Shown here: positions 1 through 64,000 of the stretch, in pieces
Layout of the letters: the number at the start of each line of letters is the position of its first letter
How positions within the stretch are numbered: the stretch's first letter is position 1
Assembly (NCBI GenBank): GCA_965113315.1
Contig: OZ220372.1
Strand: one strand, 5' to 3'
Source: Podarcis vaucheri
Taxonomy: Eukaryota
Length of the DNA stretch: 64,000 nucleotides
Notes under the pieces: generated by a model
Seen by the model: only the letters and a program-made list of their open reading frames with translations
Told to the model about the DNA's origin: nothing
The model's database searches: none
Position numbers and translations under genes: made by a program

Positions 1-109
1 AGGTTACTAGCACACTTGCTTCAGAAGCAAATGTTGGACAAGATATTGGACAATGTTGGATGAGTACATCAAGGCAATACACAGCAAGTGGAAAAAACCT
101 TCAGCAATA

Positions 110-335
110 CAGTGCTACCTCGGGTTACATACGCTTCAGGTTACAGACTCCGCTAACCCAGAAATATTACCTCGGGTTAAGTATTTTGCTTCAGGATGAG
201 AACAGAAATCGCACAGCAGCGGGCCAGCGGCAGTGGGAGGCCCCATTAGCTAAAGTGGTGCTTCAGATTAAGAACCATTTCGGGTTAAGAACGCACCTCT
301 GGAATGAATTAGGTACTTAACCCGAGGTACCACTG
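110..335. mobile_element. Tc1/mariner (Tigger-like) MITE, family M1
   Basis: TIR CAGTG(C/G)TACCTCGGGTTA; TA TSD. Confidence 0.85.
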
Positions 336-2329
336 TATTTCTCCAATAGCCCCCAGCCACCAAGAATTCCATGCAGACAAGTGATCAGGCTGGTGGAGGT
401 TGGAGGGATCTGTCCATCACTCCTTCAGCAATTCACTTGGGAATGGGCTTTTTTTACTGGCAGTCTGTGTTTCTATGCTGGTTACTGGTGAAAGGCTCTC
501 CTTCCTTCAGGGTCAGCATGGAAAGAAGGCTACTAGACTCTTAGCAGTAACCAGTGTAGGGCTTTGTACAAGGCTATTGAAGATTGCTAAGGCAGGGATT
601 ATAGGGGTACTGTAAGTAAACAAGACTAACTGAAATTAGAAAGTCCTCCATTCAAATCTAGTCTTCACTCTGAATTCACTAGATGCCCACAGGCATCTAG
701 CTGCCTCTCTTTTGAGTCCAGCTGCAATCTGGGGGCCTAGCAATACTGACTTACCTTATAGGGTTGCTTTCATTTACTGTTAAATGACAAAGTCTCTTGG
801 GCAAAGATTAGGAGACTACTTATACATAACAGAAGGATCTCTTTCACTGCTATTCCCGTAAAAGCTAGTCATTGTTTCTAGCAGGGCACAATCTAGCAAT
901 TAAGGCTGCAATCCTATACTCACTGACCTATGAGGTTGCACTTAACTCAATGTGGTTTAGTTCTGAGTAGACATGTAAAGGATTACATTGCAAATTACAC
1001 TGATATCTGCCTGTAGCAGGTAAATCACTACAGCAAATCTGAATCAAATGCATCATTTGAAATTATAATTTTAAGCCAATTATTTCCATTTATCATTTAT
1101 TTTAATTCCATAAATTGGTCATAGTTTCCCACAAGAAGAACTTTCCCCTGAAATCAGTGTGGCTATTTTAATGCTTTTATCATCAGTAACAACTGTTCAG
1201 ACTGGTTTAATGGTTTCAGTTTCACAATGCTTGATCTACCACCATATACAGCTCCAAGTTTTTAAAGACTGACAAATGTGTAACAGAATTAAACTTTGGG
1301 TAGTACTATCACTACTGTAATTATAATCCAACCATTTATGCACCAAAGGCAGGTCTTGCTAAGAAACAAATATATGTATGCTGAAGGATAGCTAAACCAG
1401 TAATGAGTCCAAACGAAAACCCTGTGATTTAAAACCTTGCCGGAAGAGCTTAACTTCCTTATCTTTTCTCATTAACCTCCTCTTTTTTGTTTTTCTACAA
1501 CACTGTGCTGTTGTTGTAACAGTTAGGAAATACCAAAAGTATAGGAAATACCAATAGTATAAGTGACACTTTCAGAGCTGTTAGGTTCTGTACAGATGAG
1601 TAGCTAGAATCTACTACCTTGATAAAAAGCAAACAGCATGCTTACTTTGATCAGGTTCTTTCCCAAACAGAAACCTGGTACTTCTACTATCAGATAAGTG
1701 TTAAGTCAGTTTGCCTGCAAAGATTACCTTTCCTCAGAAACACTCCCTTTCCTGCCACCAGAGAACTAAAATTAGCGCTTCCCACAAGTCTAGTAAGTGA
1801 AGGAGGCAGGTGTTTCACTATCATTGCATTCCCCCTGCAAGAATTTGGAAGTGAGATGAAAGAGCCAAGTGCAGTAGGAGTTACAGTGGGGAGGCATCTC
1901 CTCCATGCCACAGGTGTCACTTTCTATCTTGCCCCATTTTCTCTCTCTGCACTTGCCTATTACGTACTAGAAGCTTCTCAGCACAAAGCATAAAGGGAGG
2001 GGGCTGGAGGAGTAAAGCCACTGTCTCCTGCCCACCCTCCACCTATATATATCAGCATGTGTGGATGATAAACCCGTAAGGAAATGGGAGGGAGGGAGAG
2101 ATGTTGCACTCCAAAAGAAGCAAGGAGCTTCACTGTCGCTCCCTCCCCTTCTCCCTTATAATTATATACCACTTGACACATTCAATGGGGTGGATAGGAG
2201 GGAACAGCCCCCCCACTCCAATGGCCAGACCAAGCCATCAGAGCTGACAATTGTGCCCTCAAAAAAACAAAACAGCCCCTTGCAGGCGAGCTACCGAGCC
2301 AAGTGTACAAAGGACCGCAAGCTTCAGCC

Positions 2330-3620
2330 TGCGCTTTGCATTGCATAAACGAAAGCGAGCCCGATGAAAGAGCGCGCGCAGGAGAGAAGGGCAAAGGCCA
2401 AGCGGGGCGGCTCCCCCCCCCCACAGCCTCCTGCATGTGGGCATGGCCTGCGAGTCGCCCCACACGTAGCTCCGGCCCCCCCCCCCGCCATGCAGGCAGC
2501 CCTAGCCCCGTCCTGGCCCGGTGCCTGGCCTGGCGAGGGCGGGGTGCGAGGCAGGAACACGAAACAGAAAGGAGCCTGGGAGGAGGGGGGGAGGAGCCCA
2601 GCCAGCCTCCCTCCCGAAGGGGCCACAGGGGAGCCCCTCGCCCGCCCGCCCCCGGCCTCCCCCTCCCGCCCCAGACCCTCCTCTCTCCCTCCCTCCCTCC
2701 CGCTTCGCCCCTAACCTTGTAGGAGTCGGTGGCCAGGAGAATGTTGAACTCGGCTCCCCCCGCCGCACTTTCCATGTTGCTCGGGGGCTGAGGACGGAGA
2801 AGCACGACGACCCCGCGAGCCGCCGGATGGGGAAGGAGGACGCGGAACAGCACAGCTTCGCCGCGAGGCAGGCAGGCGGACTGCCACTGGCTGACTGACT
2901 CTCTCTCGCTGCCCGCTGCCAAGCGCCTCAGGGGGCAGCCGGGCGGCGGGGCGGGGCCACGACGTCACGGAGGGCCGAGGGACCGCCCCGCCGCCGCCAT
3001 CCCCGCCCTGGATTGGACGCCGTCCCCAGAGTGGCGGGAGGGACGGTACAGATAAAGAGCTGTGAGGTCACCGCGAGGAGGCGGGGCTTTTCGGCGTCTC
3101 CGTCAATTGGTTCCGCAACCTCGGCAGCGGAGGGCGCGTGGGGTTGGTGGAGCGCTGGGGACGTCGCACGAGGAGCAGCGCGCGCGCGTTCTCCCCTCGT
3201 CCTAACTCTGGATTCAGGAATTGACGTCACAGGGGCTCGCGCGCCGCTTTGCGTCCCTCCGATTGGGCGGCGCGGTGGGTTTAGCGGGAGAAGGACTGGA
3301 GGGAAGGAGGGCGGGCGTGAGGCGGCGCTCGACGCAGATGGCGAAGGTTGCGGGAGACGACAGAGAAAAGGACCTACGCGCATGCGCGGCGAGCGGCCGC
3401 CTGGGCTACGCTTTCGATTCTCCTCAGCTCGCGGGCGGAGTTTGCTGAGGCGTCTGAGGGGAATGGAAAGCGAACCTGGAGCGCGAATGGACATTCCTCC
3501 CCTCCGCACCCTCGTGGGCTCTGAGTTTCCTGGAAGCGGCTGGGATTCCCGTAAATCCCCTCAGGGGACGCCACAAGATTGCTTGTAGGGTGTGATTCCG
3601 CCCTGAACTAAATATATTTT
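2330..3620 (-). promoter_or_regulatory. NAMPT CpG-island promoter
   Basis: High GC/CpG density. GC boxes (~2948, ~2986, ~3001), CCAAT boxes on minus strand (~3012, ~3106, ~3262), CRE palindrome TGACGTCA 3222-3229, NRF1-like GCGCATGCGC 3378-3387, STAT-like TTCCTGGAA 3527-3535 and TTCCCGTAA 3546-3554. Confidence 0.85.
2716..2775 (-). CDS. NAMPT: Nicotinamide phosphoribosyltransferase, coding exon 1 (MESAAGGAEFNILLATDSYK); gene continues beyond the left window edge
   Basis: Translation matches the vertebrate NAMPT N-terminus (human MNPAAEAEFNILLATDSYK). ATG at 2775; exon ends AAG followed by GT donor (GTTAGG) at 2715; lies in a CpG island; syntenic with CCDC71L. Confidence 0.97.
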
Positions 3621-4034
3621 TAAACCTCTCAGCTTTCAATGGTGCTTTGTGATCGTGCTTGGGGGTTGCGTTTAAAAATAAAAAAAAACACCGAACGGTC
3701 CAGGTGCAAGTCCTGCTATGTCCAAAGGCACTTGTCTACTCGAGAGTAGACCTCACTAAATTCAGTAGGGTTTGCTGCCAGCGAAGTGAGCAGAAGATGG
3801 CAGCCTCGGCGCGACACTATAAAGTCCTAACGTTTCCAACTATAACCTCCATAAAATGTGCTCTGGGGAAACGTAATTCTAAAATACAGACGCACACTTT
3901 TTTTACTAAAGAAATGTTTAGGGATAATCCCCTTTTCCTATCATACTGAAATACTGCCCTCAATGAGGCCAAACTTAAATTCACAAAATGTTTAGGGGTA
4001 TGCGTACCCCCAGAAAAAAAGCACTGTGTGTGTA

Positions 4035-4254
4035 CAGTGGTACCTTGGGTTACATACGCTTCAGGTTACATACGCTTCAGGTTACAGACTCTGCTAACCC
4101 AGAAATAGTACCTCGGGTTAAGAACTTTACCTCAGGATGAGAACAGAAATCGCACAGCAGCGGGCCGGCGGCAGCGGGAGACCCCATTAGCTAATATGGT
4201 ACCTCAGGTTAAGAACGGACCTCCGGAACGAATTCTTAACCCGAGGTAACACTA
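4035..4254. mobile_element. MITE family M1
   Basis: Same family as 110-335; left TA TSD; right end degenerate. Confidence 0.8.
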
Positions 4255-4538
4255 TTCGAAATCTGTTGTGATGGCTAGGTATCCAAAACAGGGCTAATAG
4301 GAGGACATGTTTGGGGGAGGAACTCCAGATTTGCAGAACTACTTTGCAGAAAAGCCTTTGTGCCATTGCAGAACTGGAGCTCTGGTAGTTGGAATGGAGT
4401 ATCCTGAAAACGGCATGGCTGGGCACGGAAATCAGGGTCTTTTCAGTCATGGCAAAGGGTACTTTGGGAAGGCCCTCCCTAGGAAAGCCCATCCAGCCCA
4501 TCATAAATTTTGCTAGTTGTGTGAAATATAATTGTTTC

Positions 4539-4868
4539 TGAAATATACTCAGAGTCGCAAAGTGATTTCATGCTCTTTATTCAGCTCATAGTGGTGAGGA
4601 GGAATGAATGAAAGTCCCCTCAAAGTATCTGCTTTATATACATTATTTACACAATGGGCTGCACATGATTGGCTATTTCTGGAATTCTACTGTAAGCCAA
4701 TCAGGTTGTGGATTCACTTCTATCTGGAGCATGATTGGGTGGTTCCTGCCAACCAATCATACTGCTGCATTGTTCTAGGACCAATCAGACTGCTGAATTT
4801 TGGATCCTATTGTTCTAGGACCAATCAGACTGCTGCAGTTTGGATCCTATTCAACTCAGTACATAACA
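4539..4868 (-). mobile_element. Solo LTR, family A (330 bp)
   Basis: TG...CA termini; 5-bp TSD GTTTC (4534-4538/4869-4873); CCAAT repeats, TATATAAA and AATAAA in order on the minus strand. Confidence 0.9.
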
Positions 4869-6979
4869 GTTTCCAAATTGCATTCCTCTCCCCACCTTTT
4901 CTTCCTGAGCCATACTAGTTTTCCTACCTGTTCTCAGACATTATTTTAAAATAGTTGGCTTGTTCTGTTTAAACTCTCCAATTGATTCTGTTCTACATCT
5001 GAAGTAAGCTAATTCCCTTTTTGATATAATAAATTTACTTGGGATTGATCTTCCTGTCGACACTTGGGTTGCCATCTTTCAGAGCACATCCAGCCAGCGC
5101 TGTGGAAAAATCCCTAGAACTGAGTGTTAGGATTGCATGTGAGAACTGCAGGCTTCCATGCAAACTGAACACTTCGTAACAGGAAGTAGCCACTGCTGAG
5201 CATAGCACGAACACACTAACATGACTCAGTTCCTATTTGTAGTGGTTTTAGCAGAATCAACAAGTAAATCTCGTGGCACGTTAGAGTCTACCAAATTAAT
5301 TATGGCCCACATATACTGTGGACTACAGTGCACATTTGTGAAATTTGTGGCCCTCCAGATGCTGTTGGATTCCACATCCCATCAGCTCCAGCCAGAAGGA
5401 TCAAAAGTTATGGATGATAGGAGTTGTAGTCCAGCAACATCTGGAAGACACCATGTTGACAACCACTGTTCAACCCTTTACTTGAAAGAAATAATCCCAT
5501 TAACCACACACTGTTGCTGTTTTCTTTTGTTAACAATGTAGCATAACCATTTTTGGACATTCTTTCTGCCAAGAGGGGCTGAAAGGGGAGATGCTTTGCA
5601 TTTATGTGGCACAAAGGCAACATTTTCACCAGTGAGAACAACCTTTTTCATTTGGTTGTTTGATGTGGCTATCGAGAAATCAAAGCCCAAAAGATCAAAA
5701 GATTACGGTATTAAAGGAAGATTATTGTGCTTCAGTTTAATGGAAAATACTCCGCACAAGCTTTAAAAAACACACAAAAACACATTGCATCCCAACTTTA
5801 TGAACAGTAGTTTACTCTTTAATCCACTTATAACCTCTTGGGACATTATCAGGAGTCCTTTAGGTGTTCAGAAGGGGTTCCTCGCATACTCTGCCATCTA
5901 GCTTAAGCTTACCCTCCATGCAGCCTATAAACACCACCTGGTGTCGCTATGCAAATTTCTTCTTCAAAAAATCCTCAGGGGATTGTCAAAAAGTAAGCAG
6001 AGCAGCTATTACCAAAGAAGAAACAGGTTGCAATCCTAACTCTTGACTACAGTGGGATTTAATTTGGAGCAGGTGTGGGGAACGTTTTGCCCACCAGATG
6101 TTGATAAACTACAAGTACTATCATCCCTGACCATTGACCACATTTACTGAGGACTGATGGGCTTTGTAGCTCAGCCACATTTAGAGGGCGAAAGGTTTCC
6201 TAATGCTAATTTTGAATAAAACTGTTTAGGACTGGACACGCAGCTTGTTTGCAGTCTTCAGGGTGGTAGCCTAGGACTACCTTGTTGTTGACCTTCTGCT
6301 TGTTGACTCCTTCTTACTTCACAGACAACAGTAGTCATGGTGCTGCCTCCAGGGTGGAGCTGCTGCACACTTCAGGTGCTAACGCACATTCCCCACATAT
6401 TTCTTCTAGGGCGTATGACATTGACTCACAACAAAATTGACTGTAGGCATCTTGTTATGCATGGTGGTTGTGTTGCCAGCGCTTAAAGTAGTGGCGTGTT
6501 GCTGTCATTCCATTGACTCCGCAATGTTGCCAGTCACAATGCGAAGCACATGGTTCTCCTCAAACAGCCTTTGGTGAGTCATCCCTGTAGTCTCTTCTAC
6601 ACCAAAGGCTTGTTGGACTTGCAGGGGTGGGAAAAGTTCAGCGAGAAAGAGAAAGGTATTGCTTCCTTTTATCACCTCCCTGAAGTGTTCTGAGCTTGGC
6701 CAAGATAAGTCTCCCTCAGGTAAACATTCAGTCTCAAAGAAATGTCTCTTTATGGTCTTCCTTTCACAAATACAAGCCTTGTTGAACAAGATGAAAATGG
6801 CAGGAATTGCCATTCCAGGTTTTACTTACAATGACTTATTTCCCACACTTTTCCTGCCCTCAGCCCAATCCTCCAACTTGTCTGCCTGATCTTCCTTGTC
6901 ATGGCTTCTCACTCTTGTATAGAGGTAGGCAGAATGTAGACTAGGATCCTAGATCTCTTGGTGATTTGCACTAGAGATT

Positions 6980-7673
6980 CGTTCATTTATTGCATAACAA
7001 AATGTACGTACCACTTGAGTGTAGTAAAACCTCTATAAGCAGTTTACAAGAAATATTTTTAAAAAACAGTTAACAACAATTTAAAATAATATCAAAATGA
7101 TTAAAATAAACAATAAGAGATTAAAAGACATCAACATCTACACGCTTGGGTAGGCTTGCCTAAACAAAAATGTTATAGCAGGCGCTGAAAAGAGGACAGT
7201 GAAGTCAGTGGTCTGATGTCAATATGCAGGGAGTCCTAAAATGTAGTGTTGCTAGACAAGAAGAACAATTTCTTACAAGTGTGGAATGACTAGTATCTGT
7301 AACGGTGCCAGTTCTACAAATCAAAGCGGTTATGTGGACACATTTGGAGTAAAGCAATCCCACAAAATAAACTGGTCCCAAGTTGTCCTGGGCTTTATAG
7401 ACCAGTAGGAACACCCTGAATTGGTAAATTGGTAACCTGTGGAAATCTCTCAGCTGACAAGGTCACACTCCTGTCAACAACTGGTCTGCAGCATTCAACA
7501 CTATCTGCAACATTTTTGGATCCAGCTCAAGGGAAGCCCCACATACAGTAGTGCATTGTAGTAATCCATGTTCGAAAGTCACCAATGCCTGAACTAATGT
7601 GACCAAGCTCTCCTAGGTCCAGGAATGGTCAGAGTTGTGCATACCAGGCACAGCTAACAAAAGGAGCTTCTAG
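6980..7673 (-). mobile_element. Degenerate L2-like LINE fragment (continues after the LTR at 8675)
   Basis: Degenerate RT C-terminal motifs (DYYNAL..GLP..IQKMLQIVLNAA) and AT-rich tail on minus strand. Confidence 0.6.
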
Positions 7674-8670
7674 TGTGATAGGAATGTTATGGTCTTAGAT
7701 ATATGGTAATGTTCATAACCGCACATACATAGATCAGCACAGGAAGACCAACCTGGAACCCTTTTGATTCCTAAACTGACCAAAGGTTTTCTCTGCAAGG
7801 TCAAAATGGAAAAGCCTCCCCATTGTCTTTTCCTTCACAAATCCTGTCTTAAGGGTATGTCTGTGTTTGAATAAGGGTGTGAGCCTTATCATTACAAAAG
7901 ACTGGCCAGGCTCCTCAGGCAATCCAATCAAGTAACCTGCCAGACAGGAAATAAACAAGCGACAGGAGAAAAACAACATGCAAATGTTCTGTTTTAGACC
8001 GCCTTTTCTGTGATGTATCTGAGGGGTGGTCTTAGGTTACACCCCTTCTGTGATGTATGTATAATGTTTCTGGGGGTGGTCTTGATCTATAGGGTGGCAA
8101 TTTCAAAAGTCTTTACAGTGGTGCCTCGCAAGACGAAAAGAACCCGTTCTGTGATTCTCTTCGTCTAGCAGTTTTTTCGTCTTGCGAAGCAAGCCCATTG
8201 ACGGATTAGCGGATTAGCGCTATTAGCGGCTTTTAGTGGCTTATCAGATCAGCTGATAAGCGGCTTAGCGGCTTAGAAAAAGGGGGGGGAGGAAAAAACC
8301 CCCGCAGGAACTCGCAAGACATTTTCGTCTTGCGAAGCAAGCCCATAGGAGATTTGTTTTGCAAAGCACCTCCAAAACGGAAAACTCTTTCGTCTAGCGA
8401 GTTTTCTGTCTTGCGAGGCATTCGTCTTGCGGGGCACCACTGTATAAGGCCTTGCACACCATTTTTCTGGGTCCTCCTCCTTTCCTGCGGGTGAGGGGAG
8501 CACCCTGTTGCAACAGATCAATCAAGATCAAGCTTACTAGCTGCTTTGCTTCTCAATATTCTCTGGTCGGCCTCTGTTATTTTCTCCTACCAATAGGGAA
8601 CCTATGTAAGGATTCTGTATGGGCTCTTGGATACCCCATAAGGGAAAAGGGCATATTTTTATTTACAACA
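7674..8670 (+). mobile_element. ERV1-like solo LTR (4-bp TSD), interrupted by a MITE
   Basis: TGTGATA...TTACAACA termini; TSD CTAG (7670-7673/8671-8674); internal direct repeats; interrupts an L2-like fragment. Confidence 0.75.
8116..8442. mobile_element. Tc1/mariner (Tigger-like) MITE, family M2
   Basis: TIR CAGTGGTGCCYCGCAAGACGAA; TA TSD; internal TTAGCG repeats. Confidence 0.9.
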
Positions 8671-9270
8671 CTAGCCACCGCGGCAACTTTGCCTCCCAGT
8701 GACAAAGTTGGATCCAGAAACAACCCCAGACTGTTCTCACAGGGCCAACTTGAGGTGAGGTAGCCAGAGCTGTACACAGAGTTTGGCACCCCAAGAGTTA
8801 TCACAGGCAGCTGAGACAAACATAAAATTTATTATGTCAAGAGGGAATTAGTGAATTTACTAAACATGCAGACCTTTATAAGCAACACCGTATTATGAGA
8901 TGGAGTTTAGAAGAGTTTAAAACCAATGCAAGAGTTGTTCTTAAAACATGTCTGGGATTTCTGAGGGAAAACCTCGTGTGCGTTTAGAGAGAAAAATGGG
9001 CACTGGTTAGAGCTGCTTGCTTTTAGAAAGAGAAAGGGAATGTAAGAGGAATTAGGGAAGTTGGGGTAGTGGACTTTGGCGAAGTTCTGAGGTAAAAATG
9101 TGAGGAAAGCAGGTGGGGGAGTTTGGGGCAATGGCTAATCGTAAAGATAAAGCTCTGTTTTTGAAGAGGGTTACTGTGGATTGTGAGGAACTGGGTATCT
9201 TAGATTAGGAGTTGAGACATCTAAGGGGGAAGAGATGATAACAGGAAGGAGGAGGAGCAGGAAGTGGGGA

Positions 9271-9640
9271 TGAAATATACTCAGAGTCGCAAAGTGATTT
9301 CATGCTCTTTATTCAGCTCATAGTGGTGAGGAGGAATGAATGAAAGTCCCCTCAAAGTATCTGCTTTATATACATTCTTTACACAATGGGCTGCACATGA
9401 TTGGCTAATTCTGGAATTCTGCTGTAAGCCAATCAGGTTGTGGATTCACTTATATCTGGAGCATGATTGGGTGGTTCCTGCCAACCAATCATACTGCTGC
9501 ATGGTTCTAGGACCAATCAGACTGCTGCATTTTGGATCCTATTGTTCTAGGACCAATCAGACTGCTGCAATTTGGATCCTATTGTTCTAGGACCAATCAG
9601 ACTGCTGCAGTTTGGATCCTGTTCAACTCAGTACATAACA
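9271..9640 (-). mobile_element. Solo LTR, family A (370 bp)
   Basis: Same sequence family; TSD GGGGA; one extra 40-bp CCAAT repeat unit. Confidence 0.9.
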
Positions 9641-10232
9641 GGGGATGAAGGAAGATTCCAGACTTGTCCTTCTTCTGTGTGGTTGGGGTTCAGTGGGTAC
9701 ATCATTAGCAACAAAAGGGATGGAAAATGGAGTGGGGTGGGCGTCCACAGGAAAGTTTCTGGGCAGAGAGGAGAGGTCTCTTGGTAAGCCAAAGATTCCT
9801 AGTTGGCAGGGTGAAAAGCATTATCTTTTATGCTTAAATTGGGCTTAAAACATAAAAAAGACTGAAAATCACATCTTATTGACACTGAGTGGGCTTAAAA
9901 TTAAAAAAAGGTGACAGCCAGGAAGAGCCTATTTAAAATGTTTGCGAAATAGCTTCTAGAAATGTGTGTTATTCTGCTGTCCAGGTGAGATGGGGAAAAG
10001 AGATTAACATATCTTTTGAGCTCCACAGAATGGAGCCTCAGGCCACTGAAAACAGCATTGTGATTGTGAGGAGGGGTGAACAGGAAGGCCCTCACCCCTA
10101 GGTGATCACATCTTTGTTGAACACTCCTTAGAAAGATTCTGGTGCTCTTTTGTTTCTTTTACATTTACAAATGCTACAGGAGGGAGGGTAGACATTTAGA
10201 GTAACAGAAATCATCTACCAGGTGCTGATGCT

Positions 10233-10853
10233 TGCTGGCGAGTTCCCGCCCCCCACCAAGGATAAATAAAGACACAAGACACCAGAATTTAAGGTTAAAT
10301 GGGCGAATTAGGCCACAACTTTATTGAATTAAGGAATGAGAGGCATTGGCTTAGGCATTGGTCCTATCGATTATCCGGCTCCAGCCCATTTGCTGGAGAC
10401 ACGGGAAGGGTTAACACCATAGTGGGGGAGTCTCCTGCTGAGTCAACTAGGAGCTCCCCGGGGTCACCGCTGGGGGGGGGCTTGCTTAGGCCCACACCTC
10501 CATAGGCTTTGGACAGGGCCACGCCCCCAGTCCTTTACTGGACCACCCTTCCTTCTCTGGGGGGAGGTGATGGCGTTCCTTCCCCCCACTTGCTCTTAAC
10601 CCCTTCTTACCAATGCCTAACCGCCAATGCCGAAGAGTTGTGACAAGTTGCTACGAGGTAGGCGAAAAACCAAATGGCTGCAAATTGCCAGTTGGGAAAA
10701 ATTCCTACCATGCCCCTTGCGGCAACAGACCGAAGTCCATAGCAAAGTCAGAAACCTACCTAAAGGGAGGGAGGGTGGGAAAACAAGGGGGCAAGCCGGC
10801 AAAAGAGGGCGAGCCCCGGCTGCACCGGCCCTAAATAAATGTTGCTTGGAACA
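10233..10853 (-). mobile_element. LTR-like repeat, no TSD found
   Basis: Minus strand has AATAAAGTTGTGGCC followed by a GT-rich U5-like tract; CpG retained; boundaries uncertain. Confidence 0.4.
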
Positions 10854-13800
10854 TGGCTTCCTGTAAGGAAGTCTCTCTTGAGGTCTCCATGTCAAAATCA
10901 AATCACGCTTCTCTGGTGCTGGCTACGCTTGCAAAAGCTGGATATTTTTAGGGGTGCTTCATAACACTGTACCTTGATTCTAACTTGCTCTGGTTCGTAA
11001 GGAATTCTTGTAAACAGAAAAGTAGCTCAGGCAAGCTGGAAGTCTGCTCATAGAGCAATTAGTGTCTACTTAGCTTCACTCCTGCCCTGATAATGACCCC
11101 CCCCCAGGATACCACTTCATTGCCTTTTATCACTTACTCCACACTCTGTTGGGACACATATAAGCCTAGTTCTGACTAAGGTGGTAAACAGATATCTGAA
11201 AGAGTGTATGTACCACTTCTAACTACTGAACTCTTATTACCCAAGCACTGTATTTTCAGTAATGGGATATCAATGACCCATGCAATTTGCACTGGTATAA
11301 CACAATACAGAACACAAAGCTGCTGTAGCATACTGGGGGGGAAACTGTGGTGCGAACAAGGAGGTATTCATAGCTCTTCTCTGCCATAAATTCAGTAGCT
11401 GACTTTTGGCAACCCAGCCTCTGACTTCCCATCTGCAGTACAGGGTTTAAAAATACTAACTTTCCTTAAGTTAATGTGGGGAACCTGTGGCCCTCCAGAG
11501 ACTAGTAGTTGGCTTTTGTCATTTTCTAACCATTGTTATTGACTGCCCCCTCATCCCACATCTTTCAAATATACCTGCTCAGCAAAAAGGTTAATATTTT
11601 GAAATGTACTGTCCTCTGCCCTGCAATTCAGCCTGCAGAACAGTCATCCTTTGCAAAGCAGCTGAAATATTAAGCCTTCAACTAATGTTTCACCTGTACA
11701 CGTGTGCGTGTGTTTTTAATTTCTTATTCCTCCACCTGCCCTTCCATATATCACTAACTGCTCTCAATTGTGGTATGTTATGCCTGCAATAAATTCAAGT
11801 GTGAAAGTGCTTTAATTATACTTAGAAAGCTAAAGCTCTTAACACCCATTATGTAGGCAAGACACAAAAACTGTCAGTTGTGGCTGCGTGAGTAGCTACT
11901 ATACACAGCTCCAGCATAATTCCATAGCTGGGATTTGCCTTGTATAATGCACATCAAAGCTACCATACTAAGTTGAAGAGTGTTCCAAGAGCAAAGTGGC
12001 TGAATGAGTGTCATTAAATATAGCCATGCTGCTAAGTTAAATGGAACAAAAAACAAAACAAAAAGATAGTTCGTTTTTGAGAAATGCTGCTGAGCTAATA
12101 CCTGGCTTATAGCTCTCATGACTACTTTTCCCAAAGCCATAATTCAGATGGGCAAAGCTAGCTGTGAAGTTTCACAGCCACCTCAGCTAAGCCCGATGAC
12201 TCCTCCTGATGTTTGCAGCAAAAGCCCCGATATTTTATTGTTATCCTCAAGGGGGGAATTCACATCTCCTCTGGCCACTATCCATCTCAGCTCATCACAA
12301 GAAAGCCTGGTGGGGGGAAATGCAAAGAAACAACACTCCTTTCTTTTATGTCAAACCCTTTACTGATCTGAAACTGGACAGAAATCTACTGTGGCTTTTT
12401 GAAAATAACAGCAACTTCAAAAGAAAAGAAAAGAAAGAAAGAAAGAAAATCTTGAAAATGCAACAAAGCTACTCAGAAGGGAGCTGGGGAGATTAAAATG
12501 TAACCATGCAACAAGCAGTCCTCTGTTCGAGAACTAAGCACTCCCAAGAGGGCTTAAATCCATTTGCAGAGTCTGCAAATGGAGACAGTTCTCCTTAAAA
12601 TGCCATTTCCCCACTGGCCCTATTCATCTCAGCATAACACAAGACTGCAATATAAAATTTGGTAGAATTTCTGCCGTTTTCCCCCTTCCCAGTGTGGACG
12701 GAGAAGCATGCGAGCCATGATGTTGCATAAGGCGCATGTCAAGATAGAAGAAGAAACTGTTTGGTCTCAGTGTGAATGGCACCACTCAAAGCAAAAGCAT
12801 CAGTTTCATGGACAGTTCTTGGGCTGGCTACCAGCCCTTTCCACATCAAGTGACAGCGCAGTTAAGACGTCCCTGGGTACATTTCATAGCAGGGAACCCG
12901 TGGCTCGCCATATGTTTGCTGGGCTACAGCTCCCATTGTTCCTTGTTATACAAAAATATGGGGTTGGCTTTTACAGGCCTACTCTCTGTTATAGGAATTC
13001 TAAGGTCTTATATATAAAAAAATAAATGTTCATCAATGTACAAGGCAAACACATACATAAGTAAGTAAGGCTGACGTTTATTTGCCTGTTGGAACAGAGT
13101 TCACACACATACCCCTTGCAAGGAGATGAGGAGGACCCAGAACAAAGGTGTGTAACAGCTTTTAAAGACTTTAGATGTTGCCCAACCCTTAGCCAAAGAC
13201 TCTCCAAAAGTATCACAGAAAGAGATGGTCTACAACAGAAATTCGACAGTGTAGCTTGTCTCCTGTCTGTCAAGATATCTGATAAGGCTCGCTGATTGCC
13301 CCACCTTGGCCACTGATGAATATTCAACTTATTTATGACAACTTAGAATTCTTACAACAATCGTCCCGCCCCCCCCAAAAAAAAAACAACTGGTATCCAG
13401 CTTCTCAGATGGTTTTCTATAAACATGAAGAGAGACTTGCATGCCAGGCCTTTTAAGGCTATTAAGAAGCCTTCTCTCCCCTTTCCTTTAGAAAAGGAGG
13501 GTCTGTGCTTTGCACTCCCTGTAGAGAAATGCCTGCACCTCTTCAGCTAACCGCTAAGGGACTTTACGTGGCTCAGCAACTGGTGGATTGCTTGCGCTCA
13601 GGAGTTCAGGGCTGCTGCTGTGGGCTACGCCAGTCGGGTGTTTGCACAAAGTTTGGCATCATTCATGATCGTAAGAACATAAGAAGAGCCCTGCTGGATC
13701 AGGCCAGCGGCCCATCTACTGCTGGGAAGTTTTTGCCTCTGCACATGAGTCTGGGAATGTTCTGATCAGTTCACATTGAGTTCAGTACCCTGACCTGTTC

Positions 13801-14006
13801 TTAATGCATTGTTGGCCACATCTACAGACTGCGATTGTTATGTTCTTTCAAGTCATGCAATATCAATCCCTAGTAACCATGTGTTCCCTTTCCCAACCTT
13901 TATGATGAATGCCCTTGCATTGTATTTGTGTTAACCAATCAGCAACAAGCACATATGTGGTGATGCTGTAATATTCAATAAAAGAGACTCGCCGAGACAT
14001 GCTCGG

Positions 14007-14164
14007 TAGAATCATAGAATCATAGAGTTGGAAGAGACCACAAGGGCCATCGAGTCCAACCCCCTGCCAAGCAGGAAACACCATCAGAGCACTCCTGACA
14101 TATGGTTGTCAAGCCTCTGCTTAAAGACCTCCAAAGAAGGAGACTCCACCACACTCCTTGGTAG
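14007..14164 (-). mobile_element. CR1 LINE 3' end
   Basis: (ATTCTATG)n tail and GGGGGTTGGACTCGATGGCC 3'UTR motif on minus strand. Confidence 0.88.
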
Positions 14165-16155
14165 ATGCCTCCCGTATGACACCTTGCCATTCGTCTGTCG
14201 CAAATGATCCTTATGGGGTATCCAAAGCAAGACCTGCGCACAACACACTCTTCCCCCTTGCAACTTCCAGCAACTACCATTCAGACCATTGGCCTTCAGT
14301 GGGGTTGATGGGAGTCCAAGAACCCCTGAAGGGCCACAGCTTCCATGGGCCTGTATTCTACAGTGTCTGTGACAATCCCTGGTGATGATGGCACCATTCT
14401 AGTCTCACCCTGAGCAACTTTGTGAATGTATCTATTTATGGCCTAGTATGGCTCCACTTGGGAGTAACTGCAGACAGGCACTTAACATGAAGGGACATCT
14501 TAGCTCAAACCTTAAAGCAAATCTATACGAAACCTTTTAGAGTCAAGATAAAAGGAAAAGCAAGGCATAGAATATGATATCTGTGCTTGCTCACCTGTAG
14601 TATGATTACTCACTGAAAGGAAAAAAACCACTGAGGTGTTTCCAGAGAAATGCATAAGGTGTAAGAAATGTTAGCCTCAAGAAATGTAAAATGTAAAAGC
14701 TATGCATGTCCTTTTTAAAAAATGCAAATGTGTCTAAGTAGGAATGAATATATTTGTTGCTGCTACTACTACCCAAAAAATGATAGGGATTTTTCTTTTT
14801 AACAAAACAATTGTTTTAAAGCTTCGTCTCAACTAGCATAACCTTCCCATAGTATGGTCAAATTACAGCTATATATACATGCTTGGGCTGCATTATTGAA
14901 ATTGCTCTGCTTGAAGTTCAACAGATTTATATCACAAGGCATTTCACCCTTGCTCAGGGTGAGATGATTGACTCAGCAGCATTTTAATCCATTTGTATCC
15001 AAACAGTTGTAAACAGGTTACTTACATAACACTATTTTCTTTGGCCTCCTTTAGATTCTTAAGTGCTTTCTCTATCAGGTTTGCAAATCAGTGTGTTGTA
15101 GAACTTATTTACTGGAGTGTTCTGTTACCGGGTTCACTCCCAAGTAAGCATGCTTAGAAATATAGCTTCAAACTCTGATATTATCAGTTAATCATAGCAC
15201 AATCCTATGTGTGCCTACTCAAAAGTAAGTCCTGTGGTATTAAATGGGGCATATTCACAGGAAATTGTGCACAGCATTGCAGCCCTAGATGCAGAGGCGT
15301 AGGAAAGTCAGGTGGTACCCAGTGTGGAAAATTTCTTGTGTGTCCCCCCCCCACATTGATTTTTTTTATTTTTTTGCCTACAACAATAGTTTTACGTTAT
15401 TTAATATTTTCTTACAAAGGAATGTGGATTCTGGGCCTCCGATAACAAGCAGGCGACTGTGGACAGATACTTAAATCTACAGGATGCATTGTGTTTTGGC
15501 TTGTGTTATTTTATTTATTGTTTATTTATTTATTTAATAAAAAATATTTTTAAAAACCTGCAAAGTTGTTTACTGAAACAAAACAAAACAAAAAAAACCC
15601 ACAGCAGTAAAATCAAGAAAAATTAACAATCCTACTTTAAAACATACAAAAGCTAAAATATTCAGATTAAAATTATTTCAACTTCCTAAGCATCTAGGTA
15701 TGCTTGCCTAAAGAACAATGCTTTTAGCAGGTGCCCGAAAAGAGTCTAGCAAAGGCACTAGCTTTGTTGCAATAGGCGGGGAGTTCCAAAGGTCAGGTGT
15801 TGTCCCAGTAAACAACGCAGGACGGATATTATGTGGAACCCGTAGCAGTGCTTGGAACTACTGAAGGGGAGGTTTTATTTATTGTGATTTCACCATGCTC
15901 TGCATTATCTGGAACAGCCTGAAGATTTGACGCAGAGAGGAACCCCACCCGGGTTTCCCCGCATGTAACGTAACAGGCAGGGAGCCAGCTCAGATGGAGA
16001 GAAAGACATTGGAGGAGGGGAGGACAACAGTCCGCCCATTTGATCCTCTTTGGGATGCTGGCGCTGGGCTCTGGGAGCCCCCTCCCCCAAATATTTATTT
16101 GTCTTCAATGTATTGTGACCACTGTTATTCTATAGGACAGATCCTTTTTAAATTA

Positions 16156-16519
16156 CCGTATTTTTTGCACCATAACACTCACTTTTTTCCTCCTAGAAAG
16201 TAAGGGGAAATGTCTGTGCGTGTTATGGAGCGAATGCCTGCGGGTGGCGGGGGGATCTGCTGCAGTCATGAGCAGAGGATCCATGGTTCCCCTTCCTTCA
16301 CTCCTCCATGGTTACAAAGCATGGATCCACATGGATCCTCAGGATTTTTGCACTGGGCTACTCCAAACTCACTGTCAGATCACATGTCTGTGGCCACAGC
16401 AGGAACCACAAAAATCATACATCCACTATTTCGTTCAGAATATTTTTTTTCTTGTTTTCCTCCTCTAAAAACTACGTGCGTGTTATGGTCTGGTGCGTGT
16501 TATAGAGCAAAAAATACGG
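16156..16519. mobile_element. Tc2/pogo-like MITE (CCGTATTTTT termini)
   Basis: TIR CCGTATTTTT...AAAAATACGG; left TA; second copy at 41731-41899. Confidence 0.8.
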
Positions 16520-16940
16520 GTAAACACTTTCTCTGAAATTAAAATGGCCTCCTCAGCAGCCAGGAAAGTCGGCCTGTGTGACGAACAGGAGACTAGGCCA
16601 ATTAGATTCTGCCTGGCCTGGCCAACCCAGCTGACCAATCGGCTGCATGCAGGGGGCGGGGCGAAGGCAAGGCAAGGCCTAATAATCTACTTGGCCTAGT
16701 CACCTGTTCTTCACACAGGCCGACTTTCCAGGACTCAGCAAGCCCAGAGGAGGAAAGGGCAGCAGGGGGCTTCCAAAGGTCTTCTCTTACTAAACTAGGG
16801 ATTAGATAGCTATATCTGAAATTTTATGCATATCCGTTAATATATTGACCCTGAAATTTCAGCCTTCAGGACACAGGAAAACGGCCAAGTAAACAGCTAT
16901 TTTTGTGGAGGAGGGTCAAGATATTAACTGATATGGACAG

Positions 16941-17310
16941 TGTTATGTACTGAGTTGAATAGGATCCAAACTGCAGCAGTCTGATTGGTCCTAGAACAAT
17001 AGGATCCAAATTACAGCAGTCTGATTGGTCCTAGAACAATAGGATTCAGAATGCAGCAGTCTGATTGGTCCAAGAACAATGCAGCAGTATGATTGGTTGG
17101 CAGGAACCACCCAATCATGCTCCAGATATAAGTGAATCCACAACCTGATTGGCTTACAGTAGAATTCCAGAATTAACCAATCATGTGCAGCCCGTTGTGT
17201 AAATAATGTATATAAAGCAGATACTTTGAGGGGACTTTCATTCATTCCTCCTCACTACTATGAGCTGAATAAAGAGCATGAAATCACTTTGCGACTCTGA
17301 GTATATTTCA
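16941..17310 (+). mobile_element. Solo LTR, family A (370 bp)
   Basis: TGTTATGTAC...TATATTTCA; TSD GACAG on both sides. Confidence 0.9.
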
Positions 17311-17992
17311 GACAGCAAATAGCCAAGATGGGGCAGGCCATCAGAAGCGCGCCCCCTTTGCCGCCTTGACTGGGCTGTGGGCAGGGAGCGATGGCTGACG
17401 CCAATTTTATGGCAGCCCCCCCCCCCCGCCGGTGCCCCTGGCAGGGGCCCACCTCACCACCCCCTAGCTCAGGCCCTGGTTGGTGCTGAACTGAACTGAA
17501 AATGAAATATACACTTTAACTGTCAAAAAAATTAATCCTAATGTATAAAATGTAAACAACCCGGAAGGCTGAACATGGAAATGCTGCAGAATGTGCCTTG
17601 TTAATTTTTAAAATGCCAAACCTCAATATTTATTCAGTATTTCAGTATAGCTCATTAAAGGAAAATACATTTTCCTCTTAGAGGAATTTTTGAAAAGACA
17701 TCCGTTTCTTGACAGCAGAGAGCAGAGCACAGCTTGACAGGTAAAGTGTGTATTTCATTTTCAGTTCAAAGCTGTAACAATTCAAATACCTCAATCAAAG
17801 GATGGGGCTTCGGCGTGGGGACCAGGAAGGAGACCTGAATTGTCCCAGTCGAATCACAGTACTAATTAATCTACCAAATCCAGAACACCACACATTCAGG
17901 TACACTCCCCCCTCCCCTCCCCCGTTGGCTTCTTCTTTTATAATCTTATATATTGAACTTATCCCATGCAAAGATTTAGATATTAAAAGGTA

Positions 17993-18299
17993 CAGTGGTG
18001 CCCCGCAAGACGAATGCCTCGCAAGACGGAAAACTCGCTAGACGAAAGAGTTTTCCGTTTTGGAGGTGCTTCGCAAAACGAATCTCCTATGGGCTTGCTT
18101 CGCAAGACGACAATGACTTGCGAGTTCCTACGAGTTTTTTCCCTTCCCCCCCTTTTTCTAAGCTGCTAAGCCGCTTATCAGCTGATCCGAAAAGCCGCTA
18201 ATCCGCTAATCCGTCAATGGGCTTGCTTCGGAAGACGAAAAAACCGCTAGACGAAGAGAATCACAGAACGGATTCTTTTCGTCTTGCGAGGCACCACTG
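17993..18299. mobile_element. MITE family M2
   Basis: Same TIRs; TA TSD. Confidence 0.9.
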
Positions 18300-20800
18300 T
18301 AAAGGTAAAGAGAGTTTAAAGCAGTATCATACCACTATAAACAATAATGGCTTCTTCTCAAAAATCGTGGGAACTGTAGTTTCTCAAGGGTGCCGATAGT
18401 TATTAGAAAACCTGTTTGCCTCATGGAACTGCAATTCCCAGAGTCCCGATAGAATTGGATGGATTGTTAAACCACTCTGAAAGTTGTAGCTCTGTGAGGC
18501 CTCGCATAAACATGACCCAATACCATTTGAGCCAAAGAGTCAACGGCTTTACTTCCCCAAAGCAGAGAAAACACTTTCTAATGACAGTGTAGGCTTTGCT
18601 CTTCAGTCCAGGGTACTTTGACTGTGAGCCCCAACGCTTGTTCTGTTGCATACCTTTGTGGAGGAAAACTTTGGACCAAGGTTATCAAGTCCATTGCACT
18701 CCTGCCCTGTACTTGCTAGAGTGTGCTGAGGCAAAGATACTGATGACTTGATAAGGGACTATTTGTTTTGCACTCACTTTTGCTGATATAAAGAGCAAAC
18801 AGGGACCTCTTACTATTACTCCAGATTTATATTAGATAGTGCGGTTCAGTTTTACAGCTTCTCTGCTTAAACCAATGGCAAACCTCTTATGTCGAAGCAC
18901 TTAAGCTTAATTAGGGTTTTATCAGTAGCATAGGTGCTTCTGAGATGTGCGTGTGCAAACCACAGGGTGCTAACTTGTGGTAAAGATGTCACAAATGGGG
19001 GGGGGCGGGTCAAGAAGGGTGTGACTAGGGTGATGTCTCCATGGACTATGGATAATTGATTAGAGTACGTTTAGGACCCTAATGTAAGGTTTGGATAAGA
19101 TATATATATGTAAGAGATACTCTGTGTCATTTCCATAATTGTTTTCTGGTTATTTATTATATTCTGTATTTCATTTGTAGACATGGAGCGTTCTCTTTCT
19201 GGATCCTGTCATTGCTACCCTCACACTTGAAAATAATAATAATAATAAAAGGCAAACGAGGGAGGCGGTCAAAGACAACTTCAGGATCTTCTTCAGTCAG
19301 ACTGCTCCCCCCCCCCCGCAGCAGGACTAAATGGACACCCTCTGCTCTCTGGGAAGGAAGGAAGGAGGAGGCAGCAGCCAGCCAGCCAGCGAGGGGTAAG
19401 CTCAGGACTTGCTCCAGGCAGTCTGTTCCTCCCTTTGTATCATTTGTTTTAGTTGTTTTAAATTTGTAAATTGCCTCGAGTAACTTGGCAAAAAGGCAGT
19501 ATAAAAATGCAACCAGCAAACAAGGAATGGAACATCGCATGGGTAGCTGTGGCATTATGTGGCCGGAACAGGAAAGGCTGTGGCCTTAACTATGGAGCCA
19601 GATCAGATCCGTCCTCCCTGCTTAGCTGTCACGCTGCACTGTTGCCTGCTCTCCTGCTCAGTAGACCTGAAGCACAACCACACAAAGGCACTGGGTTGAC
19701 CATGTACTATAGTATACACTTGTCTCATACTTCCCTTTGTACAGTGGGCTGATTTCTACATGAACTCACATACCTGTCTCTGTCCTTCATCCAGGCAAGC
19801 ACATGTCATTATCGTAGTTCAAGGATACATTCCACCTGGGTGGTGGTGGTGGGGAGACAAAAAAGGGCTGTAGTGTACTTCAACACCCCCCCGGCGGAAC
19901 ATGCTTCAAATGTGCTCTAAAGCACATGTATGTAGGCAGAGGGCAAACCCTTAAAGAGGGGTGTGGCATGGAGAAAGGGGGCATCACATGGGAGAATTCT
20001 GAGGGCAGATAAAGAGGCCTGGAGAGTCACATTTGGCCCCTGAGTATGTTCCCTGCTGCCACAGCAATACGATAGATACTGAACCTCCATGTCCCTGCAG
20101 TTGTGCTGGCAATGGCCACTGGGCCTCTCTGTACCCCAGGTCCATGGAGGGGATACTCTCAAAAGTAGGACGATAATTCCTCCTTCACCCATCACACTGC
20201 AACCCACCGTTTTAGGAGCACCCACTTCCTATTTTGTCATTTCCTAGTAGGGCGTTCCATTGTTTTGTAATGTCAGGCTGGTGTCCTCATCTAACCTTGT
20301 GCTGCAAACAGTACCTTGACAACGAAAATGGATCCTATGAGTCCTTATGGTTGCAAAGTGACATACTTCAGCTGGTGTTGGGAGTGGGGGAGCCTAATGA
20401 TGGCGAATCTGTATGTAAGAGTCAGACAGCTGCTGAATTCCTTGAAAGCATTGTGGGGTAAGAGCCTAGAGGAGCATTTCAATTGCAGCAGAACGCTGAG
20501 GCAACCACATTGAGGTTACTGATGTACCAGGCTCACAGCTAGCTGGCCGGGGGCAGAGCCTGAACTTTATTTTTTTTTAAAAAAAGAAAAACTATGTCCC
20601 TAGCCCCTCTAGAAAAATAAAAGTTATGAAGCAAAATGTGCAAGTATCCTTAGAAGCAATTTCTGTAAGATGAGCCAGCCTACCTGCTGCCACCTTTTAG
20701 TGTTTTTAGCTAATGAGTGACAGACAGATGTCAACAACAACTTGAAATGCAGCTGGAGAAGTGATGAGTTCTTTGCAGTTAAAGCCTCTCTAGTGTGTGC

Positions 20801-21144
20801 GTAAAGGTAAAGGGACCCCTGACCATTAGGTCCAGTCGTGACCGACTCTGGGATTGCGGCACTCATCTCGCTTTATTGGCCGAGGGAGCCGGCGTACAGC
20901 TTCTGGGTCATGTGGCCAGCATGACTAAGCCGCTTCTGGCGAACCAGAGCAGCACACGGAAATGCTGTTTACCTTCCCGCCGGAGTGGTACCTATTTATC
21001 TACTTGCACTTTGACATGCTTTCGAACTGCTAGGTTGGCAGGAGCAGGGACCGAGCAACAGGAGCTCACCCCGTCGCAGGGATTCGAACCGCCGACCTTC
21101 TGATTCGCAAGCCCTAGGCTCTGTGGTTTAACCCACAGCGCCAC
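20801..21144 (-). mobile_element. Sauria SINE
   Basis: tRNA-derived head with A box TGGCGCTGTGG and B box GGTTCGAATCC; (ACCTTT)n BovB-like tail. Confidence 0.92.
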
Positions 21145-22983
21145 AGCCCTAATGAAATTAAATGAATAGTAGTAATAGTAGTAGCAACTTTCAAGGTTTA
21201 GGAGCAGGCTTGGTTTGTTTGTTTGATGTGTCTGTTTGCAAGTGTAGAGCAAGAAGCAATTTATTGCCCTGTTGCTCCTCACCTGGCTGTTATCACAAAT
21301 GCCCTAAGGTGACTTCTTAGGATAAGGATATTTAAATCTTCTGATAGCTTCTGCCCCTTCACCCTGAGGCTTGACAATATCCACCCTCCCTTCCCCACAG
21401 GTGGGCGGGGTTTGCGGCACCGAGCGGGGGGGGGTCACCTGGGCGGGTGCCACCTACCTGTCCCGCCCACCTGTGGAGGACAATGGACAGCCAGCCGGGG
21501 ATGGGCCTAAGGCCAAAAGAAAAGAGGAAGACTCTGTTGCTCAAGCCTCTTTTGCTGTTCTTCCTTCCAGTATCATGCTCTGATCACTGTGTCATGTGCT
21601 GTATGAGATCTAGTCTTACTCATCACAGGTGATGTCTGTGCTTTTTAATGCAAATTACCTAAATGTGGGTTATACCTGAAAGAGGGAGATACAGTTTCTT
21701 TCTTGATAGCAAGGCAAGATGTCACTCCTGGGATTTCAAAAGAAGACTGTGCATCCATGTCACTGTTGTACATTTTATTTGGAGGCCTGAAGCAAAGTAG
21801 GGTGAAAGGTTGCTGTCCTCATTTGACATTAGTTACTAGGTTCTGTATTTGTGTTATTTACTGGCTCGCTATAATCTGCACTTGCTGAACGCCATGGTTT
21901 CTGTTTGGACAGTGAATCAAGCACTGACTTCATTAGCATCAATAAACTATTTGGTTTCCCCCAAAGATGCAATGGTAGAGAGCTCTATGTTGTGACAATG
22001 AAGGACATCTAGAAGCAGGGACTTCTGCTGCAAATCTTGCTCTCCAAAGCTCAGCGGTTTGGTTATCCTAGCACCATGCCCTCAAACTCAGCTGCGTGGC
22101 CCAGCCCTTCCCTGCCTGTTTCCAGGCCCTTCCCTTTTGGTCATCCTAACAAAGTTATTACAGCGCCGAAAACATGCTATGTACATGCATGCATAGTAGA
22201 TTAGGGTAGTCCTGTATAGAAAACACATTTTCAGAGCTTTGGCTGCATGATCTGATGTGATGAAGAAGGCCTTTAAATTATAACTGGCTGCAATGCATCA
22301 GGCTGCTTTAAAATCCTCATTTTGTCAGCAGCTTGAGAAACCATCTCTTTTGTTTTGGGGTTCATTTTGGATACCCCACCACTTTTTGAATTTTATTTTT
22401 TAGGATTGATTGCGAGCAGTGCAATTCCAAACTCTAGAGTCTTCATGCCAACAACATATTCTGTTGCTCAGCCTGGAAAGAGAAACCCCCAAGGGACCTA
22501 GAATTATTGCAACGCTTCTCCATGCTTTGCTTTAGAGCTCTAAATGAGATCAGACTGGTCCTTGGGTGAAACTGTCAAAGGGAGTCTCTAGCCTTTACCT
22601 TGCTATTACTCAGTTTCAGCTCCTGTGCAAGTCCCTTCTTTGCTGGGTGAGTTCTCCTCTTGGGTGCTGGAGCCACACATCATCCATTAAAGAAGTAGAT
22701 GGGGGTCAACAGTATTACTGCCACCACACCTTCTCCATCTTCTGGGTGAGAGGGCTGCCTTTTTCAGGTCAATGGAAGGGTAGGTCCCTATACAAAAAAG
22801 GAATCTGCATTGCAATACATCCCTTGTATTAAGCCAAGCTAGTTTCATCATAAGGTGATAATCTTGGGGTTGAGTCATTAAGGAGGATTAAGGTGCAAAT
22901 GGGTGGGGCCCTTCTCTCATCTCCCAGAGAGTGAGAAGGACAAAGCCAGAATTTAGGGCAGAGTTTTGCAGGTATGTATGTGT

Positions 22984-23330
22984 GGGTGGCGCTGTGGGTT
23001 AAACCACAGAGCCTAGGACTTGCCGATCAGAAGGTCGGCGGTTCGAATCCCCGCGACAGGGTGAGCTCTCATTCCTTGGTCCCTGCTCCTACCAACATAG
23101 CAGTTCAAAAGCACGTCAAAGTGCAAGTAGATAAATAGGTACTGCTCCGGCGGGAAGGTAAACGGTGTTTCCGTGCGCTGCTCTGGTTCGCCAGAAGTGG
23201 CTTAGTCATGCTGGCCACATGACCCGGAAGCTGTACGCCAGCTCCCTCGGCCAGTAAAGCGAGATGAGCGCCGCAACCCCAGAGTTGGCCACGACTGGAC
23301 CAAATGGTCAGGGGTCCCTTTACCTTTACC
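22984..23330 (+). mobile_element. Sauria SINE
   Basis: A/B boxes; CCTTTACCTTTACC tail; probable TSD TATGTG. Confidence 0.92.
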
Positions 23331-24415
23331 TATGTGATTTAGATGCAAAATGATAAGCAGAGAGAGAGAGAGAGAGAGAGCTAAGGTTGTGTATATCATA
23401 AAAGACGCCACCATCTCCACTGTGCCTCACTTCCAAAAGGAAACACGAATTCTGGGTAAGCACTCCTGGAACTTTGCACCACTCAGAGGTTGGGGTGGCA
23501 TTCAACAATATAAATAGTCCACAATGCTCTGGTGACAAGACAGAGAGCAGTTATCATTTTCTTCTTAACTAAGAAGTCCCAAACTGATTAGCACATCCCT
23601 ATAGGGTGCTCCAACCCTACAAGTGTTTGTTATGGTCGTTCTTTGCTACAACCTCTCCAGCTCCCTGACCACAGAGCTACATGCCAGGTCAGTGGAGGCC
23701 GATCCATTAGGGCACAGCACCAACCAGGGCCGTAGCTAGGGGGTGGTGAGGTGGGCCAGGGGCACAGGCGAGGGGGGGGGGGCGTAAAATCGGCTGCCGA
23801 GACCCTCCAGCCAGCACTCCCTGTCCAGCTTGCAGCCCAGGCAAGGCGGGGAAGGGGGTGCGCTGGGCGGTGTCTGCTCTCGGCTGTCCCCTTCCCCTTG
23901 GCCCTCCTGGTAGCTGGGCTAGCTGGGCAGCCGGGCGGGGGAGCCTGCGGGTTCCCCGAGCGCCCCATCCCATTTGGCCATGAAGTGCCGCCTCTGCCTC
24001 TCCTGGACCTCGCTCAGGGTCGGGGCTAGGAAGGTCCACCAGCTTTGGCCCCTGACGAAGCCTGGCCCACACTCCTTCCACTCCGGGCGCCGGGGGAGAG
24101 TCGCCAACTTCAAAGCCTGCCTACTCCGGAGTCACTTCTCTCTCTCCTTTCGCACACCCTCCCTTAAGGGTGCCAACTTGAATAAAAAATATGGGGGGGC
24201 AGGTAAGCCCCGCCCTGTATAATTGACCACACGACAGAGCACATATACACTATTTGAATGGCAATGCCCATTAACGGGGGGGGGGGGGTGAAGAAACCTT
24301 GGCTCCCAGGCCCTTCTCCCTATTAAAGTGGAGTGCTCCCCACTTTGGGGGATTTCACTTATGCAGGTAGGGGCCTGGAACGTAACCTGCACATAATTGC
24401 GGAGACTTCTATATA

Positions 24416-24641
24416 CAGTGGTACCTCTGGTTACAAACTTAATTCGTTCAGGAGATCTGTTCTTAACCTCAAACTGTTGTTAACCTGAGGTACCACTTTA
24501 GCTAATGGGGCCTCCCGCTGCCGCAGCGCTGCCACCACACGATTTCTGTTCTCATCCTGAAGCAAAGTTCTTAACCTGAGGTACTACTTCCAGGTTAGCG
24601 GAGTCTGTAACCCAACTTGTTTGTAACCCGAGGTACCACTG
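24416..24641. mobile_element. MITE family M1 (opposite orientation)
   Basis: CAGTGGTACCT...AGGTACCACTG; TA TSDs. Confidence 0.85.
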
Positions 24642-26236
24642 TACCATCATCTAGGTCAGCCTTCCCCATCTTGGTGTCCTTCAATCAGAATTCACTATAA
24701 AAAAAGAATTTATTACAAGGTGAAGTGTGTGAGGAATTGAATGGGTGCCGGGAGGGGGGGGGGTGTTGGAGGAGAGGCAGAAAGAAGTGCTAATTTGTTT
24801 GTGGCTAGGGGGCGCAATCTGGACGGTTCTGCCAGGGGCGCAAGATCACCTAGCTATGGCTCTGCCACCAACCAATCTCTCAGTCTTGCCATTCCCATCC
24901 TCCTCCTTATCAACCAGCCAAGGGGGTGGAGCTCGCTGTCTTCTTTCTCCTCCTTACACTAAAGTTTGCCTTTTCAGAACAGAACACATAGTCAGGATGG
25001 CGGCCAAAGTGGAATTTGTTATTCCACTAGCTGTTGGTCTCCTTGCCTTCTGTCTTACCAGCCACCACTCTCCCATATTCCAAATGTTCCTGCTCTAACT
25101 TTTTGACTTGTAATGGCATATTCTTTGTAGAGATCCACACTTTGCACCGAAACTGTCATCAGGCTAAGACATTCCTGTTAAGCTGGGAACTTAGTTCAAA
25201 CTGTGTGTGGCATGACTGTGATATGTGTGTGTTTTTAGTCTGTGTACACACTATGGCTTTAGAGCACACTCAAAGAATATTTCCCCCCTCAAAGAATTAT
25301 GGGCATCAGAATTTCTAAAGGGTTGCTGGGAGTTGTAACTCTGTGAGGTGCAAACGGCAGTGCCCAGAATTCTTTGAGGGAAAGAATGTGCTTCCAATCT
25401 GCTTTCCAAGTACACTGTGTTTGCAGCCCTTGAGTGTCCCCACCTAGCTGCAATGCGTCCTTGAACTCTTTCTTGATTGGCTAGAGGACAGAGACATGGG
25501 CAGGAGAAGGGGAAGGACCTTGGTACTGTTGGCAGCACAAGATTAGATGAGGACACCATTGAAAAACAACAGAACAGACTGCTAGGAAATGACAAAAGAA
25601 GGAGCAAATGCTCCAAAAACGGTGAAGGAGGAATCATCGTGCAACTTTTGAAAAATGTCCTCCCACCCCTACGGACCTGTGGTACACAAAGGCTCAGCGG
25701 CCACTACCAGCCCAGCTTCTGGGACGCTGAGTTTCCGTGTCTACCATAGTACTGTGGTATCGTGGCAACAGGGGAATTTTGTGCACCCTAACTGCATTTC
25801 TTGAGCATAAATTCCATATGAAACACAGAAAAGATTGTCAAACATTGTTTTGGAGTTATATTATATATGATTAAGGAAGGTTTAGATCAAGAATTCCTAA
25901 CTGAAGAAAGAAACCAATTCGGCTCATGCACAGAAATAACATCCCCCCCCCCACTCTCATTTGGCAATGTACTAATGCCAATTCATAAACCAGGGGGATT
26001 ATATTTTCAGCACAGTCAGTGCATCCCTCAAATTTATAATCCAGGTGCCAAATGGATTTCACAGCTGATACCCAAATGGGAGCAAATTACTGTGAGTTGG
26101 GATTTTGAAGTCGCTGTGAAAATTATAATATGAAGTGACAAGACAAAGGTTGGAGACTCTTAAAAATATCATTAGTAATAGCAGGTTGCCATCTGTTTTT
26201 CTCTGCTCAGCTAAACAGTGATAAAAAAAATGTGTG

Positions 26237-26237
26237 T

Positions 26238-26282
<45 letters not shown>
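26237..26282. repeat. (GA)n microsatellite
   Basis: Direct inspection. Confidence 0.95.
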
Positions 26283-26287
<5 letters not shown>

Positions 26288-26770
26288 AAAATTAGATTGC
26301 TGATCTCTCCACCTCCAGTTAAACTATCTGCATTGCTTTGCACGCACTAGATCAAATTTTTAAAAACACAAAAATTGTCAACCAGTTTAAAAAAAAACCA
26401 CAATGAGAGGAACGGATGGAAATATGTCTTTATTAGTAAACACAGAGTCTAGATCACTACATAGGCCTGTTTGCTGTGTCATAACAGCTTTTCTAGCTTA
26501 GAAAGCGGCGGCTGTTTCCGGGATCCTTTGTTGTATATAAATAGAACAAGTTTCTAGCTCTCTTGGTGATTAAATCAAAACATGAGAATGGGGAGGCGGT
26601 TAGAAGAGGTGGTGTATTTGCTTCACACAGTTCCATGGTTCCATTGATCTCTTATGCCATGTAGAGGCAATAGAGGGCTATCTATACTTGGTTTAAGGCA
26701 GTCAGCTTCTTCTATGATGAGCTGTTGCTCAAGGCAATCCTGTATGGAAGAATTTATACAGTTTTTTATA

Positions 26771-27117
26771 CAGTGGTGCATTGCAAGATCAAATTAATCC
26801 GTTCCGTGAGTCTCTTCGTCTAGCGGTTTTTTCGTCTTGCGAAGCAACCCTATTAGCGGCTTAGCGGATTAGCGCTATTAAAGGCTTAGCAGCTATTAAA
26901 GGCTTAGCGGCTATTAAAGGATTAGCGGATTAGCGGCTAAAAGGCTATTAGCGGCTCAGCGGCTTAGAAAAAGGGGGGAAAGCGGAAAAAAATCGGAACA
27001 CTCGCAAGACGTTTTCCCATAGGGAAAATTGTCTTGCGAAGCAGCTCAAAAACGGAAAACCCTTTCGTCTAGCGGGTTTTCCATCTTGCGAGGCATTCGT
27101 CTTGTGGGGCACCACTG
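26771..27117. mobile_element. MITE family M2 (variant with GCTATTAAAGGCTTAGC repeats)
   Basis: Same TIRs; TA TSD. Confidence 0.88.
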
Positions 27118-27158
27118 TATATGCCAGCAGAGGACAATGTTGAAGTGATTATGATGCC

Positions 27159-27420
27159 TGCCCTGGAACCGCTCCCTCCTATCTGAGGGCAGGAAGGGCT
27201 GCTGGGGGGCGCTGTGCCGGCCGGCTTCGTGGCACCTTTCAGCCGCATGGGCTACGAGGTCTCTGTCCTCCCTTCATCGGGGACTCTCCTCTTCCCCAGC
27301 ATCCTGCACCTGCTCTGTGCCGGCTACCTGCGCTGCCAGAAGGCCCCATCCTTCAGGCTGCTCGAGGCCTGCCAGCGCATGCTACTAAACGGCAGCCTGA
27401 TGGGCCACGACTTGTTCAGG
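27159..27420 (+). pseudogene. SLC35G3/SLC35G6 (AMAC1-like) EamA transporter gene fragment, copy 1
   Basis: LLGGAVPAGFVAPFSRMGYEVSVLPSSGTLLFPSILHL aligns to human SLC35G3 [50 protein letters not shown] resembles SQGLSGYDWCG. Internal deletion; truncated at both ends. Confidence 0.85.
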
Positions 27421-27475
27421 GGCGGCTCGTGGGCTGGTAAAACGGTCTTCGTGGGCCGCACGTTGCCGACCCCTG
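27421..27475 (-). mobile_element. hAT/Charlie-like transposon terminus fused to SLC35G fragment copy 1
   Basis: Reverse complement reads CAGGGGTCGGCAACGTGCGGCCC, a Charlie/MER58-type TIR. Flanked by ATCTAAAC, matching the Charlie target consensus NTCTARAN. Confidence 0.7.
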
Positions 27476-28092
27476 ATCTAAACGAAATCAAAAACTGCCA
27501 AGCAAAGGCTGAAGCACCACAGTGTTTGAGGCTTGCATTGCTGCTAGGGTTGTGAACAGCGCTTTCCTCTTCTCCATCCCTGCCCCCTGAGTCACGGGGG
27601 GAAAGAGGACTTCATAAATGCTGCCTCTCCTTCCCACCTCTGCTTTGTGACACGTAGACTGCTAGATTCCCACCCTTGTAGAACCAAGGCATAGAACCCA
27701 GACGCCCTGACAACAGACACTGCAGGAGCAGAGAAAGGGGTGGCTTCTAGTCACCCTCCCTCCTGACCCTGAACCTAGGGAACATGGAGGAAGGGCCCTG
27801 ATTCAGGGATATACCTGCATTGAATGCAGAAGACCCCGGGGTCAGACTCCAACACCATCTCAAGGTAGGGCTGGGGAAAGAGACCCATCTGAAATCTTGC
27901 CGCTCAGCGGGGACAACATTGAGCTGGATGGACCACTGTGGTCTGAATCGGGCAGCTTTCTATGTGAGAAAATCCCTGCCCTGTGCAAGATCACGGGATG
28001 CCCTTGGCTAACTGCTCCCTCCACCCGCCCCAGGAATATTAGGCAGATAGTTGAGCTCAAGAAAGGAAAGGTAGACTTTGAAGAGAATCGCT

Positions 28093-28228
28093 GGGTATGT
28101 GGTATAATGGTTAGAGTGTCAGACTGTGGCTTGGGTGACCAGGGTTCGAACCCCACTTGGCCGTGAGGCTCACTGGGTGACCTCGGGGACCTGTCCCCGT
28201 CTCTCAGTCTAACCTACCTCACAATGTT
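28093..28228 (+). mobile_element. tRNA-derived CORE/MIR-like SINE
   Basis: TGGTATAATGGTTAGAGTG A box; GGTTCGAACCCC B box; CTGGGTGACCT core. Confidence 0.6.
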
Positions 28229-29026
28229 GCAGGGGGTCGGACTAGATGACTCATGTGTGTTTCCCACAGGATAGCCACTGTGGCAACAGGAGGCTGGACT
28301 GAATGGGTCATAAGCTTGATCCAGAAGCTTGTTCTAATGCTCTTAACATTTGAAAACAGTCCTCTCAACTCTCCTTACTACATAAATAATTTTAATTTCA
28401 CACACAGTAGCATAGCGTGGGTTGCCAGGGCCCGGGGCAAGGCAAGGATCCTCAGCACTGCCTGCCAATAAATAGGCTGCAACAAAGGGCCAATAGCTCT
28501 GCAACCTACACGACTGGCAGCCGCAGCACCTGTGAGCATTCAACACAGTGGAGAACAAGAGGAGGGAATGTTCGGGAGCGGGTATCTATCCAAAGCCCAT
28601 GCAGAGGGTGCCCTCGCACCCGACTGTTGCCCAAAGCCACACCTCATTCTGCCCACACAAACACTGGGATATTTTCTGTGTGAGGGGGAGGGCATGCTAT
28701 TTTTTTATTTATTATTACAATTTTTTATGTTTTTTCCTTTGGAAATGTTGTGCCCCTAAGATATTTGCACCCAGGGCAAACGTCTCTGTGGCTACGCCAC
28801 TGCTGGGTTATCTAAGACTCCATTTCTGAGACTCACTGCCCATCTGAGTAGACAACCAAGCAGGTTTGGAGATTCATGAGACTTCGATTGGGGAATCTGG
28901 CTTAAAACCATAAATTGATGCTTGGGAAATGTGAGTTTTCACTTAAAACAGCCCCAGCCTCTCCTTATTTGCAACTTACTTCCCGCCTCACAACACTCCC
29001 CCAAGGTGGGCTTGTTTAGAAACCGA

Positions 29027-29342
29027 GCTGGGGGCGGTGTGCCGGCTGGCTTTGTGGCGCCCTTCACACGCATGGCCAACGAGGCCTCGGGCATCGCTTC
29101 ATTGGAGATCCTCCTCTTCCGCAGGAGACTGTGCTGGCTACCTGCGTTGCCAGAAGGCCCCATCCTTCGGGCTGCTGGAGGCCTGCCAGCGCACGCTCCT
29201 GCACGCCTCGATCGGCATCATCTCCATCAGTTGCGCCTACAGCTCCTTCATGCTGATGCCCAGTGGGAACGCCACCGCCGTCCGGAAGGGCTCGCCCACG
29301 ATCTGCTCCATCCTGCTGGCTCTCTGCATCGAAAACGGCAGC
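29027..29342 (+). pseudogene. SLC35G3/SLC35G6 (AMAC1-like) gene fragment, copy 2, frameshifted
   Basis: GGVPAGFVAPFTRMANEASGIASLEILLF, then after a frameshift ISISCAYSSFMLMPSGNATAVRKGSPTICSILLALCIE, aligning to human [38 protein letters not shown]. Confidence 0.9.
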
Positions 29343-29391
29343 TCATGGGCTGGTAAAACAGTCTTTGTGGGCCACACGTTGCCAACCCCTG
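29343..29391 (-). mobile_element. hAT/Charlie-like transposon terminus fused to SLC35G fragment copy 2
   Basis: Same terminus (CAGGGGTTGGCAACGTGTGGCCC on minus), followed by a different 8-mer ATCTACAG. Confidence 0.7.
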
Positions 29392-29934
29392 ATCTACAGG
29401 CCTCAAACACTGTGGTAGTTCAGCCTTTGCTTGGCAGTTTATGATTTCTTTTAGATAAAGAGAATGGCAGCATAATCACTTCAACATTGCCCTCTGCTGG
29501 CATACAGGTGCATAGACACTTTGTTTGGTCACGGTTGTTACTGTGAGACTCGTTGATGCCCTCTTACTTACATTTGTGCATTGGTGCATTAGTGCAAATT
29601 CACTGAAGGAATTATTTGGCAGATGGATATTCTTACAAAAGCAAGAGGTTTGCTAGAGGGCCAGTGTTCTATAGTGTGAATCTGGAGGCCTCTCACGTTC
29701 GAGTCTCATGCCTGTTATGAACTTTCCTGGTGGCAAATTAGGCAAGTCATTAATACTGATTTATTTAACAGAGTTGTTCTTGGGAGTACTGACTGAGTAG
29801 GTATATGAAGTGCTTTGAACAGCCAGGAAGCAGTAGGCATATGCCAGTCCTTATTTTTATTCGATTTATTACTCCTTGTAGCCCCCTCTGCCTTGCCATC
29901 CCAACAAGTTCAGATCAATCGGCACACGTCAGGT

Positions 29935-31210
29935 GCCCCCAGGGGAGACACCAAGGGCAGGGAGGCGAGAGGATTTGCAGGAGAAGGAGGGGAAACAAAG
30001 ATTTTAAAAGATATATTTTTTTTAAAGTGTCCCCGGATTCATTGAAAAAAAATCTGATAACCTTAAAGGTAAAGGTAAAGGTACCCCTGCCCGAACGGGC
30101 CAGTCTTGACAGACTCTGGGGTTTGTGCGCCCATCTCACATCTATTGGCCGGGGGCCAGCGCTGTCCGAAGACACTTCCGGGTCACGTGGCCAGCATGAC
30201 AACGCTGCTCTGGCGAGCCAGAGCCGCACACGGAACGCCGTTTACCTTCCCGCTGGTAAGCGGTACCTATTTATCTACTTGCCCCCGGGGGTGCTTTCGA
30301 ACTGCTAGGTGGGCAGGCGCTGGGACCGAGCAGCGGGAGCGCACCCCGCCGCGGGGATTCGAACCGCCGACCTTTCGATCGGCAGCCCTAGGCGCTGAGG
30401 CTTTAGCCCACAGCGCCACCCGCGTCCTGATAACCTTATAACCTGATAACCTGATAACCTTACCATCACTACAAACAGCAAGCTGTCAAATGAAGACACC
30501 CAGGAGCAGTCACAGTAGCTAGTGAGGTTGCTGGGGCGTTTGTGACCTCATGCTTGTGCACACCACACATGTAAAGCAGATAGATGACCCCCCAAAAAAA
30601 TAATAATAATCCTGGGCCTCCAGGGGAGACACCAATGGCAGGGAGGCCAGAGGATTTGCAGGAGCCAGCAAGTCCTGCAGGAGAAGGAGGGGAAACAAAG
30701 ATTTAAAGGCTGCCGTTTTTTAGCGAGGACTGCCGGGCCTTGAGAAGGCAGCGCAGGGAGCCTGCAGAGGGCAGGTGCAGGATGCTGGGATAGAGGAGGA
30801 TCCCCAAGGTAAGGAGGACGGATGGGAGGGAGCAGTTCCAGGGCGGGTGTCATGGCGGGGGTGGGGGAGGGAAGCAGAGGAGGCCGGCCCAGGTCTCTGC
30901 CCCTAGGTCGGGGCCCCCAAGGGGAGACTCCAATGGCAGGGAGACCAGATGGTTTCTGGAATCCAGGAAGTTCCTGCAGGAGAAGGAGGGGAAACAAATA
31001 TTTTAAAAGATTTTTTTTTTAAAGTGTCCCCGGATTCATTGAAAGAAAATCTGAAAACCTTACCATCTTTATAAACAGCAAGCTGTCAAATGAAGGCACC
31101 CAGGAGCAGTCAGAGTAGCTAGCAAGGTTGCTGGGGCGTTTGTGACCTCATGCTTGTGCACACCACACATGTAAAGCAGATGACCCCCCCAAAAAAAATA
31201 ATAATCCTGG
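29935..31210 (+). repeat. Local tandem duplication (~29935-30615 and ~30915-31210)
   Basis: AAAGTGTCCCCGGATTCATTGAAA...GTAAAGCAGATGACCCCCC...AATCCTGG block present twice. Confidence 0.85.
30066..30427 (-). mobile_element. Sauria SINE, young subfamily
   Basis: Intact CpGs; TSD CTGATAACCTTA. Confidence 0.93.
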
Positions 31211-31221
31211 GAACTGTAGTC

Positions 31222-31819
31222 CATAGCTGTCAAGTGTCCCTTATTTGAAGGGACAGTCCCTTATTTCAGCACCATGTCCCGCTGCTCTCCCTTATTGATG
31301 GATGTCCCTTAAATTATGTCCCTTAAATTTCAAAGGAAGCAGCTCCTCTCCCTCCCTCCCTCCCTGCCGGCCAGGGAGGAGGGAGGCTCCAACTGTGTTG
31401 CTTGGCTGTGTTGCTCACCCAATAAGAAGTCTAAGAATGACAGGGGGTGGAGCTTGCATGCCTTGTGTGTGGCTAGTTAATGCAAGCTGAGGGGTTTTTT
31501 GAATGCTGGACGCCATTTTGTTGCACGTGCTGCTGCAAACTTTGCAGTGCAAAGCCAGGCCGGGGAGCCATCTTAAGTTGAGGCTGCATAGGGCTTGTGG
31601 TGCATGTGATTCAGATTCTATTCAGTTGAACATCTGGTTACAAAGTTGGTTGGACAGTGTTCTCGAAGCTACCAGCATGAGTTTGACCAGACTGCAGGAG
31701 GACAGGAAGACTGGAGTGCCTGGAACAGGTGTGGCTGCAGGTCCCTTATTTTGGCTGCTGGACCCTTATTTTCAAGGCTGCTGGTCCCTTAGTTTCAAAT
31801 CTGTAAGTTGACAGCTATG
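31222..31819. mobile_element. hAT non-autonomous element
   Basis: TIR CATAGCTGTCAA/TTGACAGCTATG; perfect 8-bp TSD CTGTAGTC; subterminal GTCCCTTA repeats. Confidence 0.88.
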
Positions 31820-32299
31820 CTGTAGTCCCACCCCCCACAGAGTTACAGTATGCAGCATGCTTAACCAACTACAGTTCCCATAATTCTTTGGGGAAGTTGG
31901 CTGTGTTGAATGTTCTTGAAGTGTACAGTGTGGATCTGCCCAACTGCTCCGAAGCCCCATTTATTTGAAATTGTGTGGGTCCTTTTATACACGCAGATGT
32001 TCCTGTTTATAAGAACCCAACAATGGCTCCTCTGGTCCACCATTCTGTTCTCACAGTGGCCAACTAGATGCCTGTCAGAAACCCACAAGCCCCAATTGTC
32101 AGCGGCTTAATAAGTGTTGGTTCACACAAATCGTGCCTTCACGCAAACCCAGTCCATTGGCAAAGCCCAAAGCCATATGTGCTCCCACAGTGACCACTAG
32201 CATGTAGAAGACAGCCATAGAAACTCAAGGGAAAGCCATGGAATAGGCAAGGACTTTGTTGAGGTGGTGGGGGTCGACTTGTTGAGTTTTGCCATTTTT

Positions 32300-33329
32300 T
32301 TGTGGTAGACCTGTAAAAGGGTAAAAGAGTATTGGGAAATAATTCATAATGAATTGAAAAAAATGTTTAAAAGTACTTAAAAAAACCCAGAGTCCTCCTT
32401 GTTGGGGATAATTCAGATGGAAATTCCCAGGTGTCAGAAAAGGTTATTTTTGTATGCCACTACTGCGGCTCGTGTTTCATTAGCCCAAAAATGGAAAATG
32501 AGTGAAGTGCCAACTACAGAAAATGGCAACTTAAACTGATGGAATATGCACAGCTTGTGGACCTAACAAATAGAATAAGAGAACAAAAAGAACATACAGT
32601 GGTGCCCCGCAAGACGAATGCCTCGCAAGACGGAAAACTCGCTAGACAAAAGAGTTTTCCGTTTTGGAGGTGCTTCGCAAAACGAATCTCCTATGGGCTT
32701 GCTTCGCAAGACGACAATGTCTTGCCAGTTCCTGCTGGTTTTTTTCCCCCTCCCCCCCTTTTCTAAGCCGCTAAGCCGCTTATCAGCTGATCCGATCAGC
32801 AGATAAGCCGCTAATAGCGCTAAGCCACTTATCAGCTGATCCAATCAGCAGATAAGCCGCTAATAGCGCTAAGCCGCTTATCAGCTGATCCGATCAGCAG
32901 ATAATCCGCTAAAAGCCTCTAATAGCGCTAATAGCGCTAATCCGCTAATCCTTCAATGGGCTTGCTTTGCAAGACGAAAAAAACCGCTAGACGAAGAGAA
33001 TCACAGAACGGATTATTTTCGTCTTGCGAGGCACCACTGTACGTTTAAAGAAGACTGGAAAATGTTTATTGAATATATGGAGGAAAACTGTTTATATTTG
33101 AAAACGTGGGCAGCATTAAGATGAATTCAACGGTGTAAATAAGTTTTGATGGATGTAATAATGGAATACTGAATGGCTTAGTTTATATAAAATATGCAGT
33201 GATTTATGTTATGCAAAATGAACCATGGCAAGAGAAGAAGGGAAGTCATTGATATTTTAAGGTTGTTTAAATGAATATTCTAAAATGTAAAACAGAATAT
33301 GTAATAAAAAACTATAGAGAGAGAAAAAA
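32300..33329 (+). mobile_element. 5'-truncated L1-clade LINE (ORF2 C-terminus + 3'UTR)
   Basis: W.TC..VKEYWEIIHNELKKMF...LLGII...LFLYATTAAR...AQKWK motif; A-rich tail; near-TSD GAGTTTTGCCAT/GAGCTTTGCCAT. Confidence 0.8.
32597..33039. mobile_element. MITE family M2 with expanded internal minisatellite, inserted in L1 fragment
   Basis: Same TIRs; TA TSD; three tandem copies of a ~50-bp internal unit. Confidence 0.9.
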
Positions 33330-34008
33330 GAGCTTTGCCATGTTTTGTTTGTCTAAAGGGCAAGACGAGTATTCCCACTCTTAAGGGCGCACATTGCCTA
33401 ATCTTAAAACTAAATAATAATAATTGCACCTATGTAAAAAGAGCACAAAATGGTGGGGTGGGGAGTTATGTGAACACTCCTCATAACTATTGACATTACA
33501 GTCGCTAGCCAGTAGGTGCCAACACTAGTCACACAGCCTTGATGAACACAGCATCTGGAATTGCAGTATATATTTTCCTAACAGAAGCTCTGGAAAGATG
33601 CCTCATTCTGTTTTACTAAGCTAAATCTCTCTTTCTTTCTGGAATGTCTCCAAGGCACAAGTACAAGTTTCAAAGCTTTTACGAAAAAATGATAACGGTT
33701 TGAAACAGAATGTCTCAGTCATATCTGAAATTCTTGCTCAGCAAAACATTTAGAACTGATTCCATTATCGCATTAACACTAAGCATATATAATTATTCTA
33801 TTCCATCTTCCTTCCTAATCTGAAAATTTATGACTCTGCTAAATTAATAGTATACAATCTTTTTGTTTGTTAGTTCATTGTTTTAATGGCGACAGTATTG
33901 CTGTACCGGGGGGGGAGCTTGATGGGAATTGGCTTGTGGTCACTTCTTGTCATCTTCTAGAGGGTGTGATTTCTGAAATCACAGATTCACAGATTTGTAG
34001 TCCTTTCA

Positions 34009-34066
34009 CCCTTGGTGGGACTTGAACCCACAGCCCCGAGATTAAGAGTCTCGAGATTAAGAGTCT
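34009..34066 (-). pseudogene. tRNA-Lys(CTT)-derived fragment / SINE head
   Basis: GAGACTCTTAATCTC anticodon arm (duplicated) plus GTGGGTTCAAGTCCCAC T-arm; D-arm absent. Confidence 0.6.
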
Positions 34067-34316
34067 TAAACTTGAGCAATCTCTCAGGGCTGTTATATGT
34101 GTGGGTATAATTTTTAATATTTTCTAGTGGGGTTAATTTTTATATTTTTACTTCTTTGTATTGTTAGAAGTTGCCCTGAGACCTGTGGGGTTTGCAGGGT
34201 TCTCCTGGAGGAGGGGATCATAATATAATAACCACTGGGAGACCTGTTGCAAAGACCGCTCAGCCCACAGGCTTCATGTCTGGTGACAAATGTGTGATTT
34301 TGTCCCATTGGTAGGA

Positions 34317-34343
34317 GTGTGTGTGTGTGTGTGTGTGTGTGTG
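34317..34343. repeat. (GT)n microsatellite
   Basis: Direct inspection. Confidence 0.95.
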
Positions 34344-34881
34344 GTAAAACCACCCGAGTAAAAATTCATTTGAAAGACAGAGGACAAATAAGTAACATAA
34401 CAAACAACAACAACATGCAATTAAGAGGGCTTCTGGCCTTTCACTCAGGTCAGCAGATGGAATGGGAGAGGCTGTAGGCTTACAATTTTGGGGTCAATTT
34501 TTTTACTAGCCCTTCACCAGCAAGTCCCAGGGCAGATTACAGCAACATCAAATTCAGAATTTTAAAAACAGTTAAAACAGATTATAGTTGCAATAACAGA
34601 TTAATAATTGCGTCTGAAAACGCATGATAGCCAGGATAAAGAGGTGTGTCTTCAGCGTTTGCCAAAAGCTGAATAGTTAATGCAGGTTTTGAACTGCGAG
34701 CGACAGAACAATGAAATATTCTTGTGCTATGACTACGTTTTAAAAGAGGGAAGACGGGGGTGAAGCAAAGGGGGAGGGGATAAGAAAAACATCACGGGAA
34801 ATGCAATGGGAAGTTGATTCTATTTTTTATAAAATGGAATTTATGAGGAACATTTGGGAATTGAGAGGGGGCAGAGATGTA

Positions 34882-35920
34882 CACTGGGACCTCAGTTTTT
34901 GAACAGCTTAGTTCATGAACAACTTGGAACCCGAACGCTGCAAAACCAGAAGTAGGTGTTCCAGTTTTCAAACTTTACCTCCAAAGCCAAACGGCTCCAT
35001 TTTGAGTCCCCCTGTGTTTCTTGTTGTGCTGCTAAATTGTGCCCCCCCCCATTGTAATTCAAGCCTTCCGTTTCCGATTGCAGCATTCTGAGGTGATATT
35101 TGGAGCTTATATTTGGTGCTTTTGTTTTTGCTATTTATTTTGCCTTTTTTGTTTTGAGGCATTTTCGGTTAATTTGTTTTTGTGACTGTAGATCCCAGTT
35201 CAGCTTCTGATTGATTGACTGCGGAAATTGATAAAAGCCCCCCATTCAAACAATGACTATCATCAGTGCAGGTATGAAAAAAAATAAATTATTTTTATCA
35301 TCTACAATACCATCTTATTTATTTTACAGTACTGTATATTAAGGGACGCGGGTGGCGCTGTGGGCTAAAGCCTCAGCGCCTAGGGCTTGCCGATCGAAAG
35401 GTCGGCGGTTCGAATCCCCGCGGCGGGGTGCGCTCCCGTTGCTCGGTCCCAGCGCCTGCCCACCTAGCAGTTCGAAAGCACCCCCGGGGGCAAGTAGATA
35501 AATAGGTACCGCTTACCAGCGGGAAGGTAAAGGGCGTTCCGTGTGCGGCTCTGGCTCGCCAGAGCAGCGTTGTCATGCTGGCCACGTGACCCGGAAGTGT
35601 CTTCGGACAGCGCTGGCCCCCGGCCAATAGATGTGAGATGGGCGCACAAACCCCAGAGTCTGTCAAGACTGGCCCGTTCGGGCAGGGGTACCTTTACCTT
35701 TACTGTATATTGATTCTTGCTTTCATTTTATGCATCAGTAGTCTTGTAAGATAGTAAAATTCACGTTAAATTGCTGTTTTAGGGATTGTTTTTAGAAGTG
35801 TGGAATGGATTAATCCGTTTTGCATTACTTTCTATGGTGAAGCGCGCCTTGGTTTTAAAACGCTTTGGTTTTGGAATGGACTTCCGGAACGGATTAAGTT
35901 TGAGAACCAAGGTAGCACTG
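34882..35920. mobile_element. Tigger-like non-autonomous DNA transposon, interrupted by Sauria SINE
   Basis: Degenerate TIRs CACTGGGACCTCAG / CAAGGTAGCACTG; TA flanks. Confidence 0.65.
35343..35700 (+). mobile_element. Sauria SINE, young subfamily
   Basis: Nearly identical to 30066-30427; TSD TACTGTATATT. Confidence 0.93.
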
Positions 35921-36129
35921 TATAGTTAAAATGCAGGATATACCTCTGTGGGGAGGGAATCCCACAAGTGAGACTGAGGTATTGAGGGAACACAAAGCTT
36001 GTTTGTGTGTTTGTGGTTGTGTGATTGTCATATGACGAAGCAACACACTCTGTCCTGCCCTGAATACAATATAGAGCCCAAAGGGCCTCCAAAAGGCGGT
36101 CAGATAAACCAGGCCTCTCAACATATGCA

Positions 36130-48928: not shown

Positions 48929-49969
48929 TATATAATGTTGGTTTTAAGTACCCATAACTTTGTCCTTCTTCCATACATTTCTGTCCATCATTTGATGACT
49001 ACAGCATGAATGAGCCATCACAGATCTATCACTGCACAGATCTATCTTTTCATGAAATGCCTCCTTAAACACAGCACGTTTTTTCAAAGAAGATAGTTAA
49101 AACATTTGGTGTGGAGGTATGGAACCTCAGAGTAGTTTTTAAATTGCTAGCTGTGAAAAGCTGCCAGGAGCTGCGGAATGCCCATTTCAAGGTGGATCAT
49201 CTCTAGGAGGTGAGAATGAAGATGTTTTATCTAAATGGGAAGGGGGATAGAAGTAGGCAATGCAAGTGGACATGGTAGCCATTAAAAAATAAAAGCTCAA
49301 AGTACCGCAGGGAAAAACATACGAGTCAGATACATTTGAAAAGAGGCACCATATATAAATGTTTTATGTGCCAGTGCTAGAAACAAGTGAGCCAAGATGG
49401 GCAAGCTGGAGCGTGCAGCTTTGAAAGAGGGCATCACTATAGGAAGGACTTTAGGGTGGTGTCCATCTGTAAATCAATGAGGAGAGAGTCAAACAAGAAA
49501 CCCCAAAGGAGTGGACTTCTCTACAGCAGTGGTTCCTAATTAGTGGTCCACAGACCCCAGGGTGTCCACGTTACCCACCCAGGGGTTTTTCCAGCGCCAT
49601 TCACATAATAAAAACTGGCATAGAGATATCAAAATTTTCAAAAGGAGGGGGTCCAAGGCTTGGCTGTTGAAAAACAAAAGCCTAGGGCTTGAGATGAAGA
49701 ATGGAATCCAAGAGGCATTCAAAGGAGGAATGGTTGCAGGAATGGACAACTTAAAAGACCCTCACAAACTGGGGAAGTGTGTAAAATTTGAGAACTGGTA
49801 GAAAAGAAGTTGAAAAGTCAAGAAGATCAAATCTCTCCAGTATGTGTGGGAGATATTTAAAGCCACTATTTAAAAAACCCCTCTAGAATCAGAAAATGCA
49901 CCAGAAAATACAGCAGATCAGAAAATGCACCATTAGGTACAAGAGGATGCCTGCATGATTAAAAAAAAA

Positions 49970-50761
49970 CTCCATACTTCTGTTAGAAGCTGGTGAAAGC
50001 CCAATTTCAACTAAAGCATGGTGGGCTGCCCTAAAACATTGGCTCAGGATTTCAGTGTTTGATCTAGGGAAGGGTTTGTACCAACACCTGACCAATGAGG
50101 AATTTGTCAGCAAATGGCAGAAAACCATGGCTAAAAAAGCCACCTCTATTGGTCTGTCACCCCCCCAACTGTATTACCTGGGTTATGAAGGCGCCCTAAA
50201 GATGTTAAAGCAAAGATTATGGGATAATGCACACAGTGACTTGCGATCTCGATCACACGCAGTCTGTAGTCCGCTGGCAGTAGGAGTACAATATGGGCAT
50301 GTCTTTAAGTTAACATCTTACATTAAAAACCTGACAGTCCAAACTACCAAAGGCTTTTCACCAAAGCCAGACTAAATGTCTTTCCTTCTGCAGTGTTGGA
50401 TGGCAGGTTGAGAGGAGTTCCCTACCAGGACAGACTTTGCTTGTGTGCTCAAGACATCGATTCCATAAAACATATTTTGTTCCACTGTGCAAAATATGAG
50501 CAAGCCAGGGCTGAACTGATACTACCCTTGCTGGTACCTTTCCCGGGAAAATCAGAGGCTCACTATGTCAGGTTCCTACTGGAAGACCGGACAAATGCTA
50601 GAACATTAGCAGTGGCAAAGTTTTTATCGGTGGTTGCAAGAACAAATAATCCCTATATTCTGAACAAAATGCTTGTTTAACCTGGAGGTAGGCTGTATGA
50701 ATTGTGTATTGCTTTGTAATGATTTGTTGGGTCTTTGGACCGTAATAAAGATTGAATGAAT
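49970..50761 (+). mobile_element. Non-LTR retrotransposon 3' fragment, RTE-X-like, inside an older CR1-like fragment
   Basis: RLCLCAQDIDSIKHILFHCAKYEQAR CCHC-type motif; AATAAAG followed by a (TGAA)n tail. Confidence 0.65.
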
Positions 50762-51274
50762 GGGGGGAAAAGTCAACAAAGCTATCAAAGGCAAGAATGC
50801 TTTTTTTTTTTTTCATACAATGGAAATCTTCCCCACATGAGGAGGACAAAAAACAAACCTTGGTGGAGGTTGCAATAAGAAATGCAAAAGGTAAAAAAGG
50901 AGTGTAGCACGAAAAGCATAAAGGCTATTTTAAAAACCAAAATATTAAAATACATTAGAAGCAGGCAAGGATGCTATTAGACCTTTACTCAAAAGGCTCC
51001 ATGTGAGCACTCTTGCAAATCTAGTGCAGATCCCATCATGGGCATCTGTGTACAGATGAAGGGATCAGCAGAGAACATCCTGTAATAAAGAAAAAGGGAA
51101 GGGCTAGTTGGGAAGGAGTGGAATCGGAGTGAGTGTGGTTGGTTACCAAGGCAACGGAACAGAATCCTGGGATGGGGGAGTTATGGCGTAGTAGTGGATA
51201 GCTGGGAGGGAGTGAAAGCAATGAGAGGTTTGTAAAGTATAGCTTCAGTTCTGCTTTGAGGATAAATTAGTTAT

Positions 51275-51461
51275 CAGGGGTGCCAACTTGAATAAAATAT
51301 GGGGGGATAGTAAGAACCTCCCCACATGATCAATCACATGACACGGTGTGCGCACACCATTTGAATGGCAATGCCTATTGACCTGGGGGGGGCTTGGCCC
51401 CCTCCAATATTTTAGGGAAAGGGAACAAAGACCCCTCAGACCCTGGGAGTTGGCGCCTATG
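51275..51461. mobile_element. hAT MITE (older)
   Basis: CAGGGGTGCCAAC...GTTGGCGCCTATG; imperfect TSD TTAGTTAT/TTAGCTGT; related fragment at ~24167. Confidence 0.6.
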
Positions 51462-52874
51462 TTAGCTGTGCTGATTTTGTCATGCTAAGTTGTTTTCTTA
51501 TCCCTTGATCTCATAAAATACTATCCATTTTTTGAGAGGAGTCCAAGAGTGTACCTTCTGCTAACTAGACTGAACCCACAAGATTAATCATTCTAGAGTA
51601 GACCCTTTACTACCTCACAGCACAGAACCCAAGGCTGCTGCTTGGGCATTCAAAGGTATAGATGACTCTCCACTTATGCGGGTTGTTACGTTCAAAGGCC
51701 CCAAGCTCATAAGTGAAATCACGTAAAGTGGGGAGCACCCTGCTTTGGACACCCTCTCTGCCACATGTAGGGAAGTGATGGTGGCTGTGCTACCCCTCAC
51801 ACCCGCTGTTAGGTGGGGAGGCGGAGCAGTGTAAACAAAGCCCCACTGCACATCTAAGTCTCTTTTGGGTTTCCTAACCCTCACTTATGTTTTCCTCAGG
51901 TCCAGTGAGGGTCACCAGCTCCACAACGACTCTCCAGCTCGTTCCTGCCATTTCCAGGTCAAATGAGAGTAAGCAGTGGGGAGTCGCCTGTACCTCAAAC
52001 AAAATCACTGACCAGGCCTGTTTGGAGAAACATTCTTCCCCGATGTTAGCAAACGGAAGAATCAACTTTTCTTTCACCCTCACCATATTGGTATGCTTTC
52101 CAAGTAGACTCAGAGATGCAGTTCTATTCCAGATAATAGTAAAAAGATCATAGGATACACCTGCCAAGTCTCTAAGCAGCAAGGTGGAGCCAAGTTGGGT
52201 CCAGATTTTGCAGCAATTGATTGTCAGGAAGAATGAAGAGCACCTCCAAATTAAATAGAGTTGATACGTGTGTGTGTGTGTTTTCCCCTAGGAAGGAACC
52301 TGCTCAATATATCGAATACTGGGACCGTGCTATAACATTTGTTATAGCCTTTAACTTGCACCTTGAAGGGAAAACAAACATTATCTTGAGGAACACGAAT
52401 GGATTCTAGGTAAAACTTGCATGGTTTTAATTGCTTAACCACCTGCAGAAGAAACTTCTGTTCTTCTGCCATCAGTAGGACAGGGGCCTCATGCTGGAAC
52501 CTTTGAAGGCTCCATAAACCCAAAGCTTAAAGGTCTGCTTAAGGGACATAAGGAACTATTAGAGGGTTTGGACAGATTCTTATATGAGGACAGGAAGAAA
52601 AATGATTTGTTCTGTTTCTGTTGTAAGAGCAGCCCCAGCCCATGCCTTTCTAGATCACAGGCCTATCTAGTCCAACATTCTGCTCATGCAGTGGCCAAGT
52701 AAGATCTCCTGTGAGAAGCCCCTCAGGAGGACAACCTCCCTCAGAAACCGGAGGTAGTAGCCCACCATGAGAATTAGTAGCAATTAATCCTCCAATAATT
52801 TGTATAATGTTTTAAAGCTATCCTCGTTGGTGGCCATCATAAGATCTCCTGTCAGTGAATTCCATGCTTTATGT

Positions 52875-53010
52875 CAGGCATGGCCAAACTTGGCCCTCCA
52901 TATGTTTTGGGACTACAACTCCCATCATCCCTAGCTAACAGGACCAGTGGTCAGGGATGATGGGAACTGTAGTCCCAAAACATCTGAGGGGCCAAGTTTG
53001 GCAATGCCTG
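52875..53010. mobile_element. Palindromic hAT-Charlie-like MITE
   Basis: CAGGCATGGCCAAACT...AGTTTGGCAATGCCTG; TSD CTTTATGT/CTTCATGT. Confidence 0.85.
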
Positions 53011-54859
53011 CTTCATGTGATTTTTGGCGGGCCTAAATCTTGCAACATTTGTATTCAATGGATAGTGCCTGCTTCTAGCGTTAAGAGATGGAGAAAAACT
53101 TAACTGTTTTCTCTACGCTATGCATAACTTTATTAACACATCATGTCCCCCAACACTTGCCTTGTTTTCTAATCTAAAAAATTCTGAACATTGTGCTCTT
53201 TCCTCAAAAGGAAGCTGCTGCAGCTGCTAGATAGTTTTGGTTGTCCTTTCCTCTACCTTTTCATTATCTTCTCTAAAGGGTTATGGAGAGATAAATGCCT
53301 TTTAGAAAGGCATGTTATCCATGCTAGCTCTTCTGCTGACCTGCACACAGTTTACTTATGTAGATTAAAAAAATTAGTTTGGATACCTCTTACGATACCA
53401 TAACCCAATTTGGCATGATGGTTTCTGATACCAAGGAGAGGTTTTTATCCATGTTAAGACATACATAATTGGACACCATTTTAAATCAAGATGGTGGACT
53501 GAACCTTTCAGAGCTGTGCCAATTTAACCACTAATTAAAAAAATGCACTAGTTGATTTGTTTCTTAGAATTCCGAGTGTGAGGCTGCTAATTTTAAATAT
53601 TTGAATGGTTTTAAATATTCCTCATTTCGCTCAGTGCGCCCTCAGGCTCTTTCCCTTCAAGAGGAGGAAAAGAGGCCTTCTTGGGCTCAACAAAGAGATG
53701 CAAGTGGGAAGAAATGAGGGCTGAGGTAGGAGTACATGCAAGAGGCAGAAGAGCTGGAAGGCACAGCAGCTCTACACACCTCCTCTTTTCCGTCTCCCAT
53801 TCTGTCTCTTCCTTCTCTCACAAAGGGCCACTCTGTCCTGCCATTGCTCATTTCCTTCCTTCCAGCTTTGCATTCCACAGCCTCACTCTGTGCGCAACTC
53901 CTGCTCCCACAAAGCCCATTTGCTGTGTGTCAGAGGAGCAGCTGTAGGCAGCAGTCGAACCCAAAGCCTGGACTGCAGGGGAATAATGGCAATGGCCTGC
54001 AAACCTGATGCCCACTGGTGATCCCTGGGCCCAGTTTGAGAAATGCTGCCTTAGGCCAAATTATTTGAAAACAGAGCAATTGTGGGGGTTGGGACTGGCT
54101 AAATTTGTCCCTTAAGACCCTTTGCCTTGTCCCCGACCAGGAACCAGTGCAGCTACTGGGCTCTCCATCTGGGAGCGCCTTAAGGTACCCATGAATTCTT
54201 GAGGGCTTTCTTTTAAACTGTAGCCACCAAACATTAGGCTTTGAGAAGCTGACAGGCTTTTTTATGCTTGCTCTTGGAAACTGTCCCTGGCTCCTTTGGT
54301 CATTTCAGAGAACAGAAATAACCTGCTTTGCTCCTAAGCTTTAACATTCTAGCGCAGTCCAACTTTTCATGCCACAAGAGTATTTCAACATGGAACCCGT
54401 GGGCCTTGTCATCCGGGAGGGGAGAGCAAGGCCAAAATTTGATACACACCAGCCCTCATGCTGCTTTCCCAAAGCCTGGTGAGCGAGGGCAGGCTTTGGG
54501 AAGCAGATGTGAGGCTCTGGCAGGGTCCTACAGCCCCCTCCCCATCTCCTTTCCAAAGCTGGCCAAGCACTAACTGGACTTTGGGAAGGAGACGAGGAAC
54601 TCTAGGACCCTGAGTCCTCATGCTTCCAGCTTACCTTGTTTCTGAGAGAAGGTATCTTCTCTCCAGAACTAGAATTAGAGACTTCTCTCCAGTATCTAAT
54701 TCTTGCTCTTATGGAGATACAATCACCCTGGGTTATATCAGAAGGAAGAACAGGTGGGCACCATTTTGAGAGACCTTCACTGCCCAGCAGTGGAGGGAAA
54801 TGTGGACAGCAGCAACCCAACTCACCAGATGATTTATGGTTTCTGCCCACTCTCTAATG

Positions 54860-55110
54860 CTGGGGTCAGCAAACTTTTTCAGCAGGGAGCCGGCCTACTG
54901 TCCCTCAGGCCTTATGGGGGACAAGACTACATTTTGGGGGGGGGGAATGAACAAATTCCTATGCCCCACAAATAACCCAGAGGTGCATTTTAAATAAAAT
55001 TACACATTCTACTCATGTAAAAACGCACTGATTCCCAGACTCTCCGTGAGCCAGATTTAGAAGGCGATTGGGCCTGATCCGGCCCCCGGGCTTTAGTTTG
55101 CCTACTCATG
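54860..55110. mobile_element. hAT-Charlie-like MITE
   Basis: Perfect 8-bp TSD CTCTAATG; Charlie-like ends with GGCCC subterminal motifs. Confidence 0.85.
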
Positions 55111-56071
55111 CTCTAATGCATACATGCTGCTGTATATAAAGCCAAATGGTCTCCATTTTTAAAGCTTAAAATTTGTTGGGAGCCAGATGAGAAAATTAAT
55201 TTGTTGGGAGCCAGATGAGAAGCAAAAGATTACCTATTCCCATTGTTAGTAGGCCTTGGCTTTAAGCTGGATTCCTTGGCCAAGCAATTTGGTTTCAAAA
55301 CCCTTGACCTAGAACCAATTTTATCAGTTGACAAGTTCCAGGTGTGCAGAACCTGTGGCCCTTCAGACCTTGTTGAACTGCAACTCCCAGCATCCTTGGC
55401 CGCTGGCAATGCTTGCTGGGGACAGGATGTGAGTTGTAGTTCAGCAACATTTGAAGGGCTGAAGGTTCCTTACACCTGGTGTGAATGGACTCGCCAAGAA
55501 GGAAGAGTAGCCCCTTACAAGAGACTTCCCTACTTACCTCAAGGTCATTTCACACTTCCGTTCTGTAGCAGATTAAAAGGTAAAGGACCCCTGACAGTTA
55601 AGTCCAGTCGCAAATGACTCTTAGTATGACCCAAAAACAGCCACACTGCTCAGAAGGGCTTTGTGTCCTGAGGAGATTCTTCAGAATAACTAGAACAGCT
55701 GGCAGCCAAAAGGATGACGCTCTCTGTCTGGACTGCCTTCATGCCAAAACTCATCTTGGGGCTTTGCTCTTCTTTGCAACCAGTTCCGGCTTTCTCCTCA
55801 ACGGGTGGTGCATTATAAATACAGATGTATATTCTTCCCAAAAGTTGATTCCAACTGTTATCATAACGAAAGAAGTTCCAGTCTGGAGCTTTGCAAAAGC
55901 CTTGTTGCTCCAAAGCAGGCAAGACAGAGAGCAGAGAAGGCTCCAACTCATGGATAAGAAAGATACAGTGTGAACTCATGCAAACAGCCATGCACACAAA
56001 TGAGAGCAGCTCACCTCTCGCTTAACTACCACCATTATATGTCGGTAAAGCTTTATATGGATCCCCTAACA

Positions 56072-56207
56072 CAAGCATAGGCAAACTCTGGCCCTCCAGA
56101 TGTTTCAGACTACAATTCCCATCATCCCTAGCTAACAGGACCAGTGGTAAGGGATAGTGGGAGTTGTAGTCCCCAACATCTGGAGGGCCAGAGTTTGCCT
56201 ATGCCTG
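56072..56207. mobile_element. Palindromic hAT-Charlie-like MITE
   Basis: Same family as 52875-53010; perfect TSD CCCTAACA. Confidence 0.85.
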
Positions 56208-56968
56208 CCCTAACAAATGCCCATTTATTGTGGCAAGTAACACACGGCCATTACAAAAATACAGCTATCGGCATTTTAAGTTTGGCTAATGGGCCTGTTT
56301 TATTTACTGCTTGGACAAAGCTGCCGCTGGTCCATTATCCTGCATTTCTACCCTCATCTACAAATTTGGGAAAAGTCGTTTGAAATAGAAATGCTCCCAG
56401 AGCTCAGCATTTAGACGGCAATCCTAACCCCTTACCTGGGAGCAAGCACCACTGAATTTAGTAAATAGTTACTTCAGAATAGATGTGGTTAGGATTCAGC
56501 AGTCAGTAGTTTTCTGTACTACACAATTTCAGCTTGTATTGTATGCCAAATAGTTAACACATACCAAGGCCACACAGATTATTTTAAACTGTAAGCATAT
56601 TGAAGATCAATGGCTTTTGTATTTCCAATCAGATTTCAAGGGAAACAGGTGGCCAGAACAGCAATTCTGAATAGCCACAACATTGTTTTTTAAAGGTAGC
56701 AAACAATCTAAAATTCCTACTTGGCTCCTGTATTTTAGTGATTTTGCTGAACTTGTCACCCTGAACACTTTCAATGAACCTTAACACCTTGTAGTCCAGG
56801 CCAAACATTCTTAATAAATTAAACTATAGAAGCAAATTCTTATTTACACTTTTATTAGTTTTCACTTAGCTTGAGAGCTTCTCTAAAGATTATATAAAAT
56901 GAAGTATCCAATACATTTCTCATTTTTAGAAACTATTAGAAATACTAGTTAAATTTCAACTATAAAAC

Positions 56969-56974
56969 TTTATT
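56969..56974 (-). terminator. Candidate polyadenylation signal AATAAA of CCDC71L (second candidate 56851-56856)
   Basis: TTTATT on plus strand ~760 bp downstream of the stop codon, in AT-rich 3'UTR-like sequence. Confidence 0.55.
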
Positions 56975-57439
56975 ACATACAAAACATTCAACCATTATTA
57001 TATTGAAAGTTTGTTATCACAAAGTCCAACTCATGTACAAAACAAAAAGGAGCAAAACATTTTTGCACCCTCAAATCAGCCGTGAGCTGTTAATTAAGTC
57101 TTCATTCCTTGAGCATCCTTGGTCAAAAGCTTAAGTCCCGTTATCTGAAACTGGAAACACTTAGCATATTCAAGTAACCCTGAGCATCGAGTGCAATTGC
57201 ACAAAAGTCATACATAATAGTCCATTGGCTACTTCTTAAAGGGGGGGGGGGGATTGGCATTAAACTGATAGCAAAGTTCCTTTGGAAAGGGGGGGGGGAG
57301 GAGCAACAAGTGATCTCTTTGCCAAATTCGCGAGTGAGGTAGCCCAATGGCAAGAAAGGAAAAGTGACTCGAAAGGAAAGGAAAAGCCAGACTGCATCTC
57401 TTGCCTCCTCCTCAGCCCAAGGTTATCAAGGTAAGTAGA

Positions 57440-58960
<1,521 letters not shown>

Positions 58961-60637
58961 GGGAGGGTGTTGCTTGGCAGAGACTTTGAGTTGGTGGCCT
59001 CAAGGCTCAACCAGTGAAGGGGGGTCTGCTTCCCAGTTTAGGATGAGGGGATTTGTAACCCTCCAATCTGGCATCATCTTGTTGCCTTTGTTGGTTCCAC
59101 AAAAGAAGAGAAGGCCTCCTTGCATATAATCTCCTCTTATAAGGTTTTAAGTAGGTCCCCACTTCCTCGAAGCAAACCGTGATGGTTTCCCAAAACAACA
59201 TAATGTGAGGGAAAATTGGGTGCCATTTTATATTTCTTTGGTTGGAATTCAAGTGGAAATTCAAAAGCTTGCCCTTAAGACGTAGGAAGAACTAAATAGT
59301 AAAAAAACAACAACCCCACAACATAGCTTATAAGCGTTCATTGTTATACTAATCTGATGATAATTGGAGATATGCGTGCCCTCAAAGGATAATAATTGCA
59401 TGTGACTCAGTAGACCGGTATGTCCAGAGGTTCTTGTGCCCCATTCTTAACCTTTGTGGCTCAGCAGAATGGAGAATCTCAACACGATCAAAATTTCTAG
59501 CAAAATTTAAAAAGTTGTTGCATTTTTAATTTTATTTGGTTTAATTTTTTAAATAAACTGTTCTTTCATCATCATTATCATCAATGGTAGGCAGTCTACC
59601 AACAGGAAAACATAATGGTACAATAATATTGGTTAAAAAGGAGATAGTGTAAGGAGGGCATGCCCCAAAAATGGTCCTGTCAGTCAATCATGCCTTCTGT
59701 GATACTCTATTCTGTTTGCCTTCCTACATCATTTTTGGGGGGTCACCCACACACCCCAAGTCAGTCAGTATTCCAGGGCTATTCAGCACATTCAGTCCCT
59801 ATTAGGCTGTTTGGGACATTTTGCCTTGGGATCGCCATGTCTAGCCCAGCACCCTGTTCTCCCAGTGGCCAACCAGATAAGCCGAGCCTGGTAGCTCCCT
59901 CTTCTGCTTGGTCCTGTTTGGGGGCTACATAAAGGACCCAGAGAACTGAGATGGTGAATCTGCCCTCCAGACCAAGAGCATGGCCAATGGTCAGGGATGA
60001 TGGGAACTGGAGTCCAGAACCTTCTGGAGTTCCACAGTTACCCATCTCTGAGAGAGGGAAAGGTAACAAAAGTTTAGAAAATTATAATTGGCCAAGAACA
60101 GTAGAACACCTCTCATCTAATAAAACCAAATGGCAATAGGCTCCAGGCAGATGAGCTCTTCAGGCAACACCTATTTACTTATTTATTATCTTTGATAGTT
60201 GTTCTTTGCCCAAAGGTGTCATAGGTAATTACAGGTAGTCCATAAACATTATTGCACATAAACAAACAAGCCAGGAAGTAGTGACAAAGCTGTGCAGCAG
60301 TTCATTGAGGGATAGGTAGACTCACAACCTGAACTTCCTGGTTTTGGCAGACTCTTTCCACCCCAGGATGTGAGATCTGTCTGTTGTAATCAGCTGGAAA
60401 AATAAAAAAAATGTTACTTTAGCTTAGGTTGGGTGCCTTGCCAGGCCAGGGGGGCAGGACTAGCAGAGAAGACAGAATTTATACTCCAACTCTGCTCTTT
60501 TTTAATTCATAAAAGTGCATATTTTTGTTTTTAAACATATAAAAGTGCAGTGTGTCTGTATGCAACTCAATGGAGCACAAAGCTTGGCAAGTGAGCACTG
60601 CAATTGAGCTGGTGGGGGGAGGTCTGAGAGAGGGGCA

Positions 60638-60639
<2 letters not shown>

Positions 60640-60673
<34 letters not shown>
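60640..60673. repeat. (AAT)n microsatellite, tail of a minus-strand L2-like 3' end
   Basis: Direct inspection; followed by CCCATCTGACTGGGTTGCCCCAGCCACTCTGGGC. Confidence 0.9.
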
Positions 60674-60674
<1 letters not shown>

Positions 60675-61604
60675 TTTACCCCACCCATCTGACTGGGTTG
60701 CCCCAGCCACTCTGGGCACAGTGTTAGAAATTCAGATATATAAGCTAGGCGCCAAATGACTCCTTACACTGGGGTTACAGTCGCCAAAATGGGATGCCTG
60801 GTTGCCATTTTTGGACCAGATGGTTCAAAAGTTGTATTTTTCATTATGACTTTTTGGTTCCTGAAATTCCTTCTGATTGTGCAGATAAAATATAATGGAT
60901 ATAATTCTACAGGATGGGGTATTAGTGTGTGAAAACAGTCCAAGTGCAAAGATCCCCAGGCATGCATCTGCAGATGGGGGAGACGTCAGGCAGCATCCGG
61001 GCGCCCAGGCATCTTCACTTGGTCGCAAGTGGCTGGTAGCCCTGTGCAAAATGCACCTGGCACCTGGCGAATTTCAAACACTGCCTATCCCTCCATGCAT
61101 TGCTGCACAGTTATGTCACTATTTCCTGGCTTGTTTGTTTCTATGGTTTCTTCTGCTCTTGCTGACTTTAAAGTTTGGAGCAGTAACATTAGCAGTATGG
61201 GGAAACAGGTCAATAAAACATTTCCCCCTCTTTGATGTCATTCACTCTCAATTCTAAATTATGCACATATTTTGCATGTGCAAAATAGCACAGTGCAACA
61301 CTAGCACAATGAAAATAATTTTTAAGGAAGAAAAACTTAAAAAATAGTATTCGCTTTGCACCTCCAAGTAAAAAAATGCATATATACAGTTGCCATCAAA
61401 ATTGTTCAACCCCTGTTGCAAATCAGGTTTATTGTCAAAATTTGCAGACTTTCAGCTGTTTGCAATCAGCAAATCAAACAAAAGCAATTGAAATAGCTCA
61501 ACACAACAGATGCTTCAAGTGGTTTCCCCAAATTCAGCTGAACTTGGAATTTGTCCTGGCTTCTACAATCTCACTATTATTCAACCCCTTCATGGCAAGC
61601 ATCT

Positions 61605-63034
61605 TTAGTACTCAGTGGAGCAGCCTTTTGCTGCTATGCCCAGCTGCAAACACAATACATAGACAGACAGCAGCTTCTGGCAGAGTCCCTGAGAAATCTT
61701 AGCTCATTCCTTATGAGCAATGGTCTCCAGTTCAGTAATATTCTTGGGTTTGCGTTCTGCAACCACCTTCTTCAAATCCCACCAGAGATTTTCTATGGGG
61801 TTCAAGTCAGGTGACTGAAATGGCCACTGTAGTAGAACCTTCCAGGACTTCTTCTGCAACCAAGTCTTGGTGGAATTTGAGGGATGCTTGGGAGCATTGT
61901 CCTGTTGGAAGGTCCAATGACACCCATGCTTCAGCTTCCTTGCAGATGGCATGACATTTCCTCCTAGGATTTCCTGATACTTCAATGAATCCATCCTGCC
62001 TTCTACACACTGCAAGTTTCCAGTGCCAGAGGATACAAAGCAGCCCCAGAGCATCACTGAACCTCCACCATTCTTCATTGTATTCTTTTCAGTGTATGCT
62101 TCATTCTTCTTCCTCCAGACATAACATTGATCCATGGGGCTGAAAAATTCCAATTTTGTTTCATTGCTCCACAGAACAGAATCCCAGAACTTCTGTGGCT
62201 TATTTATATGATTTTGCGCATATTAGAACTTACTTTGTTGTGCTTTAGGATCAGTAGTGTACGTCTTGGAGTTCTGGCATGGAAGGCATACGTGTTTAGT
62301 CTGTGGCTTGCTGTGTTCACTGAAATCTAAGTGCCTGCTGCCTCCAGGTCTTGCTGCAGCTCATTTGAAGTCACTTGAGGGCTTTTCCCAGCCCATCTTC
62401 TCAGAAATCTGGTTGCTTGCACAGATAGCTTCCTTTTTCTGCCCTGTCCAGGTAGTGTAACCACTGTTCTTCTGAACTTACAAACTATGCTTCCAGCAGT
62501 GTCTAGGAACATTCAGTGCCTTCGCTATCTTCTTGTATCCTGCTCCTTGATTATGAAGGGTGATTATCTCTTCTCTTACCTCTTGGACCATTGTCTTGAC
62601 CAGTGTTCGAAACTCCCATTGTTCTAGGCGCATTTTGCGACAGGCAATTTCATCAGCACAAGCCGTTTCTGAGCTCTGAGAGCAGTACTGCACCTAAGAG
62701 TTCAGAGTAAACTGCAGAGAGGAAGGAAAGGAGGGCCTTTTTCTGCCTCCCCAGTTCCAGCTCCTTTGAATACTGGAGAAGAGACCCTTTTAAGAATATT
62801 AGCGGGGTGGGTGGGGGAAGCATGGCTTTGTTTTTTGCAGTCTTCAGATGATGACTAGACCATGTAAAAAATTGTAAGATTTTAGCTGAGGTACATTCAT
62901 TTTCAGCACTGTATTCTTGTTATAAACAAGCGCCCTTAGACATTCCGTTGTGGCGCCCATAACCTAGGTTTAAGGTGCTGTTTAGCTCCCAGCTTTCATA
63001 GCTCTGTTTCTAACACTGCTCTTGACTTGGCCAT
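61605..63034 (-). pseudogene. Tc1 transposase pseudogene (frameshifted, interrupted by hAT MITE)
   Basis: Fragments VREEIITLHNQGAGYKKIAKALNVP, GGGSVMLWGCF, FQQDNAPKH, QSPDLNPIENLW, ending AKGCSTEY*; ATG at 63034. Confidence 0.9.
62601..63018. mobile_element. hAT-type MITE inside the Tc1 transposase 5' end
   Basis: CAGTGTTCGAAAC...GTTTCTAACACTG; 8-bp TSD GTCTTGAC/CTCTTGAC; related element at ~60719-61083. Confidence 0.8.
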
Positions 63035-63844
63035 ATTTCTGACATTCAGTCAAATTTGACACTCCACAAACCTCCGGACACAAAAGTTGTTGAGCTTTTT
63101 TTTAGTTTTAGTCTTGCCAGAGTTGTTGAACTTCTTTTGCAAAATCTCAAAAGAAATTGAGCCTATTTTTAAGGGAATTCGGCAAAATCTACACTCCGTA
63201 TGTCCAGATTTCCCCTGCTTCTGACACCTGAATCCAGCTCAGATATTTCATGTGTTGCATCAGGTGTGCTTGAGGAAACACCTGTTGTATTTGTGTTGCT
63301 GTTCCAGTTTCAGCTGAATTTGAGGGAAACCACTTGAAGCATCCATTGTGTTTAGCTATTTCAATTGCTTTTGCTTGATTTGCTCATTGCAAACAGCTGA
63401 AAGTCTGCAAATTTTGATAGTAAACCCAATTTGCAATGGGAGTTGAATAATTTCGATCGCAACTGTAAATATATATAATGCACACATTCTCATATTCTAT
63501 TCAGAACCATAATGTTATATTTATGGCAACAGTTTCCCATTAAAAATAAGTAAACTTGAACCAGACTAGATTCCCCATGAATATTTAAAACTACCTCATG
63601 ATAACTACTGTATCTTTCAAAATAAGGTTTGGAACAAAAAATAGACAGCAGAACCTGTGCCTGTTTACTCAGAACTAAGGATTAAATCTTAACGTGGTTT
63701 ACCTGGGGGTAAGCCCTATTAAATTCAATAGGATTTACTTCCGAGTATCAATGTTAATGCTTCTCAGAACAGACACATTGAAATTAATGGACATGACTAA
63801 TTGGGTCCATTAATCTCCATTAGTCTACTCTGAGTAAAAGTTAA

Positions 63845-64000
63845 AAAAGGTAAAGGACCCCTGACAGTTAAGTCCAGTCGTGAACAACTCTGGGGTTGCG
63901 GCGCTCATCTCGCTTTACTGGCCGAGGGAGCTGACGTTTGTCTGCAGACAGCTTCCGGGTTATGTGGCCAGCATGACTAAGCCGCTTCTGGCGAAACCAG
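63845..64000 (-). mobile_element. Sauria SINE 3' part (runs off window); a short 3' fragment also at 55575-55621
   Basis: AAAGGTAAAGGACCCC tail and conserved body. Confidence 0.88.

Follow-up and report, generated by a model that had tools for sequence, protein, structure and literature searches.

Pack-TIR elements of animals carry their cargo between both termini of one TIR element, and in the survey by Tan et al. (2021; PMC8277862), as far as its text is drawn on here, 208 of 370 cases are hAT elements and the parent lies within 15 kb in 57%. Most animal Pack-TIRs are considered there to arise without transposition, probably by repair, and four cases are multicopy; none of these is given for Anolis, the one lizard surveyed, whose library row holds zero hAT entries. 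Charlie-related hATs of Anolis share a YARNG motif, CAGGGGT TIRs and NTCTAGAN or NTNTANAN targets (PMC3014272, Table 1), and short templated inverted insertions (MMBIR/FoSTeS) are described in the portion of the literature consulted. SLC35G6, the host gene concerned here, encodes in mouse a testis-specific UDP-GlcNAc transporter and has two coding exons, according to the sections used of PMC12611266. An SLC35G-carrying transposon was found neither in the literature searched, a scope outside which repeat databases and subscription journals lie, nor in the portions consulted of the 12 supplements of PMC8277862.

Here, we followed up a 64-kb stretch of vertebrate DNA from Podarcis vaucheri (hereafter the window), in which a preliminary description had proposed that an SLC35G3/G6-like gene fragment and a hAT end moved as one unit into two sites. 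The fragments lie in the intergenic region between NAMPT and CCDC71L, and the window and the fragment region are both dense in repeats. Because neither an intact SLC35G gene nor any piece of its 3' half is found in the window by tblastn, the SLC35G fragments are ectopic. Three of them fall within 3.8 kb and none in the remaining 60 kb; had three insertions occurred independently and uniformly, a placement inside 3.76 kb of 64 kb would have P ~0.01 in simulated trials. Most likely, the cluster consists of fossil, non-functional pieces of an SLC35G6 pseudogene. Duplication of gene fragment and hAT end together is supported, and no transposition of the fragment has to be assumed. Across the whole window there was no Rfam match at the gathering threshold, and a tblastn match (GNAPSVRKGSS, 36957-36989, E 1.5) was set aside as chance, having no DNA similarity to the copies. 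The features are as follows.

2713-2775, minus strand: NAMPT exon 1, the best PDB matches all being nicotinamide phosphoribosyltransferase
26769..27119, no strand assigned: MITE, presumably of the Tc1/mariner family, inserted at TA, with 7 further copies in the window
27120..27153, plus strand: flank L, inverted duplicate of 29471-29504 (33/34 identical)
27151..27416, plus strand: copy 1, SLC35G6 codons ~37-172 (tblastn to P0001, codon table)
27417..27475, plus strand: Charlie-type hAT end of copy 1, its outer TIR reading CAGGGGTCGGCAACGT on the minus strand
27476..27535, plus strand: flank S, opening with the target ATCTAAAC, inverted duplicate of 29397-29456 (55/60 identical)
29027..29336, plus strand: copy 2, SLC35G6 codons ~57-163 (protein identity, tblastn)
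29337..29391, plus strand: the same hAT end at copy 2, joined via GGCAGC/GGCGGC with 30 bp lost; 6 of 7 CpGs decayed
29392..29504, minus strand: unbroken 113-bp host segment, reading L, 14 bp, ATCTAAAA, S, TAGAT on the minus strand
30463..31215, plus strand: local tandem duplication enclosing copy 3, unit ~600 bp, with 30463-30616 repeated at 31063-31215
30707..30900, minus strand: copy 3, SLC35G6 codons ~10-46, 77-101, 109-118 and 163-166 (blastn to copy 1)
30911..31062, minus strand: segment U (~95 bp) and a second outward hAT-like end, TAAGGTTWTCAG (BLAST, sequence inspection)
57734-58825, minus strand: CCDC71L (PF15374, E 2e-15)

Homology of the fragments to SLC35G3/G6, as first proposed, is borne out by protein comparison. 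Copy 1 aligns with residues 55-122 of protein P0001 (tblastn E 5e-18) and copy 2 with residues 51-99 and 98-179 (E 4e-40), while copy 2 (29124-29345) also matches SLC35G6/G3-like proteins of boa (81%), fence lizard (73%) and gecko (69%), three of 20 candidates, boa SLC35G6 being its best match (E 1.4e-25). The fragment has its closest homologues in squamates, and no lacertid-named protein occurs among the 92 representatives in the homologue search, which include seven unnamed ones (P0015, P0023, P0062, P0070, P0075, P0085 and P0090). That a coding fragment is present in two copies was likewise correctly recognised: directly compared, 27205-27386 and 29030-29200 are 78.6% identical (E 5e-41), and the adjoining termini align at 89%.

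Against a codon table built on 13 named squamate proteins, gene homology in copy 1 begins at 27151 and not at 27159 as formerly placed, its ATG being common with the flank. A frameshift and a 12-bp loss lie near codons 52-55 of this copy, and a loss earlier put at ~135 bp is real but differs in size: it is an in-frame deletion of 132 bp, corresponding to codons 119-162 of P0001. Copy 2 retains these codons. Its frameshift, already reported, stems from a net 11-bp loss near 29125, and the deletion suspected at GGCAGC/GGCGGC microhomology is equally present, 30 bp being gone between GGCAGC (27391-27396) and GGCGGC (27421-27426; copy 1 coordinates). Pfam detects an EamA domain in none of the three fragment translations and not in the related protein P0094 (below), and a PDB sequence search using copy 2 gave no match. 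There is no intact frame with two EamA repeats, as every copy breaks off short of the second half and is damaged by frameshifts or large deletions. None of the copies encodes a working transporter, and judged from sequence no functional role of the fragments is indicated. The signature of a processed pseudogene, a 3' end with poly(A) and 5' truncation, is absent as well: only the 5' half is present, and neither poly(A) nor any A-run of at least 8 occurs within ~150 bp past any copy.

Copy 3, overlooked in the preliminary description, matches copy 1 at 83% over 76 bp (E 4e-17) and in two shorter pieces, and is without a Charlie-type end. Its 5' part is the best window match of an HMM of the SLC35G N-terminus (E 0.001 without and 0.02 with null2), built from 18 of 19 SLC35G sequences (17 squamate, one turtle), P0019 having been left out for want of an anchor. 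The 132-bp deletion is common to copies 1 and 3 and not to copy 2, and changes at codons 78, 79, 83 and 88 are likewise shared by copies 1 and 3, copy 2 having the residue of the gene. Upstream of copy 3, segment U shows a polypyrimidine tract followed by CAG, resembling a splice acceptor, and the sequence after it is possibly the decayed start region of the gene. Segment U occurs again at 30614-30707 and ~29932-30007 and the second hAT-like end, of TAAGGTT type, at 30053-30065; the units of the tandem duplication enclosing copy 3 show 7/115 differences. Candidate partner TIRs for the hAT-like end of copy 3 do no better than chance, 134 and 178 of 387 random windows scoring as well, and a degenerate left TIR with a 6-of-8 TSD near 29900, considered for the TAAGGTT element, was rejected on the same ground.

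Copies 1 and 2 do run into the same terminus, as had been described. The stretches 27421-27475 and 29337-29391 are 89% identical (E 2e-15) over 55 bp, both ending in CCCCTG, and the 6 differences all lie at CpG sites, with 0/41 at non-CpG positions. This terminus may resemble mammalian MER58/Charlie. Within the window, the pattern CAGGGGTNGSCAA occurs exactly only at copies 1 and 2, and BLAST finds no further copy of the Charlie-type end; a minus-strand ATCTAAAC at 25880-25887 was discarded, no hAT end following it. The terminal motif CAGGGGTYGGCAA at both copies fits YARNG plus a CAGGGGT-type TIR, and the targets, ATCTAAAC at copy 1 and ATCTACAG at copy 2, fit NTNTANAN, which is found at 0.6% of positions; the assignment to a Charlie-type hAT end is in keeping with Table 1 of PMC3014272. 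The two target fits are not independent of each other, ATCTA being common to both.

Upstream of copies 1 and 2, no plus-strand partner of the Charlie-type TIR was found. The earlier statement that the opposite TIR is missing holds for an outer partner; what it passed over is that the TIR recurs, inverted and degenerate, at the gene/TE junction itself (27417-27434), aligned with three single-base gaps. This inner repeat has a score of 20, reached by 0/746 GC-rich fragment windows and 14/9,139 sampled window positions, and the 59 bp from 27417 to 27475 fold end to end (DNA fold -16.8 kcal/mol, z -3.2, 1/200 shuffles as good). It is the sole partner inverted repeat found, and if it is the partner TIR, the gene fragment consequently lies outside the TIR pair; it may be a subterminal repeat instead. 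The adjoining 8 bp on the left, GACTTGTT, match neither a TSD nor a hAT target. Allowing one mismatch at most, ATCTACAG is absent from the 3 kb upstream of copy 2, and for copy 1 three 1-mismatch TSD matches exist, none of them leading into a TIR.

The flanks after the TIR had been described as differing between the two copies. This is true on the same strand only: once reverse-complemented, the right flank of copy 2 corresponds to the sequence on either side of copy 1. Flank L ends in an ATG common to copy 1, a 3-bp microhomology, and the target opening flank S fits NTNTANAN. On the copy 2 side, the 113-bp host segment adjoins the TIR as ATCTACAG and runs uninterrupted, with 14 extra bp relative to the copy 1 site. 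It therefore represents the empty version of the site of copy 1, and with such an empty paralogous site at hand, copy 1 is an insertion. Its right junction is exactly TIR/ATCTA and its left junction the ATG common to flank and gene. The two hAT targets, ~57 bp apart, fall within one duplicated host segment, and the flank duplication stops 5 bp from the TIR of copy 2. Extended shared flanks, which the preliminary description had named as a sign of simple segmental duplication of a pseudogene, are present in part, shared but inverted.

For these observations, we tentatively prefer an explanation to which we give somewhat less than an even chance: one ectopic SLC35G6 5' half was joined once to a hAT end and was then copied locally by microhomology-mediated template switching. 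In such a history, a DNA copy of the SLC35G6 5' half, reaching codon ~172 and perhaps including the end of the intron, would have entered the stretch between NAMPT and CCDC71L. A single event of repair synthesis would have joined it to a hAT end of Charlie type that occupied a normal hAT target, ATCTACAG. Template switches during replication or repair near the hAT end could then have duplicated and inverted the 113-bp host segment and laid fragment and hAT end into one duplicate, with entry at the 3-bp ATG microhomology and return at the 5-bp ATCTA microhomology, 14 bp being lost. A 4-bp CCTG overlap would fit a 1.9-kb inversion between the duplicates, the nascent strand passing from ATG through the fragment to ATCTA, on to CCTG at the far end of the 1.9-kb block and back through copy 2 and the empty segment. 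The separate tandem duplication and microhomology deletions seen further downstream gave copy 3 its form, with more deletions trimming all copies, and the Tc1-like MITE, a stop codon and the 12-bp deletion, which comparison with P0094 brings out, set the local copy 1 apart from its orthologue. While the junctions can be read directly, we infer from them the order of events and the polymerase mechanism.

A single template-switch history of this kind explains jointly the empty duplicate, the inversion, the missing left TIR and the missing TSD. We favour it because the flanks, including the empty site, are shared in inverted orientation and the duplication ends 5 bp from the TIR; because the three fragments cluster and have neither TSD nor outer partner TIR; and because microhomologies occur at three junctions and copies 1 and 2 have, overall, diverged to an extent compatible with the flank duplicates. 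It is further favoured because the only chimeric protein among 11 matches is the orthologue of this same locus, and because Pack-TIRs of animals mostly form without transposition and are multicopy in just four cases (PMC8277862). Microhomology is found at 3 of 4 junctions between nearby inverted templates, the fourth being without a clear one, and random joins reach 3, 5 and 4 bp in 5.5%, 0.6% and 1.8% of 100,000 trials, respectively. ATCTA is also what a Charlie-type transposase prefers, so that this microhomology is not independent evidence, and the CCTG overlap presupposes an ancestral adjacency to which local BLAST lent no independent support. Of the original proposal that fragment and hAT end moved as a unit, the joint duplication is retained, whereas independent transpositions into unrelated sites are not: the supposedly unrelated sites are the two neighbouring targets of one segment, lacking TSD and outer TIR.

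The age of the arrangement can be judged from P0094. A search of 1.84 billion representatives returned 11 matches, among which P0094 was the only chimeric protein recognised (P0093 and P0095-P0098 were left out). It is the 187-residue translation of the orthologous locus and matches 26654-26764 (89%) and 27115-27552 (89%); 16/150 aligned positions differ, four of them a gap. P0094 shares the gene/TE junction and the two flanks but lacks the Tc1-like MITE, the stop codon and the 12-bp deletion; copy 1 therefore predates the split from the P0094 genome. Its residues 1-37 and 38-187 match either side of the MITE, which is younger than copy 1 and stands outside the structure. The MITE as source of the inverted duplication was ruled out, P0094 having the same junctions without it. 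A function of the 187-codon frame was likewise rejected as unsupported, since the frame begins in non-coding flank and is initially out of frame with SLC35G6; in Podarcis vaucheri it is interrupted by the MITE and a stop. Short proteins of 53-172 aa included none resembling the frame of copy 1, and the ESM Atlas gave no usable match.

The divergence between the copies is less easily accommodated. At non-CpG positions, copies 1 and 2 differ at 14/174 and the flank duplicates at 5/92, which is compatible (Fisher p 0.62), and copies 1 and 3 differ at 18/127, more than the flank duplication (p 0.045). Residues unseen in the 13 squamates make up 12/102 in copy 2, 22/74 in copy 1 and 15/38 in copy 3 (copy 2 versus copies 1 and 3, p 0.004 and 0.0005), and over the 57 codons common to copies 1 and 2, 12 unseen changes are found in copy 1 only and 1 in copy 2 only (p 0.003). 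The non-CpG differences between copies 1 and 2 are distributed as 12/73 upstream of the 11-bp scar of copy 2, 2/60 in the middle and 0/41 in the terminus, with the boundary at the scar picked after seeing the data. Copy 1 sides with copy 3 by its deletion and with copy 2 by its terminus and codon 113. Either at least one of the copies is a mosaic or several templates existed. Unequal decay is a problem for any model with a single capture, as a clock and one capture do not yield such divergence. Mainly because the copies are unequally decayed or mosaic, two further explanations, a dispersed family and a local hop, retain their standing.

The first, possible though on balance unlikely, is that capture of the SLC35G6 5' half by a non-autonomous hAT gave rise to a dispersed Pack-hAT family, comprising subfamilies with and without the 132-bp deletion, its cargo being passed to or from the hAT family with TAAGGTT ends; three members would lie here, their other ends lost. 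Templates of different history would suit the nested and unequal divergences, two different outward hAT-like ends accompany the fragment, both right junctions are precise at CCCCTG next to targets fitting the rare NTNTANAN motif, and the empty paralogous site shows an insertion that stops exactly at the TIR. In addition, Anolis hATs are known to pick up extraneous DNA and to recombine between elements (PMC3014272, in the sections used). Against this, the copies cluster in 3.8 kb and copy 1 sits inside a duplicate of the flank of copy 2, every copy lacks a TSD and an outer TIR, and the inner repeat forms a pair that does not enclose the gene. Among the proteins, none combined the chimera with different flanks, which weighs little, as protein sets are clustered and depend on gene prediction. 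It is unlikely that a lizard lineage harbours dispersed hATs with the 5' half of SLC35G6 as their body and cargo swapped between Charlie-type and TAAGGTT-type ends, the present locus being a nest of such members.

Alternatively, copy 1 could have been made by transposase, through a local hop or one-ended or alternative transposition into ATCTAAAA, with the left end later deleted at the ATG. We regard this as quite unlikely. The precise TIR/target junction and the empty paralogue agree with it, the break of the flank duplication 5 bp from the TIR of copy 2 is as in a trimmed excision end, and alternative transposition of Ac re-replicates flanks and leaves microhomology joins (PMC4270019, as far as consulted). 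The left side, however, holds no remnant of a TSD, TE ends do not enclose the duplicated host segment on both sides, unlike in composite insertions, and the deletion common to copies 1 and 3 but absent from copy 2 is left unexplained.

Very unlikely, finally, is an older processed or duplicated SLC35G6 pseudogene hit independently by two unrelated hAT MITEs and broken by deletions and small duplications, the 59-bp fold-back being a whole MITE and the gene a mere neighbour: although this stretch folds end to end, the region is repeat-dense and germline retrocopies of a gene that is testis-specific in mouse are plausible (PMC12611266, sections used), the DNA to the right of the MITE is host sequence with a hAT target instead of a continuation of the gene from codon 173, the left-hand 8 bp qualify as neither TSD nor target, the gene's 3' half and a poly(A) past the copies are missing, and copy 3 is preceded by what may be a splice acceptor.

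Under the preferred template-switch explanation, the locus is another decayed gene-fragment duplication beside a DNA-transposon end, with little wider import, serving only to illustrate that what looks like two separate insertions can stem from local duplication with inversion. Were the dispersed family true, squamates would possess a multicopy Pack-hAT, a rarity in animals, whose cargo is coding and has been exchanged between hAT families; such a family could be a source of small RNA against a fertility gene and would allow a test of TE-borne silencing of the testis gene SLC35G6.

Compared with described systems, the locus resembles the multicopy Pack-hATs of frog and alligator (e.g., Pack-hAT-N8_XT with the CAPSL 5' UTR) and Ssk-FB4 of Drosophila in combining a gene fragment and ends in several copies (PMC8277862, portions consulted). 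Those copies have distinct TSDs and lie at unlinked loci, whereas here they are clustered, share an inverted flank and have no TSD. With hAT-HT2, hAT-N4 and hAT-N5 of Anolis (Novick et al., PMC3014272), the terminus shares the YARNG motif, the CAGGGGT TIR and a NTCTAGAN/NTNTANAN target; its TIR CAGGGGTCGGCAACGT is identical to none of the Anolis TIRs listed there, and the uptake described in the sections used concerns fragments of other TEs, not host exons. Short inverted duplications, templated insertion and microhomology near a TE end also characterise MMBIR/FoSTeS events and the composite insertions of Ac (PMC4270019, as far as consulted). The locus here is old and fixed, as its orthologue P0094 indicates, and, unlike in composite insertions, we found no flank enclosed between two TE termini with an 8-bp TSD. 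Relative to SLC35G6/SLC35G3 themselves (AMAC1-like; EamA PF00892), homology extends over codons ~10-172, the copies here being truncated and frameshifted or affected by large deletions.

The closest parallel is offered by single-copy animal Pack-TIRs, in which a piece of a host gene of a few hundred bp is likewise combined with a hAT end, with microhomology at the junction and probably without transposition (PMC8277862, in the parts used). The locus does hold internal non-TE sequence of >100 bp with a recognisable parent, at the protein level, the level at which the match was judged here, while Tan et al. call parents at 90% DNA identity; neither a pair of termini of the same element around the cargo nor a TSD was found. 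In contrast to single-copy Pack-TIRs, each copy that carries the Charlie-type end has one outer end and no TSD, three local copies occur in both orientations and the parent is not nearby. The locus is thus not a member of the Pack-TIRs, but probably resembles a single-copy Pack-TIR in its origin.

The Charlie-type hAT ends of the two SLC35G6 fragments differ in their CpG state, with seven CpGs kept in that of copy 1 (27417-27475) vs. one in that of copy 2 (29337-29391). Apart from this CpG loss, both ends are identical, which suggests that germline methylation was unequal between two copies located only 1.9 kb apart. In another genome, the orthologous copy 1 locus is represented by the protein P0094, whose single open frame of 187 codons runs through flank, gene fragment and hAT end; this frame is interrupted in the window, and the P0094 reading frame is probably a gene-prediction artefact. 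As a further observation, the 24-mer at 29443-29466, which crosses the empty target in the uninterrupted host segment matching copy 1's site, has a second occurrence at 44797-44820, 15 kb away and differing at one position, a match reached by none of 100 shuffles.

Several further elements were annotated in the window:

Further repeats and rDNA in the window
30067-30427 and 35344-35703, SINE, two copies with 99% identity to each other
61380-63472, Tc1-like element, inverted repeats of ~170 bp (89%), minus-strand DDE_3 domain (E 2e-10)
8114-8446, 17991-18301, 26769-27119, 32594-33041, 45210-45523, 47099-47417 and 48591-48930, TA-flanked MITE family, at least seven copies
39508-39610, 18S rRNA 5'-end fragment, match to RF01960 (E 9e-13)
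31222-31819, intact hAT MITE, ends CATAGCTGTCAA, perfect 8-bp TSD CTGTAGTC

One copy of the SINE, which we take to be a Sauria SINE, inserted into the TAAGGTT terminus, a second hAT-like end, and duplicated it. Copies of the MITE family contain TTAGCGGC-type tandem repeats in varying number. The 18S rRNA fragment is an orphan rDNA piece, and the GC-rich DNA upstream of it (39060-39500) may represent external transcribed spacer.

Featuring both ends and a perfect TSD, the hAT MITE shows that complete hAT insertions can be recognised in the window, in contrast to the SLC35G copies.
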